Assembly (NCBI GenBank): GCA_963835575.1
Contig: CAWIGG010000004.1
Coordinates: forward strand, 869,672 to 933,671
DNA from: an uncultured Spirochaetota bacterium
GTDB lineage: Bacteria > Spirochaetota > Brevinematia > Brevinematales > JAOACQ01
Length of the DNA stretch: 64,000 nt
Direction of reading: 5' to 3'
The first letter of the stretch is position 1. Each line of letters opens with the position of its first letter. A program made the translations under genes and the position numbers. This document shows positions 1 through 64,000 of the stretch, piece after piece. The notes beneath the pieces are model-generated. The model was not told where the DNA came from. It did not search any database and saw only the letters and a program-made list of their open reading frames with translations.

Positions 1-2
1 TC

Positions 3-506
3 ACGACGCATTACAGGAAGCCGCTGAACTTTACATTCGACCTGCTGAAACAGGCGGAATCTTCCCTCAAGCGGATTGACGATTTTATTTTTGATCTGAA
101 AAATGTCGCGAAAACCGGAAGTAAAGACGCCGGGCTGTCCGGCGCCCTGAGTAAGGCGGCGGCCGGTTTCGAAGCTTCGCTTGATGACGACCTGAATATA
201 TCGGAGGCTATGGCCGCATTGTTTGAACTCATCTCCTATTATTATGATAATAAGGCATCGGCGGTCCGGGAAAATATTCCTGAAATTCTGAGCTTTCTGG
301 AAAAAGCCGACAGCGTGCTCGGTTTCATCAAAACGGAAAGTAAAGATACCCTGTCGCCTGAAGAGGAAAAGCTCCTGCAGGAACGCGCTGACGCCAAGCA
401 GAATAAGGATTACGCCCGCGCCGACGCCGTCCGCGCCCGCCTGCTGGAACTCGGCATTGAGGTCCGCGACACGAAAGACGGCGTTGTATGGAAGAGGATT
501 AATTAA
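3..506 (+). CDS. cysS: Cysteinyl-tRNA synthetase, 3' part (runs off the window start)
   Basis: The frame is open from base 3 and reads HYRKPLNF...LDDDLNISEAMAALF...KDYARADAVRARLLELGIEVRDTKDG, typical of the CysRS DALR/anticodon-binding C-terminus. Confidence 0.93.
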   Translation, partial: TTHYRKPLNFTFDLLKQAESSLKRIDDFIFDLKNVAKTGSKDAGLSGALSKAAAGFEASLDDDLNISEAMAALFELISYYYDNKASAVRENIPEILSFLEKADSVLGFIKTESKDTLSPEEEKLLQERADAKQNKDYARADAVRARLLELGIEVRDTKDGVVWKRIN

Positions 507-563
507 ATATATTTAATAAAATTATGACAGGAGAGATCGAATAAAATTTAGTTCAATTGAGCA

Positions 564-592
564 TTGACATTTTGGGTTAATGTCAGTATACT
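564..592 (+). promoter_or_regulatory. Sigma70-type promoter with overlapping inverted repeat (candidate operator)
   Basis: TTGACA (564-569), 17-bp spacer, TATACT (587-592). The inverted repeat TGACATT-N7-AATGTCA spans 565-585. Confidence 0.75.
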
Positions 593-600
593 TCATATAT

Positions 601-735
601 AAGGGAAGAGCAGGTTTTCAAACCGGGCCTCCTTGAGAGGCAGTAGAAATAAAGAGCTTTTCTACAGGACTTCCTTCAATTTAAAATGTTATGAATTGGA
701 GCGGTCACAGGTTGTGAAAGTTGTTGTTCCCTTTT
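601..735 (+). ncRNA. Candidate structured RNA or 5' leader of unknown family
   Basis: 601-624 pairs with 710-733 (about 22 bp including G.U, one mismatch, two bulges). This encloses three hairpins (627-641, 643-665, 668-706). It starts at the expected TSS of the 564-592 promoter and ends in a T-rich tract. Confidence 0.4.
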
Positions 736-802
736 CTCATTTTTCACCCCGCCCGGAATGTTTTTTTATTTTGAATCCATCTAAGTGAATTGAAAGGTTT
801 AT

Positions 803-1777
803 ATGAGAAGTTTATATGGAGTCATATTGTTATCGCTGGGTTTTTTGATAATGAATCAAATGTCTTTCGCGGACAGAATACGCGCTAAATTCGAGCCGCC
901 CGAAGGGAAAAAACTCTTTATAATCGGGCAGGACAACAATACGATAGAGAATTATATCGCATCCAACAGCCATGTTCCGGCGGGCTTTATGCTGTACACT
1001 TCAATCCAGAAACTTGAAGGGCTTGATAATGAATCGCCGGACTACGGTTCCGGTATTATGCATGCGGAAGAGCTCATCCGGAAATATCCCAATACAGTTC
1101 TCCAGATAGGTCTCTATATGGTAGGCGCGTTAAAGGAAACCTATGAAGGCCGGTATGACGGCAATATCCTGAGGCTGGCGGCATGGCTCAAAAAAATTAA
1201 AATCCCTGTTTTTTTACGCATCGGTTATGAATGCGACGGCCCCCATAACCGCTATAATCCCGACGATTATAAAAAGGCGTTCCGGCACATAGTCGATCTG
1301 CTCAGGCGGCAGAATGTTTATAATGCCGCTTATGTCTGGCATGTACATTCTCATAAGGCAAAACCGGGGCTGAACGCCTGGTATCCGGGCGATGATTATG
1401 TGGACTGGGTCGGCGTCAGTTATTTTGATCAGCCGCAGAGCGTCATTGCCGCATCGGTTCAATTCGCCAATGATCATAAAAAGCCGGTCATGGTGGCTGA
1501 AGGGACGCCGAAAGGAGTGGGCAGCGGCCGCGGCCGTTATTCCTGGGAAGCCTGGTACGGCGATTTCTTTAATTTTATTAATAAGCATGAGATCAAGGCG
1601 GTTTGCTATATCAATAACAACTGGGATGAACAGGAAATGTGGCGCGGCCAGGGATGGAAAGACGCGCGTGTCGAGGCGAATGAGTATGTAAAGAAACAAT
1701 GGCTTAAAGAAATCAATAAAGACAAATATTTGAAATCATCAAAAGAATTATATGATTCCTTAACTAATTCAAAGTGA
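803..1777 (+). CDS. Secreted glycoside hydrolase, GH26-like (beta-1,3-xylanase/mannanase type)
   Basis: Signal peptide; motifs LRIGYECDG (acid/base Glu), WYPGDDYVDWVGVS, KPVMVAE (nucleophile Glu). Confidence 0.8.
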   Translation: MRSLYGVILLSLGFLIMNQMSFADRIRAKFEPPEGKKLFIIGQDNNTIENYIASNSHVPAGFMLYTSIQKLEGLDNESPDYGSGIMHAEELIRKYPNTVLQIGLYMVGALKETYEGRYDGNILRLAAWLKKIKIPVFLRIGYECDGPHNRYNPDDYKKAFRHIVDLLRRQNVYNAAYVWHVHSHKAKPGLNAWYPGDDYVDWVGVSYFDQPQSVIAASVQFANDHKKPVMVAEGTPKGVGSGRGRYSWEAWYGDFFNFINKHEIKAVCYINNNWDEQEMWRGQGWKDARVEANEYVKKQWLKEINKDKYLKSSKELYDSLTNSK

Positions 1778-1813
1778 AAAAGATATCCGGTAAAAAAAGA
1801 TAAATTGGCCCGT

Positions 1814-3712
1814 TTAATAAAACTCGATCTGTTCTATCGAAATAGTTCCCGAGCCCTGGCTGCCGGGGATGGCCAGTTCAATATCATTCAGTCCCTGAAG
1901 ATCGATTGTTTTATTGCCGGATTGATTTCCCCAGACCGGCCGGATATTGAAAGACTCAAAATTATAGATATAATTAGTCAAGATGCTGATCCCGTAAGAT
2001 TCATCGGCGGAAAAGCTTTCGCCGTCGGCGCCGTTTACGCCCGGATATTTCTTTTTCCATACCTGGTCGACGCCGCTCTCATTAAGATAAATAATGAATT
2101 TCAATTTCTGGGGTACAGACATCCTGATATTAAAACCTTTATAGCCCGTGGCATCATAATAGCCGGTTTTCTCAAAATTCGGCGGGAAAATAGAGATCCC
2201 GCAGCCCCATCCTGTGCCAGTGTTAAAATTTAAAATCAGGGCCTTTTTCTTTTTCTGAATAGTGATCCTGGCATCATTATCGGAGTCGCCCCATGTTGTT
2301 ATCAGGTTATTCAGGGCAGTGTTTGTGCTGAGGTAAACAGAGTCGAAATCAGGGTTTTTTCTGCCTTTTCTTACTGATATTATATCAGCCAGGCGGATGC
2401 TTCCCGGTTGTATATTAATTTGACTGTCCCTGTGAAGGGCTTGTATTTTGGGGTTTGTTTCGCGCATGGCTTTGATAAGCGGCTGATAGAGTCTGCCGTA
2501 TATGTCCACCAGACCGTAATTGCTGTCTTCATCATCCGAAGCCCTGCCGTCCTGGGGGTCGTCAAAGAACTGGAACCAGTGATAGCCGACTATAAATGGA
2601 AGTTCCGCAAAGGATTTCGCGTATTTAATAAAATGGTTCCCCCTTTCCTGCTGATTGGAAACGGTAGTATCGGGACCGACTTTATTCAAGAGGCCTGAAG
2701 TATTGTCCATGGAGCGGAAAGTGAATTCGGAAATGATCAGAGGCTTGCCGGCATAATAAGATAGAGCGGCAAGAAAGCTCCGGTCAATGTCCGGCAGGTT
2801 TTTATAATAGTTGATTGATACTGCATCGCAATATTTTCCTGATATTTTTACAACTGTTTCAGGAACAGAATTGGCAAAACGGTCGGAAAAGATGAGATGG
2901 TTTTTATCCAGGGCCCGGATTTTTTCCGTTATGACGTTGTAGTAGCGTTCCGCCACTATTGCGAGAAATTCATTGCGGAGCTTATTGATATTTTTTGAAT
3001 TAAACTGGTACTGTTTTAAATCAGCGATATCCTCAAATTTCTTTAAATTCAAGCCCCAGTCATTATTAAAACCTTGAATATCCTTATATTTCTGTTTCAT
3101 GAAATCAATGACCCTTTTTTTACCGGCTGAATAACCCGGCAGTTCGAAATACATATCCAGCAGATAGGATTCATGGCCCATATAAAAAGAATAATCTCCG
3201 TACCAGTTCAGGTCATTCCCGACAAAATAACCGATCAAATTCGGGTCATTTATATAGGGCTTACTCTGATCCCGGACGATGAATTCCATTTCTTTTTCAA
3301 ACTGAGCGTCGAAAATATCGACAAGTTTGTTTTTATCGAATTTTTTATATTCAATAATGACCGTATAAGGGATTTTCTGTTTATAGATTTCCTCCGAAGA
3401 CCAGCTTCCCATGGTATTAAATCCGATGTTTGTCAGAAAAGTGATCGTTTCTTTTGCCCAGGCCTCTTCAGTTTTGGATTTTAAGCCGTTGTAGTGATTC
3501 GCTCCGAGTTTGACGTCTTTATCCTCCGGGGTCACATTGCATATGCCGATGGAGAAGAACGGTTTATTGTCAGGCGTCTGGAACCACCATTTACCGCCGA
3601 TTTTCTTCAATGTAATAAATTTCGAAAGGTTTGTCTGACTTTCTGAAAAATCCTGTTCAAAATTAAGAAAAAAAACCATTAAGATAAGAATATAACTAAA
3701 AATACGGATCAT
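1814..3712 (-). CDS. Secreted clan GH-A glycoside hydrolase (GH50/beta-agarase-like) with a C-terminal carbohydrate-binding-like domain
   Basis: Signal peptide; KIGGKWWFQTPD..PFFSIG, GFNTMGSWS, DPNLIGYFVGND, KPLIISEF, VGYHWFQFFD, EDSNYGLVD. The beta-rich C-terminal ~190 aa resembles CBM11/CIA30-type modules. Confidence 0.7.
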   Translation of the reverse strand: MIRIFSYILILMVFFLNFEQDFSESQTNLSKFITLKKIGGKWWFQTPDNKPFFSIGICNVTPEDKDVKLGANHYNGLKSKTEEAWAKETITFLTNIGFNTMGSWSSEEIYKQKIPYTVIIEYKKFDKNKLVDIFDAQFEKEMEFIVRDQSKPYINDPNLIGYFVGNDLNWYGDYSFYMGHESYLLDMYFELPGYSAGKKRVIDFMKQKYKDIQGFNNDWGLNLKKFEDIADLKQYQFNSKNINKLRNEFLAIVAERYYNVITEKIRALDKNHLIFSDRFANSVPETVVKISGKYCDAVSINYYKNLPDIDRSFLAALSYYAGKPLIISEFTFRSMDNTSGLLNKVGPDTTVSNQQERGNHFIKYAKSFAELPFIVGYHWFQFFDDPQDGRASDDEDSNYGLVDIYGRLYQPLIKAMRETNPKIQALHRDSQINIQPGSIRLADIISVRKGRKNPDFDSVYLSTNTALNNLITTWGDSDNDARITIQKKKKALILNFNTGTGWGCGISIFPPNFEKTGYYDATGYKGFNIRMSVPQKLKFIIYLNESGVDQVWKKKYPGVNGADGESFSADESYGISILTNYIYNFESFNIRPVWGNQSGNKTIDLQGLNDIELAIPGSQGSGTISIEQIEFY

Positions 3713-5284
3713 TTAAACCTCCTGCCGTTTTAAAGCGCGTTTTTTTAACTGGACCTTGATTAAAAAAATAATCAAATAGACAATCAGAAAGACCTGGGTC
3801 AATATCAGCAGAATAAACCATCCTAAAAAAGGATAGGATTCCCATAGCCTGAAAGTGATATTTTTAAGAAGAACCGCATTGAGAAGGTTATAAGTCTCTA
3901 TGGAGATTATCGCGGCCGATATGATTATAAAACTGATGAAATGCTTGGAAACAGTATGGACCTTTTTCTGGGAAGGCACCCATTCCAGTTTTCTATTGAT
4001 GATCATCACAAGAAGAGTATAGAAATAGGTAAAAGACTGAAGGGTGGAAGCCACAATAGATCCGATATTCACTCTTTTTAAGCGGTATAAAGGCTGTATG
4101 AGGAACATAAACAGGAAATACGGAATAAAATATACAAAGTAACGGGTATCGATCGTATGATGTTCTATAGTCATCATAACGCTGAATAAAAGAATGACCA
4201 GAATTGAGAATGCCTCTGCTATATAATAGAAAATATTTGAAAGATAAGACAACCGGATAGGAAAGCCGATGGGCGCTTTAAACATTTTTTTGGAGAATAA
4301 AAGCCTCATACAGCTGTAGCACCACCGCCGGTGCTGGTTGAAATAAGCCTGCGGGTCTTCAGGGCTGCGTCCCTGCGCCAATATCAGCGGGATGTACAGG
4401 ATATAATCCCCGCTGGCGGTAACATTAAAACCCGTTTCAAAATCCTCGCACCATGAGACCGGCGCTATTCCGCCGGCCTTTTTGAGGCTTGACCTTCTGT
4501 ATAAAACATTTGTCCCCACGCATATCGCCCCATGGAAATTATTGCGGGACGGCTGAATGATCTTGTAGAAATCCTCCTGCAGAGAGGCTGACCCTTTTGT
4601 CAGGATTGTGTCTTTGTAATCCGAGTCTTTTTCCAGAAAAAATTGGGGGGATTGTATGATCCCGGTTTTTTCATCGGAAAAATACGGCAGCAGGTCTTTT
4701 AAAAATTCCTTTTCGGGTTTGAAATCGGCGTCAAATATGGCAATGAATTCTCCTTCAGTATAGCCCATGGCATATCTGATATTTCCGGCTTTTTTTAAAA
4801 AACCTTTATCCGGCCTGCTGATATAACCTATGCCGAGCTCTTCAGAGAGATTTTTGATTCCTGTGTCTCTGGAATCATCAAGAATAAATATTTTTTTATT
4901 TTCATAGTCAACATTCTTCGCGGCCAGGCAAGTCTGTTTTATAATGGCAATTCCTTCTCCGCTGTAGGGAATGAAGATATCCACGGAGGGCCTGTTTTTA
5001 TTATCCAGCCAGAATCTTTCTGCCCATTCCTGATGAAATTGGGGCTGGAATTTTTTATAAAACAGGTTAAAAATATAATGAGTGGTATAATAAAACAAAA
5101 AGACCGCTATCAGCGGCGTGAAAATAATAAAAAAAGCCGTATTGCGGATGCAGAGCAGAATAAGACCGAAGATCATGATTAAACTTGTTAATAAACCAAT
5201 TATATTGATGATCTTAGTATAGAGCTCATTATAATCGGAATAATAGTATTTCATAGGCGGTGATGGACGCTTTGTGTTTTTCAT
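3713..5284 (-). CDS. Processive GT2 glycosyltransferase, cellulose-synthase-like, without PilZ domain
   Basis: Motifs LDDS, KAGN, FDADF, QSPQFF, EDF, QHRRW (D,D,D,QxxRW). N- and C-terminal TM helices; the protein ends right after the last TM. Confidence 0.85.
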   Translation of the reverse strand: MKNTKRPSPPMKYYYSDYNELYTKIINIIGLLTSLIMIFGLILLCIRNTAFFIIFTPLIAVFLFYYTTHYIFNLFYKKFQPQFHQEWAERFWLDNKNRPSVDIFIPYSGEGIAIIKQTCLAAKNVDYENKKIFILDDSRDTGIKNLSEELGIGYISRPDKGFLKKAGNIRYAMGYTEGEFIAIFDADFKPEKEFLKDLLPYFSDEKTGIIQSPQFFLEKDSDYKDTILTKGSASLQEDFYKIIQPSRNNFHGAICVGTNVLYRRSSLKKAGGIAPVSWCEDFETGFNVTASGDYILYIPLILAQGRSPEDPQAYFNQHRRWCYSCMRLLFSKKMFKAPIGFPIRLSYLSNIFYYIAEAFSILVILLFSVMMTIEHHTIDTRYFVYFIPYFLFMFLIQPLYRLKRVNIGSIVASTLQSFTYFYTLLVMIINRKLEWVPSQKKVHTVSKHFISFIIISAAIISIETYNLLNAVLLKNITFRLWESYPFLGWFILLILTQVFLIVYLIIFLIKVQLKKRALKRQEV

Positions 5285-5525
5285 AAAACCCCGTTCTTAA
5301 TTTTTAATAATTCTTATATAAAGCTAACAAATGTTTGTGAATAAGGCAAAAATACTTTATAAAAAGGATAAATACCTTGTGAATTACAGACAATTTCAAA
5401 GCTTCATTTTGCATAGCGGCATTTATTGATTATTTAATAATATCAACATACTATTTCTTAATAATTCCATTACTTTGTTGGATTAAAAGTTATAAAGAAC
5501 CCGGCATTATTATTGCCGCTTCGAG

Positions 5526-6254
5526 CTAATGCTTTCTTATAAAACCCTTTATTTCGACCAATGCCTTGTCTCTGACCTCATCCTTTTCCATCAGGATTTC
5601 GTGGTATGAACTTTCGAACAGCACTTTCTTGCAGCCTTTGATCCTTGAGGCCGCCTCATTCATTCCGCCCGGATTGACTATCTTATCGTCCTCTGCCTGC
5701 AGGAACAAAACGGGTATTTTGACTTTATCCGCTTTCTTCAAAGCGGTATTCCCGACGTCCAGACAAACCTTGATCCAGTTAAAATTGGCTCCACCCAGGG
5801 TTATTGACGGGTTTTCCGGCACATAATATTTTTCCCATAAAAACCAGCGCTGGAAATCCCTTGAATTCAAATTCTTATCAAACTCCGGTACAATTCTGTA
5901 GCCCTGCCCCGTCGCGAAAGACTGACCCTGTCCGAGGCAGACGTTCAAGCCGCTGAACAGCCCGGCGAGCCATTTCGGAAAAGAGCCGGTGTTCATATCG
6001 ACCAGCGGCGAAGAGAGGATAGCGCCGTTAAAATCGTCCGGGTATTCTTCTATAAACCGGAGGGCTTCCAATCCTCCCAGGGAATGGCCCAGGATAAAAA
6101 GCTTTTTCGGCATATCGGGCTTGATGATTTTTTCGACAAAAACCCTGACGTCGGTCAGATAATCGTCAAAATCTTTGACATAGAGTTTTTGAGTGTCCGG
6201 CAGCAGCCTTTCGGAAAAACCCATGCCTCTATGATCGAAAATGTATATTGAAAA
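5526..6254 (-). pseudogene. Alpha/beta hydrolase (lysophospholipase PldB-like), 5'-truncated
   Basis: GHSLGG nucleophile elbow, AEDDKIV, SYHEIL. The frame extends upstream only to FSIYIFDHRG before a stop, so the N-terminal oxyanion-hole region and start are missing. Confidence 0.7.
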
Positions 6255-7225
6255 TTATTGACATGAAAGGCGCAGCCGTATTGCCCGGCTTCTTTAATAC
6301 GCATGTCCATAACGCCTATAATGAAAATAATTTAAAAACCTGGGCCGGATCGGGGATCACCACCGTCAGGGATTTATCGACAGGCCTGAATTCCCTGGAC
6401 AGCGCTTTAATTATGCGCGACAGGACTTTAAAAGACCCATATCTGGCCAGGATCGTATCCGCCGGGACCGGGATAACCGTGCCGGAGGGCTATCCGGTCA
6501 GGCAGTTCCATATGGATTCTGTTCTGGCCGCAACGCCGGAGGAAGCCGGGACGAAAACAGAATGGCTTCTGAATAAAGGCGTTGACGTCATAAAGATATT
6601 TCTGGAAAGCGGTAAAATCTTTCTCTATGCCAATCTTAAATGGCCCGTCCTGACAAAGGAAGAAGTAATCAATATTATAGAAGCCGCTCATAAAAGGGGT
6701 ACAATTGTCACCGCCCATGTCAGCGATTCGTCCGATTTGAAGTTGGCCCTGGAATGCGGGGTCGATGATATCGCCCATATGGTCACGGATGAGCTCAAGG
6801 ATGATGAGCTTGTTAATATAATGGTTTTAAACAATATCTACTGGGTCCCTACGCTCGAGCTCTGGAAAGGGGTCCATCTGGACAGATATACTACAAATAA
6901 TCTCAGGCGGTTTATTCAAGCCGGGGGCAGAACCGCCCTGGGGACGGATTATGCCGGCTATTCCATGCCTTTTCAATTAGGGATGCCTATCCTGGAAATG
7001 GAGCTGATGCTTGATGCCGGTATGACGCCGATGCTGGTCATCATGGCCGGGACAAAAAACGCGGCCCATGTCTGCAGCAGGGAAGCGGTTCTTGGGACAT
7101 TGGAGACAAATAAGATCGCCGATATCATTGCCGTCGGCGGCAACCCTCTTCAAGACATTCACTGCCTGACGAATGCCCTGTTTGTCATGAAAAGCGGTGT
7201 TATAATAAAAAATACGCTTAAATAA
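6248..7225 (+). pseudogene. Metal-dependent amidohydrolase, probably 5'-truncated
   Basis: Starts abruptly at KIIDMKGAAVLPGFFNTHVH (HxH), with GITTVRDL, TAH, IAH, ALGTD, ADIIAVGGNPL. It lacks the usual N-terminal beta-sandwich segment and has no RBS or promoter space. Confidence 0.65.
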
Positions 7226-7240
7226 AAGGAGGATAGAAGA

Positions 7241-8125
7241 ATGACTTTTTTCAGGAAAGCATTGCTTTTAGCGTGCCTTATTTTCTTTTCAGGAGGATGG
7301 TTTTATGCCGGGGAACTTCCTGCCGGCTGGAAGATCGCGTTCCAGTCAAAATACTCCGATGACAAAAAAATGTATGTTGCCGGGTTTTTAAACGATAAGT
7401 TCGGAGTTATGGCCGGTTACGCCGGCGCCGTTTTCTATACATCGGACGGCGGGAAAACATGGTACGGCGGAAAGAACACTTCATGGTGCCGGTGGGGAAT
7501 GGACATACTGGATGAAAAAACCGCTTATACCTGCGGCAATAGCGGGCATAACCGGATCTCGAAGGACGGAGGCGTTACATGGACGCTTTTGTCGGATTAC
7601 GGCGGGATGGAACCGGACAATGGAAAGTTCATTTCTTTTGCCGACAGGGATAACGGCTGGGCTGCCGCACGGCTTAAGCTTGCTTCGACCCGGGATGGAG
7701 GGTTGACATGGAATGAAATCGCGCTGCCCCCGGACTCAAAAATGCTTTATGCCGTAACTCTGCGTAAAAAGGATGAAGGATATATTCTGGACAGGACGGG
7801 CCAGCTCTTTGAAACAAAAGACGGCGGTAAAAGCTGGAACAAAATGCATTTTGAATTAAACGGAAGAACGATTATTCCATTTCCTTTTAACAACGCTGTC
7901 GCTTCCGTCGGTTTTTGGGATGAAAAAAACGGAAAGGTTATTTTGTTTATGGTCAAACCCGAAAGGCAGTGGGTTTCGTATATAACTTCGGATGGTGGAA
8001 AATCCTGGAAGGAAGAAAGCCTTCCAATCAATACTTTTGGGGCCGTATACCTTTCTCATGACGGAAAAACCCTTTCCATCACGGATACAATAGATAAAAT
8101 GATAACAGTACTACACCCCCTGTAA
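7241..8125 (+). CDS. Secreted BNR/Asp-box repeat beta-propeller protein (Ycf48-like)
   Basis: Signal peptide and five (S/T)xDGGx(T/S)W Asp-box repeats; RBS AGGAGG. Confidence 0.8.
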   Translation: MTFFRKALLLACLIFFSGGWFYAGELPAGWKIAFQSKYSDDKKMYVAGFLNDKFGVMAGYAGAVFYTSDGGKTWYGGKNTSWCRWGMDILDEKTAYTCGNSGHNRISKDGGVTWTLLSDYGGMEPDNGKFISFADRDNGWAAARLKLASTRDGGLTWNEIALPPDSKMLYAVTLRKKDEGYILDRTGQLFETKDGGKSWNKMHFELNGRTIIPFPFNNAVASVGFWDEKNGKVILFMVKPERQWVSYITSDGGKSWKEESLPINTFGAVYLSHDGKTLSITDTIDKMITVLHPL

Positions 8126-8146
8126 GTACCAGACTATCAAGTAAAG

Positions 8147-8171
8147 CGGCCTTGTTTTAAAAACAAGGCCG
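8147..8171. terminator. Hairpin between convergent genes, likely intrinsic terminator
   Basis: CGGCCTTGTTTT-A-AAAACAAGGCCG inverted repeat followed by TTATTTT. Confidence 0.7.
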
Positions 8172-8233
8172 TTATTTTATAGAATATCAAACAGCTCAAT
8201 TCAGGAATAATAAACTTCTGAAAGAAAAGGTTT

Positions 8234-8329
8234 TTAAAATTTTATAAAGTGGCCGAGCCAGAACATAAAGGCAACGGCAAAAACATGCAGAATCCACCAG
8301 CCCAGCTTGAATAATAATATCTTACTCAT
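8234..8329 (-). CDS. 31-aa single-TM protein, not in the ORF track
   Basis: GGAGG RBS, then MSKILLFKLGWWILHVFAVAFMFWLGHFIKF*. It directly follows the 8341-8808 gene and resembles that protein's C-terminal helix. Confidence 0.7.
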   Translation of the reverse strand: MSKILLFKLGWWILHVFAVAFMFWLGHFIKF

Positions 8330-8340
8330 ATAATCCTCCC

Positions 8341-8808
8341 TTATTTCCACAGAATGTGGCCGAGGTAATACACTATGCTCAGGGCAGCCAGATGCACTCC
8401 CCAGTAGCCCATATTCGGGTAGCGGAAAAAGCGCCCCTTATGCCGCGGCGCATCAAGATTATTGGTGTTTGTCATCTCCAGATCAAACAAAAGCTTGCCG
8501 ATGAAAAACACGCCCCAGAGTATAAGAATGTCAGGCAATATAGGATGCTTAACCAATCCATAATGCACCATTGTTATGGTGCCGATGATAGCAAGCATTC
8601 CGTTGGTCAGATAGGCAAAGGGAATGAGCTTTTTGAAGCAGAACATCGTGGAAACAACCAGGACGCTGATGATCCCGGCGAAAAACGGAACAAAATTGGC
8701 CGGAAGCTTCTGAATGGGGTGAATCCCCAGATGAAGCAGAAAACCGCCCAATGAGATGCAAACCAGTGTAGTAATGAGAACAATCTTCAGGTATTTTTTC
8801 TGGACCAT
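8341..8808 (-). CDS. Multi-pass membrane protein with His residues in or next to TM helices, function unknown
   Basis: About five hydrophobic segments; LLHLGIHP, TMVHYG, WGVHL, YLGH; RBS GGGAGG. Confidence 0.8.
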   Translation of the reverse strand: MVQKKYLKIVLITTLVCISLGGFLLHLGIHPIQKLPANFVPFFAGIISVLVVSTMFCFKKLIPFAYLTNGMLAIIGTITMVHYGLVKHPILPDILILWGVFFIGKLLFDLEMTNTNNLDAPRHKGRFFRYPNMGYWGVHLAALSIVYYLGHILWK

Positions 8809-9137
8809 ATAGACCTCCCTTTTTAATGTTTATCAGGTGTTTTTAGGATTTGTATAGATTCAGCCTCATTCCCGCCAAATTATATAAAAAAATGAATTAT
8901 AAACCGGGATAAAGGAAAATAATAATCTTCCGGCTGTTAGTCAAACAGCTTTTGTTAAAAAGCATATTGAAAATTATATTGATAAGAATTTTGCAGACCG
9001 GTTTCAGGTCATTTGGAATTTATATTTGACATTTGCTGTGTTAATTCATACCTTTCTATATATATTATTAATTTGCATTATTATGAATCTTTTTTTATGA
9101 TTTTAGACTTAACAGTTTATATTACAGGAATTTTTGC

Positions 9138-10526
9138 ATGTGGAATTTTATGAAAGTCTTTTGCAGTTTATTATTATGCTTATTTATTGCCGGATATATC
9201 TATCCCGGTGATGTTTTAACCCTGACCCTCAGCAATGCCCTGGATCTGGCATTAAAGAACAATCTGGACGTTCTTCAAGCCGATAAAGATGTCCGTGTGG
9301 CGGAAGCTCTGGTGGGGCAGAGCTATGCCGATTTGCTCATTCCTACTGTTACCGCATCGGGCAATTTCAGTTATCTTGACCCGAAAACGGCCAGCAAGGG
9401 AGTTGTCACCGAGCCCTACGGGTCGCAGAATGCTGTCATCACAAATACTTTTCCGGACAACTATTCAGGAGCATTAGGCATTACAAAACCGCTTTTCCAG
9501 GGATTCAAATACTGGAACGCCGCTGTGACGCAGAGGCTGAACCTTGTCCTCGCGCAGAACAAGCTGCAGGACACTATAAAGAACGTTCAGATGACCATCA
9601 TGACGAATTTTTATGATCTTTTTCTTTACCGTGAAAATGTCCGGATCAACAATGAAATCGATCAAAACCTGAAAGGAAAAGTGGACTCCGCCGAGATCAG
9701 CAATAAAAGAGGCATGATATCGGAGCTGGATTATTTGAAGGCCATACTTCCATATAAAACAAATATCCCCAAGCTTACCAAGGCAAGGCATGATGAAATT
9801 TCCGCCAAAGTCGCGCTCTGTGATTCTCTTAATTTAACTAATTATGATGGAGTGGAATTTATCGGGAGTTTTCTGGATATTACCAATTATGCCGGGGAAG
9901 AGACCAATGAAGAGTATCTTTTTATTGAAACTGTTTCCAACGATATTACCCTCCAGACGATTGTCTATAATATCGACAGCGCGAAATTGACCAAACAGAC
10001 GCAGGAATGGTCCCGCCTGCCGTCGTTAACGGCCGGTTTCAATTATGATTATGATTATAAGAAAAATGATTTTTCTTCATTTGATAATACACGGTACTGG
10101 CAGCCTTCCTGGACATTTAATTTACAGCTTTCCATGCCAATCGATGATCTTCTGCCTTTTTCCTCATCGGCAAAAAATATTGAGTCTCAGGATGAAAACA
10201 TAAAAAAACTGGAATTTTCGCGGCAGAGCCAGGTGAATACCTTAAGAGAAACTGTAATAACATCACTCCATCAGATAGAGGAATTGAAGGAAACGGCTCA
10301 AAGCCAGGCCGATAACCTGGAAATCGCGCGGAGAACACTGGAGATGACAAAACTGCAGCTGGGAAGGGGTAACGTGACCGGGCTTGATCTTCAGGACGCG
10401 CAGATCAGCTATGACCAGGCCCTTCTGGCGTATTACCAGTCTTTGTACGATTATATTTCTGCGGTTTTGAAGCAAAGGCGGACGAGCGGATTAAGCTTGT
10501 TCGGAAAGAGTTTTCCGAAAACATAA
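9138..10526 (+). CDS. TolC-family outer-membrane efflux protein
   Basis: Signal peptide, LTLSNALDLALKNN start, duplicated OEP helical repeats; heads an operon with an MFP and an ABC transporter. Confidence 0.85.
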   Translation: MWNFMKVFCSLLLCLFIAGYIYPGDVLTLTLSNALDLALKNNLDVLQADKDVRVAEALVGQSYADLLIPTVTASGNFSYLDPKTASKGVVTEPYGSQNAVITNTFPDNYSGALGITKPLFQGFKYWNAAVTQRLNLVLAQNKLQDTIKNVQMTIMTNFYDLFLYRENVRINNEIDQNLKGKVDSAEISNKRGMISELDYLKAILPYKTNIPKLTKARHDEISAKVALCDSLNLTNYDGVEFIGSFLDITNYAGEETNEEYLFIETVSNDITLQTIVYNIDSAKLTKQTQEWSRLPSLTAGFNYDYDYKKNDFSSFDNTRYWQPSWTFNLQLSMPIDDLLPFSSSAKNIESQDENIKKLEFSRQSQVNTLRETVITSLHQIEELKETAQSQADNLEIARRTLEMTKLQLGRGNVTGLDLQDAQISYDQALLAYYQSLYDYISAVLKQRRTSGLSLFGKSFPKT

Positions 10527-10550
10527 ACTGTGAGAAGAGAGGAAGAGGAT

Positions 10551-11807
10551 ATGAAAAAAAGAACTTTGCTGATTATCGGCATTGCGGTTGTTATTATCGC
10601 CGCCGTTGTTATATTCCTGAATCTGCCCCATAAGCAATATTTTCAGTATGTGAATATTCAGAGAGGGGATATAGAACAGACAATAGCCAGCACCGGTAAC
10701 CTTCAGTTTGATAAAACGAATAATGTCAACGCGCAGATCGCCGGGACAATTGCCGGGGTTTATACGGATTTTAATAAAAAGGTTTATAAAGGCCAGCTTC
10801 TGACCAAGCTTGATGATTCCCTTCTTGCGGCGGCTGTGGATGAAGCAAAAGCCAATCTGGATAACGCAAAAGCGCTGCTTATAAAAGCCCAGCAGGATTA
10901 TGATGATGCCAAAGCCCTTTTTGATCAGAAATTTAAGGCCCAAACGGACCTGAATACGGCCGCGAATACCCTTGTAAGCGCAAAGGTCGCGGTTGAAACG
11001 ATGCAGGCGGAATTGGAAAAAGCGCAGATCAATTTGAAATATGCTTATATCCGGTCCCCCATGAACGGTTTTGTTGTCCAGAAAAACGCCGAAATCGGCC
11101 AGGTTGTCAGTACCGGAAGCATTCCTCTTTTCATCATCGCTTCCGACAGGTCTAAAATGCAGATCCTGGCGGCGGTCGCCGAAGGGGATATCAGCCAGGT
11201 AAAGCGGGGAGAAAAGTCCCGTTTTACAGTGCAGGCCTACAGCGATAAAACATTCAACGGCACTGTGAGCGATATTTATCTTCAGCCTGTCATCATACAG
11301 AATGTCGTCAATTTTACTGTTGTCATAGATTTTATTGATAAGGAAGGCCTCCTTATGCCTGGAATGACGGCCACAATCGACATCGTCACGGATTCGAGGA
11401 CCAATATTTTAAAAATCCCGAACAGCGTCCTGAAGTTCCGGCCTACACAGCAGATGTACAGGCAGTTCTTCGGCAATGCCACGAATAATAATATGAACCG
11501 GTTCAGAGGAACAAACCAGGGAATGGCAAACCGCCAGACCGGCCAGCAAAGTATGAGGACAAACCAGCAGAACGGGACGGTACTCTGGATTTCGGATGAA
11601 AAAACCGGCAGGGTTCAGCCTGTAAGGGTTAAATTAGGAATGTCTGACGGCCAGATGACGGAAATAGAATCGGACAGAATCAGCGAGGGGATGAGCGTCA
11701 TCAGCGGCCTGTCCAATCAGAACGGCCAGTCCGGCCGGAACATAAGTCAAAGTACATCGCCCTTCCAGGGTGCTTTTCCGGGCGGCGGCGGCATGGGCAT
11801 GCGCTAA
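10551..11807 (+). CDS. MacA-like periplasmic adaptor (membrane fusion protein)
   Basis: N-terminal TM, AQIAGTI...VYKGQLL lipoyl half, IRSPMNG, LMPGMTA. Confidence 0.88.
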   Translation: MKKRTLLIIGIAVVIIAAVVIFLNLPHKQYFQYVNIQRGDIEQTIASTGNLQFDKTNNVNAQIAGTIAGVYTDFNKKVYKGQLLTKLDDSLLAAAVDEAKANLDNAKALLIKAQQDYDDAKALFDQKFKAQTDLNTAANTLVSAKVAVETMQAELEKAQINLKYAYIRSPMNGFVVQKNAEIGQVVSTGSIPLFIIASDRSKMQILAAVAEGDISQVKRGEKSRFTVQAYSDKTFNGTVSDIYLQPVIIQNVVNFTVVIDFIDKEGLLMPGMTATIDIVTDSRTNILKIPNSVLKFRPTQQMYRQFFGNATNNNMNRFRGTNQGMANRQTGQQSMRTNQQNGTVLWISDEKTGRVQPVRVKLGMSDGQMTEIESDRISEGMSVISGLSNQNGQSGRNISQSTSPFQGAFPGGGGMGMR

Positions 11808-11819
11808 AAAGAGGATAAA

Positions 11820-12551
11820 ATGAAAGATAATGATGATATAATCAGAACAACCGGGTTGACAAAAATATACCAGGCGGGCGAAGTCCAGGTTGAAGCGCTG
11901 AAAGGCATAGATATGGTGATCCGCCGGGGGGAATTCACGGCGATCATGGGGGCTTCCGGTTCAGGTAAAAGCACATTGATGAATATTCTGGGCTGCCTGG
12001 ATGTCCCGACAGCGGGGGATTATTACCTTGAGGAAATCCGTGTGAACACCCTTTCCCATGACGAGCTGAGCGATATCCGCAACAGAAAAATCGGTTTTGT
12101 GTTCCAGGGGTTCAATCTTCTGGCCCGCACCAGCGCGCTGGCAAACGCGGAGCTTCCGCTTCTTTATAACAGGAATAATGAGGGGCATGACCCGGAAAAA
12201 AGGGCCATTCAGGCGCTGGAACAGGTCGGTTTGAGGGACAGGATGCACCATTTTCCCAATCAGCTTTCCGGAGGCCAGCAGCAGCGCGTGGCCATAGCGA
12301 GGGCGCTGGTCAATAACCCGGCCCTGATCCTGGCGGATGAGCCGACGGGAAACCTTGACACTAAAACAAGCGTGGAGATCATCGCCGTTTTTCAGGAATT
12401 GAATAAACAGGGCATCACGGTGGTCATTGTCACTCATGAGAACGATATCGCGGAATACACGAAAAGGATCATCGAATTCCGGGACGGAATTATCATGAGG
12501 GACCATAAAAACCCGAAGCCGAGAAACGCTTCGGTGGAAACCGGCAGATAA
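11820..12551 (+). CDS. MacB/LolD-type ABC ATP-binding subunit
   Basis: [39 protein letters not shown]. Confidence 0.95.
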
Positions 12552-12567
12552 GGGCGGCGGAGGAATT

Positions 12568-13785
12568 ATGCGGCTGCAGGACCTTTTAACAATCGCATTT
12601 CAATCCATCTTTAAAAATAAAATGCGGAGCTTTCTAACCATGCTCGGCATCATCATCGGCGTCGGCGCCGTGATTGTTATGGTCTCCATCGGTCAGGGAG
12701 CTCAAAAGCAGATCAAGGACCAGATCCAGGGCCTTGGGGTCAATCTGCTGACTGTTTTTCCTGTCGCGTTCAGGCAGGGCGGCGTCAGTTACGGCGGAGG
12801 ATCACTTTCGCGCCTGACGGTCGACGATGTGAATAAACTCAAAAAAGAAAGCACGCTCCTTGCCGGTGTTTCCCCGGTCATCCGCACGAGCGCCCAGGTG
12901 ATCGGCGGCTCAGGGAACTGGAGCACTTCTATTATGGGTGTTTCCCCTGACTATCTGATCATCCGGGACTGGAGCTTATCGAGCGGCAGCCCGTTCACGG
13001 ATAATGATGTCCGGGCGCAGACAAGGGTATGCCTGATCGGTTATACTGTTGCCACAAATCTTTTCGGCAGCAGCGACCCTGTTAACCAGAGGCTCAGGAT
13101 CCGAAGCGAACCTTTTAAAATTATCGGTGTGCTTTCCGTTAAAGGCCTGGCAGGCAGCGGGGTCGACCAGGATGATGTTATCCTTGGCCCGTACACGACA
13201 GTCCAGAACAGGCTCAGCCAGAACCGGTATATCCAGCAGATCCTCTGCAGCAGCGTTTCCGCGGAGCAGATGGATAATGCCCAGGATGAGATCCGCTCCT
13301 TATTGCGGGAAACCCATAAAATCCCGGAAGGGGCCGATGAAGACTTTACCGTCCGGAACCAGGCTGATGTGATCAATACGGCCAATCAGACCACGGGGAT
13401 ACTCACGGCGTTTCTGGCCGCGATCGCCGGGATTTCGCTCCTTGTCGGCGGCATCGGGATTATGAATATTATGCTTGTTTCCGTTACTGAAAGGACAAGG
13501 GAAATCGGCATACGGATGGCCGTCGGCGCGAGAAGCCTGGACATACTGATGCAGTTTCTTGTGGAAGCCGTTGTACTTTCTCTTACGGGAGGGATCATCG
13601 GTATTATACTGGGCTTTTTAGTCACTGTTTTTATACAGGTTGTCTTTAACTGGTCCATGGTATTCTCTTTTCAGACGATTCTATTGTCGTTTGTTTTTTC
13701 CTTTATCGTGGGCGCGTTTTTCGGTTTTTATCCCGCAAGAAAGGCATCATCTTTGAACCCGATCGACGCTCTCAGGTACGAATAA
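12568..13785 (+). CDS. MacB/FtsX-type ABC permease
   Basis: RSFLTMLGIIIGVGAV, GGIGIMNIMLVSVTERTREIGIRMAVGA, YPARKASSLNPIDALRYE. Confidence 0.95.
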   Translation: MRLQDLLTIAFQSIFKNKMRSFLTMLGIIIGVGAVIVMVSIGQGAQKQIKDQIQGLGVNLLTVFPVAFRQGGVSYGGGSLSRLTVDDVNKLKKESTLLAGVSPVIRTSAQVIGGSGNWSTSIMGVSPDYLIIRDWSLSSGSPFTDNDVRAQTRVCLIGYTVATNLFGSSDPVNQRLRIRSEPFKIIGVLSVKGLAGSGVDQDDVILGPYTTVQNRLSQNRYIQQILCSSVSAEQMDNAQDEIRSLLRETHKIPEGADEDFTVRNQADVINTANQTTGILTAFLAAIAGISLLVGGIGIMNIMLVSVTERTREIGIRMAVGARSLDILMQFLVEAVVLSLTGGIIGIILGFLVTVFIQVVFNWSMVFSFQTILLSFVFSFIVGAFFGFYPARKASSLNPIDALRYE

Positions 13786-13797
13786 ACACATTTAAAC

Positions 13798-14381
13798 GAC
13801 CCCAATTCGGCAGGATCAGCAGGATTTGTCAGGATTCTTGGAATAAAATTTCACAGGAAGACGGGAAGGCACGAAGGGAAATTAACGTCACTTTATTTTT
13901 AATTGGAAATGTTCATCATAATTTCTTTGTGGTAATATCCGATGGTGCACACGGATGATGCAGGTAATGTGGATTTGCACGGATCTTGGGATTGGGTACG
14001 ACTGAGGTAACCACAGATTTCACAGATTACATAGACAGGGAGCGAGGAATCGGAGGAAATTGTTTTGGAGTTGCGCACTGTGAACAAGGTATAGCCTCCT
14101 CCTAAAATCCCTATTCACAAATGTCCTATATCATATCCGGCTTCGAATAAAACTTTACAGGCATCGTTAAGTAATACTAAATCCTATAAATCCGCCTTCA
14201 TCCATGCAATCTGTGTGAAATGGGGTCGCTCATTAAGCTTTAATAAAACAAAAAGGACATCTCAATCAAAATCTCTCATCTACCGGGCGTAGCCCCCGAT
14301 TTCAGTCCTTTCCGTGAAATTCTGTGGTAGACTTCGCGTTTTCCTGTATAATTCTAAAAAAAATCCTGATTTATTGGGGTC
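13798..14381. repeat. Gene-less stack of nested inverted repeat modules built from 9/10-bp phased units
   Basis: Forward modules: A GACCCCAATTCGGCAGGAT.. (13798), B ACAGGAAGACGGGAAG (13853), C GTAATATCCGAT..CACACGGAT.. (13932), D AACCACAGATTTCACAGAT (14009). Reverse partners: 14171-14227, 14311-14328 (D'), 14332-14347 (B'), 14361-14381 (A'). Confidence 0.75.
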
Positions 14382-14494
14382 AATACTTAAAAGAATTTTA
14401 AAGGACAGAACTTTTCTTAATTTATTTTTGAATTTAAATTCAATCATTTGTATAATTTATACAATTGATTTATATTTTTATCAGGAATAGTATA

Positions 14495-15829
14495 ATGAAT
14501 AAGGATAAATCTACTCCGCTGTTTGAAAACATGAAGCATACGTTCAGGGCTTTCCGGAACAGGAATTACCGGCTTTTTTTCGGCGGCCAGGGTATTTCCC
14601 TCGTCGGGACCTGGCTCCAGCAGATCGCGATGGGCTGGCTCGTTTACAGTATGACAAACTCAAAATTTCTACTCGGGTTTGTCAGTTTTTCGGGCCAGAT
14701 ACCGCTTCTGTTCCTGACGCCGCTGGCCGGGGTCCTGAGCGACAGGCTGAACCGCCGGACAATTCTGATTATAACACAGACGCTTTCCATGGTCCAGGCT
14801 TTGATATTGAGCGTTCTCGTGTTGACAGGGAATATACAGGTATGGCATATCATAGTCCTGTCGATATTTCTGGGCACGGTAAACGGGTTTGATATGCCGA
14901 TACGTCAGGCGTTTGTCGTGGAAATGGTCGAAAAAAGAGAGGACCTCAGCAATGCCATTGCCCTGAATTCGGCCATGTTTAACGGAGCGCGTTTTATCGG
15001 TCCTTCCATCGGAGGTTTGCTCATCGCTGTTGTCGGCGAAGGGATGTGCTTTTTGCTGAACGGCATTAGTTATATAGCCGTTATTATCGCCCTGTTCCAG
15101 ATAAGGACAAAGTTCAAAAAAAGAGAAGTAAAAAAAGAAAAAATCTTAACTGAATTAAAGGAAGGTTTTAAGTACACATTCGGTTTTCCGCCTCTGCGCG
15201 ACATCATTCTTTTTATCGCGCTGGTCAGCCTGACGGCTATGCCCTATGCCGTCATCATGCCGGTCTTCGCGAAGGATATTCTCCATGGCGGGCCGCAGTC
15301 GCTCGGGTTTCTGATGACGGCTGTCGGCGCGGGCGCCCTTACGGGAGCGCTTTATCTCGCCTCGCGTAAAAACGTTCTGGGTCTTGGCAAAATCATTGCC
15401 GGGGCCGCGCTTTTTTTTGGAACAGGGCTGATTCTTTTTTCTATTTCCCGTCTGCATTGGCTTTCTCTGGTTATTCTCTATTTTACCGGGATCGGTATGA
15501 TGATACAGACAGCCAGCTGCAATACTTTACTGCAGACAATCACGGATGATGATAAACGGGGAAGGGTGATGAGCTTTTATTCCATGTCGTTCATGGGCAT
15601 GGCGCCCTTCGGCAGTCTTTTAGTAGGCTTTTTATCTGACAGGATCAGCGCGCCGGCAACCGTTGCAATCGGGGGTATTTGCTGTATTCTGGCCGGTGTA
15701 TTATTTTCCAGAAGGCTTCCAGATCTTCGAAAACTGATTCACCCGATTTATATCAGGAAAGGGATCATAAAGGAGATTGAGATCGGGCTTGAATCGGCCG
15801 CTCAGTTGACAAGGCCTCCGGACGCTTGA
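14495..15829 (+). CDS. MFS transporter (MFS_3/EntS-like)
   Basis: 12 TM pattern, RNYRLFFGGQGISLVGTW, AGVLSDRLNRR motif A, RGRVMS. Confidence 0.9.
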   Translation: MNKDKSTPLFENMKHTFRAFRNRNYRLFFGGQGISLVGTWLQQIAMGWLVYSMTNSKFLLGFVSFSGQIPLLFLTPLAGVLSDRLNRRTILIITQTLSMVQALILSVLVLTGNIQVWHIIVLSIFLGTVNGFDMPIRQAFVVEMVEKREDLSNAIALNSAMFNGARFIGPSIGGLLIAVVGEGMCFLLNGISYIAVIIALFQIRTKFKKREVKKEKILTELKEGFKYTFGFPPLRDIILFIALVSLTAMPYAVIMPVFAKDILHGGPQSLGFLMTAVGAGALTGALYLASRKNVLGLGKIIAGAALFFGTGLILFSISRLHWLSLVILYFTGIGMMIQTASCNTLLQTITDDDKRGRVMSFYSMSFMGMAPFGSLLVGFLSDRISAPATVAIGGICCILAGVLFSRRLPDLRKLIHPIYIRKGIIKEIEIGLESAAQLTRPPDA

Positions 15830-15835
15830 TTCTCT

Positions 15836-16000
15836 TTATGCCCGGCCGGCCACGCTTTTCATGTACTTCTTCGGTTTTTTAACAAACAAATCCCGGCAAT
15901 CCTTAGAACAGAAATAATAAGTCTTGTCGACAATTTCGATTTCGGCAAACGCATCCCATTTTTCCAGTTCCATTCCGCAAACGGGATCTTTTTCTTTCAT
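15836..16000 (-). CDS. YHS/TRASH-domain small metal-binding protein (54 aa, not in the ORF track)
   Basis: GGAGG RBS; MKEKDPVCGMEL...YYFCSKDCRDLFVKKPKKY; its own TTGACG-N17-TATAAT promoter on the minus strand at 16029-16057. Confidence 0.85.
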   Translation of the reverse strand: MKEKDPVCGMELEKWDAFAEIEIVDKTYYFCSKDCRDLFVKKPKKYMKSVAGRA

Positions 16001-16117
16001 AAAAACCTCCATCGATTAGATTATTTAAATTATAATTCCAGAAACTGTTTGCGTCAAGGCGGTACAACATTTGTTTCTATGCGTTAGAGGCCGGGTAAAA
16101 TAACAATGCTATTGATT

Positions 16118-16161
16118 TAAGGGCAGTTCCAAAAACTTTAAGGTTTTTGGAACTGCCCTTA
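16118..16161. repeat. 19-bp-arm perfect inverted repeat in a divergent promoter region
   Basis: TAAGGGCAGTTCCAAAAAC-tttaag-GTTTTTGGAACTGCCCTTA. Confidence 0.85.
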
Positions 16162-16170
16162 TAATAATTA

Positions 16171-16199
16171 TTGCTAAAAAACGAATAATTTATTATAAT
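16171..16199 (+). promoter_or_regulatory. Sigma70-type promoter for the hydrogenase operon
   Basis: TTGCTA-N17-TATAAT about 90 bp upstream of the first gene. Confidence 0.6.
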
Positions 16200-16290
16200 A
16201 TCCAGTTAGAGTTCATTGTCCCATAGAAGATTAGATCAATATTCACATCACTTAAAAATCACTGCATTTCTCTAATCCGAGGAGGAAAAC

Positions 16291-16779
16291 ATGTTTGAAA
16301 AGAAAGAAGCGGCTGTTCACCTGACCGAAAAACTCATCGCCTTTATTGATAAATGGAAACATGTGGAAGGCAGTTTGATCATGATCCTGCACAGCGTTCA
16401 GGAAGAATACGGCTATATACCGCGTGAAGTCGCCCTTCAGCTGTCCAGGATGCTGAACGTCCCCCTGGCGAAAATATACGGGGTTATCACGTTCTATCAT
16501 TTCTTCAAGCTTAAAAAGCCCGGCAAATATAATATAGCCGTCTGCATGGGGACGGCCTGCTACTTAAAAGGCGGAGAGGACATCCTGAACGAGCTGGAAA
16601 CGCACCTCGGGATCGGCGTGGGCGGCATTACGGAGGACAGTCTCTTCTCACTGGAAGCTGTACGGTGCGTCGGCTGCTGCGGCCTTTCCCCTGTGCTGAC
16701 GATCAATAACGAAGTATTCGGGCGGCTGACAAAAAAGGGAATACCGGAAATCCTCTCAAAATTCAAGAGTAAGGTATAA
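16291..16779 (+). CDS. NuoE-like [2Fe-2S] subunit of a multimeric [FeFe]-hydrogenase (HydC/HndA type)
   Basis: QEEYGYIP, VITFYHFF, CMGTAC, CVGCCG. Confidence 0.9.
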   Translation: MFEKKEAAVHLTEKLIAFIDKWKHVEGSLIMILHSVQEEYGYIPREVALQLSRMLNVPLAKIYGVITFYHFFKLKKPGKYNIAVCMGTACYLKGGEDILNELETHLGIGVGGITEDSLFSLEAVRCVGCCGLSPVLTINNEVFGRLTKKGIPEILSKFKSKV

Positions 16780-16793
16780 AAAAGGGGGTTATT

Positions 16794-17183
16794 ATGTCAA
16801 AGCTGAATTTAAAGTCCCTGCAAACATTAAGGGAAAATGAAAAGAAAAAAATAAAGGATAAATTGTCGGAAGGTAAATTAACGACCATTTTGGTCGGCAT
16901 GGGCACATGCGGCATAGCCGCCGGCGCGAAAGAAAGCATGAAGACCTTCATCGAGCAGGTGGAGAAAATGGGGCTGAAAGATGTGGAGGTCAAACCGACC
17001 GGGTGTATGGGGAGCTGTTTCGCGGAGCCGACCGTGGAGGTCATTTCTCCCGGTATGCCGGCCGTTCTTTACGGCAGAGTCACGCCGGGAACGGCAAAAA
17101 AAATCCTGGAGCGGCATGTTGTCCAGAAGCTGTTATTGAACGATAATATTTTTGACAAACCGGCGATGGATATTTTGAAGTAA
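16794..17183 (+). CDS. Thioredoxin-like [2Fe-2S] ferredoxin subunit (HydD/HndB type)
   Basis: VGMGTCGIAAGA, TGCMGSCFAEPTVEV. Confidence 0.88.
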   Translation: MSKLNLKSLQTLRENEKKKIKDKLSEGKLTTILVGMGTCGIAAGAKESMKTFIEQVEKMGLKDVEVKPTGCMGSCFAEPTVEVISPGMPAVLYGRVTPGTAKKILERHVVQKLLLNDNIFDKPAMDILK

Positions 17184-17201
17184 AAGGGGGCAGTCAATCA
17201 T

Positions 17202-18988
17202 ATGACATATAAAAAGTATGTTCTTGTCTGCGGCTGCGCGAACTGCGACAAAAATAACTCGCATGAAATTTATGAAAATATCAATAAAGAACTGATCGCG
17301 GAAGGATTAAAGGAAGAAGTCCAGGTGGTCAAGGCCGGCTGTTTCGGCTTCTGCGGACAGGGGCCTGTCGTGAAAATACTTCCCGAAGAAACGATGTATG
17401 TGCATGTCGGGCCGGGCGACGCCGCGGCGATTGTCAAAGAACATCTGAAAAATGGAAAGGTTGTAGCGCGCCTTCTTTATGATAAGAGTTTGAGCAGGAA
17501 GAACGTCAAAATTAAAGACATGGATTTTTATCAAAAGCAGTTCCGCATCGTTTTGCGCAACTGCGGTGTGATCAACCCGGAAAGCATAAATGAATATATA
17601 GCCCGCGACGGGTATAAAGCCCTGGAAAGGGCGTTGTTTGAAATGAAGCCCGGTGATATTATCGAGGAATTGAAAACCGCCGGGCTCCGCGGCAGGGGCG
17701 GAGCGGGCTATCCGACATGGAAAAAATGGGTCCTTACAAAAGATGAGAACTCGGACATCAAGTATGTCGTCTGCAACGCGGATGAGGGAGACCCGGGCGC
17801 CTATATGAACCGGAGCACCATCGAAGGCGACCCGCACAGTATTCTCGAGGCGATGACTGTCTGCGGCTATACTGTCGGCTCCCATAACGGCTATATCTAC
17901 ATCCGCGCCGAGTATCCGCTTGCCATTCAAAGGCTGGAAATAGCGATAAAACAGGCGCATGAGCTGGGGCTCCTCGGCAAAAACATCCTCGGAAGCGGTT
18001 TTGATTTCGACATCGAGATCCGCCTCGGAGCGGGAGCGTATGTCTGCGGAGAGGAAACGGCGCTGATCGCTTCCATAGAAGGGAACAGGGGTATGCCGAG
18101 GCCCAGGCCTCCATTCCCTTCAGCAAAAGGGCTCTGGAACAAACCGACCGTGATCAATAACGCCGAAACCTGGGCTAATATTCCCGTCATCCTGACAAAG
18201 GGCGGGAAGTGGTTCTCGTCTATCGGCACAGAAACATCGAAAGGAACAAAGGTTTTCGCTCTGACGGGAAAGGTCAATAATTCCGGCCTGGTCGAGGTCC
18301 CGATGGGGACAACTTTGAGGGAAGTGATTTTCGACATCGGCGGCGGAATAAAAGACGGCAGAGAGTTCAAAGCGGCCCAGAGCGGCGGGCCTTCGGGCGG
18401 CGTCATTCCGGCGGAATATCTGGACACGCCCATCGACTATGAGAATCTGCAGAAACTGGGCGCCATCATGGGCTCGGCGGGCTGATCGTCATGGACGAGG
18501 ACGACTGCATGGTCGACATAGCGAAGTTTTACATGCAGTTCGCCGTGGACGAGAGCTGCGGGAAATGCTCGCCTTGCCGGATCGGGGGAAAACAGCTTCT
18601 GGAAACCCTTGAGTTGATCAGTAAAGGAAAGGGGCAGATGGAGCACCTGGCCAACCTCAAAAGGATTTGTTTCGCGATGCAGAAGGCCTCTCTCTGCGGA
18701 CTGGGGCAGAATACGCCGAACCCGGTGCTTTCCACGCTCAAGTATTTCGAGGGCGAATATATCGACCATATTCAGAATAAGAAATGCCATTCCGGATCAT
18801 GCAAGAGCCTTATCAGCTTTGTTATCGATCCTGAAAAATGCATCGGCTGCGGCCTCTGCGCCATGAAATGCCCGGTGAACTGCATCGGCGGTGAAAAACG
18901 GAAGCCCTATACGATCGATCAGATCGAGTGCATCAAATGCGGCGAATGCTTTGAAGTCTGCAAATTCGGCGCCGTGATCAGGCAGTAA
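17202..18988 (+). CDS. NuoF-like FMN/NAD(P)H-binding subunit (HydB/HndC type), split by a 1-nt frameshift near 18476
   Basis: GLRGRGGAG, NADEGDPG, CGEETAL, GGPSGG, then ESCGKCSPCR, SLCGLG and a 2[4Fe-4S] domain in the next frame. Adding one G to ggctcggcgggctg restores GSGGLIVMDE. Confidence 0.9.
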
Positions 18989-18995
18989 CAGCAAG

Positions 18996-19103
18996 TTGCA
19001 ATCAATATTAGAGCAACTTTGTTGTGCGGGACTCGGCTCTGACTTACGAAAGTGTTTCTCTGCCGGGGAAAGAGCACAACAAATAGCTGCTTTTTGATTG
19101 CAA
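18996..19103. repeat. Long imperfect intercistronic stem-loop
   Basis: TTGCAATCAA..AGCAAC TTTGTTGTGC pairs with GCACAACAAA..GCTGCT..TTGATTGCAA; inner CGGC/GCCG stem. Confidence 0.7.
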
Positions 19104-19118
19104 GATAAAGGGGGAAAT

Positions 19119-20879
19119 ATGGAAAAGATAAAGAAGATCAATGTAAAAATAAACGGCATACCGGTCAAAGTTGACGGTAATTCGACCATTCTCAACGCGG
19201 CCAGGCTGGTCCAGGTGAACATCCCAAAACTCTGCAATCATCCCGACCTTCCGCCGAGCGCGGCTTGCGGGCTCTGCATTGTGAAGATCAAAGGCTCGTC
19301 CAAAATGGTCCGCGCATGCGCGACCGCTGTCGAAGAGGGAATGGACATCACGACGCACGACCCGGAATTATTCGGGGTCAGAAGGACGGTGCTCGAGCTG
19401 ATCCTTTCCAACCATCCGAATGACTGCCTCCAGTGCGCCCGTAACGGCAACTGCGAGCTCCAGCAATTGGCGGGCGATTTCGGGATCAGGGAAGTGGACT
19501 TCTCTCAGATGCTGGTGAACCATCCCGTCGACAATTCGACCGGTTCGATCGTCCTGAACCCGGAAAAATGCGTCAAATGCGGTAGATGTGTCGAAGTCTG
19601 CCAGATCATGCAGCACGTCTGGGCGATCGAGTTCATCGGCAGGGGATATAACATGAGGATCGCGCCCGCCGCGGACACGCTTCTGAAAGACAGCCCATGC
19701 ATCAAGTGCGGACAGTGTACGGCGCACTGCCCCGTCGGCGCGCTGTATGAAAAAAGTGATAATGTCCGGGTCTGGCAGGACCTGGAGAACCAGGACCTGC
19801 ATAAAGTCGTTCAGATCGCGCCGGCAACGCGCGTGGCTCTGGGCGAGGCGTTCGGGCTGGAACCCGGCGCCGTGACGACAAAAAAAATGTACACGATTTT
19901 GAGAAGGCTCGGGTTTGACGCCGTTTTCGACACAAACTTCGGTGCAGACCTGACTATAATGGAAGAAGCCTCCGAGTTTGTCCAGCGGTTTGGAAAGAAA
20001 AAGGGCGATCTGCCGCTTATCACGAGCTGCTGTCCCGGTTGGGTGGACTACCTTGAAAAATTCTATCCCGAGATGATCCCGCATTTTTCGACGGCAAAAT
20101 CCCCTCATCAGATGGTGGGCGTCCTGTCCAAAACCTATTACGCGCAGAAGATGGGAATAGACCCGGCCAAAATATATATGGTGTCGATCATGCCCTGTAC
20201 GGCGAAGAAGTATGAGATCAGCCGGACGGACGAGATGTTCGCGAGCGGCTACCAGGACATCGATGTCGTGCTGACGACGCGCGAGCTTTCCAGGATGATC
20301 AAGGCCTCAGGCATCGACTTCCTCAATCTGCCCGATTCCGAGGCGGATTCGATCCTGGGCGACTATTCCGGGGCGGCGACGATCTTCGGCGCCACGGGCG
20401 GCGTTATGGAAGCGGCGCTGAGGACGGCCTACCACCTCATCACGAAAAAAGAGCTGGGCAATGTGGACTTTGTGGAAACACGGGGGCTCAATGGAATAAA
20501 AACAGCGAAGGTCGATATAGAAGGAAAGGAAGTGAAGATCGCCGTGGCGCATGGACTTGCCAATGTCGAATTTATTATGGAAGAGGTCAAGGCCGCGCAA
20601 AAGGAAGGCAAAGAACTTCCCTATCATATCATCGAAGTGATGGCATGCCGCGGCGGGTGCGTCGGCGGGGGCGGACAGCCCTACGGCGCGACGGACGAGA
20701 TCCGCAGGAAGAGGGCCATGGGCCTCTATGAGGACGACCGCGAAAGCATCCGGCGCTGTTCGTACCAGAACCCGTATATCAAGGAACTGTACGACGAATT
20801 CCTGGGGACGCCGTTGTCGGAAAAGGCGCATGAGCTTCTGCACACGCAGTACCATGAAAGGCCGCTGTATAATAAGTAA
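19119..20879 (+). CDS. hydA: [FeFe]-hydrogenase catalytic subunit, group A (M3 architecture; HydA/HndD type)
   Basis: H-cluster motifs ITSCCPGW, IMPCTAKKYE, EVMACRGGCVGGGGQP; N-terminal [2Fe-2S], His-ligated HxxxCxxC and two [4Fe-4S] motifs. Confidence 0.95.
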   Translation: MEKIKKINVKINGIPVKVDGNSTILNAARLVQVNIPKLCNHPDLPPSAACGLCIVKIKGSSKMVRACATAVEEGMDITTHDPELFGVRRTVLELILSNHPNDCLQCARNGNCELQQLAGDFGIREVDFSQMLVNHPVDNSTGSIVLNPEKCVKCGRCVEVCQIMQHVWAIEFIGRGYNMRIAPAADTLLKDSPCIKCGQCTAHCPVGALYEKSDNVRVWQDLENQDLHKVVQIAPATRVALGEAFGLEPGAVTTKKMYTILRRLGFDAVFDTNFGADLTIMEEASEFVQRFGKKKGDLPLITSCCPGWVDYLEKFYPEMIPHFSTAKSPHQMVGVLSKTYYAQKMGIDPAKIYMVSIMPCTAKKYEISRTDEMFASGYQDIDVVLTTRELSRMIKASGIDFLNLPDSEADSILGDYSGAATIFGATGGVMEAALRTAYHLITKKELGNVDFVETRGLNGIKTAKVDIEGKEVKIAVAHGLANVEFIMEEVKAAQKEGKELPYHIIEVMACRGGCVGGGGQPYGATDEIRRKRAMGLYEDDRESIRRCSYQNPYIKELYDEFLGTPLSEKAHELLHTQYHERPLYNK

Positions 20880-20893
20880 CACTGCAGAATGAA

Positions 20894-20995
20894 GCCGTCC
20901 CTTCGCAAGCTCAGGGCAGGCTATTGCGAGCGGAAATTTATCGTCATCGCAATAGTTTTACGCGCGAAGCAATGGTTCGACAGGCTCACCACGGC
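20894..20995. repeat. Cluster of REP-like short palindromes
   Basis: CCCTTCGCAAGCTCAGGGCAGGC, CTATTGCGA..TCGCAATAG and GGTTCGACAGGCTCACC, closed by GCCGT/ACGGC. A related copy lies at 32921-32946. Confidence 0.55.
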
Positions 20996-21048
20996 GTCTG
21001 TCAGCTCATTAAGGTTTTTTATCAGCAAACAAAAAAGAGAGGTATATA

Positions 21049-21813
21049 ATGTTCGAATCCGTAAAATCAAGGATCAGCCATGGTTTTCCATACATTCCGA
21101 ATATCCGGAAAGCGGGTGTGGACGAAAAATTCCGCGGTCTTCCATCATTAAAGAAAAATGTCTGTAAAGACTGCTCATCGTGCGTCGAGGTTTGCCCGAC
21201 CGGGGCCATCTCGCTTAAATCGTTCAGGATAGACATCGGCAAGTGCATCTTCTGCGGCGACTGTGAGAGGGAGTGTTCAAAAGGCGCTGTAAATTTTACA
21301 CCATTTCATAAAACGGCAGCCTCATCGCGGGAAGCCCTTATCGTTTCGGAAGGGGATTCTTCCGCCGATTTCGAGAAGAAGGCAATACAGATAGACGAAA
21401 AGATACGAAGTATCTTCGGAAGGTCGCTGAAGCTCCGGCAGGTCTCGGCCGGCGGATGCAGCGCCTGCGAGATGGAGCTCGGCGCCTGCTCGAACGTCAA
21501 TTTCGACATGGGGCGCTTCGGCATCGAGTTTACCGCCTCCCCCCGCCATGCGGACGGGATCGTCATAACCGGGCCTGTAACATTTAATATGGCTGAAGCC
21601 CTGGAAGACGCCCTGAGCGCAGTGCCGGAACCGAAGCTCATCATCGCCGTGGGAAGCTGCGCGATCAGCGGCGGGATTTTTCAGGACTCGCCGGCGATGA
21701 AGAGGGATTTTTTCGAGAAGCATAAAGTGGATTTGTATGTGCCGGGATGTCCCATCCATCCTTTGACGTTTATCAACGGACTGCTGGATTTTACAAGGGG
21801 CAAAAGGGATTAG
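21049..21813 (+). CDS. Fused 2[4Fe-4S] ferredoxin and NuoB-like small subunit (EhrS, HyfH/HyfI-like)
   Basis: CKDCSSCVEVCP and CIFCGDCEREC, then GGCSACEME, SPRHAD, AVGSCA, YVPGCP. Confidence 0.88.
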   Translation: MFESVKSRISHGFPYIPNIRKAGVDEKFRGLPSLKKNVCKDCSSCVEVCPTGAISLKSFRIDIGKCIFCGDCERECSKGAVNFTPFHKTAASSREALIVSEGDSSADFEKKAIQIDEKIRSIFGRSLKLRQVSAGGCSACEMELGACSNVNFDMGRFGIEFTASPRHADGIVITGPVTFNMAEALEDALSAVPEPKLIIAVGSCAISGGIFQDSPAMKRDFFEKHKVDLYVPGCPIHPLTFINGLLDFTRGKRD

Positions 21814-21949
21814 CCACGAGGCACGGAGGATGGGCTACGCCTGACAGATAAAAGCTCTATACTATGAATTCCTTTCTGTTTTATTAAAAATCATGATTCA
21901 ATCCCAATTTCACACAGATTGCACGGATGAGGCGGATTGACGCGGATTA
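21813..21949 (+). repeat. Forward-oriented phased repeat modules at the left boundary of the kinase insert
   Basis: GCCACGAGGCACGGAGG, TGGGCTACGCCTGACAGATAA, and CACACAGAT TGCACGGAT GAGGCGGAT TGACGCGGAT (near-identical to the reverse complement of 14191-14225). Confidence 0.75.
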
Positions 21950-22018
21950 TCTGTAGTAACTTATGTTTTGGCTTTTTCTAAAAAAACACTTTTTCAACAA
22001 TCTCGTAAAGCGGCGAAA

Positions 22019-23545
22019 TTACGCTAAAAGTAGACGTAACCACTTCTCTATTTCAGCATTTTCAAGTTTTTTCGTTTCTACTTCTCGTACATGCATAGCA
22101 ACTCTAGAGAGATTATATTCATTATAGAATTCGTTACTATCCAAAGCGTAATTTTCTTTATGCGGTCCACGAACTAAAGCAGAATCTTTAAATATAGCAA
22201 AATACCATTCTCCATAAATATCATCTTGCTTTTCTTTCCTTAAAATCAAATTCACGGAATATTCGTTCTTTGTACCACTTAAATTCATCACCCCAACCAA
22301 AATTATCAGTTCTTTATCGAAAATTATACCTTCAGGTTCTTGCATAACCATTCCATATTTTTGTTTCTGAAATTCTATAGATCTTCTTCTTCGTTCATCT
22401 TTATAATTAGCAATCCCATTCACATCAAAAAATGATATATCTAATGCTCGTTCCATAAAAGATACTCTTAGACTTTCTAAATTATTTCTTTTCCCATTTT
22501 TTATGATGAATTTTGCATTTTCTAAGTTTTTGTTCACAGACTCAACTAGAGAACATACAGAATTAATCAATTCATTGATAGAATAATTTAAATATCGCAA
22601 CTTCTCCTCATGTTCATCTTGTCTCTTTGAGCTTTTTGCCAATTCCTCTTCTTTTTTTCTAATAAGCTGATGAGCCATACTAGCAATCGACGTAGCTATA
22701 TTCGCGTCTTTTGTATTACTTTTAAGAAAATCGTTAAGACTCTTAAGTATTTCTTCATCATTTTTATATCGCTGGTCCTTTTTTTTATTTGACATCTTTA
22801 TGATTATTTCTTTTAATTTTATAGGAACATCGCTTCTATTTGTACTTAAATCCGGTAACGGTTCAAATAGATGACACTGTCTATAATCTTGTGGTGTTGC
22901 ACAAATATAGGGTTTCTTAAGTGTTAAGATTTCAAAGAACATTATCCCCATTGAATAAATGTCCATTGAAATCGTATTTGCTTCTCCAAGCCATGCTTCA
23001 GGAGACATATAAGCATAAGTCCCTGCACCTTTAAAAGAGAATGTTTTTGTTGATTCATCTACATATTTTGACATTCCAAAATCGCAAACCTTAGCTGTGC
23101 CATCCACATCAATTAATATATTATTCGGCTTCAAGTCTCTATGTATCACTTTTTTATGAGCATATTCCAATCCTTTCAATATATCTGTAAAAATACTATA
23201 GCATTTATCCAAAGGCAACATAACCTTCTGCGTTTTTAGAAATGCATCTAGGCTGCCATTAGGCATATATTTCATTACCAAATAAAAATAATCACCCGCA
23301 TCACTTTCTCCAGAATAGTAAGTACTTATTATATTAGCATGTGCTAGTGTGGCGGATATATCTATTTCTCTTTTTAAGGTTTGTCTATATTGCTCATCAA
23401 AGATAGGGGCAATTTTTATTGCCACTTTCGTTTTATTTATTAAATCATCAGATAGATAGACGTCGCCAAATCCACCTGCATTAATTTTTGTACCAAGCTC
23501 ATACTGTTCACTGCTTTCAGGACCTCGTAATTTATTCATGACCAC
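22019..23545 (-). CDS. Hanks-type Ser/Thr protein kinase with an unknown C-terminal region, AT-rich
   Basis: GGFGDVY, VAIK, HRDLKPNN, DFG, GTYAYMSPE, DIYSMG; no TM segment; visibly lower GC than its flanks. Confidence 0.92.
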   Translation of the reverse strand: MVMNKLRGPESSEQYELGTKINAGGFGDVYLSDDLINKTKVAIKIAPIFDEQYRQTLKREIDISATLAHANIISTYYSGESDAGDYFYLVMKYMPNGSLDAFLKTQKVMLPLDKCYSIFTDILKGLEYAHKKVIHRDLKPNNILIDVDGTAKVCDFGMSKYVDESTKTFSFKGAGTYAYMSPEAWLGEANTISMDIYSMGIMFFEILTLKKPYICATPQDYRQCHLFEPLPDLSTNRSDVPIKLKEIIIKMSNKKKDQRYKNDEEILKSLNDFLKSNTKDANIATSIASMAHQLIRKKEEELAKSSKRQDEHEEKLRYLNYSINELINSVCSLVESVNKNLENAKFIIKNGKRNNLESLRVSFMERALDISFFDVNGIANYKDERRRRSIEFQKQKYGMVMQEPEGIIFDKELIILVGVMNLSGTKNEYSVNLILRKEKQDDIYGEWYFAIFKDSALVRGPHKENYALDSNEFYNEYNLSRVAMHVREVETKKLENAEIEKWLRLLLA

Positions 23546-23624
23546 TTTTACTCCCTCATATGAAATTTGTATTACGTCTTACTTCATATAAGCAAATTTA
23601 ATATATGTGAATTTTCTCCCCTTC

Positions 23625-23653
23625 ATCTTAATAAAGCCCAATTCACCTGTCAA
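23625..23653 (-). promoter_or_regulatory. Shared accessory-gene promoter, copy 1
   Basis: Minus strand TTGACA-ggtgaattgggctttat-TAAGAT-gaa. Confidence 0.7.
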
Positions 23654-23679
23654 GACCGATATCGGGACGCAATAATCTG

Positions 23680-23834
23680 ATCCGTGAAAATCCGCATCAT
23701 CCGCCTAATCCGCGTGCCGAATCGGATCAGTACAATAAGGCGGCAATTATTATAGAATTACAATAGCTTAACAAAGGCATTGAAATGAAATAATTCTCTG
23801 TGCCCCTGTGTCTCGATAGCGAATTCTCTGTGGC
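23680..23834 (-). repeat. Reverse-oriented phased repeat modules at the right boundary of the kinase insert
   Basis: Reverse complement reads ATCCGATTCGG CACGCGGAT TAGGCGGAT GATGCGGAT TTTCACGGAT. Outer module CTCTGTGCCCCTGTGTCTCG..CTCTGTGGC. Confidence 0.75.
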
Positions 23835-23850
23835 GGTTTATCCTGTAATT

Positions 23851-24507
23851 CTATTTATCCTTCCATAGTGTCTCGCCCTTTATGAGCCATGAAACGCCGA
23901 AAGCCCATAGAGTGAATGATTCCAGAATCAAATCGGGTTTGATAATTGAAATTATTGAAGTCTTTAAAAAGAATTCATATATTCCAATCAAGATTATAGA
24001 AATGACTATTATGATACCGCAGGCTCTATATATTCTATTTCTCACTATTTTTTGACCGGTCATTATTTTGGCGTTGCTTTTTGTAAACAGGAAGAAGGAT
24101 ATAAAAGCCAGTATCCCGAAGAATAAGCCGGCGCATATAAAATGAATTACCCCGGAAATATGATCGCTGATCTGAAATGTCCCGACTATTACGGCCTGAT
24201 CACTTCCTGTAAATGTCGGAAACAGAGTCACTCCAAGAGCGCAGGCCCCGCAGATTGTCGCTATAATATCGTCAAAATTACCGTAACCTTTGTAAGAGAT
24301 TAAAAACAGGGCCAATCCGCATGTAATGCCGATAAAAACATCCCTCAAATTCGTATAATAATAACTGCTGATCGATTCCTGGATCGCTTTTCCCGCGATC
24401 AAACCGCCGATGAATAAAATAAACGGCAGGATAATCCCTAAAATACCGAGAATCCGGCGCATTGTTAAATACGATATTGTCAGACAATTGCTCTTTGGAA
24501 CAGGCAT
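23851..24507 (-). CDS. Membrane protein (DUF998-like)
   Basis: About six TM segments; ISYLTMRRILG, SISSYYYT, IHFICAGLFF, FGVSWLIKG. Confidence 0.7.
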   Translation of the reverse strand: MPVPKSNCLTISYLTMRRILGILGIILPFILFIGGLIAGKAIQESISSYYYTNLRDVFIGITCGLALFLISYKGYGNFDDIIATICGACALGVTLFPTFTGSDQAVIVGTFQISDHISGVIHFICAGLFFGILAFISFFLFTKSNAKIMTGQKIVRNRIYRACGIIIVISIILIGIYEFFLKTSIISIIKPDLILESFTLWAFGVSWLIKGETLWKDK

Positions 24508-24644
24508 TGTTTCCTCCTTAAAGTTTTAGGTATTACTTCTGATATAATGCAAATTACAGAAATTTAGAGATTGCCGGGCGATTTTGCCAAAAGTGTACTC
24601 GCCGCAGCCGGCAACTTGATTTTAGACGTTGTAAAGAAAAAGTG

Positions 24645-25109
24645 TTATTCAACAACATTAAATCCCAATTTTGCATATAATTTCATCGCCGGTTCATTCC
24701 CTTCGAGTATTTTTAATGTAACTTCCATACTTCCTTTTGAAAGTATTTCATTAACTGCATATTTTGTTAATTTTGAGCCATAACCTTTTCGCTGAAATTT
24801 CCTATCAATACTGAGAGATTGAATATAATTATTAAGAAATAGTATAGACCCTATTAAATAATTGCCTATATCAAAGAGGAAATAAAATGTATCCTTATTT
24901 TTATTAAAAAATGATTTTATCTCACTTAATTCTGATTCGGATGATTCGTTTATCCTGTGAGGAGTTATATTGTTTTTTCCCCGTAATTCGTAAAATAAGT
25001 CTGATTCCAAATCAAGTTCCATTTTAAAATAATCATCACAATATTTTACCGGATTAATTTCCGGATCTTCATATATGGGTCCTTTATAAACTAATTTTAA
25101 TTCATTCAT
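24645..25109 (-). CDS. GNAT-family N-acetyltransferase
   Basis: FQRKGYGSKL acetyl-CoA motif; NEPAMKLYAKLGF. Confidence 0.85.
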   Translation of the reverse strand: MNELKLVYKGPIYEDPEINPVKYCDDYFKMELDLESDLFYELRGKNNITPHRINESSESELSEIKSFFNKNKDTFYFLFDIGNYLIGSILFLNNYIQSLSIDRKFQRKGYGSKLTKYAVNEILSKGSMEVTLKILEGNEPAMKLYAKLGFNVVE

Positions 25110-25123
25110 TTGTCAGCCGCTTT

Positions 25124-25462
25124 TCAGAGGGCGTCTTCCCCGGTCTGGCCCGTCCTGATGCGGATGGCTTCCTCAATAGTGCTGATAAATATCTTCCCGT
25201 CGCCATGCTGGCCGGAATGGCAGATCGTCCGTATTTTTTCCACGATCTTTTCAACAAGCGCCTCGCCGGTGACTATTTCCAGCTTGGTTTTCGGGACCAG
25301 CGAAACATCGCCCTCGGCGAACTCGATGATGCTCTGGTGCCCGCGCTGGTGGCCGAAGCCTCCTGCCTCGATAACGGTAATTCCCTGGACCCCCAGGTCT
25401 GAAAGGGCCTTCTGGATTTCAGCCAGTTTGGAACGGCGGATAATCACCTCTATTTTCTTCAT
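25124..25462 (-). CDS. P-II family signal protein (GlnB/GlnK-like) with an atypical T-loop
   Basis: MKKIEVII, GFGHQRG, PKTKLEIV, GDGKIFI, IRIRTG; 112 aa from the ATG at 25462, which follows a GGAGG. Confidence 0.88.
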   Translation of the reverse strand: MKKIEVIIRRSKLAEIQKALSDLGVQGITVIEAGGFGHQRGHQSIIEFAEGDVSLVPKTKLEIVTGEALVEKIVEKIRTICHSGQHGDGKIFISTIEEAIRIRTGQTGEDAL

Positions 25463-25695
25463 GAAGGGGCCTCCTGAACTGTCAATTATAAAAAATATAA
25501 CCATATCTTACTGATGATATAAAAAAATTACAATAAAATAAAAAATGCCGTATTTCCCGCGAAGATTTTCAATACAAAATTTCAACGGGATATTATTTCA
25601 CAGTCATATTATTTCAATTTATATTTCTGATCCGGAAAACTTTCAGATAAAACTGAAAATATTTCATTCAGGCCCCCATCCTTAATACGTAATGT

Positions 25696-25724
25696 TTGAT
25701 TTTTCCGCCGTTCCGTGCTAAAAT
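25696..25724 (+). promoter_or_regulatory. Sigma70-type promoter (extended -10) for the ehr operon
   Basis: TTGATT-N17-TAAAAT with TG just upstream of the -10. Confidence 0.55.
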
Positions 25725-25765
25725 TTTGAATTAGTTTTTTAGAGGGGCAGGTCATAGAGTAGAGT

Positions 25766-26440
25766 ATGGATCTGAAATTAAAAGATGTCTGCGGCCTTCT
25801 GGGCGTCGAAGAAAAAAAGCTTGTCGGCTGGATTAAAGAGAATAAAATACCGGCTTATGAAATCCAGCATCAATATTTTTTCAACAAAGCCGAAATTCAC
25901 GAGTGGATCCTTAAAAACAACTGGCCGGTCTCAAAAAGCGCGCTGGACCTGGCTTTGACGAACGAGCCGGTCTCGCTCGTTTCCCTTCTGGACAAAGGCG
26001 GGATTTTTTATCAAATCCCGGGCAGGGATGCCAGGTCGGTTATAAAGAATTCCGTAAAAAACATTCCTCTCCCGCCCGGACAGACCCAGGATACGGTTAT
26101 TTCGACGCTGCTGGAAAGGGAGGAGATGATGCCGACGGCGGTCGGTAAGGGGATTGCCATTCCCCATCCGCGGAACCCGATCGTTTCCGATATTGAAAAC
26201 GAGAGCGTGTCCCTCTGCTTTTTAAAAAATAAAATAGATTTCGGGGCGCTGGACGGACTGCCTATAACGGCGCTCTTTATTGTCCTCAGCGCGAATGCCA
26301 GAAGGCACCTGGAGATTTTATCTAAAATATCCTATCTCTGCCAGAATAATGATTTCAGCGGACTGATGGAAAAACAGGCGTCCAGGGATGCGCTTCTGGC
26401 TTATATTGAAGGAAAAGAAAAGGATTGGATAAAAAGGTAA
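25766..26440 (+). CDS. Excisionase-type HTH fused to a PTS EIIA (Ntr/Fru-type) domain
   Basis: N-terminal LKDVCGLLGV..WIKENKIPA..YFFNKAEI; LLEREE.PTAVGKGIAIPHPR (phospho-His), DFGALDG, HLEILS. Confidence 0.85.
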   Translation: MDLKLKDVCGLLGVEEKKLVGWIKENKIPAYEIQHQYFFNKAEIHEWILKNNWPVSKSALDLALTNEPVSLVSLLDKGGIFYQIPGRDARSVIKNSVKNIPLPPGQTQDTVISTLLEREEMMPTAVGKGIAIPHPRNPIVSDIENESVSLCFLKNKIDFGALDGLPITALFIVLSANARRHLEILSKISYLCQNNDFSGLMEKQASRDALLAYIEGKEKDWIKR

Positions 26441-28432
26441 ATGGGCATGCTGTTTTTTTATATATCCCTTATCATCTTATTGATCGGCGGGCTATTCTGT
26501 CTCATCGTTCCGGAAAAGGTAAAGAGCGTCGTTAATTTTATTTTTTACGCTGTCAGCTTTCCTTTAATTCTTGTTCCTTCCATTGAAGTCCTGACAAAGA
26601 ATACAGTTTTGAGCGCCTCATTTTCATTGAATTCCCTTTTCGGCCCCGTGAATATCGTCATCGATCCGCTTTCGGCTTTTTTTGTTGTCATCATCTCGCT
26701 TGTCGGATTGCTGGCCTGCCTTTATTCCATAGGTTATATGAAGCCTTATATCAAAGAGCGGAAAAGATTGTCCTCGCATTACTTTTTTCAGAATGTCCTT
26801 ATCATTTCCATGCTCCTTGTCGTGACCCTGCAGAACGCTTTTGCGTTTCTCATCGCGTGGGAATTGATGTCGCTCTCATCATTTTTCCTGGTGATCTTTG
26901 AGAGCGAGAAAGAGGAAGTGATCAAAGCGGGAATGAATTATCTCATCAGTATGCATATCGGCCTGATTTTCATCATTTCAGGCTTTATATTTCTGTCAAT
27001 CCAGTCGGGAAGTTTCGGTTTTGATTCATTTAAAAAAGTTTTTGAATCTAATAAAACAACCGCGGATATTCTATTCATCCTGTTCTTCGCCGGATTCGGG
27101 ATAAAGGCTGGTTTTTTCCCTCTGCATACATGGCTGCCCAGGGCGCATCCGGCCGCGCCAAGCCCCATCTCGGCCATCATGTCCGGGGTGATGATTAAAA
27201 CAGGGATTTACGGAATCCTTCGGGTCTTGAGCTGGACCGGCACGCCGTCGTTTTTTATTTCCTATTTTGTTCTGATAATCGCCCTTCTTTCCGGGATTAT
27301 AGGGGTCATATACGCGATAGCCCAGCACGACCTGAAAAAACTGCTGGCCTATCACAGCGTGGAAAATATCGGCATCATCGGCCTGGGCATCGGTGTAGGG
27401 ATGCTGGGGCTGTCTTATCAGAATAGTCTTGTGTCCGTACTGGGTTTTTCCGGCGCGGTGCTCCATGTGCTGAACCATGCCCTGTTCAAAGGGCTTCTCT
27501 TTTTCGGGGCCGGCGCGGTTTATAAAGAAACCGGAACAAGAAATATTGAGAAATTGGGCGGTCTGGTCAAAGCCATGCCGTTTACGGCGGCTTTCTTCCT
27601 CATAGGCTCCATCGCTATTTCCGGTCTTCCGCCTTTGAACGGATTCATCAGCGAGTTCCTGATCTATTTCGGCCTGTTCAAGGGGTTCAATCCTGCGAAT
27701 TTGATCTATACGGTCATACTCATTTTGACTATTGCCGGATTATCGCTTATCGGCGTTATGGCCATGCTCTGTTTTACTAAAGCCTTCAGCGTGGTCTTCC
27801 TGGGGAGCCCCCGTTCGGAACCGGCGCGGAAAGCGCTTGAAGCGCCTGTCAGCATGATCATTCCGATGTTTATTATGGGGCTGTTGATCGCCTTTATCGG
27901 CTTATTTCCGCAGGCCGTGTTTTCTTTTATCAGGCCTGTTGTTATGATTTTATCCCCGGCGGCGGATATTGCACTGGATACGGCGGTATTGAATGTCCTC
28001 GGTTCGATCTCGAAAGCGCTGTTCATTTTTATCGGAATGTTCGCTGTTGTTTTTTTGCTGCGTTTCCTTCTATTAAGGAAGAGAAAGGTCAGTATTCAAA
28101 AAACCTGGGACTGCGGCTATCAGGCGGGTACACCGCGGATACAGTATACGGCTTCTTCTTTTGCGGAGCCTTTCCTGCTGCTGGCAAAAAAGCTGATTGA
28201 TTACAAAACTATCATCAAGCCGCCCGCGGGTTTATTCCCGAAAGAAGCATCACTGGAAAGAGATTCCGCTGACATGATCGAAACAAAGGCGATTATGCCG
28301 ACTGTCAGCCTGCTTAATAAATTTTTAAATCTTTTCTCCTGGATACAGAGCGGCAGGACGCAGAATTATTTAATATACGGGATAGTCTTTCTGCTTCTGG
28401 CACTCCTGTTTGTCATAGGGGTCCGGCTATGA
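26441..28432 (+). CDS. Antiporter-like membrane subunit (HyfB/NuoL-like) of the Ehr complex
   Basis: AWELMS, KAGFFPLHTWLPRAHPAAPS, DLKKLLAYHSVENIG, LPPLNGFISEF, TWDCGY. Confidence 0.9.
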   Translation: MGMLFFYISLIILLIGGLFCLIVPEKVKSVVNFIFYAVSFPLILVPSIEVLTKNTVLSASFSLNSLFGPVNIVIDPLSAFFVVIISLVGLLACLYSIGYMKPYIKERKRLSSHYFFQNVLIISMLLVVTLQNAFAFLIAWELMSLSSFFLVIFESEKEEVIKAGMNYLISMHIGLIFIISGFIFLSIQSGSFGFDSFKKVFESNKTTADILFILFFAGFGIKAGFFPLHTWLPRAHPAAPSPISAIMSGVMIKTGIYGILRVLSWTGTPSFFISYFVLIIALLSGIIGVIYAIAQHDLKKLLAYHSVENIGIIGLGIGVGMLGLSYQNSLVSVLGFSGAVLHVLNHALFKGLLFFGAGAVYKETGTRNIEKLGGLVKAMPFTAAFFLIGSIAISGLPPLNGFISEFLIYFGLFKGFNPANLIYTVILILTIAGLSLIGVMAMLCFTKAFSVVFLGSPRSEPARKALEAPVSMIIPMFIMGLLIAFIGLFPQAVFSFIRPVVMILSPAADIALDTAVLNVLGSISKALFIFIGMFAVVFLLRFLLLRKRKVSIQKTWDCGYQAGTPRIQYTASSFAEPFLLLAKKLIDYKTIIKPPAGLFPKEASLERDSADMIETKAIMPTVSLLNKFLNLFSWIQSGRTQNYLIYGIVFLLLALLFVIGVRL

Positions 28433-29352
28433 TGGAAAGACTCATAAATATCCTGTTCCTGCTGTTTATGCCTTTTTTGTTCCTCGGGATCATCAATAAG
28501 GTCAAGGCCGTCTGGGCCGGAAGGAAAGGGGCGCCTATCCTCCAGCCTCTCTATGAGTTTATCAGGCTCATCAGGAAAGGGGAAGTCGTCAGCCGGACAA
28601 CTTCCTTCGTTTTTCAAATCGCGCTGTCGATTTCTTTTACGGCCGTTCTTTTTTCAGGCCTACTGGCGCCGCTGGCCCAGAGGTTGTGCTTTTTCCCGAT
28701 GGAGGCGTCGTTTATCATTTTCGCCTTCCTATTGGGACTGGGCAGGTTCTTCTCGATCCTGGGCGCGATGGACACGGGTTCCAGCTTTGAGGGGATGGGC
28801 GCGAGCCGCGAGGCCGCCTTCAGCAGCCTGATCGAGCCGGCGTTTTTTATCATAATCGGGACGCTCGCTTTTTTGAACGGCGGGCTTTCCTTCCCGGACA
28901 TCCTGAATTTAACGGAGAAGCATGATCCTTTCTTCATGCTCATTACTGTATTAACGGTCATCGCTTTTTTTATCATGCTCCTGACGGAAGGCTGCAGGGT
29001 GCCGGTTGACGACCCGAATACCCACCTGGAGCTTACGATGATCCATGAGGTGATGGCGCTGGATAATTCGGGCGTCGACCTGGCCTTATTGTCTTACGGC
29101 GCGGGCATGAAAATGGTCGTCATCACGTCCCTCATAGCCGCCCTAGTCATTCCGAAGGATTTGGGTTTTACCGCGTCGGCTTTTGCCTGGCTCGGGATAG
29201 AATCGGTCGCCGCCGTTTTTATCGGGACGATTGAATCGCAGACGGCGAGGCTCAGGATGCTGCATGTACCGCAATTTATCTTTGTCATGACAAGTCTCGC
29301 GCTGATCATTCTCTCGGCCGCCGCGCTGTGGATGAAGGGAGGGCTGAAATGA
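28429..29352 (+). CDS. NuoH/HyfC-like membrane subunit
   Basis: GRKGAPILQP, DTGSSFEGMGASRE, RVPVDDPNTHLELTMIHE. Confidence 0.9.
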   Translation: MMERLINILFLLFMPFLFLGIINKVKAVWAGRKGAPILQPLYEFIRLIRKGEVVSRTTSFVFQIALSISFTAVLFSGLLAPLAQRLCFFPMEASFIIFAFLLGLGRFFSILGAMDTGSSFEGMGASREAAFSSLIEPAFFIIIGTLAFLNGGLSFPDILNLTEKHDPFFMLITVLTVIAFFIMLLTEGCRVPVDDPNTHLELTMIHEVMALDNSGVDLALLSYGAGMKMVVITSLIAALVIPKDLGFTASAFAWLGIESVAAVFIGTIESQTARLRMLHVPQFIFVMTSLALIILSAAALWMKGGLK

Positions 29353-29987
29353 TCAGTTTTATTATCATACTCTTCGGCGTGACTATGCTTTTTGTGTCGG
29401 CGACGGGAAGGATAGAAGGGTATATTAAAATACTGTCCGTACAGGGAATACTGTTGATGCTTCTTGTTCTTTTCGGCTTTGATGATTTCAGTATCCTTAA
29501 TTTTGTATTTTTAACAGCTGAAACACTGCTTATAAAAACCATTATAATTCCGGTCTTTCTCATACGGATCGTCAGGAAGAATGGCATCCAGAGAGAGGTG
29601 GAAACAAACCTGCCGAATTTTTTCTCGCTCCTGATCGCCAGCGCCCTTTTTATGCTCGGCTTTTTTATTTCCTATTGGGCCCTTAAATTCGGGACTGCAG
29701 TCAATTCCCTTTATTTCGGCATATCATTTTCCACCATATTCACAGGCCTTTTCATTATTATATCAAGAAAAAATATTGTTACGCATGTCCTGGGATATAT
29801 GATGATGGAGAACGGGATATTTCTTCTGTCCCTTTCCGTGGCCAAGGAAATGCCGGTCATCATCGACCTGGGAGTGCTCCTGGATGTGTTCATCGGGATA
29901 TATCTATTGGGGCTTTTTGTGAATAAAATCCAATCCGCGTTTGACGAATCGCAAATTGACGCGCTCAATCAATTGAAAGACGAGTAG
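29349..29987 (+). CDS. HyfE-like membrane subunit
   Basis: Multi-TM; GYMMMENGIFL, EMPVIIDLGVLLD; ATGA overlap with the previous stop. Confidence 0.85.
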   Translation: MISFIIILFGVTMLFVSATGRIEGYIKILSVQGILLMLLVLFGFDDFSILNFVFLTAETLLIKTIIIPVFLIRIVRKNGIQREVETNLPNFFSLLIASALFMLGFFISYWALKFGTAVNSLYFGISFSTIFTGLFIIISRKNIVTHVLGYMMMENGIFLLSLSVAKEMPVIIDLGVLLDVFIGIYLLGLFVNKIQSAFDESQIDALNQLKDE

Positions 29988-29994
29988 GAAAAAT

Positions 29995-31398
29995 ATGATT
30001 ATTATTTTGTTCCTGTTTCCGGTCATCGCCGCTGTTCTGCTTTTTTTCCTGAAATCAAAAAAAGTGAATAACATTACGCTTATCTGTTATTCCATTCTAT
30101 ATCTTGCCGTGTCCGTTTTCCAGCTTTTTTCCCCCGGCGAATTCACCCGCTATTTTAAAACCGACACGCTGGGTTCGCTTTTCATGATCACACTCGCGGT
30201 TATTTTTGTCGGTGTTGCTTTTTATAACGCGGCTTTTTCCCATGATGAGGCATCGAACACATCGCATACCTATTATACGATCTTTTTCCTTTTCTTTGTT
30301 TTATCCATGACCGGTGTTCTATTGAGTGCGCATCTGGCTTTGTTATGGGTTTTTATTGAAGCGACGACCCTCTCCAGCGCTTACCTGATTTATTACCATA
30401 AGCATGGATCTTCCCTGGAAGCGGCCTGGAAATATGTCTTTATCTGTTCCATCGGCATAGCCATGGCTTTTATCGGGATCATTCTTCTGACAATCGGTAC
30501 GGGAATTGTCAATTCCCTCTTTTTTGACGATCTGTACCGGAACGCCCCGCTCATCAACGCGTTCTGGCTTAAGATCGCTTTTGTTTTCATCCTGGTTGGC
30601 TTCGGGACGAAAGCCGGCCTCGCGCCGGTGCACGCGTGGCTGCCGGACGCGCATTCGGAAGCGCCCTCGCCCGTATCGGCGATGCTTTCGGGAACGCTCC
30701 TCAATACGGCCGTCCTCGGGATAATCCGCGTTTATAAAATAATGGAACTTTCAGGGACCGCGTCTTACGCGCGGGTATTGATGCTTGCCATGGGTTTTCT
30801 TTCGGTGTTTGTCTGCGCGGTTTATATATCGCGGACAAAGAATTATAAAAGGATGCTGGCTTATTCTTCCATCGAGAACATGGGTATCGTCATGATCGGC
30901 ATCGGGCTCGGAGGCATCGGGGTTTTTGCCGCGCTTCTCCATATTGTCGTCCATTCGCTGACAAAGGCAGGTTTCTTTCTTACCTCGGGCAATATTGTGT
31001 CTTTTTATAACAGTAAATTGATACAGGATGTTAAATTTCTTTACCGGAAGGACAAATTCAGCGCGTGGCTCTGGATATTTTCTTTTATCGGGATTTCCGG
31101 ACTGCCTCCTTTTCCCCTTTTTATCAGCGAGTTTCTTATTGTAAAGGCTTTTTTTGATAAAGGATGGATTATTCCGGCCGTTATTTTTCTCCTTCTGCTG
31201 ACTATCATTTTATACGGAATGGGAAATAACGTGCTGAAAATGTGCTTCGGCAGGGACAGCGGGGAAAAAGAGGCAAAGCGGCTCAATCCCTTCCAGTATA
31301 TCCCGCAGGCCGCGTTTTTTGTTATTTTACTCATTATCGGCCTGTTACTGCCTGAACCGGTCCGGAAGATGCTTCAGAACGCAGCCGCGCTGTTTTAG
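29995..31398 (+). CDS. HyfF-like antiporter-type membrane subunit
   Basis: WVFIEATTL, LEAAWKY, GTKAGLAPVHAWLPDAHSEAP, KRMLAYSSIENMG. Confidence 0.9.
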   Translation: MIIILFLFPVIAAVLLFFLKSKKVNNITLICYSILYLAVSVFQLFSPGEFTRYFKTDTLGSLFMITLAVIFVGVAFYNAAFSHDEASNTSHTYYTIFFLFFVLSMTGVLLSAHLALLWVFIEATTLSSAYLIYYHKHGSSLEAAWKYVFICSIGIAMAFIGIILLTIGTGIVNSLFFDDLYRNAPLINAFWLKIAFVFILVGFGTKAGLAPVHAWLPDAHSEAPSPVSAMLSGTLLNTAVLGIIRVYKIMELSGTASYARVLMLAMGFLSVFVCAVYISRTKNYKRMLAYSSIENMGIVMIGIGLGGIGVFAALLHIVVHSLTKAGFFLTSGNIVSFYNSKLIQDVKFLYRKDKFSAWLWIFSFIGISGLPPFPLFISEFLIVKAFFDKGWIIPAVIFLLLLTIILYGMGNNVLKMCFGRDSGEKEAKRLNPFQYIPQAAFFVILLIIGLLLPEPVRKMLQNAAALF

Positions 31399-31413
31399 GA
31401 AGGAGTCGATAAA

Positions 31414-32898
31414 ATGAAATGGGCACTGACCAATAATAACCGTGTTCTAAAACTGAGAGATATTCCTCTGCTGAAAATCGATGATTTACGGAATGAGATC
31501 ATAAAAAATAAGGATAAAAGGCTGGTTTCTTTTTTCGGACATAAAAATAAAAAGGAAATTAAAATCTATGTCATTCTCGCGGATGACGATAATTCCAGTC
31601 TTTATGTTTCATCTTCCGTGATTAAGGAAGGCGGATCATATCAGTCTTTAACCCCGGAGCTTCCGGCCTTCCATCTGTTCGAGCGGGAGCTTTATGAGGA
31701 ATACGGGGTCATTCCTGAAGAGCATCCATGGCTCAAGCCTGTTCGATATAGCTTTAACCGGCATGACAAGAATAAAACGATGAGGAATTATCCTTTCTTT
31801 CAAATGGAAGGGGAGGAAATCCATGAGGTTGCGGTCGGCCCCATCCACGCCGGGGTGATCGAACCCGGGCATTTCCGTTTTCAATGCCTTGGGGAAAAAG
31901 TTTACCACCTGGAGATCCAGCTGGGCTATCAGCACCGCGGCATTGAGGACATGCTCATAAAAATAAACCCGCGCTTTGCCGGGCACCTGGCCGAAAGCAT
32001 AGCCGGCGATTCCGTGATAGCGCATACTTCGGCATACTCCGCACTGATCGAGTCGCTTCGCGGCTGTGAAATAACCCGGAGGGCGCAGGCTGTGCGCGGC
32101 ATAGCGCTTGAGCTTGAAAGGATGGCAGTCCATATCGGCGATCTCGGCGCGCTGGCCGGCGATATAGCCTATCTTCCCGGCAGTTCGCAGTTCGGGGCCA
32201 TCCGCACCCTTGTGATCAATACAATGCTCGTCCTCTGCGGGAGCCGTTTCGGAAGGGGGCTTGTGAGGCCCGGCGGGGTCATGTTTGACATAGATGATAC
32301 TTTAAAAAAACAGATGGGGATTACATTACGGAAAGTATTAAATGAGGTCGGCTTTGCGGCCGAGGCTTTCTTTTCCTCGTCCAGCGTTCTGGCAAGACTG
32401 GAGCTGACGGGGGTTGTCCCAACGGAAACCGCGAAGCAGATCGGGATGGTCGGCCCCGCGGCAAGGGCTTCGGGAGTTCCCGTCGATGTCCGGAGCGATC
32501 ATTCCTACAGGATCTATAAAAACTTTCCGGTCCACAAGCTGACGCTTCCCGGCGGCGATGTATTCTCGAGGGCTTACATCCGTTATATCGAGATCAGGCA
32601 GTCGGCCCAGTTCATCCTGGAAGTCCTGGAAAACCTTCCGGAGGATTCGGTTGAGCTGGTCTCATTAAAAAAGCCGCAGCCGGATTCATTCTCTGTTTCT
32701 TTGATAGAAGGCTGGCGCGGGGAAACGGCCCATATAGCCGTAACGGACAAAACCGGCAAATTAACCCGTTATAAAATAAAGGACCCTTCTTTCAATAACT
32801 GGTATGGACTGGCATTGGCGGTGAGGGACAACGGCATCTCGGATTTTCCGCTGTGCAATAAAAGCTTTAACCTTTCCTACTGCGGGCATGATCTGTAA
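31414..32898 (+). CDS. NuoC/NuoD-like large subunit lacking [NiFe]-binding cysteines (EhrL)
   Basis: VGPIHAGVIEPGHFRF, LGYQHRG, EGWRGE, DPSFNNW. The L1 site reads ESIAGDS (no RxCxxC) and the C-terminus reads NLSYCGHDL (no DPCxxC). Confidence 0.88.
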   Translation: MKWALTNNNRVLKLRDIPLLKIDDLRNEIIKNKDKRLVSFFGHKNKKEIKIYVILADDDNSSLYVSSSVIKEGGSYQSLTPELPAFHLFERELYEEYGVIPEEHPWLKPVRYSFNRHDKNKTMRNYPFFQMEGEEIHEVAVGPIHAGVIEPGHFRFQCLGEKVYHLEIQLGYQHRGIEDMLIKINPRFAGHLAESIAGDSVIAHTSAYSALIESLRGCEITRRAQAVRGIALELERMAVHIGDLGALAGDIAYLPGSSQFGAIRTLVINTMLVLCGSRFGRGLVRPGGVMFDIDDTLKKQMGITLRKVLNEVGFAAEAFFSSSSVLARLELTGVVPTETAKQIGMVGPAARASGVPVDVRSDHSYRIYKNFPVHKLTLPGGDVFSRAYIRYIEIRQSAQFILEVLENLPEDSVELVSLKKPQPDSFSVSLIEGWRGETAHIAVTDKTGKLTRYKIKDPSFNNWYGLALAVRDNGISDFPLCNKSFNLSYCGHDL

Positions 32899-32910
32899 AG
32901 GAAATAATTA

Positions 32911-33180
32911 ACAGGAAGGCATCCCTTGGCTGTGCTCGGGACAGGCTCCGGCGGGAAGGGAAGAATATAAACGTATCTTCTATTATAATATTTAAACTAA
33001 TGTAAAAGAAGCCTGATTGTAATATCCGATTTTTCACACGGATGACGCGGATTTTAAAGGATTTAGTTTTACGCTGAGCAGCTTTTTTATTGATGATATC
33101 TGATAGAGTCTTATATTAACCACGAAGTTCGCGAAGAACACGAAGAGGGTTGGAAAGGTGGGCTGCGCCCGGTGGATAAG
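32911..33180 (+). repeat. Forward-oriented modules B, C, D-like and F at the left boundary of the defence block
   Basis: ACAGGAAGGC[REP insert]GCGGGAAG; GTAATATCCGAT..CACACGGAT GACGCGGAT TTTAAAGGAT; AACCACGAAG TTCGCGAAG AACACGAAG; TGGGCTGCGCCCGGTGGATAA. B, C and D are in the same order as at 13853-14036. Confidence 0.72.
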
Positions 33181-33224
33181 GCTTTGAGAACGACTGAATA
33201 TCATAGAATGACACTGATGTTCAC

Positions 33225-34934
33225 TTATATCTTAAAATATTTTTTCTCTGCTTTTTTAGCTATTTTTAAAATAGAATCCAACTTTTCACTTACTTCCTTG
33301 TCAATTTCCTCGGGTTTTGCCATACTAACCAATTTGTAATAACGGCTTTTATCCATTAAAATCACAGAATTAATCTTTTTATAAAAATCCCTGAATACTT
33401 TATCGAGAAAATCATCACTCATTTTTGTCGTATTCCACCATTCGTTCATTTTATCTTTTTTTGCCACACCAGGAATATAATCATCGATTATATTTTTAAT
33501 TATTGACGGATAAGTCTGAGTAAATAATTCTTTTCCATATTCTTCAACAATAAAACGCTCAATAACAACCGGCAATGGCAAATAATTTTCTATTTCGTTT
33601 TTATCCCACATTAACATTTTGAAATATTCATTACTCTGAAGTTTAGCCGGAATTTTATCAAATATGGCGATGCCTGATAAATCAGGCATTGCTTCTTTTA
33701 ACCCGTAAAAATGATTTTCGGCTGATGACGGCCGGTTTGAATCAACAGTTCTGACGAATGCTTCTTCAAGGTACTTTAAAACGGGATGTCCTAATAATTT
33801 GGCAAAGGCTTGAAGTATCAAATGATCGGTCGTCCCTTCGAGATAAAGGACCCATTTCTTTTGTTCTGCAAGAACGTACTGATCAAAACCAATACTATTC
33901 AGTGATTTTACGAGCTGCTGAGTCTTATTCACACGGTGGGGATCACCGATAAACCCTATTATTGTATCCTTTTCCGCAGCCTCGTTAAGCACTGCTTCCG
34001 AGTGTGTGGCAATTATTAATTGTGATTTCTGATTCTTAATGGTTTCTGAAAGTGTGTTATAAATCTCTTTTTGCCTGATAACTTCAAGATGGGCATCCGG
34101 TTCATCAAGTAAAAGAATTGTGTTTTCATTGCTGTAAATATAAGAAAATAACAGCAGGATTTGCTGAAAACCCCTTCCGGAGTTGGAAAGAGCCATATTT
34201 TTCTTGGAATCTTCGCGATAAGTCAACAACAGCTTTCCCGTACCGGCATCATAAACCGGATCATCTAAATCAACAAGGAAAAACCTTTTTATGAGACTTT
34301 TTAATTCCTTCCATTTTCCATTACTGCGCTGATAGACATTCCAGCATAGGTTTCTCAGGACTTCCGCGGTCCTTCCCTCGCCGATCCTGCCCTGAATCGA
34401 TCCGGGTTCAAGTTTGTCTTCCTCGCTCGCAAGTCCCGACATTGGAGGAAGAAAACCAACGCGTTCGTTTATAACTTCTTCCGGAAAAGGCAGAGGTTTC
34501 CCATTTTCATCACCCAGTATCCGGCAATAAATAGATTCGGGATTTGCATAATCAAATTCAAAACCCAGAGACCATTTAGTGTTTGAAGTAAAGCCTTCGG
34601 CTGTAATTTTTATCCTGATATTCTCCGTACCTCTTTTACCTTCTTTTTTTATAAAACTTTTTCTGACATTGAGATCGCTCCATAATTGAAGCGCGGAGGG
34701 TAAAGGCATAGAAAGGAGTTCTTTACGGTTTATTGTTATACCTGTTCTCTGCTTCGCTTTGGTTGTACGGGAATGTTCATACCACCTTCTCATCCCGATA
34801 CTCCAGAGAGAAATAGCCTGCAATGCTGTGGTTTTACCGGAATTATTCGGTCCTATAAAAGCGACAACAGGAGTCAGGTCAATTTCAACTTTTTCCAGTT
34901 TTTTAAAATTTTCAATAAAAAGTCTGGTTAACAT
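33225..34934 (-). CDS. ABC/AAA_15-type ATPase with a C-terminal TOPRIM-like region (OLD/GajA-like, putative defence protein)
   Basis: IENFK, GPNNSGKT, SGRGFQQ signature, LLLDEPDAHL, IATHS, then LYLEGTTD...IFD...EIENYL. Confidence 0.75.
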   Translation of the reverse strand: MLTRLFIENFKKLEKVEIDLTPVVAFIGPNNSGKTTALQAISLWSIGMRRWYEHSRTTKAKQRTGITINRKELLSMPLPSALQLWSDLNVRKSFIKKEGKRGTENIRIKITAEGFTSNTKWSLGFEFDYANPESIYCRILGDENGKPLPFPEEVINERVGFLPPMSGLASEEDKLEPGSIQGRIGEGRTAEVLRNLCWNVYQRSNGKWKELKSLIKRFFLVDLDDPVYDAGTGKLLLTYREDSKKNMALSNSGRGFQQILLLFSYIYSNENTILLLDEPDAHLEVIRQKEIYNTLSETIKNQKSQLIIATHSEAVLNEAAEKDTIIGFIGDPHRVNKTQQLVKSLNSIGFDQYVLAEQKKWVLYLEGTTDHLILQAFAKLLGHPVLKYLEEAFVRTVDSNRPSSAENHFYGLKEAMPDLSGIAIFDKIPAKLQSNEYFKMLMWDKNEIENYLPLPVVIERFIVEEYGKELFTQTYPSIIKNIIDDYIPGVAKKDKMNEWWNTTKMSDDFLDKVFRDFYKKINSVILMDKSRYYKLVSMAKPEEIDKEVSEKLDSILKIAKKAEKKYFKI

Positions 34935-35010
34935 AAATTGCCCCTTGGATTTTTTGATTAAGATTTATTTTAACATAAATCTTATTATTTGTCTTTTCAA
35001 ATTCTAATGT

Positions 35011-38000
35011 TTATTCCATTATCTCATCTATTTTCCCCATCACCCGTTCAGTCTCCACAAGAGCGGCAATTATCCGCTGGTAGTGTAAGATTTCGTCAAA
35101 TGTTAAAGTGCGCCCTTTCCTGTCCTTCAGCCACTTCTGCGCGGGCTGGTAGCCGCCGATGTAGAACTCCCAGCTGATTCGGGAACTCCTCCGAAGAATT
35201 GCTTTTTATTGATCCATACTTTGCCATAATTTTTAACCTTAGATTTTACCTGTTCTTTCTCAAAAATCACTTTTTCCACTTCATTATTCCCCGTTTCGGG
35301 ATAAGCGGTAATTAAATTTTCAAGCAGCGGAGATTCCATCAGATGTAATTTCCTCAATACGGCCCCTTTTTCCGCAAGTTTAAAAAATATTTTAGCGCTT
35401 TCAGGATACGGTATTCGCGGAAAGTCTATTTTTAAGAATTCCTTATATTTTTCCCGGTAGGAAGGCGAATGGAGTACGGCATAAATATAGTCGAGAATGT
35501 CCAGCGGGGTAAAGTATTTCTTCGCTCCTTTAGTTTTTTGAATAGAATCATTGTCATCTTCTTCCTTGAATTCCAGCCCAATTTTCCCGGCGATAGCATT
35601 CACGATTTCCATGTTTAGGTTAGGACGGCGATGTTCCGAAAAGCGACGATTCGAATCGTCGCTTTTCGCTTCGAAATCAAATTCCCCATCGTCGTCGTAG
35701 AGGTAGAGAGGAAATATTTTACAATTATCAAATGGCGAAACGCCATCCTTATCAACAATTTTATTTGAAATGAAATAATTAGTAACATTACCTCTTCTTG
35801 AATTTCTAATTGCTAATAGACATATATTTTCTTTTAACATATTATTCATTAATGGGCTTCGTGGATAGGCCATAAAACCCTTACTTTTTCCAGTAAAATA
35901 AGTATACCTATCATCAAAAGGATGGTATAGTACATTATTTTCGACCCCATTATTATTCTTTATATCATCCATAGCCCATTTAATAGACCAATCTCTTCCA
36001 TCTTCACCCAAATTATACTTATATCTTATCTCCTCTGTTGACAATTGTTTTAAATCAATAATAATTTTTAATAATTCTTCCTTAGAAAAAGAATAAACTA
36101 GATTATCCCTTTTAGTTTGTATTCCAGTATTATTTGAAATAAATATTGATTCAATATTAAGTCCTTTATTATATTCTTCATCCAATCTAAAATCTTTTGG
36201 TACAAAAAAACAATACGGTTCAACAGGGTCAAGCTTCAACCATTTCAAAGATAAAATATTACTATTCCAGAGTTTATCATACTTAACCTCCCGTTCACCA
36301 AATACATCAAAATGAAAAACAGAAGATAATTCTTTTTTCTTTCCACCATTCTTTACAAAAATATTGATTGATACCCCTTGCTGGATATCGAAAACATTTT
36401 CATCCTTGCTTCCATCCGGTGAAGTTTCTTTTTTCTTTGAATTTCCATGGAGATCATAAATATAAATTTTATCGAAAGTTTCCATCAGGTGCTTGCGCAT
36501 CTGCCGGTGTGTAATGCCGTCGATATAGGAATTGTTTGTGATCATTGCCACAATACCCTGGCCGTTTTTCTCGATAAAATGCTCGGCATAGCGGATAAAT
36601 TTTATATAATCGTCGTCAAGATTCAGTTTCTTCTCATTCAATCCTTCCTTATAGCACTTTATCTGGGAACGTATCCAATCGCCGGTATTGCTGGAACTGA
36701 CGCTGTACGGAGGATTGCCGACCACGACCATGACGGGCATATCCTCCTTGACCTTATTCGCTTCCTTCGCCTCAAAGGAAAGCCACTGCGCGAAAGTGGT
36801 GTTGATTGTGGCTCCCGGCTTTTCCAGGCTGTTGGTCAGGTAAATTCCCAGGCGGGGGGATCGGTCGGTAAAAGTGTAGCCGGTTTCCTGGAAAATGAAT
36901 TCCATCTTGAGGTGGCACATCGCGTAGCTTGCCATCAGGATTTCGAAGCCATGCAGGCGGGGAAGAAGATGCTCGTCCACATAGCCGTTCCAGACGCCTT
37001 TCTGGGATTCGAAGCTTTTATAAATCCGCCTGATAATTTCAGCGAGGAAAGTCCCTGTGCCGGCAGCCGGGTCTAAAATCTGCACCCGGTGGGATTCAAT
37101 CTTAAATAATCCCCCCGCGATGTTTTCATGTTCCACCTCGACTTTTGAAGTATCAGCCAAGCCCATCTTAAGGCCGAATTCGGATTTCAGAATATCGTCC
37201 ACGGCGCGTACAATAAAACTCACAACAGGTTCGGGGGTATAATAAACCCCGCGCGATTTCCGCTGGGCGGGATCGTACTCGGCAAGGAATGTCTCATAAA
37301 AATGGATTACCGGGTCATGACGGGCGGTCGCGTCTCCAAAGTCTGCCATAATCTTATTCAAGTCACACGCGAGGAATAGATCGGCCAGCGCGTCTACAAT
37401 CCAGTCGATGCTGTTGTCCAGTTCGGGTCCGGCCACATAAGAGAAAAAATTCCTGAGAAATAGATTGGATTTCGGAACGAGGAATAAGGCTTCCTGACGG
37501 GAAAAAGTTTCCATTGTTTTATCATGAATCCTCGCGGCGAATAGGCCGTATGCTACCGTCTGAGAGTAAATATCGGCAAATTGATGTTCGGTCATATCAT
37601 GAATCAGTACTCTCTTAAATGACTGGTACTGGCTGTAAAGGGTATTGGACGAATCACCGGAGTGATCCGGTTTTTGAAGCGTTAACGCATTATAAATAAT
37701 ATCACGCATCAATCGCGCCTTGTCTGCCATCATCCGGGCGAGCTTTTCCGCGGATGTAATAGTCTGGCCCCTGTAATCACAGAAATCTCGGATCATATCC
37801 TCAAAAACAGGCCAGTCTTTTTCACAGGGTTTAAGTTTGCCGCCTTCGATTTCAGCGATTCGAGCCGTCATTTCTTTTTGCCCTGCGCGGAAAAGCCGGA
37901 ATTCCAGGTAATCTGTCAGGATAAGATTGTCAAGGCTTTCAAGGTATTTTTTAAGCTGATCGTCTTTCTCACTTTTATCAAGCGAAATACCAATATCTTT

Positions 38001-38207
38001 TGTTTCAACATAACCGACTGGTATTTCTTTCCGGGTGATAATCAAATCTGGCGCGCCGCATTCCTGGCGTCTGGGTTCATTTGTTACTTTTATTTCAGGT
38101 ATAATGCTTTCAATCAGCCCTTCAAGATCGGAACAATAACTGTGCTCGGTAGCAATTCCATCATTAAAAAGCCTTTTTATATTTGAAAAATAATCAGCTA
38201 TCGTCAT
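35011..38207 (-). CDS. Single-chain restriction-modification enzyme (type IIG/ISP-like without helicase; N6-adenine MTase), 1-nt frameshift near 35171
   Basis: N-terminal PDLII..VETKD nuclease motif, GVYYTPEPVV, DPAAGTGTF, GNPPY, IYAVLHSPSYR. The conserved tail WEFYIGGYQPAQKWLKDRKGR continues in another frame to a stop at 35011. Confidence 0.85.
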
Positions 38208-38407
38208 AATATACCTCAAATAATTATAATTACAAATTAATATATTATAACAAATTAAAGATTTAAATCAAAACTTTCATTTGTATTTTTATTTCTTTAT
38301 AACCATTGCACTCCGTTTTCTTCTCTGAAAGTCCGGGAAAGCCTTTTGATTTTTCCTGATGCTCACTTTGCTGAAGCCAACGGAGCGGCCAGCCAGTTCT
38401 CCGTTCT

Positions 38408-38571
38408 TCCGTTCCCGAGGCCATTTTCCTCCTGGCCATAATCTGAACATAAATCAACTCAATTTAAAGTCGTGTTATCTGTTAACATTATAATAGAAGA
38501 GAGGCAAATGTTTTTGACATAGCCTGCCCCCGATCCAATCGAGAGGATGTCAAAACCGATGCATAAAGCCA
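38408..38571. repeat. Spacer module X, copy 1
   Basis: TCCGTTCCCGAGGCCATTTTCCTC(C/T)TGGCCATAATCTGAACAT (42 of 43 identical), ATTATAATAGAAGAGAGG and GCATAAAGCCA all recur in the same order at 39818-39957. Confidence 0.8.
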
Positions 38572-38628
38572 TCGGCACATAAAGGAATTTTGTTTATTAT
38601 TTTTTTCTCATCATCGTTCCCCGGCGGG

Positions 38629-38948
38629 GGCAGAGAGTGAACTTTTCTGGATGCGTCACTTCATTAATTATGGAATTGTAATACAGAGCATCGCGCAGAG
38701 GGCTTAGTTTTGCCCGTGACCGGCCGGCTTGAACGCGCGGAATGTCCGAGCATACCCATTGTCCATAAATTCGAAATCAAGACAGACTAATAAAGAATAT
38801 TTGATAAATTACTTTCAATGGGTGTGCGAGTTCCGAGCGTGCGGCCGGGAGCGGATGCAAAACTAGCACTCGAAGCGAATGCGTTCTTTAGTCTGAAATT
38901 ATGAGAAAATGATTAAATATCAGCGTCCAGAAAAGTTCACTATCTACC
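38629..38948. mobile_element. MITE-like ~320-bp foldback element
   Basis: Terminal IR AGAGAGTGAACTTTTCTGGATGC / GCGTCCAGAAAAGTTCACTATCT. Internal nested pairs: TAGTTTTGC/GCAAAACTA, CCGGCCG/CGGCCGG, ACGCGCGGAA/TTCCGAGCGT, GCATACCCATTG/CAATGGGTGTGC. Confidence 0.6.
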
Positions 38949-39010
38949 TTTGCCTATCGCTGGGGGACAATCTGCAGTGTGGCACAGCGCCAGCAGTGCC
39001 TCCTTTTCCC

Positions 39011-39118
39011 TTCTTTTCGAAAAGAAAGAAATATCGTAATTCCCCCGGCAGCCTGTCGGAATAATAATCCCCAATAGCTTAATAAAAAGAAAAGACGTTG
39101 ACCCTTCAGCCAGAAGGC
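39011..39118. repeat. Spacer module Y, copy 1
   Basis: TTCTTTTCGAAAAGAAAGAAATATCGTAATTCCCCCGGCAG...AAAAAGAAAAGACGTTGA recurs at 40138-40243, with a degenerate copy at 44542-44619. Confidence 0.8.
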
Positions 39119-39208
39119 GATGCCCTTTTGACCTTGCAAAAGAAAGTGAACAAAATCCCCCGGCAATCGTTGCCGGTCTGCGCAGCCGCATTGCACCTTT
39201 TTATTATC

Positions 39209-39424
39209 TTAAATATTATCTTTAAACTCGGATAGAGTGATATTGGCCTGTCTGAGAATACTGCGGAAAGTACCTTCAGGAATTTCTTTCTTATCCATCG
39301 GTAATATGACAATGTTCCCTTTTCCATTCTTATATTTTGCGTGGGAACCTTTTTGAGAAATAAAAGAAAATCCCAATCTTTCCAGGACTGATGAGATTAC
39401 TCTTGATGAGTAAAGCTTAGACAT
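39209..39424 (-). CDS. hicA: HicA-family toxin
   Basis: 71 aa; LERLGF..QKGSH..Y, EIPEGTFRSILRQA. Confidence 0.88.
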   Translation of the reverse strand: MSKLYSSRVISSVLERLGFSFISQKGSHAKYKNGKGNIVILPMDKKEIPEGTFRSILRQANITLSEFKDNI

Positions 39425-39623
39425 GGACCTTTTCCCTTCCGATGAAAACCTGGTCTACTTCAGGGAATTCCTTATCCTCATTTTCAAAATAAAGTTCAAC
39501 AGCCTCTTTAAGATTAGTAACAGCCTCGTCTGAATTATTTCCAAAAGAGGAAACATCCACATTCAAACACTGTGAAACATAATATTGGCCTTCATGCCAG
39601 ACAACATATTCGATTTCTTTCAT
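39417..39623 (-). CDS. hicB: Short HicB-family antitoxin without a DNA-binding domain
   Basis: YVSQCLNVDVSSFGNNSDEAVTNLKEAVELYFE; overlaps the hicA start. Confidence 0.85.
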   Translation of the reverse strand: MKEIEYVVWHEGQYYVSQCLNVDVSSFGNNSDEAVTNLKEAVELYFENEDKEFPEVDQVFIGREKVHV

Positions 39624-39817
39624 AATAGAGCCTCTCTTTAAAAAAAGAATAAAGGTAATTAAGCGTAAAATCAAGTTTTAAAGTATTCGTTTATTTTTGT
39701 ATAACAGACAGGAATGTCTGTTATACCGGATTAACCGGCGCCAATTCCCATCTTTAAAAAGAATGTTTTATCATAAATAAAATGAATAAGAATTAAAAAA
39801 AGCTGTTCGGCAAATTG

Positions 39818-39957
39818 TCCGTTCCCGAGGCCATTTTCCTCTTGGCCATAATCTGAACATCAAATATCTCGATATAAAGTTGTGGCATCCGCTATTATAA
39901 TAGAAGAGAGGAAGCACATGCTTGCGGCAGGGACGCCGCAACCGCCGCATAAAGCCA
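39818..39957. repeat. Spacer module X, copy 2
   Basis: Direct repeat of 38408-38571. Confidence 0.8.
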
Positions 39958-40127
39958 CGCCCAGCACCACTTTGATTGCCTGTCCTCAAAGTGGTGCTGG
40001 GCAAGGATAGCGATTTAAGGCGGCTATTATAGCAATGAACTGCTTATTAAAAAGCCGGATAACACACCTCCATACGGTCCGATAGCTTCGTATGAAAATG
40101 GCCTCGACCTGTTTTCTTTCTTTAGCG

Positions 40128-40243
40128 CGATATTTCTTTCTTTTCGAAAAGAAAGAAATATCGTAATTCCCCCGGCAGTCTGTCGGACTAATAATCTCCA
40201 ATAGTTTAGTAAAAAGAAAAGACGTTGATCCTTAACCAGAGGC
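40128..40243. repeat. Spacer module Y, copy 2, beginning with a 36-bp perfect palindrome
   Basis: CGATATTTCTTTCTTTTC|GAAAAGAAAGAAATATCG (40128-40163), then a direct repeat of module Y. Confidence 0.85.
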
Positions 40244-40283
40244 TATACATCTATTGGCCTAGTAAAAGTTAGTAAAAATGGCA

Positions 40284-41402
40284 TTACGCTAGTAAAAGCT
40301 TGATAGGCAGCGCCCCGTTCAACAACGCGATTTCTTTGTTTGCTTTAAGCGAAAGCAAATGGACCGGCGCATCCGCCGGAACGAGCAGCGCGATGCGCCA
40401 CGCCGAGAACCGCTCATGGATGACCCTGCCTATGTCTTTGAACAATGCGCTGATTCCGCTGCCCCCGATGCGTTCGCCGTAGGGCAGATTGGCGATCAGG
40501 AGACCGCCCGGCGCGGGAGGCGTCCACTCCTGGAAAGGCTTTACTGAAAATGCGATATACTTTTCAACACGGGCGCGCAGCGCGGAGGCGCGAGCCACGT
40601 CGACATACTTGGCGTTGATGTCCGAAGCATAGATCGGCGCCGGCAGTTCGGACTTTTTAGCCGCGCGCAATTGATCGGAAACGCGGCGCCACAAAGGGCG
40701 GTCGAAACCGGCCAGGTGCTCCAGGGCAAAATCGTCTTTGCCCCGGTGAATGAGCGGCGCTTTATTCAGAGCGATATATGCCGCTTCGATGATAATGGTG
40801 CCGGAGCCGCACATCGGATCAAGGAGCGGTTCATTGCCGGTGTAGCCTGCCAGAAGCAGGATCGAAGCGGCCAGTGTCTCTTTCAAAACGGCCGGATGCC
40901 CGCCTGTACGCCAGCCGCGTTTATGAAGGGCGCGGCCCGCCGTGTCGATGCCGAGCGTGCAGGAACCGTTCCGGACGAATACAACGATGGTAATGGGCTC
41001 GTCGGCGTCGGGATCGAACCGGGGAGCGGACTTTTCAAACGCGCTATTTTGTATCGATTGAACGATGGATGTAATAACCGCTTCCTCGCCCAACGCAATA
41101 GCTTGTTGATCGGTGAGGGCCGGCGCGACCGTGAAAGGCTTATGCGAGCGCAGCCATTCCGGCCAGACGATCTTCTGCAGTTCCATCCTCAGATGTGTTA
41201 TGTCAGGAGTGGCGAATTCCGCGACCACGCGCTGAATTCTGCTTGCTGTACGCAGTAACAAATGGGCGCGGTACGCGGTCTCCAGATCAGTGTCGAACGC
41301 TACGCCGCGGTGCAGTATATTCAGGTCTTTTATTCCAAGCCCGGCAAGTTCGGAAGCGAGCACATCGACAGTCTCGTGCGGGCATGTGGCAATCCATCTC
41401 AT
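40284..41402 (-). CDS. THUMP-domain class I SAM RNA methyltransferase (RlmL-like), copy 1
   Basis: LRTASRI, DTAGRALHKRGWR, LKETLAA, LLDPMCGSGTIIIEAA, NLPYGERI. Confidence 0.88.
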   Translation of the reverse strand: MRWIATCPHETVDVLASELAGLGIKDLNILHRGVAFDTDLETAYRAHLLLRTASRIQRVVAEFATPDITHLRMELQKIVWPEWLRSHKPFTVAPALTDQQAIALGEEAVITSIVQSIQNSAFEKSAPRFDPDADEPITIVVFVRNGSCTLGIDTAGRALHKRGWRTGGHPAVLKETLAASILLLAGYTGNEPLLDPMCGSGTIIIEAAYIALNKAPLIHRGKDDFALEHLAGFDRPLWRRVSDQLRAAKKSELPAPIYASDINAKYVDVARASALRARVEKYIAFSVKPFQEWTPPAPGGLLIANLPYGERIGGSGISALFKDIGRVIHERFSAWRIALLVPADAPVHLLSLKANKEIALLNGALPIKLLLA

Positions 41403-41535
41403 AAAGTTTGAGACCTCAACCGATTAGATTTTGACAGGTCCGGCGATAGAGCGAAATTATGTTTAACGTCCTCGATAAGCGAAGCTGCCGAAGTTTTTAC
41501 TAAAGCCGAGGTAAGTGAACAACTTTGTGACTCTA

Positions 41536-41811
41536 TTACACTATCTCAATTTTTACTTTTTTTCCTAATGCCTTTGCGATACGTTCCAGGGATGATAATT
41601 TTAAATCTTCGGCATGGTTTTCCATTCTTGATATGGCGCTTTTTGTCGTGTGAATCCTGCCAGCTAAATCTTCCTGGGTTAATCCGTTTTTGATCCTCAT
41701 TTCTTTCAACATCAATCCGATTTTAAAATCATTGTAATTTTCATCATAGTTTTCAGCGAAAGAAGGATCGGATTTTTTCCTTTTATCGACGTATTTTTTT
41801 AAATCACTCAT
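41536..41811 (-). CDS. XRE-family HTH antitoxin (HigA-like)
   Basis: RIKNGLTQEDLAGRIHTTKSAISRMEN; overlaps the toxin stop. Confidence 0.85.
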   Translation of the reverse strand: MSDLKKYVDKRKKSDPSFAENYDENYNDFKIGLMLKEMRIKNGLTQEDLAGRIHTTKSAISRMENHAEDLKLSSLERIAKALGKKVKIEIV

Positions 41812-42158
41812 ATATTCCTCCGTAAATAATCGGCTTTGTATTTTTCAGCCAGTTTGATTTCATTTTCAGGTGTTTTTTGGGTCTTTTTGGTAAAACCATT
41901 AGTTAATATAAACAGTGCGTTTTTATGAAAGAATCCTAATAATCTGTAAGTATCACTTCCCTGTTGAATCCTGACTTCGTAGATATTGTCAGTATTCACT
42001 AATTTTTTAAAATAGTTTTGCGGAATTTGATCAAAGTCTTCAATAATCTGCAATACCCATGTAATTTTCCGGGCTGTTTTTCCCGGTAAAGAATCAAGAT
42101 ATTCTTCAACCGGACATTTTCCATCCTCGGTTTTATAAAAGTTAATGACTCTTTTCAT
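41808..42158 (-). CDS. RelE/ParE (HigB, Gp49-like) toxin
   Basis: FYKTEDGKCPVEEYL, IYEVRI, YRLLGF, LTNGFTKKTQKTPENEI. Confidence 0.85.
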   Translation of the reverse strand: MKRVINFYKTEDGKCPVEEYLDSLPGKTARKITWVLQIIEDFDQIPQNYFKKLVNTDNIYEVRIQQGSDTYRLLGFFHKNALFILTNGFTKKTQKTPENEIKLAEKYKADYLRRNI

Positions 42159-42162
42159 ATTA

Positions 42163-42192
42163 TATGTTAGCATACATGTGAACATTAGTCAA
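42163..42192 (-). promoter_or_regulatory. Toxin-antitoxin promoter with overlapping palindromic operator
   Basis: Minus strand TTGACT-N17-TAACAT, 5 nt before the ATG; imperfect palindrome ATGTT-ca-CATGTATG-ct-AACAT. Confidence 0.6.
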
Positions 42193-42283
42193 TAGCATTT
42201 ATAGCAATCTTGTATCAGGTTATCGTTTAACTAGCGACATTAATGAGTTATTGTTTTATGGGTTTTAAGATTGACCAAAAGAT

Positions 42284-42440
42284 AATCCTGTAAATCCTGT
42301 GTTATCCTATAAATCCTGCCGAATTGGGGTCAGTATAATTAAGATATTCTAATTTTCAATTTCCGGCAGGATATGAAGAAATCATCTGATCTGTGCGAAT
42401 CCGCATAATCTGTGTCATCCGCGTGCAGAATCGGATATTA
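42284..42440 (-). repeat. Reverse-oriented modules A' and C'
   Basis: The reverse complement of 42313-42331 is GACCCCAATTCGGCAGGAT, identical to 13798-13816. The reverse complement of 42388-42440 is TAATATCCGATTCTG CACGCGGAT GACACAGAT TATGCGGAT TCGCACAGAT. Confidence 0.8.
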
Positions 42441-42467
42441 TATAAAAGAGGTGTTAATAATAATCTA

Positions 42468-43586
42468 TTATGAAACCAGCAGCTTTACCGGTAATGCCCC
42501 GTTCAACAACGCGATTTCTTTGTTTGCTTTAAGCGAAAGCAAATGGACCGGCGCATCCGCCGGAACGAGCAGCGCGATGCGCCACGCCGAGAACCGCTCA
42601 TGGATGACCCTGCCTATGTCTTTGAACAATGCGCTGATTCCGCCGCCCCCGATGCGTTCGCCGTAGGGCAGATTGGCGATCAAGAGACCGCCCGGCGCGG
42701 GAGGCGACCACTCCTGGAAAGGCTTTACTGAAAATGAAATATACTTTTCAACACGGGCGCGCAGTGCGGAGGCGCGAGCCACGTCGACATATTTGGCGTT
42801 GATGTCCGAGGCATAGATCGGCGCCGGCAGGGCGGACCTTTTAGCCGCGCGTAATTGATCGGAAACGCGGCGCCACAAAGGGCGGTCGAAACCGGCCAGG
42901 TGTTCCAGGGCAAAATCGTCTTTGCCGCGGTGAATGAGCGGCGCTTTATTGAGCGCGATATACGCCGCTTCGATGATAATGGTGCCGGAGCCGCACATCG
43001 GATCAAGGAGCGGTTCATTGCCGGTGTAGCCTGCCAGAAGCAGGATCGAAGCGGCCAGTGTCTCTTTCAAAACGGCCGGATGCCCGCCTGTACGCCAGCC
43101 GCGTTTATGAAGGGCGCGGCCCGCCGTGTCGATGCCGAGCGTGCAGGAACCGTTCCGGACGAATACAACGATGGTAATGGGCTCGTCGGCGTCGGGATCG
43201 AACCGGGGAGCAGACTTTTCAAACGCGCTACTCAATATCGATTGAACGACGGATGTAATGACCGCTTCCTCGCCCAACGCAAGAGCCAGTTGATCGGTGA
43301 GGGCCGGCGCGACGGTGAAAGGCTTGTGCGGCCTCAGCCACTCCGGCCAGACGATCTTCTGCAGTTCCATCCTCAGATGTGTTATGTCAGGAGTGGCGAA
43401 TTCCGCGACTACACGCTGAATTCTGCTTGCTGTACGCAGTAACAAATGGGCGCGGTACGCGGTTTCCAGATCAGTGTCGAACGCTACGCCGCGGTGCAGT
43501 ATATTCAGGTCTTTTATTCCAAGCCCGGCAAGTTCGGAAGCGAGCACATCGACAGTTTCGTGCGGGCATGTGGCAATCCATTTCAT
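42468..43586 (-). CDS. THUMP-domain class I SAM RNA methyltransferase (RlmL-like), copy 2
   Basis: Same motifs as copy 1; about 15 of 372 residues differ by manual comparison. Confidence 0.88.
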   Translation of the reverse strand: MKWIATCPHETVDVLASELAGLGIKDLNILHRGVAFDTDLETAYRAHLLLRTASRIQRVVAEFATPDITHLRMELQKIVWPEWLRPHKPFTVAPALTDQLALALGEEAVITSVVQSILSSAFEKSAPRFDPDADEPITIVVFVRNGSCTLGIDTAGRALHKRGWRTGGHPAVLKETLAASILLLAGYTGNEPLLDPMCGSGTIIIEAAYIALNKAPLIHRGKDDFALEHLAGFDRPLWRRVSDQLRAAKRSALPAPIYASDINAKYVDVARASALRARVEKYISFSVKPFQEWSPPAPGGLLIANLPYGERIGGGGISALFKDIGRVIHERFSAWRIALLVPADAPVHLLSLKANKEIALLNGALPVKLLVS

Positions 43587-43682
43587 AAAGTCCGGTACCT
43601 CAACCAATAAAATTTTGAGGTCCGGCCTAACGAAGCAGGTCGGACCCGAAGAAAAGAGCCGCCGTTAGCGGCAGTACTGTCT

Positions 43683-44318
43683 CTATTTTAAAGAATTATA
43701 TATGTCATCCAGTTCTTTAAAATTATACTTGTCAATGAATAATGATTTGTATTCGTTATAGTATTTATTCGCTTCTGCTATATTTCCAATTTTCTTTAAT
43801 AAAAAAGAATATGCAAGTTTATGTTGAATGTAATTATGAAAACCAAATCGAATGAATTTTCTATTGATTTTTTCTAAAAATAAAATATCTAAATCTTTTA
43901 AATGATGTATTCTTGAATAAAATGATTCACTTTCATTTATTATAATAGAAATAATATCTTTTGTTCTTTTAATTAAATCTTTTTCACTTTTATATTCAAA
44001 TAATGAAATTGTGCACTCTTTCGGTTCTTTATAATCTAATTGATCAATGTAAAAATCGTTTATATCTGCAGACTTTATTGTTTTATGCCATTTAAGCTTA
44101 CCGTTGAAACTGGGGCAAAAATTTAATGAAACTCCCCAAAGAAAAGCTTTTGACATACTTTTTAGAGAGTATGCCGTAATACCTTTCATAAATTCATTAT
44201 TATCTTCTTTAATCCACTTATAATCTTTGGTATGAATATATCCAAGTTTTAATAAATCTTGTGTTATGGTGTTATTTATAATTTCATTAAAAACATCTGT
44301 TTTATCATGATAACCCAT
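43683..44318 (-). CDS. Hypothetical AT-rich protein (possibly DUF4304-like)
   Basis: 211-aa ORF with a GGGGAG RBS and its own promoter; the family call rests only on LLKLGY..WIKE-type similarity. Confidence 0.6.
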   Translation of the reverse strand: MGYHDKTDVFNEIINNTITQDLLKLGYIHTKDYKWIKEDNNEFMKGITAYSLKSMSKAFLWGVSLNFCPSFNGKLKWHKTIKSADINDFYIDQLDYKEPKECTISLFEYKSEKDLIKRTKDIISIIINESESFYSRIHHLKDLDILFLEKINRKFIRFGFHNYIQHKLAYSFLLKKIGNIAEANKYYNEYKSLFIDKYNFKELDDIYNSLK

Positions 44319-44396
44319 AAATTTCTCCCCGGAATTGCAAGCCGGCTTATTATAAACGAATTTTATTTTATAATATTTTTGGAATTCATTCCATTC

Positions 44397-44425
44397 ATCT
44401 TAATAAAGCAATATTTTACTGTCAA
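44397..44425 (-). promoter_or_regulatory. Shared accessory-gene promoter, copy 2
   Basis: Minus strand TTGACA-gtaaaatattgctttat-TAAGAT-gaatggaat. Confidence 0.7.
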
Positions 44426-44615
44426 CACAAGGATTTCTTCTTTCTTTTAATTAAAAAGAATAAAATAATTATTTGTATTCGTTTAAAGTCTTCAAAATGA
44501 CCGTATGCCTATTCAGAGTCCAAATTTATTTTATGTGTTGTGTGCCGTTTTTCCCTATCTTTTCTAAAAAGAAAGAAAGGGCTCTTCCCCGGATAATCTG
44601 CCGGGCAAAAAATCC

Positions 44616-45080
44616 TCAAAAATTATATGCCAGATGGAATTCCAAACCATCTTTTTGCGGTATTAAAAAAAGTCTCATGTTTTGTTTTTTTTGATTATTA
44701 TTATACTCTAAAACCGCCGCTCCGCCCCATATCATGCTTGCTATGCTGAAACCTAATGAACCGAAAACGCCGATATAGCCGAATGGCGATATTTTCGGGT
44801 CAGGGGATGTGGAAGATAAATCCCTGATAATTTCAATCCAGGTGCAGACAGTGCAGATAGAGCCTCCGGTATTTAATATCCAGAAACCGGCATAATCTTC
44901 GGCGTATATATTTCCCCATCCGAATGTTCCCGGAATCAGAATACCTAGAGTGCTGACATAACCCAGAACAACTCCTTCTATCACGCTTTTTTGTCTGACT
45001 GGCGCCTGATCATTGGTCCCGCAAAAAACTAAAGAACTGTAAAAAACTAAAACAGTAAGTATTACAATGCTTCTTTTCAT
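44616..45080 (-). CDS. Hypothetical exported or membrane protein
   Basis: Signal-like N-terminus, Gly-rich hydrophobic segments, C-terminal LEFHLAYNF. Confidence 0.65.
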   Translation of the reverse strand: MKRSIVILTVLVFYSSLVFCGTNDQAPVRQKSVIEGVVLGYVSTLGILIPGTFGWGNIYAEDYAGFWILNTGGSICTVCTWIEIIRDLSSTSPDPKISPFGYIGVFGSLGFSIASMIWGGAAVLEYNNNQKKQNMRLFLIPQKDGLEFHLAYNF

Positions 45081-45172
45081 ATAATCCCCTGTGCAATCAT
45101 TTATAATATTCTCTAATATTCGTCTTTTTTAAAATAATTGAATGATTATTTTTAATAAAATTTATTCCATTC

Positions 45173-45201
45173 ATCTTAATAAAATCATATTTTACTGTCA
45201 A
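45173..45201 (-). promoter_or_regulatory. Shared accessory-gene promoter, copy 3
   Basis: Minus strand TTGACA-gtaaaatatgattttat-TAAGAT-gaatggaat. Confidence 0.7.
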
Positions 45202-45295
45202 GACAGGTTTTTTTTACATTTTGGACGGGCACAAGAAAGTGGACATAATCCCCGGCAATTGTTGCCTCCGGACAAAAGAAAGTGAACAAGTATCC

Positions 45296-47116
45296 TTATT
45301 TATCCCTTGTTTTATTCATAACCGCTCTTTTCTCCTGATTCAGTTCTATCTTTCTCATCCGGAATGTCTTTGGGGTCACTTCCACCAGTTCGTCTTCCGC
45401 TATGAATTCGATGGCCTGGTCGAGAGATAAAATCCTGGGCACTTTCAATACGATTGTCATATCGGATGTGGAGCTGCGCATGTTGGTCAGTTTTTTTTCC
45501 TTGGTGATATTGATGTCGAGGTCGCGGTCCTTGTTGCTCTCGCCGACGATCATCCCCTCGTAAACCTCTGTTCCGACATTAAGGAACAGTTCGCCGCGGT
45601 CCTCCATGGCAAGGTGCGCGTAGGAATGCGAAAACCCGGACCTGTCGGCGACAAGGACCCCGCTCGTCCTGTGCCTGAAATTTCCCGCCCATTCCTTATA
45701 ACCTTCGAAAAGCGTGTTCATGACGCCGAGGCCGCGGGTGTCCGTCAGGAACTGGCTCCTGAACCCGATGATCCCCCTTGTCGAACAGACAAATTCCAGA
45801 TTGACCCTTCCCGCCCCGGTGTGTTTTATGGTTTCCATCCGGCCTTTTTTTTGTGCCATTTTCTCGGTAATGACGCCGACATATTCCTCGGGAATATCGA
45901 AGAATATTCTTTCATATGGTTCATGGATTTTCCCATCGATTTTCTTTGTGATGATGGTCGGCTTGGATACCATCAGCTCATAGCCTTCCCTCCTCATCGT
46001 CTCGATAAGTATCCCGAGCTGGAGCTCTCCCCTGCCGGAAACCTTGAAGGCGTCCGCCCTGTCGGTATCCTCGACCCGGATGGAGACATTCTTGAGCGAC
46101 TCTTTCTGAAGCCTTGCCTTGATATGCCTTGTTGTCAGGTATTCCCCGTCCCTTCCGGCGAAAGGGCTCGAATTGACATAAAAAACCATGGACACCGTCG
46201 GCTCGTCCACCCGGATGCCCGGGAGAGGTTTCGGGTTTTCAATTGAGGTGATGGTGTCGCCGATATTGATATTTTCAACGCCGGAAACGGCTATGATATC
46301 GCCCGCCTCGACCTCATTCACCTGCTTTTTAGAGAGGCCATGGAAAGTAAAAAGATTTGAGAATTTTATATTGTTCGTGATAACATTATCGCTTACCAGG
46401 GCGTACGGCTTTGAGAGTTCGAGCTTTCCATTGAACATCCTTCCAAGCGCCACCTGCCCGATATAAGAATCGTAATCGAGGTTTGTGACCAGGAATTGCG
46501 GTTCGAGGCTGTCGTCGCCTTCGGGGGCCGGGATATAATTAATAATTTCTTCGAATAGGAATTTAAGGTCTGTCGAACCGTCCCACGGTTTTTTATAAGC
46601 GACGCCTTCCCTGGCCACCGTATAAAGGATCGGGAAGTTAATCTGCCGGTCATCGGCGCCCAGTTCGATAAAGAGGTCGTAAACCTCGTTGATGACCTCG
46701 TCGATCCTGGCGTCCTTCCTGTCGATCTTGTTAATGACAAGTATGACTACTATTTTCTTCGCTAGGGCTTTTCTCAGCACAAATCGGGTCTGCGGAAGCG
46801 GGCCCTCGCTCGCGTCGACAAGGAGAAGCGCCCCGTCGACCATATTGAGGCCTCTTTCCACCTCGCCCCCGAAGTCGGCATGGCCGGGCGTATCGATGAT
46901 GTTGATCTTGATATTCTTATAATAAACGGCCGTATTTTTCGCGGCGATGGTGATGCCTCTTTCCCTTTCCAGGTCCATGGTGTCCATAACGCGTTCCACG
47001 ACTTCCTGGCCTTCCCTGAAAACGCCGCTCTGCCGGAGCATGGCGTCCACCAGGGTGGTTTTGCCATGGTCCACGTGGGCGATGATGGCGATATTGCGGA
47101 ATTTTTCTTTTCTCAC
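45296..47116 (-). CDS. typA: Translational GTPase TypA/BipA
   Basis: [65 protein letters not shown]. Confidence 0.97.
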
Positions 47117-47397
47117 AGGATTGACTCCTTGTTATTTTTACACAGGCAATTTGGAAATGATTTAATAAAAGCCTTTTCTAATAAGAAATTCTGTTGATTT
47201 AAGGTAAAAAGCAGACAGGAAAATTGAACAGAAAGGATTATTTAAAAAACCATACCCCAATAGTTTAGCTTAAAACCCCGGATTATGCAAAAAAGCGGAT
47301 GAGGCTATTTTTCTACCACTTCTCGTTCTTATAAATCAGCAACGTCGCGTTAAGAATGAAATTGCCTAGCTGCTTTTGTTATGTTTTTGACAACTTA

Positions 47398-50300
47398 TTA
47401 CCATGCAATTGCATTCTTGCCAACTTTTTTGGCTCTGTACATGTTTTTGTCAGCTCTTTCAATAAGCTCGATCCTATTCTCATTTTCAATAAACTCGGCA
47501 ATCCCGATACTGACAGTTACATTAAGCTTCTTTTTAATTGTACTTTTCAAGTGTTCAACCGAATTTTCTTCTATGGAGTTTTTGATTTTTTCCGCCACGA
47601 TTTTTGCATCTTCCACTTTGGTTTCAGTCAGTACCGCAACGAACTCTTCTCCGCCGTATCTGGCGACCAGGTCGCTATTCCTCAGTGAATTATTTATCAT
47701 TTGGGCAACGCTTTTAAGGACTTTGTCTCCTGTCTGATGGCCGTATTTATCGTTAAATTGTTTAAAATTGTCGATATCTATCATCAACAAACAGAGATTT
47801 CTTTTATATCTCTTGGCATTGGACAGGCACTTCATTAAATAATTATCAAAAAAGGTTCTGTTGTAGATGCCGGTAAGCCCGTCAGTAACAGCGCGTTTAT
47901 AAAGCTCGGCATTCTCGATGGAGATGGCCGCCTGCGACGAAAGAATTTGAAGCAATTCCAGCCGTTCGGGTGTAAAAGCGTTGGTTGTGAGATTGTTTTC
48001 TAGGTAAATAATGCCGGTCACTTCCCCTTTGTGGATTATCGGGGTGCAAAGTATTGATTTGGGTTTATGTTCGATGATGTATTTGTCCTGAGTAAAGGCC
48101 CCTTCGCTAGTTGCATCATTCAATATCACAGGCTGTTTTGTTTTGCTGACATAATTCACTATTGCAACCGATAAGTTTACAGAATTATCCACAGGAATTG
48201 ACTTTAATACTATAATCTCTTTTTCATTGCTGTTCTCAGCTTCGATGTAGAGTTTGTTGTCTTCTTCTTTCTTTAATATCATGAATCCCTTCTGGGCACC
48301 GGCATTTTCAATCGAGAGCTTCATAATGATTTCAAGAAGACTTCCCAGGTTGATTTCACTAGATATGGCAAGAGAAGTTTTGATGATGGTGGAAATATCC
48401 AGAGCCTGCATTCCCTTTACCCTCGATAATGAGGTAAGGCCGGTTGAATCCGGGGCTGGTTTGGCATCATAAGTTATCACATTGCCGAGAAGCTCTGGAT
48501 ATTTCGTTTCCAGTTGTCTTATTTTGGATAAAGCACCCCATTTTGCATAGCAGCTGTGTGCCTTAATCATATATTGCTTCGTGCTCTCAATGTTTTTCAT
48601 TTTTTTCATTAAAAGAGCCGCCCGTTCACTGGCAATACCTTCATTTTGAGTATACCCGTTTTCGTTTGCGGATTTGATGGCCTCATCGTAAAAGTTTTTT
48701 GCCTTTTTAAACTGGTGATTGATTAAGGCCATTTCGGCTTCTACCAATAAATACTTATGGAGAAAGTTCTCAGGGCAATTTTTTGCCCAAAGTTTCATCC
48801 GCTTTTGGTTCAGTCTGATGATGCGCTTATATTTCCTGCGGCCCAACCATTTTGCCTCCGGGTACAGGGCCGCCATGGCCAGCGAAGAATAAAAATTCGC
48901 CTCGGTAATGTGAAGATACCCCCTGGCGACCTCCCGTCTGACCACCAGGTCATATAATTCCGCCGAGATTGAGACGCAATTATCGTACTCCCCGAAGAGG
49001 TAATAGACCCTTATTTTGATAAGCAGTAAAAAAAAGATACCAAGGAAAAGTCCGGATTTCCGGTAATTCCGCATAACATCCTCTTCATCGAAGTCCGCAG
49101 TGTTCAGATGACCTGGTGTGTCGGTAAGGCCTTTAAGGCAAAGGAGCATCTGGGCATTTATCCGGTAATTCAGTGCAACAAAGGGATCTTTACTTCCCAG
49201 TTGAAAACTTTTGTACTTTTCGTTTTCTTCCATAATATCATCTATGCCATCCCCCAATATGATGCGGGTGGCGCAGAGAACATTTACCGCATGATGGGCA
49301 AAAATAACATTTCCCACTTCCAGGCAATTTTTATATCCCTCCCGAATGAGATCAAGATCGTATTTTGCATGCTTTGTCCAGTGCTGAACAAAAGCCGCAA
49401 ATGACCAGATGGTAAGACCAATGCTTTTCTTGCTGTCCAGCTTTTCATTGACCTTCATGCCTGTGACGGCGAATCTGTATCCCTGCTGATAAAAGCCGAG
49501 TCCCGCTCCAAGAATGGAGCCGAAAGTGCTTAAAGTAAGTCCCGAATACTCATAATTCCCATGATTCAGGATTTTAGATACTCCCTCAATTATGACATAC
49601 GACCAGATATTGGTGTCATAATAGTAGGCAACGGTGCCTGTATTGATCGCCAATAAGTGCCATATGACATTTTTCGGATCTGTTGCCGGAGGCAGATCAA
49701 TGATATCTTCAATTTTTATTTTTGATTTTTTGAATTGGAAATACAGCCTTATTAGTTTTGAAACTATCATACCCTTGGTGACATGCTCAGGTATTTCGCT
49801 TCCGATCATCCGCATGGCCTCGATACCCAGTGCGAGTGATTCTTTATACTTAGCCATACTGCCGTAGAGTAGGATCATTAAAATATAGCCTCTGGTTTTT
49901 TCATTATCGGTTTTCGCATTCTTCATGATCTCCTTGAATATTTTTTCTGCTTCGGTAAAATTAAGAGTCAGGTATTCGCATTCCATTCTTTCCATTGAAA
50001 GTTCGTAGGCAAGGTCATAATGTTTTATCCAGCAGTCATGGGGAAGAAGGGCATCGGCAGTCCTGGCATAGACGGCAGCGGACGCGTATGCAGTCGAATT
50101 TTTAGCTTTTTTGCATGCCAGGAAATTCAGGCGCGCAAGTCTTATCTTTTCTTTAGCTCTTGATATAAGCGATATCCCCCTGTTGAGATGCCCGACAATA
50201 TAGAATATTTTATCGAATAGCTTTTTCCCTTCGGTTTTTTTGAGCGTCATATTGCCGATTTTATAATGCATTACCGTTTTTTCATGATCCGGAATGAGTG

Positions 50301-52323
50301 AGTAAGCCGCTTCCCGGATTCGGTCGTGATGAAATTTGTATGTGTCCCCATCAAGGCTGACCAGACCTTTTTCGATCGTCTCCGTGAGATCGGCAAGAGT
50401 TTCTTCAATGGGCTTCTCGGAAACAATGGACAATGTTTCAAGATCAAATCTGTTTCCTATGCATGAACATATCTTGATCAAATTCAGGGATTTTTCCCGT
50501 AGAGTGGAAATTATATCCGCCATGAATACGACAATATTGTCCGGGATCTGCATCTGTTCGATCAGGTTAAGATCCCATTTCCACCCGGTTTTAGGGTCGA
50601 ACTTGAAAATATCTTTATTGTAGAGGTTCTTGAAAAATTGAATGACAAAAAAGGGATTTCCCGCGGTCTTTTTGTAGACAATCTCTGTCAGGGCCATCGA
50701 TTCACCGGCTTCGCACCGGAGCGTGTTCATCAGCATAATATTGACTTGGTTTATATCGAGAGGAGCGAGCTCTATGCTGTTTATAGCTTTGCCTCTTTTC
50801 CGGATTTCGTCCAGCGTGAGCGTCAGCGGATGATACAGACTTACCTCGTTGTTCCTGCATGCCCCGATTAATAACAAATACTTTGTACCGTTGCCGGCCA
50901 TTATGTTTTTTAAAAAATTCAGGCTTGCAAGGTCTGCCCACTGGAGATCGTCTAAAAAGAGGACCAGGGGATGTTCTTTCGCGGAAAAAATCCCGATAAG
51001 GTTTTGAAAAACCAGGTTAAATCTGTTCTGAGTCTCCTCCGGACCGAGTATCGGCACTTCCTTCTGTTTTCCGATAACCAGCTCCATTTCAGGAAAGATT
51101 TCAGTAATAATCTTACCGTTAGAACCGATGGCGGAAAGAATCTTATCCTTCCACAGGTTGATTTTCTCATTGCTTTCGGTGAGTATCTGCCTGACAAGGC
51201 TTTGAAAAGCCTGGATAATGGAGCTGTAAGGGACATCCTTTCTGAACTGGTCAAATTTCCCGAAAATGAAATAACCCCTCTTTAAAACAATAGGTTTATA
51301 TAATTCATTCACGAAAGCAGTTTTGCCGATTCCAGGCATTCCTGACACAATTACGATCTCACTTGTGCCTCTGCTAATCCGCTCGAATGATTGCAGCAGA
51401 GCATCAAGTTCCTTTTCCCGGCCTATGATAATCGGGGGAATATTAATTTCAACTGGAATATCCTTTGTAGCAATGGCAAATTCCTCTATTTTATCTTTTT
51501 GTCCAATCTGATTCAGGCAACTAATCATATCTGCCATTAAGCCCTGACAGTTTTGATATCTTTCCTCAGGGTTCTTTGCCAGCAGTTTCATGATAATACT
51601 GGAAATGACCCTGGGGATGGATGGATTAAGCTTGTCCGGCTGGATTGGCTGGCGTGCAATATGCGAATGAATCAACTCCATAGGATCCTTTGCTTCAAAT
51701 GGGCGTGTGCCGGTGAGCATTTCATAAAAAGTTATACCCAGAGAATAAATATCTGTACGGTAATCAACACTCCGGTTCATTCTGCCTGTCTGCTCAGGGG
51801 ACACATAGGGAAGTATTTCTTCGATGACTATCGGGTCATAGAGCTCATCATTTGCATGCGTCAGAACTGTTGATATGCCGAAATTTGTTATTTTGACCTT
51901 TTTCTGCTTCAGGTTGATTAAAATATTATCTGGTCTGATATCCATATGTATGACATGATTTCTATGAAGCATGCTGAGGCTTTCTGAAAGCTGTAATCCG
52001 ATTTGTAAAAACAATTCTAAATCAATCTTCTCCTTCTTTAAAATTTCTTTCAGAGGAATGCCGTTAAAGTTTTCCTCCACGATGGCATAATTGTTTTTAT
52101 GTTCAATCAGATCAAGGGATTTTACAACACCTTCAGCATCGATTCTTTTGATAAGATTATATTCCTGTTTGAATCTTACGATTTCTGATAATGAGGGATT
52201 CTTAGCTTTTAATACTTTTACGATGACGGTCCGAGGCTCGTTTTCTTTTTGTCCACTGTAAACTATGAAGTTCCTCATTTCATGTAATTTTTCCTTCAGG
52301 ATGTAATTTGCAAACCGTTCCAT
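47398..52323 (-). CDS. Ser/Thr (pseudo)kinase-AAA ATPase-helical-GAF-GGDEF diguanylate cyclase
   Basis: HMDIRPDN/KITNFG, SPEQTGR, GMPGIGKT, FLDDLQWAD, GNPFF, GAF (IYLENN), DIDNFK..NDKYGH, RNSD I-site, RYGGEEF. Confidence 0.9.
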   Translation of the reverse strand: MERFANYILKEKLHEMRNFIVYSGQKENEPRTVIVKVLKAKNPSLSEIVRFKQEYNLIKRIDAEGVVKSLDLIEHKNNYAIVEENFNGIPLKEILKKEKIDLELFLQIGLQLSESLSMLHRNHVIHMDIRPDNILINLKQKKVKITNFGISTVLTHANDELYDPIVIEEILPYVSPEQTGRMNRSVDYRTDIYSLGITFYEMLTGTRPFEAKDPMELIHSHIARQPIQPDKLNPSIPRVISSIIMKLLAKNPEERYQNCQGLMADMISCLNQIGQKDKIEEFAIATKDIPVEINIPPIIIGREKELDALLQSFERISRGTSEIVIVSGMPGIGKTAFVNELYKPIVLKRGYFIFGKFDQFRKDVPYSSIIQAFQSLVRQILTESNEKINLWKDKILSAIGSNGKIITEIFPEMELVIGKQKEVPILGPEETQNRFNLVFQNLIGIFSAKEHPLVLFLDDLQWADLASLNFLKNIMAGNGTKYLLLIGACRNNEVSLYHPLTLTLDEIRKRGKAINSIELAPLDINQVNIMLMNTLRCEAGESMALTEIVYKKTAGNPFFVIQFFKNLYNKDIFKFDPKTGWKWDLNLIEQMQIPDNIVVFMADIISTLREKSLNLIKICSCIGNRFDLETLSIVSEKPIEETLADLTETIEKGLVSLDGDTYKFHHDRIREAAYSLIPDHEKTVMHYKIGNMTLKKTEGKKLFDKIFYIVGHLNRGISLISRAKEKIRLARLNFLACKKAKNSTAYASAAVYARTADALLPHDCWIKHYDLAYELSMERMECEYLTLNFTEAEKIFKEIMKNAKTDNEKTRGYILMILLYGSMAKYKESLALGIEAMRMIGSEIPEHVTKGMIVSKLIRLYFQFKKSKIKIEDIIDLPPATDPKNVIWHLLAINTGTVAYYYDTNIWSYVIIEGVSKILNHGNYEYSGLTLSTFGSILGAGLGFYQQGYRFAVTGMKVNEKLDSKKSIGLTIWSFAAFVQHWTKHAKYDLDLIREGYKNCLEVGNVIFAHHAVNVLCATRIILGDGIDDIMEENEKYKSFQLGSKDPFVALNYRINAQMLLCLKGLTDTPGHLNTADFDEEDVMRNYRKSGLFLGIFFLLLIKIRVYYLFGEYDNCVSISAELYDLVVRREVARGYLHITEANFYSSLAMAALYPEAKWLGRRKYKRIIRLNQKRMKLWAKNCPENFLHKYLLVEAEMALINHQFKKAKNFYDEAIKSANENGYTQNEGIASERAALLMKKMKNIESTKQYMIKAHSCYAKWGALSKIRQLETKYPELLGNVITYDAKPAPDSTGLTSLSRVKGMQALDISTIIKTSLAISSEINLGSLLEIIMKLSIENAGAQKGFMILKKEEDNKLYIEAENSNEKEIIVLKSIPVDNSVNLSVAIVNYVSKTKQPVILNDATSEGAFTQDKYIIEHKPKSILCTPIIHKGEVTGIIYLENNLTTNAFTPERLELLQILSSQAAISIENAELYKRAVTDGLTGIYNRTFFDNYLMKCLSNAKRYKRNLCLLMIDIDNFKQFNDKYGHQTGDKVLKSVAQMINNSLRNSDLVARYGGEEFVAVLTETKVEDAKIVAEKIKNSIEENSVEHLKSTIKKKLNVTVSIGIAEFIENENRIELIERADKNMYRAKKVGKNAIAW

Positions 52324-52371
52324 TATTTGAAACCTCTGCTGGAGATGAATTATCCTTTTACTATATCACCA

Positions 52372-55300
52372 CTACATCTTTTTTAATATAACAAGGGACA
52401 CATCATCGTTCTTTTTATATCCCTGAAGATCTTCCAGAATTTTATCTTTGATGTCATTTGGTCTCAGTCTTCCGGAATTCTTCAGGATTTCAGCCAATTT
52501 CTCCTCTGAGAACATCACTCCTTCCTTGTTCCTTGCTTCGGTGATGCCGTCGGTGAACAGGAGAAGGATGTCCCCCGGATTCAGGTTGAGTTCACAGTCG
52601 ATATTCTGCTGATTCATGTCCCAGGGTGAGAGCCATATCCCTTCGGACGGCGTTGTTTCCACAGTGCCGCTTGATGAGCGGTAAACGATAATGTCCTGAT
52701 GCAGACCTGAATACACGGCCTTTCCGTCTTTTCCGATGGAGAAGGCTGTTATTGTCATATATTTGTCTTCATTCATTTTATTCATATTGTATTTTATAGC
52801 CTCGTTCACCGTGGATAATAAATCAGACGGCTTTAAATCGGGATATTTTCTGACAAGCGCCTGTATTGTGGTCTGGACCATCATCATAACAAGACCTGCC
52901 GGAACCCCATGACCGGAAACATCCCCGATAATGACCCAGCTTTTGCTTCCGCTGTTAATGACGTCATAATAATCCCCGCCGACATCGCTGGTGGGTTTCA
53001 TGTACACGGTGATATCGAACCCTTCAATCGAGGGGCTGTCCGGGAGCAAAGCGGATTGAATAGTGGCGGCGATTTTCATCTCTGTTTCCAGCTTTGCCGC
53101 GTTTTCCCTGAGTGCGACAAGCCGGGAGTTTTCTATCGAAATGGCGGCCTGGGTGGAAAGGATCTGCAGCAGTTCCAGGCGTTCGGGAGTAAACGCATGC
53201 GTGGTCAGATTATTCTCCAGATAAAGAATGCCCGCCGTGATTCCCTTGTACCTGATGGGCGTACAGAGGATCGATTTAGGATGGTTTTTATTTATGTAGG
53301 GATCGTTTATGAACTGTTCATCACCGGACGCATCGCTCAACACTATGTTCTCTCCGGTTTTATTGACGTAATTGACAATCGATACCGAAAACGAGCTATT
53401 GCCTTCAACGGGTACCGATTGTAAAACCTCGGCCGCTTCTTCGATCCTGCCGGCCGCTTCAATATAGAGCTTATTATCCGACTTATTTTCCAATATCAGA
53501 AAACCGCGCTGCGCGCCGGCATTTTCAATGGAAAGCTTCATGATATTCATCAGAAGCTTTCCCAGGTCAATTTCACCGGATAATGACTGCGATGTTTTTA
53601 TGACCGTTGTCAAGTCGAGGGAACGGGACCCTGATGAAGAAGATCCTGAGTTTGATCCGGTATCGGCTACAGAGGCTAGACTGGAAGTATTCCTCATGAT
53701 ATTGCTGATGAGCTCCGGATATTTCTCCTCAATATCCTTTAACTTGGCTTCGGCTCCCCATCTCTTATAGCAATAGTGCGCTTCTTTCATATAATTTCCT
53801 GCCCTTTCTAAATTAAGCGTTCTTAACATAAGAAGCGCGGCCCGTTCATAAGCGATCGCCTCATTCTGCTTATAGCCGTTCTCATGGGCCGATTTGATGG
53901 CCTGATCGTAAAGGCTTAAGGACAGTTTAAGGTTCCCTTTCAATTGCGCCAGTTCCGCCTCGATGATAAGATATTTGTGAAGGAAATTTTCATGGCAGTT
54001 ATCAGCCCAGATCTTCATTTTTTTCTGATTGTTTTTGATGATTTTTTCATATTTCTTTTTCTCTCCGTCCCCGGCATCCGGGTATAAAGATGTCAGTACC
54101 AATGAAGAATAAAAATTGGCTTCGGCGATGTGAAGATTGCCGATGGCAATTTTCTTTTCAGCCAGCTGATCCAATTCAAAGACAAACGGCAGACATTCCG
54201 AGTGCTTCCCAAAAAGATAACGGGCGCTGATCAGAGCCAGGGATAAATAATAGACGCCGAGCAGGTTCTTTTCCTCCCTGTAATATTGTATCTGCTTTTC
54301 CTCGTCAAATTCTCCGGAGTTCAATCTGCCCCTCTCATCCGTAAGGCCTTTCAGGCACAGGCATTGCTGTGTTTTTTCAATATAGGCATGCGCGACGAAC
54401 GGGTCTTTGCTGCCCATGAGAAAATCCTTATATTTCCCGTATTCTTCCAGAATTTCATCGATGTTGTCTCCCAGCATAAGGCGGGTCATGATGAGAAGGT
54501 TGATGGCATGCCCGCTGTAAAGCAGATCGCCTTCTTCCAGGCCATGCTTGTAAGCTTCCCTGTAGTAATCAAGGTCGTATTTCGCATGTCCCTTCCAGTG
54601 CTGGATCATCATGGCAAATGCCAATTCTATCCGGCATCTGTTTCTTACGCTCGCGATCTTTTCCTTCAGCTTTAAGGCCGTTTCGCCGAACCGGTAGCCC
54701 TGGTCATAAAGACCGATCCCGGATCCGATAATGGAGCCCAGGGCGCTCAAAGTAAAGGGGGATGACTCATAATTCCCGTATTTGAGTACATTGATCGCGC
54801 CTCCGATGACGGAATAACTGTATAAATTGGCATCGATAAAATAGAGCACCAGATTTATGCTGTTCCGTAAAAAGTGATACGCCAGAATTTCCGGATCTGT
54901 TGTCAATGGAATATTGATAATATCTTCTATCTTTCTCCTGCCGAGCGTAAAATAAAGCCTGAGCAATTGCATCAGTATCATCCCGTTGCTTGCTTTCTTC
55001 GGCAGCTTGATGCCGATCATTTTCAGGCCTTCATAGCCCACTTTGAGCGCCTCCATGTAATTTCCCTGGCTGGTATAGAGTATGACCATGGTATTATAGG
55101 CGTTTGCCTTGTCGACATTGGAATTTGCATTATCAATGATTGTTTGAAATATTCTTTCCGCTTCATTGAAAACATGTGTCAGATATTCGCATTCCATTCT
55201 TTCCATATGCAGGGAATAGGCCAGCTGATAATGGTTCTCCCAGCCGTCATCCGGAAGAAGTTCAATGCCCGTTTTCAAATAAGCGGCGGCGGAAGCATAA

Positions 55301-57534
55301 GCCGTTGAATTTTTTGCCTTTTTGCCGGCCATTAGATTTAATTCCGCGAATTTCAGCTTTTCATCGGGGTCTGATACAAGCCGGATCCCTTTATTGATCT
55401 GATCGACGATATAAAAAATCTTTTCGTATAGATATTTTTCTTCGGTTTTTTGGAGAACGCTTTTACCGATCAGGTAGTGCAATTGCGTCTTTTCATCGTC
55501 TTCCATGAGAGAATAAGCGGCTTCCTGTATCCGGTCATGATGAAATTTATAGGCGTTTCCATGCAGACTGACCAGATCTTCATTAATGGCGGATGTGAGA
55601 TCGGCCAGGGTTGCTTCGATCGATTTTCCGGAAACAATGGACAGCGACTCAAGATCAAACCGGTTCCCGATGCATGCGCATATTTTCAATATATCCTGGG
55701 TGTTTTTGGGGAGACTGGAGATTTTCCCCGCCATAAATTCTACAACATTACCGGTGACCTGCATTTCTTCAATCTTATTTATGTCCCATTCCCAGCCGGT
55801 CTGGGGGTTTAATTCCAGGATCCGGTTGTCATAAATCGTTTTTAAAAATTGAATCACGAAAAACGGGTTTCCGCCGGTTTTCTTGTGGATCAGCCCTGTC
55901 AGGGGCATTGATTTTTCCGCTTCACAGCGGAGGATTTTTGTTATCATGATATTTATGAATTTCTCTTCCAGCGGGTTGAGAAGTATTTTATTGACTTTTT
56001 TTCCGCTTTTTTGAATTTCATCGATGTTAATCGAAAGCGAATGATACTCGCTGACTTCATTATCCCGGTATGCTCCGATCAGAAACAGAAATTTTGTGTC
56101 CCGGTTCGTTATGATGGTTTTCAGCAGCTTTAAACTCGCCAGATCGGCCCATTGAATGTCATCCAAAAAAATGGCCAGGGGATGGTCTTCGGCAGTAAAA
56201 ACATTGATAAAATTTTGAAACACCAGGTTGAATCTGTTTTGAGATTCTTCCGGTCCGAGTACAGGCACTTCAGGCTGTTTGCCGATAATAAGCTCCAGCT
56301 CCGGTATAACGGATGTGATGACTCTTCCGTTCGGGCCGAGGGAAGAGAGCAGCTTTTCTTTCCATTCGGTAATTCTCTCTTCGCTTTCGGCAATTATCTG
56401 CCTGATAAGGCTCTGGAATGCTTGAATGATGGAACTGTACGGAACGCCTTTTCTGAGTTGTTCGTATTTGCCGAAGATAAAATATCCCTTTCTTGCCACG
56501 ATGGGTTTATGTATTTCATTAATCAGGGCGGATTTTCCGATGCCCGGATGTCCCAAAACAAGAATCATCTCCCCGGATCCTTTGCCGGCCGTTTCGAAGG
56601 CTTCCATCAAAATCTCGAGTTCTTTTTCCCGGCCGACAATGATTTGAGGGATGTTTAATTTTAATGAAATATCCTTTGTTCCGAGGGGGAATTCGTCAAT
56701 CTGGCCTTTCTGATGTATCTGATTTAAGCAGGCGCTTATGTCCTCTTTTAAACCAAGGCTGTTTTGATATCTTTCCTCCGGCGTCTTTGACAGCAGCTTC
56801 ATTATAATATCTGAAATGACGGCCGGTACGGCAGGATTCAATTCCTTGGGCGGCCGCGGCTGACGCGCGATATGCGAATGAATGATTTCCATAGGGTCTT
56901 TTGATTTGAATGGGACCTCGCCGGTCAGCATTTCATAAAAGGCTATTCCGAGCGAATACAGGTCAGTCCTGTAATCGACGCTTCGGTTCATCCTGCCGGT
57001 TTGCTCCGGAGACATATAATAAAGCGTTCCCTGTATGACATCGGGGTTGTATATTTCATCATTGGAATGCGTTAAAACTGTTGAAATCCCGAAATCGGTG
57101 ATTTTGACCTTGCCTTCCTTCAGATTGATCAGAATATTATCCGGCTTAATATCCAGGTGAATAATATTGTTTTTATGAAGTATTCCGAGGCTGTCGGATA
57201 GTTTTAATGCAATCTGCAGGAAGGCGATGATATTGATTTTTTTTGTTTTGATGAGTTCTTTTAAGGAAATTCCGTCGAAATCCTCTTCAATGATGGCATA
57301 GGCGTCATGATACTTAACCAGATCGTATGTTTTGATAATTCCGTCCACATTGAGATTTTTTACCAGGCTGTATTCCTGCTTGAACCTGGCGACTTCCGAA
57401 GGCGTGGGGTATTTGGTTTTCAGAACCTTAATAATGACGGTATTGGCTTCATTCTCTTTTTTACCGCGGTAAATAATGGAGTTTCTTGTTTCATGAATTT
57501 TTTCCTGGAGGGTGTATTCCGAAAATTTTTCCAT
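52372..57534 (-). CDS. Ser/Thr kinase-AAA ATPase-helical-GAF-SpoIIE/PP2C phosphatase
   Basis: HLDIKPDN/KITDFG, GHPGIGKS, FLDDIQWAD, GAF, VGGDYYD, IGDVSGHG, FTDGITE, DDVSL. Confidence 0.9.
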   Translation of the reverse strand: MEKFSEYTLQEKIHETRNSIIYRGKKENEANTVIIKVLKTKYPTPSEVARFKQEYSLVKNLNVDGIIKTYDLVKYHDAYAIIEEDFDGISLKELIKTKKINIIAFLQIALKLSDSLGILHKNNIIHLDIKPDNILINLKEGKVKITDFGISTVLTHSNDEIYNPDVIQGTLYYMSPEQTGRMNRSVDYRTDLYSLGIAFYEMLTGEVPFKSKDPMEIIHSHIARQPRPPKELNPAVPAVISDIIMKLLSKTPEERYQNSLGLKEDISACLNQIHQKGQIDEFPLGTKDISLKLNIPQIIVGREKELEILMEAFETAGKGSGEMILVLGHPGIGKSALINEIHKPIVARKGYFIFGKYEQLRKGVPYSSIIQAFQSLIRQIIAESEERITEWKEKLLSSLGPNGRVITSVIPELELIIGKQPEVPVLGPEESQNRFNLVFQNFINVFTAEDHPLAIFLDDIQWADLASLKLLKTIITNRDTKFLFLIGAYRDNEVSEYHSLSINIDEIQKSGKKVNKILLNPLEEKFINIMITKILRCEAEKSMPLTGLIHKKTGGNPFFVIQFLKTIYDNRILELNPQTGWEWDINKIEEMQVTGNVVEFMAGKISSLPKNTQDILKICACIGNRFDLESLSIVSGKSIEATLADLTSAINEDLVSLHGNAYKFHHDRIQEAAYSLMEDDEKTQLHYLIGKSVLQKTEEKYLYEKIFYIVDQINKGIRLVSDPDEKLKFAELNLMAGKKAKNSTAYASAAAYLKTGIELLPDDGWENHYQLAYSLHMERMECEYLTHVFNEAERIFQTIIDNANSNVDKANAYNTMVILYTSQGNYMEALKVGYEGLKMIGIKLPKKASNGMILMQLLRLYFTLGRRKIEDIINIPLTTDPEILAYHFLRNSINLVLYFIDANLYSYSVIGGAINVLKYGNYESSPFTLSALGSIIGSGIGLYDQGYRFGETALKLKEKIASVRNRCRIELAFAMMIQHWKGHAKYDLDYYREAYKHGLEEGDLLYSGHAINLLIMTRLMLGDNIDEILEEYGKYKDFLMGSKDPFVAHAYIEKTQQCLCLKGLTDERGRLNSGEFDEEKQIQYYREEKNLLGVYYLSLALISARYLFGKHSECLPFVFELDQLAEKKIAIGNLHIAEANFYSSLVLTSLYPDAGDGEKKKYEKIIKNNQKKMKIWADNCHENFLHKYLIIEAELAQLKGNLKLSLSLYDQAIKSAHENGYKQNEAIAYERAALLMLRTLNLERAGNYMKEAHYCYKRWGAEAKLKDIEEKYPELISNIMRNTSSLASVADTGSNSGSSSSGSRSLDLTTVIKTSQSLSGEIDLGKLLMNIMKLSIENAGAQRGFLILENKSDNKLYIEAAGRIEEAAEVLQSVPVEGNSSFSVSIVNYVNKTGENIVLSDASGDEQFINDPYINKNHPKSILCTPIRYKGITAGILYLENNLTTHAFTPERLELLQILSTQAAISIENSRLVALRENAAKLETEMKIAATIQSALLPDSPSIEGFDITVYMKPTSDVGGDYYDVINSGSKSWVIIGDVSGHGVPAGLVMMMVQTTIQALVRKYPDLKPSDLLSTVNEAIKYNMNKMNEDKYMTITAFSIGKDGKAVYSGLHQDIIVYRSSSGTVETTPSEGIWLSPWDMNQQNIDCELNLNPGDILLLFTDGITEARNKEGVMFSEEKLAEILKNSGRLRPNDIKDKILEDLQGYKKNDDVSLVILKKM

Positions 57535-57791
57535 AATTTTCCCCTTGTTTGATATCAAGATTAATCATGTGATGGAGCCTTAGAAACAAATTAAATGATT
57601 TTTGAATTATGCGCAGTTAATTTTTAAAGTCTGTATTTCTTGATAAGAGATTTTATATTCCAATTAAAAATATAGCAATAGCTAAATTTTAAATAATCAT
57701 GACAATCAGGGAATTCAAAAAACGCTGAAATTCTCGGGGACGATCGATTTTTCTGGCAAAAATATTCGGGTTGGTTTTTCTTCGGTAAGTT

Positions 57792-58361
57792 TTACCAATT
57801 CTCGTTCTTATAAATCAGCGACATAAACTCGCTGCGCGTCGTGTGCGACGTCCGGAAGCCGCCCAGAACGGAAGAGGTGATCATGTTCGAATTCTGCTTT
57901 TCCACGCCGCGCATCATCATGCAGAGGTGGCGCGCTTCGATGACAACGCCGACGCCTTCCGTGTCGATCGAGTCGTAAACCGCGCGGGCGATCTGGTCCG
58001 TCAGGCGCTCCTGGATCTGAAGGCGGCGGGAATACATGTCGACGATCCTGGCGAGTTTGCTGGCGCCGAGTACCTTCCCCTTGGCGATATAGCCGATATG
58101 GCAGCGGCCGAAAAAGGGCAGCATATGGTGCTCGCACATGCTGTATAGTTCGATGTCTTTTATTATGATCATATTGTTGGTTTCCTGCTGGAAGATGGCC
58201 TTATTGATAACTTTTTTTAAATCGGTTTTATATCCGGAAGTCAGAAACTTAATTGATTCGGCAAAACGGTGAGGCGTTTTCAAAAGTCCCTGCCTGTCCG
58301 GGTCCTCGCCCATCTCAATGATCAACTCGCGCGCGAGGCTTTCGACTTTTTTAATGTCCAT
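57792..58361 (-). CDS. folE: GTP cyclohydrolase I
   Basis: [42 protein letters not shown]. Confidence 0.96.
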
Positions 58362-58872
58362 TGCTTAAAATCCTCCTCAGTTTCTTTGTATATCCCAATA
58401 AAGGTTTCATATCGTTCTCTTTTAAATTTTCAGCGATCTGGCCGATGGTTAATCTCCATTCTGGAAACGACATTTCATTATCCAGTTCAAAGAGCGGTAT
58501 CGCCAGAAAGGGCCTTTTCAGGATATGGGGATCGGGGATGTCCAGGTCCTTGTCATGGACGGAAAGCCGGCCAAAGACAAGAATATCCAGGTCTATGGGT
58601 CGTGATGCGGATTTATCCCCGGTCCTTTTCCGGCCCAGTTTTTCCTCGATCATCCTCAGGATCAGAAGTTTAAGGTCGGTGGGGGAGTAATGCGTTTCAA
58701 TCTTCACAACTCCGTTATAATATAAGAGCTGATCCGGCCTGTCAACCGGTTCAGTCTTATAAAAGGTCGAAATCCCGGTGATATTGACATCTTTAGAAAG
58801 CAGATCCAGGGCTTCGATGATGTTTTTTTCCGGTTCAATATTGGAGCCCATGCCGATATAAGCGGTTTCCAT
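58351..58872 (-). CDS. folK: 6-hydroxymethyl-7,8-dihydropterin pyrophosphokinase
   Basis: [39 protein letters not shown]. Confidence 0.92.
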
Positions 58873-58873
58873 T

Positions 58874-59230
58874 TTATTTTTCCTTTTCCCTGTAAATTTC
58901 AACGCCGACGCTTCTGGCGAAGCGGAGCGCGGAAGGCTTTTCCACAAGGACCTGTACTGCCTTCACGCCGCTGAATTCCAGGCAGATTTCCGAGATTTTT
59001 TCCGCCAGGGCTTCAATGAGAAAAAACTGTGAAGATTCTACAGTGCTGAAAACCTGTTTTTTAATGGCGCGGTAATCCACCGTGTCCTCAAAACGGTCTG
59101 TCCCGCAGGCTTTTTTCAGATCGGCGGACAGAGTGATATTAATAATGACATCCTGTTTTTCCCGCCTTTCCTCCTCGTTAATCCCGATGATGCAGCGGGC
59201 CAGCAGGTCTTTAATATGAATTTTATCCAT
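58874..59230 (-). CDS. Dihydroneopterin aldolase/epimerase family (FolB or FolX)
   Basis: IIGINEEER..Q, TVDY, FFLIEALAE, EKPSALRFARSVGVEI. Confidence 0.85.
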   Translation of the reverse strand: MDKIHIKDLLARCIIGINEEERREKQDVIINITLSADLKKACGTDRFEDTVDYRAIKKQVFSTVESSQFFLIEALAEKISEICLEFSGVKAVQVLVEKPSALRFARSVGVEIYREKEK

Positions 59231-59284
59231 AATGACTCCTCCGATCCTGTTTTATCTATCCGGGGATTTCTAGCTTACAGGTTG

Positions 59285-59383
59285 GAACCACAGATTACAC
59301 CGATTTTACAGATATTTCTCTAATAAGTCTGGATTTCTATTTCCAAAACTTATAATCTGTGTTTTCTGTGAAATCTGTGGTTC
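59285..59383. repeat. Minimal empty inverted pair of module D
   Basis: GAACCACAGAT TACACCGAT TTTACAGAT, about 40 bp, then ATCTGTGTT TTCTGTGAA ATCTGTGGTTC. Confidence 0.8.
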
Positions 59384-59434
59384 AGTTTCCTTGTTCCATA
59401 CCTGTTAAACTATTTATTCTATCAAAATGTTTTT

Positions 59435-60172
59435 TTAACCTGCCGTTAAGTGCCATCCCCCGTCGACAAAGATGATTTCCCCGGTGATAAATTCGCTCTT
59501 TATTAAAAATAAAACAGTTTCCGTTATGTCCCGGACGCTGCCATGGCGCTTTAATGGGACAGCTTCGCTTAAACCATTAAGGTATTTTTCGTCTTTACCG
59601 GCCGGCGGAAGGATCAGACCAGGGGCTATGCCGTTGACGCGGATACCGGGGGCGAATTCAAGCGCCGTCAATTTTGTGAATGATTCCAGCATTTTTTTGC
59701 CGAATAGATAAGACACATGCTTTTTATTGAAGCCCTTGATGCGGCTGTCCAGCAGGTTGATTATCACGCCATTTTTTACCTTGAGAGCGAATTCGCGGCT
59801 GAGGTAAAAAGGCGCCCAGGCGTTAATCCGGATATTTTTGATCAGGCCTTCCCATTTTAAATCCATGACAGTATCTGTAGGAAACAGGGAAGCGCTGTTG
59901 ATGAGGATGTCTAATGAGCCGATCTTTTCAATTGAGGCGGATATCAAATTTTTATAATCTTTTTCATTTTCAAAATCAGCTTTTATCAAAGAGCATTTCA
60001 CTCCTTTTTTTTCAAGTTCCAGCCGCAGGCTTTCCGCCTCGCCGGCCGAATCTTTATAGTGAATGACGATATCCGCTCCTTCAGAAGCCAGCGCGAGCGC
60101 AATTTCCCGCCCAATCCTTCTGGCCCCGCCTGTAATCAGCGCAGTTTTACCCCCTAAAAAGCCTTTCCCCAT
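59435..60172 (-). CDS. Pteridine reductase-like SDR (FolM/PTR1 type)
   Basis: TGGARRIG, IHY, INSAS, YLFGK (YxxxK), RVNGIAPGLIL, VDGG. Confidence 0.85.
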   Translation of the reverse strand: MGKGFLGGKTALITGGARRIGREIALALASEGADIVIHYKDSAGEAESLRLELEKKGVKCSLIKADFENEKDYKNLISASIEKIGSLDILINSASLFPTDTVMDLKWEGLIKNIRINAWAPFYLSREFALKVKNGVIINLLDSRIKGFNKKHVSYLFGKKMLESFTKLTALEFAPGIRVNGIAPGLILPPAGKDEKYLNGLSEAVPLKRHGSVRDITETVLFLIKSEFITGEIIFVDGGWHLTAG

Positions 60173-60174
60173 AT

Positions 60175-60492
60175 TTACCTCAATAAATCGATCTTTGCCG
60201 CCAGAATGAAGTCATTCATGGACAAGCCGCCGATCTTATGCGTCGATAAATTCAGCCTCACTTTATTGTAAGAAATAGCGATGTCGGGATGATGGTCTTC
60301 GGCATGCGCTAAATCGGCAACTTTATTGACAAACTGCATGGCCTCTTCAAAATCTTTATATATAAATTCCCGAGTTAGAAGGGACGTTTTGAAAATCCAA
60401 TCCGGTATTTCTTTCAACATCTGCTGTATAGTTTTAAGATCAAGCGGCAGGATGTTTTTATCGATACGCGTGCATTTGAGACTGCTGAGCAT
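60175..60492 (-). CDS. phhB: Pterin-4a-carbinolamine dehydratase
   Basis: EDHHPDI, LSTHKIGGLSMNDFILAAKID. Confidence 0.92.
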   Translation of the reverse strand: MLSSLKCTRIDKNILPLDLKTIQQMLKEIPDWIFKTSLLTREFIYKDFEEAMQFVNKVADLAHAEDHHPDIAISYNKVRLNLSTHKIGGLSMNDFILAAKIDLLR

Positions 60493-60500
60493 AAAGCCTC

Positions 60501-61709
60501 CTAATAGGCGATCGCGTTTTTCAATTCTTCCGGCTTAATTTTTGTCTGCTTTCGTATTAAATCCCTCGCGGCCGGTATTTTATCCCAGACATTGCAGAGC
60601 AAAACGCCTCTGACAATATCGTCTTTCAAATAATAAATAATGCCGGTGTCGTATTCTTTTTTCCAGACATCGATAGTATTAAGCTGCGGGTTGATATCGC
60701 CGGCCGCCTCGTAGCCGAACTCAAAAAGATCCGAGAAAAAGTATGGTATAATATCGAATTTTGTGTAAGCGCCGGCCATGTTGTTGCCCGCTGTTTTACC
60801 CTGAGCCATGGAATTATCCCAATGCTCGATCCTTAAACGCTCGCCCAGGGCTATTGAAATAAAATTTGTATTATCGCCGGCCGAATAAATGTCCGGGTTG
60901 GAAGTCTGCAGGTATTCGTTTACCATGATCCCGTTGCCGGTGTTTAATCCGGATTTCTGGGCCAGATCCATCGCCGGCATGATGCCGATGCCCGCGATGA
61001 TGATGTCTGATATTATTTCTTTTCCATTTTTTGTTTTTGTTAAGATACTGCGGCCTTTCTTTTCGAAAGAAACCGGAATGTCCTGATTGAGAATTGTTAT
61101 TCCGCGCTTAATATAATGTTTCTGCATCGTTGTGCCCAGGCCCTCGGGGAATATCCTCTGCACCATATAATCTTCCGGAAAGATCATGGTTACATCCACT
61201 TTATTGATATTAAGGGACGCGGCCAGCTCGGAACCGATAAAGCCCCCGCCGATGATAACGGCTTTTCTGCCTTCCTCTGCCATGGCGCGGATGTTTTTAT
61301 AATCGTTCATGGTCCTGAAATAACAGATTTCATCAAGGCGGCTGTCCGGGATATCCATTTTACGCGGTATCCCGCCTGTGGCAAGGAGAAGTTTTGTATA
61401 GGAAATATTTTCCCCATTATCAATAACAAGTTCTTTTTCCTTTATATCTAGATTGATTACGGTTGTTCCCAGGGCCAGATCGACATGATTGCCTTTATAG
61501 AAAGAATCATCATGAAGAAATATCTCTGATAGTTTCTTTTTACCCAGCCAGAGCTTCTTGGATAAAGGAGGCCTGTCATACGGCATGTTCTTTTCAGAAC
61601 CGATGAGTAAAATTGTGCCGTTTTTATCCACTTCTCTAATGCCGTCAATGGCCGATACTCCCGCCAACCCGCTTCCCACAATCACATATTGATATTTATT
61701 TCCAGTCAT
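60501..61709 (-). CDS. FAD/NAD(P)H oxidoreductase (ferredoxin reductase or monodehydroascorbate reductase-like)
   Basis: IVGSGLAG, PYDRPPLSK, LLLATG, IIGGGFIGSE, TSNPDIYSAGD, RIEHW, PYFFSD. Confidence 0.88.
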   Translation of the reverse strand: MTGNKYQYVIVGSGLAGVSAIDGIREVDKNGTILLIGSEKNMPYDRPPLSKKLWLGKKKLSEIFLHDDSFYKGNHVDLALGTTVINLDIKEKELVIDNGENISYTKLLLATGGIPRKMDIPDSRLDEICYFRTMNDYKNIRAMAEEGRKAVIIGGGFIGSELAASLNINKVDVTMIFPEDYMVQRIFPEGLGTTMQKHYIKRGITILNQDIPVSFEKKGRSILTKTKNGKEIISDIIIAGIGIMPAMDLAQKSGLNTGNGIMVNEYLQTSNPDIYSAGDNTNFISIALGERLRIEHWDNSMAQGKTAGNNMAGAYTKFDIIPYFFSDLFEFGYEAAGDINPQLNTIDVWKKEYDTGIIYYLKDDIVRGVLLCNVWDKIPAARDLIRKQTKIKPEELKNAIAY

Positions 61710-61962
61710 ATCAGCCTCCTATTTCATTTATATATCTTTTTAATAATTTAAACATTATTTCTCAATTCGAAAAGACATATTTTTAAATTTATTTCCCAAT
61801 AGACCATTATTAATTATGAATGGTAAACAATATGAATGAAAAATTGACTTTATGTTGGTTGCTTTTTATCATTTTTACCTAAAAATTTGATGATTTGTTC
61901 TTTATTATCATTAAAAAGCAGCTGCACAAGGTTGGGTTTTTAGAACCGCTTTAAAAATATTA

Positions 61963-63482
61963 GTAACTATCCAGCCACTAAAAAATAGTCACATGAAATA
62001 TTTGCATTGAGCATGAAACCATGCTATTCTATAGCATGAATGAAGATAGAAGAGAAAAAGACTGTGCGGCCTGCTTAAAACGATTTGAAGGCATCATTGC
62101 TGATTTACAAAACCAGATAAAGGAGCAGGGTTTAATCATTCAAAGACAAGCGGAAAAGATTAAGAAATTGGAAGAACAGCTTAATAAGGACAGCCATAAC
62201 AGCAATAAACCGCCGTCTTCCGATAATCCATTCCAAAATACAGTAAAGAATTTACGGAAAAAGAGCGGTAAAAAACAAGGCGGCCAGTTTGGACATAAGG
62301 GAAATACTCTGAAGAAAGTAGAAAGCCCTGATAAGATCATAGAACATCAGGTTGAAAAATGTTCCTGTTGTGGAATTGATTTAAGTTCCGAATCAGTTAA
62401 GCGGACGGAAAGAAGGCAGGTGTTCGATATACCTCCGATAAAAGTGGAAGTTACCGAACATCGCTCGGAAGTAAAAGATTGTCCGCATTGCGGTGCGAGA
62501 GTAACGGCGGAGTTTCCGGAAGGCATAACCAATAAGGCACAGTATGGAAAAAACATTAAAGCGCATCTGGTCTATATGAAAACATATGGGTTGATACCCT
62601 ATGAAAGGCTTTCGGAATACGCCGAATGTTTATTGGGAGTGCCGCTCAGCAAGGCAACGATTGAAGGATTTATCCGGGAGACCTACAATAAATTAGAAGA
62701 GTATGAACAGAAAGTCATAGAACTGATACTAAAAGAAGTGGTTCTTCACTGTGATGAAACCGGTATTCGGATAAAAGGGTTATTAAAATGGCTCCATGTT
62801 GCCTCGAATGAACGTTTTACCTATTATTTTTCTCATGACAAACGCGGCACAGAGGCGATGCGTGCGATGGACATTCTCACAAGATTTACCGGTATTATTA
62901 TCCACGATGGATGGAAAAGTTATCTGGAATTCTTATGCCGTCATGGATTGTGTAATGTACACCATTTGAGAGAGCTAATCTGGATACATGAGGAAATGGG
63001 TCAGGAATGGGCTAAGGAGATGGGTAATCTTCTTATAAGGATTAAGAATGATAAAGAGGCAAGTTTTCCAATACCGGCGGAAAGGATTATAGAATATGAT
63101 ACGGAATATGACCGGATCATCGCGAAAGGATTTGCTGTAAATCCAACGCCTGAAAAGCCGGAAGGACTTGTTAAACGCGGCAGAAAAAAGCGGGGCAAGG
63201 TTTTATGCCTATTAGACCGATTAAGAAAATATAAAGAATCTGTCCTTTTATTTATGCGGGAAAAAGATGTTCCATTCAGCAACAATTTGGCGGAACGGGA
63301 TATCAGAATGATAAAAGTCCAGCAGAAAATATCAGGTACATTCAGAAGCTGGAATGGAGCGGCTGCCTTTTGCAGAATCAGGGGTTATATATCTACAGTA
63401 AAAAAGATGGGCGTCAGTGTTTATCAAGCCCTTATTGACGCGTTGAACGGCTCCGCTATTAAATATGCGGCTGGATAGTTAC
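61963..63482 (+). mobile_element. IS66-family insertion sequence (single-ORF type), complete
   Basis: 14-bp perfect terminal IR GTAACTATCCAGCC / GGCTGGATAGTTAC, flanked by the 8-bp target duplication AAATATTA (61955-61962 and 63483-63490). Confidence 0.95.
62036..63478 (+). CDS. IS66-family transposase
   Basis: Coiled coil, NSNKPPSSD, GGQFGHKG, CxxC zinc motifs, HCDETG, IHDG, NNLAERDIR..KV.QKISG. Confidence 0.93.
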   Translation: MNEDRREKDCAACLKRFEGIIADLQNQIKEQGLIIQRQAEKIKKLEEQLNKDSHNSNKPPSSDNPFQNTVKNLRKKSGKKQGGQFGHKGNTLKKVESPDKIIEHQVEKCSCCGIDLSSESVKRTERRQVFDIPPIKVEVTEHRSEVKDCPHCGARVTAEFPEGITNKAQYGKNIKAHLVYMKTYGLIPYERLSEYAECLLGVPLSKATIEGFIRETYNKLEEYEQKVIELILKEVVLHCDETGIRIKGLLKWLHVASNERFTYYFSHDKRGTEAMRAMDILTRFTGIIIHDGWKSYLEFLCRHGLCNVHHLRELIWIHEEMGQEWAKEMGNLLIRIKNDKEASFPIPAERIIEYDTEYDRIIAKGFAVNPTPEKPEGLVKRGRKKRGKVLCLLDRLRKYKESVLLFMREKDVPFSNNLAERDIRMIKVQQKISGTFRSWNGAAAFCRIRGYISTVKKMGVSVYQALIDALNGSAIKYAAG

Positions 63483-63778
63483 AAATATTATTTAATAAAA
63501 TTTCATTTTTTTTTAAACTTTATGGTATTATATATAGTGGGAAATTGGTTCCGGGGCCGGGTTTAATTCGCCATAAATGAGCAATGTTAAGGTTCTTAAT
63601 ATCAGAAATATATATTTGATGGGAAATTCGTATCAGCAGCAATTTGTTGTTATTTATCAAGACTTTACGCTCATCAGCTTGTTTAATTAAAAATATCAGG
63701 GGAAAGTAAAAAAGTGATTTTGAGGCTGTATAATGCATTAATTATGCAGTTGATTATAAAATATTTATGGTGGTATTT

Positions 63779-64000
63779 ATGATAGGTAAAAGATCTATTC
63801 ATTCATTTTCTTTATTATGCCTGATTATATCGGCAGTCAGCTTTTCTTCCTGTGATATTATGGCGAGAACGTTCGGGGACACCGATTTGAGCGGAAATTT
63901 AAAGAACCAGCCAAATGCCGATGTCTATGCGGCCGGTTATTTTGTTAATCCTAACTATCCTAGGGCCTGTTATTGGAAGAACGGTGTTGTAACACAGTTG
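63779..64000 (+). CDS. Lipoprotein, 5' part (runs off the window end)
   Basis: Open frame MIGKRSIHSFSLLCLIISAVSFSS|CDIM...DVYAAGY...ACYWKNG: a lipobox and a beta-propeller-type repeat. Confidence 0.7.
   Translation, partial: MIGKRSIHSFSLLCLIISAVSFSSCDIMARTFGDTDLSGNLKNQPNADVYAAGYFVNPNYPRACYWKNGVVTQL

Follow-up and report, generated by a model that had tools for sequence, protein, structure and literature searches.

A defence and toxin-antitoxin gene block bracketed by inward-pointing arms of a lineage-specific dispersed repeat in an uncultured Spirochaetota bacterium

Neisserial minimal mobile elements are known to be exchanged through transformation and homology of their flanks, and these elements, with the Neisserial intergenic mosaic elements, resemble the locus described here in having short-repeat mosaics in spacers and islets between conserved genes without mobility genes. 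The locus is like a defence island in that OLD/AriA-like ATPase-TOPRIM, Type IIG, HicAB and Gp49-HTH genes adjoin on one strand and are patchily distributed in relatives; unlike such islands, it has no integrase, tRNA or prophage context, and its edges are a lineage-specific repeat, here called RepC. As in REP/REPIN-RAYT families, RepC is high-copy, intergenic, mostly located past gene 3' ends and commonly arranged as inverted doublets, but a RepC arm is a word array rather than a stable hairpin, the doublets may enclose kilobases, and no Y1-transposase gene is flanked by RepC arms. RepC brackets hold diverse defence-type cargo rather than PF05635 (GxxExxY) mini-genes. In the integron mobilization unit IMU, identical copies of the non-coding NFM2-MITE bracket genes, with target duplications (PMC3184786). 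These units are like ours in having two copies of a non-coding repeat around genes without their own transposase, and unlike ours, where the two arms are only 85% identical across 34 nt and neither is the closest relative of the other. Our block shares with MITE composites the same family at both ends, but its ends are not near-identical and no target-site duplication was seen. Literature searches for defence hotspots flanked by MITEs, and for PF05635, returned nothing pertinent.

The window, by which we mean the whole stretch of 64,000 nucleotides that was analysed, contains a cluster of anti-phage and toxin-antitoxin genes of about 9.4 kb flanked by inward-pointing RepC arms (Table 1). The cluster separates the plus-strand ehr operon from the minus-strand genes running from methylase copy 2 to typA, two gene sets that converge on it, and its cargo (ATPase-TOPRIM, Type IIG enzyme, hicBA, methylase copy 1 and Gp49-HTH) is on the minus strand throughout. 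The earlier note had named these cargo genes and their strand, with the Gp49-HTH genes as a RelE-HTH pair, and Pfam, PADLOC and fold matching bear it out.

Table 1. Positions within the window of the genes, repeats and arms at the block and its edges.
Feature	Coordinates	Strand	Remarks
Spacer	32899..33224		From the ehr/complex-I-like operon stop to the ATPase gene stop; nearly all dispersed repeat modules
Left RepC arm	33006..33082	+	nhmmer E 3.9e-13; inverted repeat
Module F	33111..33145	+	Three CACGAAG-type words, a different word family
OLD / AriA-AriB-like ATPase-TOPRIM, single gene, 569 aa	33225..34934	-	Pfam, PADLOC, fold match
Type IIG restriction-modification enzyme, 1030 aa	35127..38219	-	PADLOC, Pfam
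Dispersed repeat copy A	38389..39104		blastn against the genome; alignment with copy B
hicA (39209-39424) and hicB-like gene (39417-39674)	39209..39674	-	Toxin-antitoxin pair; genes overlap
Dispersed repeat copy B	39701..40231		Direct orientation relative to copy A
RlmL/Trm14-type (UPF0020) methyltransferase copy 1	40284..41402	-	Within the bracket; GC about 0.53-0.60
Gp49 (HigB/RelE-like) toxin (41808-42185) and HTH_3 antitoxin (41536-41811)	41536..42185	-	Pfam
Module A prime	42284..42331	-	Variant arm, ACCCCAATT core and CAGGAT words
Right RepC arm	42377..42451	-	nhmmer E 4.7e-15, hit 42451-42377
Methyltransferase copy 2	42468..43607	-	Directly outside the bracket

The ATPase gene matches Pfam AAA_15 and AAA_21 and the PADLOC models AriA (1.4e-25) and AriAB (1e-21), which would be those of a fused PARIS (AriA-AriB) system. 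Its predicted structure (model pLDDT 86.4) has the OLD nuclease 6p74 as best fold match, over the whole length (498 columns, E 2e-14), and aligns with GajA chains across 640-670 columns, while its language-model (Atlas) neighbours carry DUF4435 or an OLD-like TOPRIM (DUF4435 score 0.94). Pfam gave no TOPRIM match at E up to 1 and no DUF4435 match. The C-terminal half carries a beta-alpha pattern at 361-442 in which E366 and D426 are invariant, and of the TOPRIM motif (Glu, then DxD) the consensus lacks the second Asp of DxD. As modelled, the gene is of the OLD-family layout, with an N-terminal ABC ATPase and a C-terminal TOPRIM-like domain in one chain. It is patchily distributed (11/401 genomes of the phylum). 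The relatives of the gene in the two genomes examined, G008 and G022, have neither an R-M gene nor word arrays nearby; since these relatives stand without an R-M neighbour, and a second R-M bracket in our genome has no such ATPase, we rejected the idea that the ATPase and the R-M enzyme form one system.

The Type IIG enzyme matches PADLOC REase_MTase_IIG (PDLC03610) at E 9.4e-296, in two stretches of which the best covers residues 7-515, together with Pfam Type_ISP_C, N6_Mtase, Eco57I and MmeI_Mtase; one polypeptide unites the nuclease, the N6-adenine methylase and the specificity domain, as expected of a Type IIG enzyme. HicA is recognised by Pfam HicA_toxin (E 2.3e-16) and its hicB-like neighbour by a weak HicB_lk_antitox match (E 0.066); the second pair matches Gp49 (E 1.5e-20) and HTH_3 (E 1.1e-11). 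There are two UPF0020/RlmL-type methylase genes, 96% identical in DNA over 1133 nt and differing by 26 synonymous versus 15 non-synonymous codons. Copy 1 matches Pfam UPF0020 and RlmL_1st and the NCBIfam RlmK/L N-terminal half (5.5e-72); because THUMP is absent among the Pfam matches listed for the methylases, the label 'THUMP' used previously derives from the RlmL N-terminal match. Taking at least two adjacent defence or toxin-antitoxin systems as the mark of a defence island, the block is one, with the Type IIG enzyme, the AriA/GajA/Old-type ATPase, HicA and Gp49 with its HTH partner. These genes are what one expects in a defence island, and the remarkable part of the locus is the repeat.

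The composition of the block is mosaic, with GC ranging from 0.28 to 0.60 inside it. Copies A and B of a dispersed repeat of roughly 420-530 nt, found by blastn at about 40 places in the genome, lie either side of hicBA. Copy A is interrupted at 38587-38988, where a second repeat is nested in it, and has no Rfam match; copy B contains a perfect 36-nt palindrome (40128-40163). This GC range, the repeat copies around hicBA and the duplication of the flanking methylase at 96% identity are, on our reading of the sequence, signs that suggest stepwise assembly. None of the ORFs from 33225 to 45080 has a recombinase domain, the block contains no transposase gene, the genome's 23 PF00589 matches all lie outside the block, and no tRNA or tmRNA gene was found within the window. 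The block therefore differs from an integrative island, having no recombinase at its edge, no tRNA, and edge repeats that are inverted, not direct. It likewise differs from an integron cassette array, which has a direct attC site per cassette and intI near, in that its arms are inverted and no recombinase is near.

Modules B, C and D of the earlier note all belong to one dispersed repeat, RepC, in which a TAATATCCGAT core precedes 3-4 CACGGAT-type words at a spacing of 9-10 nt. Both arms at the block score by profile, and module C at 33019 and its inverted partner ending at 42440 are where they had been placed, as is the same module order at 13853-14036. The left arm begins 108 nt past the stop of the gene upstream, which has the same orientation, and runs from the TAATATCCGAT core through CACGGAT/CGCGGAT words to GGATTTAGTTTT, pointing into the block; the right arm begins 17 nt past the stop of methylase copy 2 and also points into the block. 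The element GTAATATCCGAT sits at 33019-33030 and its reverse complement ends at 42440, within an inverted pair of 34 nt at 85% identity (33020-33053 / 42407-42440). Within the window, the 11-mer core is not significantly enriched, with 3 matches against 50/100 shuffles that reach 3 (one mismatch allowed). Ranked by likeness among the other copies, the partner arms come only 57th and 71st of 104, where the median across all brackets is 45. On reading the sequence no target-site duplication was seen at the arm edges, the outer edge being ill-defined.

Further modules accompany the arms. Module A prime lies inward of the right RepC arm and is oriented like it. Within the window module A matches twice, at 13800 (+) and 42313 (-), where 0.01 matches would be expected; blastn found five further genome copies of A prime, and such variant cores occur in other arms. 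The claim that D had no reverse partner does not stand, because the right arm carries D-type words. By blastn against the genome, spacer stretches 32952-33179 and 33111-33145 have copies elsewhere, module F matching at 97% at C4:508084-508050 and at 94% at C2:1017279-1017245.

Genome-wide, RepC gives 105 profile hits and 55 exact 11-mer cores, 6 of the 105 being within the window and 43 on the 1.07 Mb of contig C4. The family was not found in the 12 relatives searched, nor in the four same-genus genomes, and the profile found nothing in 90 other loci (1 Mb). By crude greedy ORF calls, 72/100 intergenic copies follow the 3' end of a co-oriented gene. GC in the 1 kb ahead of an arm averages 0.377 compared with 0.455 behind it, and is lower ahead in 81/105 copies (Wilcoxon 9.5e-11). 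RepC is lineage-specific and points consistently from ordinary genes to AT-rich accessory DNA. Folding of four arms was no better than that of shuffles (z -0.26 to 0.18), so the arms are more probably recognised in double-stranded DNA than in the form of RNA hairpins; with no terminator-like sites in or beside the arms, we discarded the reading of arms as terminators or RNA hairpins.

Adjacent RepC copies less than 5 kb apart are convergent (+,-) in 18 cases and divergent (-,+) in 3. By gap, the (+,-) and (-,+) counts are 9/0 below 1 kb, 9/3 at 1-5 kb and 7/17 at 5-20 kb. The convergent pairs span cargo-free doublets, which are about 250 nt long with loops of 46-51 nt and a shared loop sequence, up to brackets of several kb. 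The interiors of the 18 (+,-) brackets have a mean GC of 0.338 versus 0.453 for 20 (-,+) gaps (p 2.5e-7), and 0/2000 random length-matched sets were equally low. The cargo of the other brackets includes PD-T4-6-like kinases, a second Type IIG enzyme with a SocA/Panacea protein, toxin-antitoxin pairs, HTH-ImmA with DUF4411, a PIN protein, DUF2971/PDC-S31, and IS256 and IS21 elements. Because RepC arms are polar and 18 convergent pairs bracket low-GC DNA, the bracket at the block is one case of a genome-wide pattern. The earlier description of a defence block set between forward and reverse modules is right as to the type of cargo and the arrangement; that the modules are termini specific to this block is not supported, the arms being members of a 105-copy family.

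Relatives and environmental data were searched for the same interval. The ehr large-subunit gene (60-73% identity) and typA (78-83%) are both present in five genomes of the genus or family, none of which has gene neighbours in common with the window on either side. A similar orthologue test with the histidine kinase of another bracket was dropped, its matches being only 35-37% identical. Searching metagenome contigs with the ehr protein gave 80 loci, none from a close strain; the best is 75% identical, on a contig that ends 294 nt past the gene. Small contigs matching exactly, at depth 2-3, came from one sequencing run and cover, among others, parts of the R-M gene and of repeat copy A; another run yielded a relative about 90% alike over pieces of ehr, methylase and typA; no run contig bridges either block edge. 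A joint between 33054 and 42335 (opposite strands, one contig, side 31, likeness <95) is taken as no evidence of rearrangement, as it is expected from a repeat copy with C then A. No strain without the block was found among relatives, metagenome contigs or sequencing runs, so its insertion, the order of events and the breakpoints are inferred.

Since the block is mosaic, no recombinase, tRNA or target duplication was found and its arms are not matched, the best fit is a spacer marked by the repeat and filled step by step. We put at roughly one half the probability that stepwise assembly in a RepC-marked spacer made the block, a mosaic islet of defence and toxin-antitoxin genes, and that its arms mark a hotspot and not its own ends. 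RepC would first have spread as a cargo-free inverted doublet into 3' spacers, like a MITE or REPIN. Incoming DNA may then have come to land preferentially at the doublet centre, where each insertion would push the arms further apart. As a product of such a hotspot, the present block would not be a mobile unit. The suggestion that it is one excisable unit is not supported, given the low mutual rank of its arms, the lack of recombinase and tRNA, the mosaic GC, the internal repeats, the duplicated flanking gene and the inverted arms; arms in this orientation, if they recombined, would flip the block rather than release it.

Several observations count against stepwise filling of a hotspot. The interior GC of the block, 0.414, is the highest among brackets below 10 kb. 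Few AT-rich segments have two arms: inward RepC arms occur on both sides of 6/281 such segments and on one side of 19/281. At 278 AT-rich segments, with crudely defined borders, inverted flanking repeats showed no excess over direct ones (122 vs 126). Finally, CGGAT arrays occur in 42/301 genomes of the phylum, and because six long (+,-) array pairs in four other genomes held mostly housekeeping genes, the bracket pattern did not generalise.

It is rather doubtful that RepC arms are an integrase-less cassette system in which a putative protein would read the phased words, and defence and toxin-antitoxin genes would be captured or carried between inverted arms at many sites. The block would then be the largest known filled unit of a novel type of gene-capture element, akin to word-array brackets around small nuclease genes in many phyla. 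Comparably doubtful is the proposal that the arms form the inverted termini of transposable units that are non-autonomous and carry cargo, mobilised in trans by a transposase encoded elsewhere, and that the block or parts of it would have arrived in this way. The layout is transposon-like, with a terminal core and 3-4 subterminal words in helical phase, inverted; (+,-) pairs prevail at short range, the cargo is diverse and AT-rich, and in the bracket C4:508545-517839 each arm is among the other's closest relatives (ranks 1 and 3). MITE pairs around cargo also have a precedent (PMC3184786). Against this, the block's own arms rank poorly as partners and show no target-site duplication, its ATPase has relatives without arrays nearby, and blastn found no second copy of its cargo in the genome except the repeats and the methylase copy. 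Nor is any candidate transposase tied to RepC among IS256, PF01797 and PF00589. IS256 was rejected as owner of the arms because only 3 of its about 35 genome copies are in brackets, and a RAYT link because the three PF01797 matches are weak or atypical and none adjoins RepC arms; a GxxExxY link was set aside since the genome's single PF05635 gene is flanked by a different 14-nt repeat.

That the arms are host-kept boundary elements is unlikely. They would then be putative protein-binding arrays that insulate core genes against transcription or silencing of adjoining AT-rich foreign DNA, and the layout would reflect function, not insertion history. The strong polarity between core and AT-rich sides, the preference for positions directly past gene 3' ends, the 9-10 nt word spacing, which would place the sites on one helix face, and the duplex reading of the arms all agree with this. 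Yet no terminator-like site accompanies the arms, most AT-rich segments have none, and absence of the family from four same-genus genomes is better fitted by a recent selfish expansion. Coincidence, with two common intergenic repeats about 9.3 kb apart and opposed only because their genes converge, agrees with the 3'-end rule that both arms follow, with the density on contig C4, where neighbours at about 10 kb are common, and with arms not specially alike, but is very unlikely, as only about 3% of genes have RepC behind them (105 copies vs roughly 3650 ORFs), and 18 two-sided accessory brackets with a GC contrast seen in no random set are not chance.

In this one genome, inverted RepC pairs bracket defence-type genes at more than 12 sites. 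If the arms do act as landing sites or ends, they would represent a route by which small defence modules without a recombinase enter chromosomes, and RepC-type arms would mark such islets in spirochaete relatives.

The block, about 9.4 kb of defence and toxin-antitoxin genes at window positions 33006-42451, lies in a source genome of 4.39 Mb (7 contigs, GC about 0.42) between a complex-I/Ehr-like (ehr) operon and typA, and all genes from 33225 to 47116 are on one strand. The window contains no tRNA, and Rfam gave zero matches over its 30-48 kb part. Two AT-rich ORFs (211 and 154 aa) separate methylase copy 2 from typA, and 57-nt direct repeats with further copies elsewhere in the genome lie on either side of the second one. 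Given these repeats and the two unmatched ORFs, the variable region may reach to the typA stop.

Features of the locus and cargo of other RepC brackets (window positions unless prefixed C4, the contig of the source genome on which the window spans 869672-933671)
Feature	Position	Strand	Annotation
Ser/Thr kinase, 508 aa	22019-23545	minus	strong PD-T4-6/mad6-type PADLOC matches
Complex-I/Ehr-like operon	end 32898	plus
RepC left arm	33006-33082	plus
ABC ATPase, 569 aa		minus	first of the minus-strand set
Type IIG R-M enzyme, 1030 aa		minus	PADLOC E 9.4e-296
Second dispersed repeat, two copies	38389-39104; 39701-40231		direct
hicA and weak hicB-like gene		minus	overlapping
36-nt palindrome	40128-40163		perfect
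Methylase copy 1	40312-41444	minus	RlmL/UPF0020-type; inside bracket
HTH_3 gene and Gp49 gene		minus	Gp49 HigB/RelE-like
'A prime' arm	42284-42331	minus
RepC right arm	42377-42451	minus
Methylase copy 2	42496-43626	minus	RlmL/UPF0020-type; just outside bracket
Two AT-rich ORFs	43683-45289	minus	no family match
57-nt direct repeats	44383-44439; 45159-45215
typA		minus	last of these genes
Bracket L120	C4:548447-553082		SocA/Panacea-domain protein, 146-aa ORF, second Type IIG enzyme
Bracket L119	C4:508545-517839		9.2 kb; cyclase with weak PycC likeness, adjoining 604-aa unknown protein
Other bracket			HTH-ImmA/IrrE and DUF4411
Other bracket			PIN protein and partner of no known kind
Other bracket			DUF2971/PDC-S31 protein
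Other brackets			several unmatched ORFs wedged among housekeeping genes
Other brackets			IS256, IS21 and other IS elements

The first gene of the block had been labelled an ATPase-TOPRIM from sequence alone. Pfam, even with a cut-off of E 1, matches nothing in the C-terminal 240 residues. Among PDB folds, a structure model built on 36 homologues (pLDDT 86.4) matches the OLD nuclease 6p74 best (498 alignment columns), and it aligns with GajA chains over 640-670 columns. PADLOC matched the AriA and fused AriAB profiles, DUF4435 or OLD-like TOPRIM proteins are present among the language-model neighbours, and E366 and D426 are invariant across the family alignment. The label therefore stands, and the evidence points to an OLD-like ATPase-TOPRIM, an assignment that stops short of PARIS versus class-1 OLD. 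The family has at least 8000 homologues (best match 75%) and is patchy in the phylum (11 of 401 genomes), with none in the four same-genus genomes; relatives in two other genomes (G008 and G022) have neither an R-M gene nor arrays nearby.

The two methylase copies are both intact, 96% identical in DNA and read in the same direction; the 2184 nt that separate them contain the Gp49-HTH pair and two repeat arms. The homologous stretch begins about 13 nt within the 3' end and reaches about 43 nt beyond the start on its upstream side. The copies' codon differences are 26 synonymous and 15 non-synonymous, so both have been maintained as working genes. The high GC (about 0.53-0.60, far above the genome's 0.42), the finding of the gene in just 2 of the 5 relatives, and protein matches of 55-81% identity in Bdellovibrionota, Gammaproteobacteria and Myxococcota MAGs suggest a gene that was horizontally acquired and later duplicated or re-acquired. 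The hicBA genes are flanked by two direct copies of a dispersed repeat of about 420-530 nt, one of them interrupted by a third repeat. The dispersed repeat that flanks hicBA has about 40 genomic locations, contains the palindrome and has no Rfam match.

The module motifs described in the earlier note were found where it had placed them, and its inverted module C pair was borne out (34 nt at 85%). The modules are not private to the block: the genome contains 55 instances of the 11-nt core, and a profile made from the 43 of these copies with at least two downstream words found 105, six within the window. A copy comprises a T-rich lead-in and the core TAATATCCGAT, or variant cores CTGATCCGAT and ACCCCAATT, followed by three or four CACGGAT, CGCGGAT or CACAGAT words spaced 9-10 nt, then often GGATTTAGTTTT and further modules; a GGGGATTAACG module is often present about 55 nt upstream. 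Copies read as one composite element, and thus modules B, C and D are parts of a single repeat, RepC; the 'A prime' module is a further arm, a variant one, and points the same way as the right arm. By blastn against the genome, the 326-nt spacer after the ehr stop carries dispersed modules throughout. The exact core-plus-CAC pattern has 56 matches in the source genome and none in 12 relatives, and of 301 genomes from the phylum, 42 have CGGAT triple arrays (reversed-pattern control near zero), with none found in the four same-genus genomes. In simple tests the arms are neither hairpins nor terminators.

RepC doublets free of cargo also exist, with loops of 46-51 nt that share their sequence. 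The window has one of them, a nested palindrome at 13800-14400 between two plus-strand genes. It runs A arm, B module, C arm, and continues with C-type and A-type arms in reverse; the block's right edge shows a different module order. In another spirochaete genus, two genomes carry a CACGGAT doublet (L137 on G206 C5, L133 on G214 C27); an MNT-HEPN pair is inserted right beside it in one and absent in the other, and G206 has a 196-aa Y1_Tnp gene about 600 nt from its doublet.

That the block is a single unit was not borne out. It contains no recombinase or transposase, the genome's tyrosine recombinases all being located elsewhere; its GC is a mosaic (0.28 to 0.60), with internal repeats and a duplicated methylase; and its arms are unmatched, ranking 57th and 71st of 104 in mutual likeness. 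By blastn, no block segments beyond the repeats and the methylase recur in the genome. Recombination between the inverted arms would invert, not excise, the block. No block-free version of the site was found among the genomes and contigs examined, none of which is close enough, and the sequencing runs gave small contigs only, with no piece bridging either edge.

The arms might instead be the ends of cargo units mobilised in trans, which we consider unlikely. Bracket L119, whose cargo also includes an IS21 element and a double-HTH protein, is alone in having arms most closely related to one another (ranks 1 and 3); the median partner rank across the brackets is 45, roughly as expected by chance, and no RAYT or GxxExxY gene tied to the arms was found. 

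Other brackets hold two PD-T4-6/mad6-like kinases, one being the window kinase, the sole gene of a second bracket there (arms at 21909 and 23740, interior GC 0.32). The Type IIG enzyme of bracket L120 is 39% identical to that of the block, and no cargo families recur across brackets except IS elements and R-M enzymes. An IS256-family transposase gene (416 aa) has about 35 near-identical copies in the genome, several at contig ends.

That the arms are host boundary elements is less likely still. By crude ORF calls, 72 of 100 intergenic copies are preceded by a gene reading into the copy, a rule that both block arms obey, starting 108 nt past the ehr stop and 17 nt past that of methylase copy 2. 

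Our initial reading of the inverted pair as a mere by-product of gene orientation was dropped, since the orientation of neighbouring copies shows more. Adjacent copies pointing inward (+,-) and outward (-,+) number 9 and 0 at gaps under 1 kb, 9 and 3 at 1-5 kb, and 7 and 17 at 5-20 kb; RepC copies therefore alternate along contigs and form convergent brackets. Coincidence is the least likely of these readings. Interior GC is 0.338 in 18 brackets (0.6-20 kb) versus 0.453 in 20 outward gaps (p 2.5e-7), and 2000 random length-matched sets included none that low. For 81 of 105 arms, the 1-kb flank ahead is poorer in GC than the 1-kb flank behind (0.377 versus 0.455, p 9.5e-11). Convergent genes flank 12 of 20 brackets. 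RepC lies at both edges of just 6 of the 281 AT-rich segments, inverted flanking repeats are not in excess around AT-rich segments in general, and six long CGGAT-array pairs examined in four other genomes enclose mainly housekeeping genes.

Neisserial mosaic spacers and minimal mobile elements are among the nearest described systems, yet differ from the block. Unlike REP/REPIN doublets, RepC has neither a hairpin unit nor a RAYT. Compared with MITE-flanked composite units such as IMU (PMC3184786), the block has unmatched ends and no target duplication was seen. The best-supported account, to which we give a probability of about one half, is that the block would be a RepC-marked spacer filled stepwise by incoming defence and toxin-antitoxin modules.
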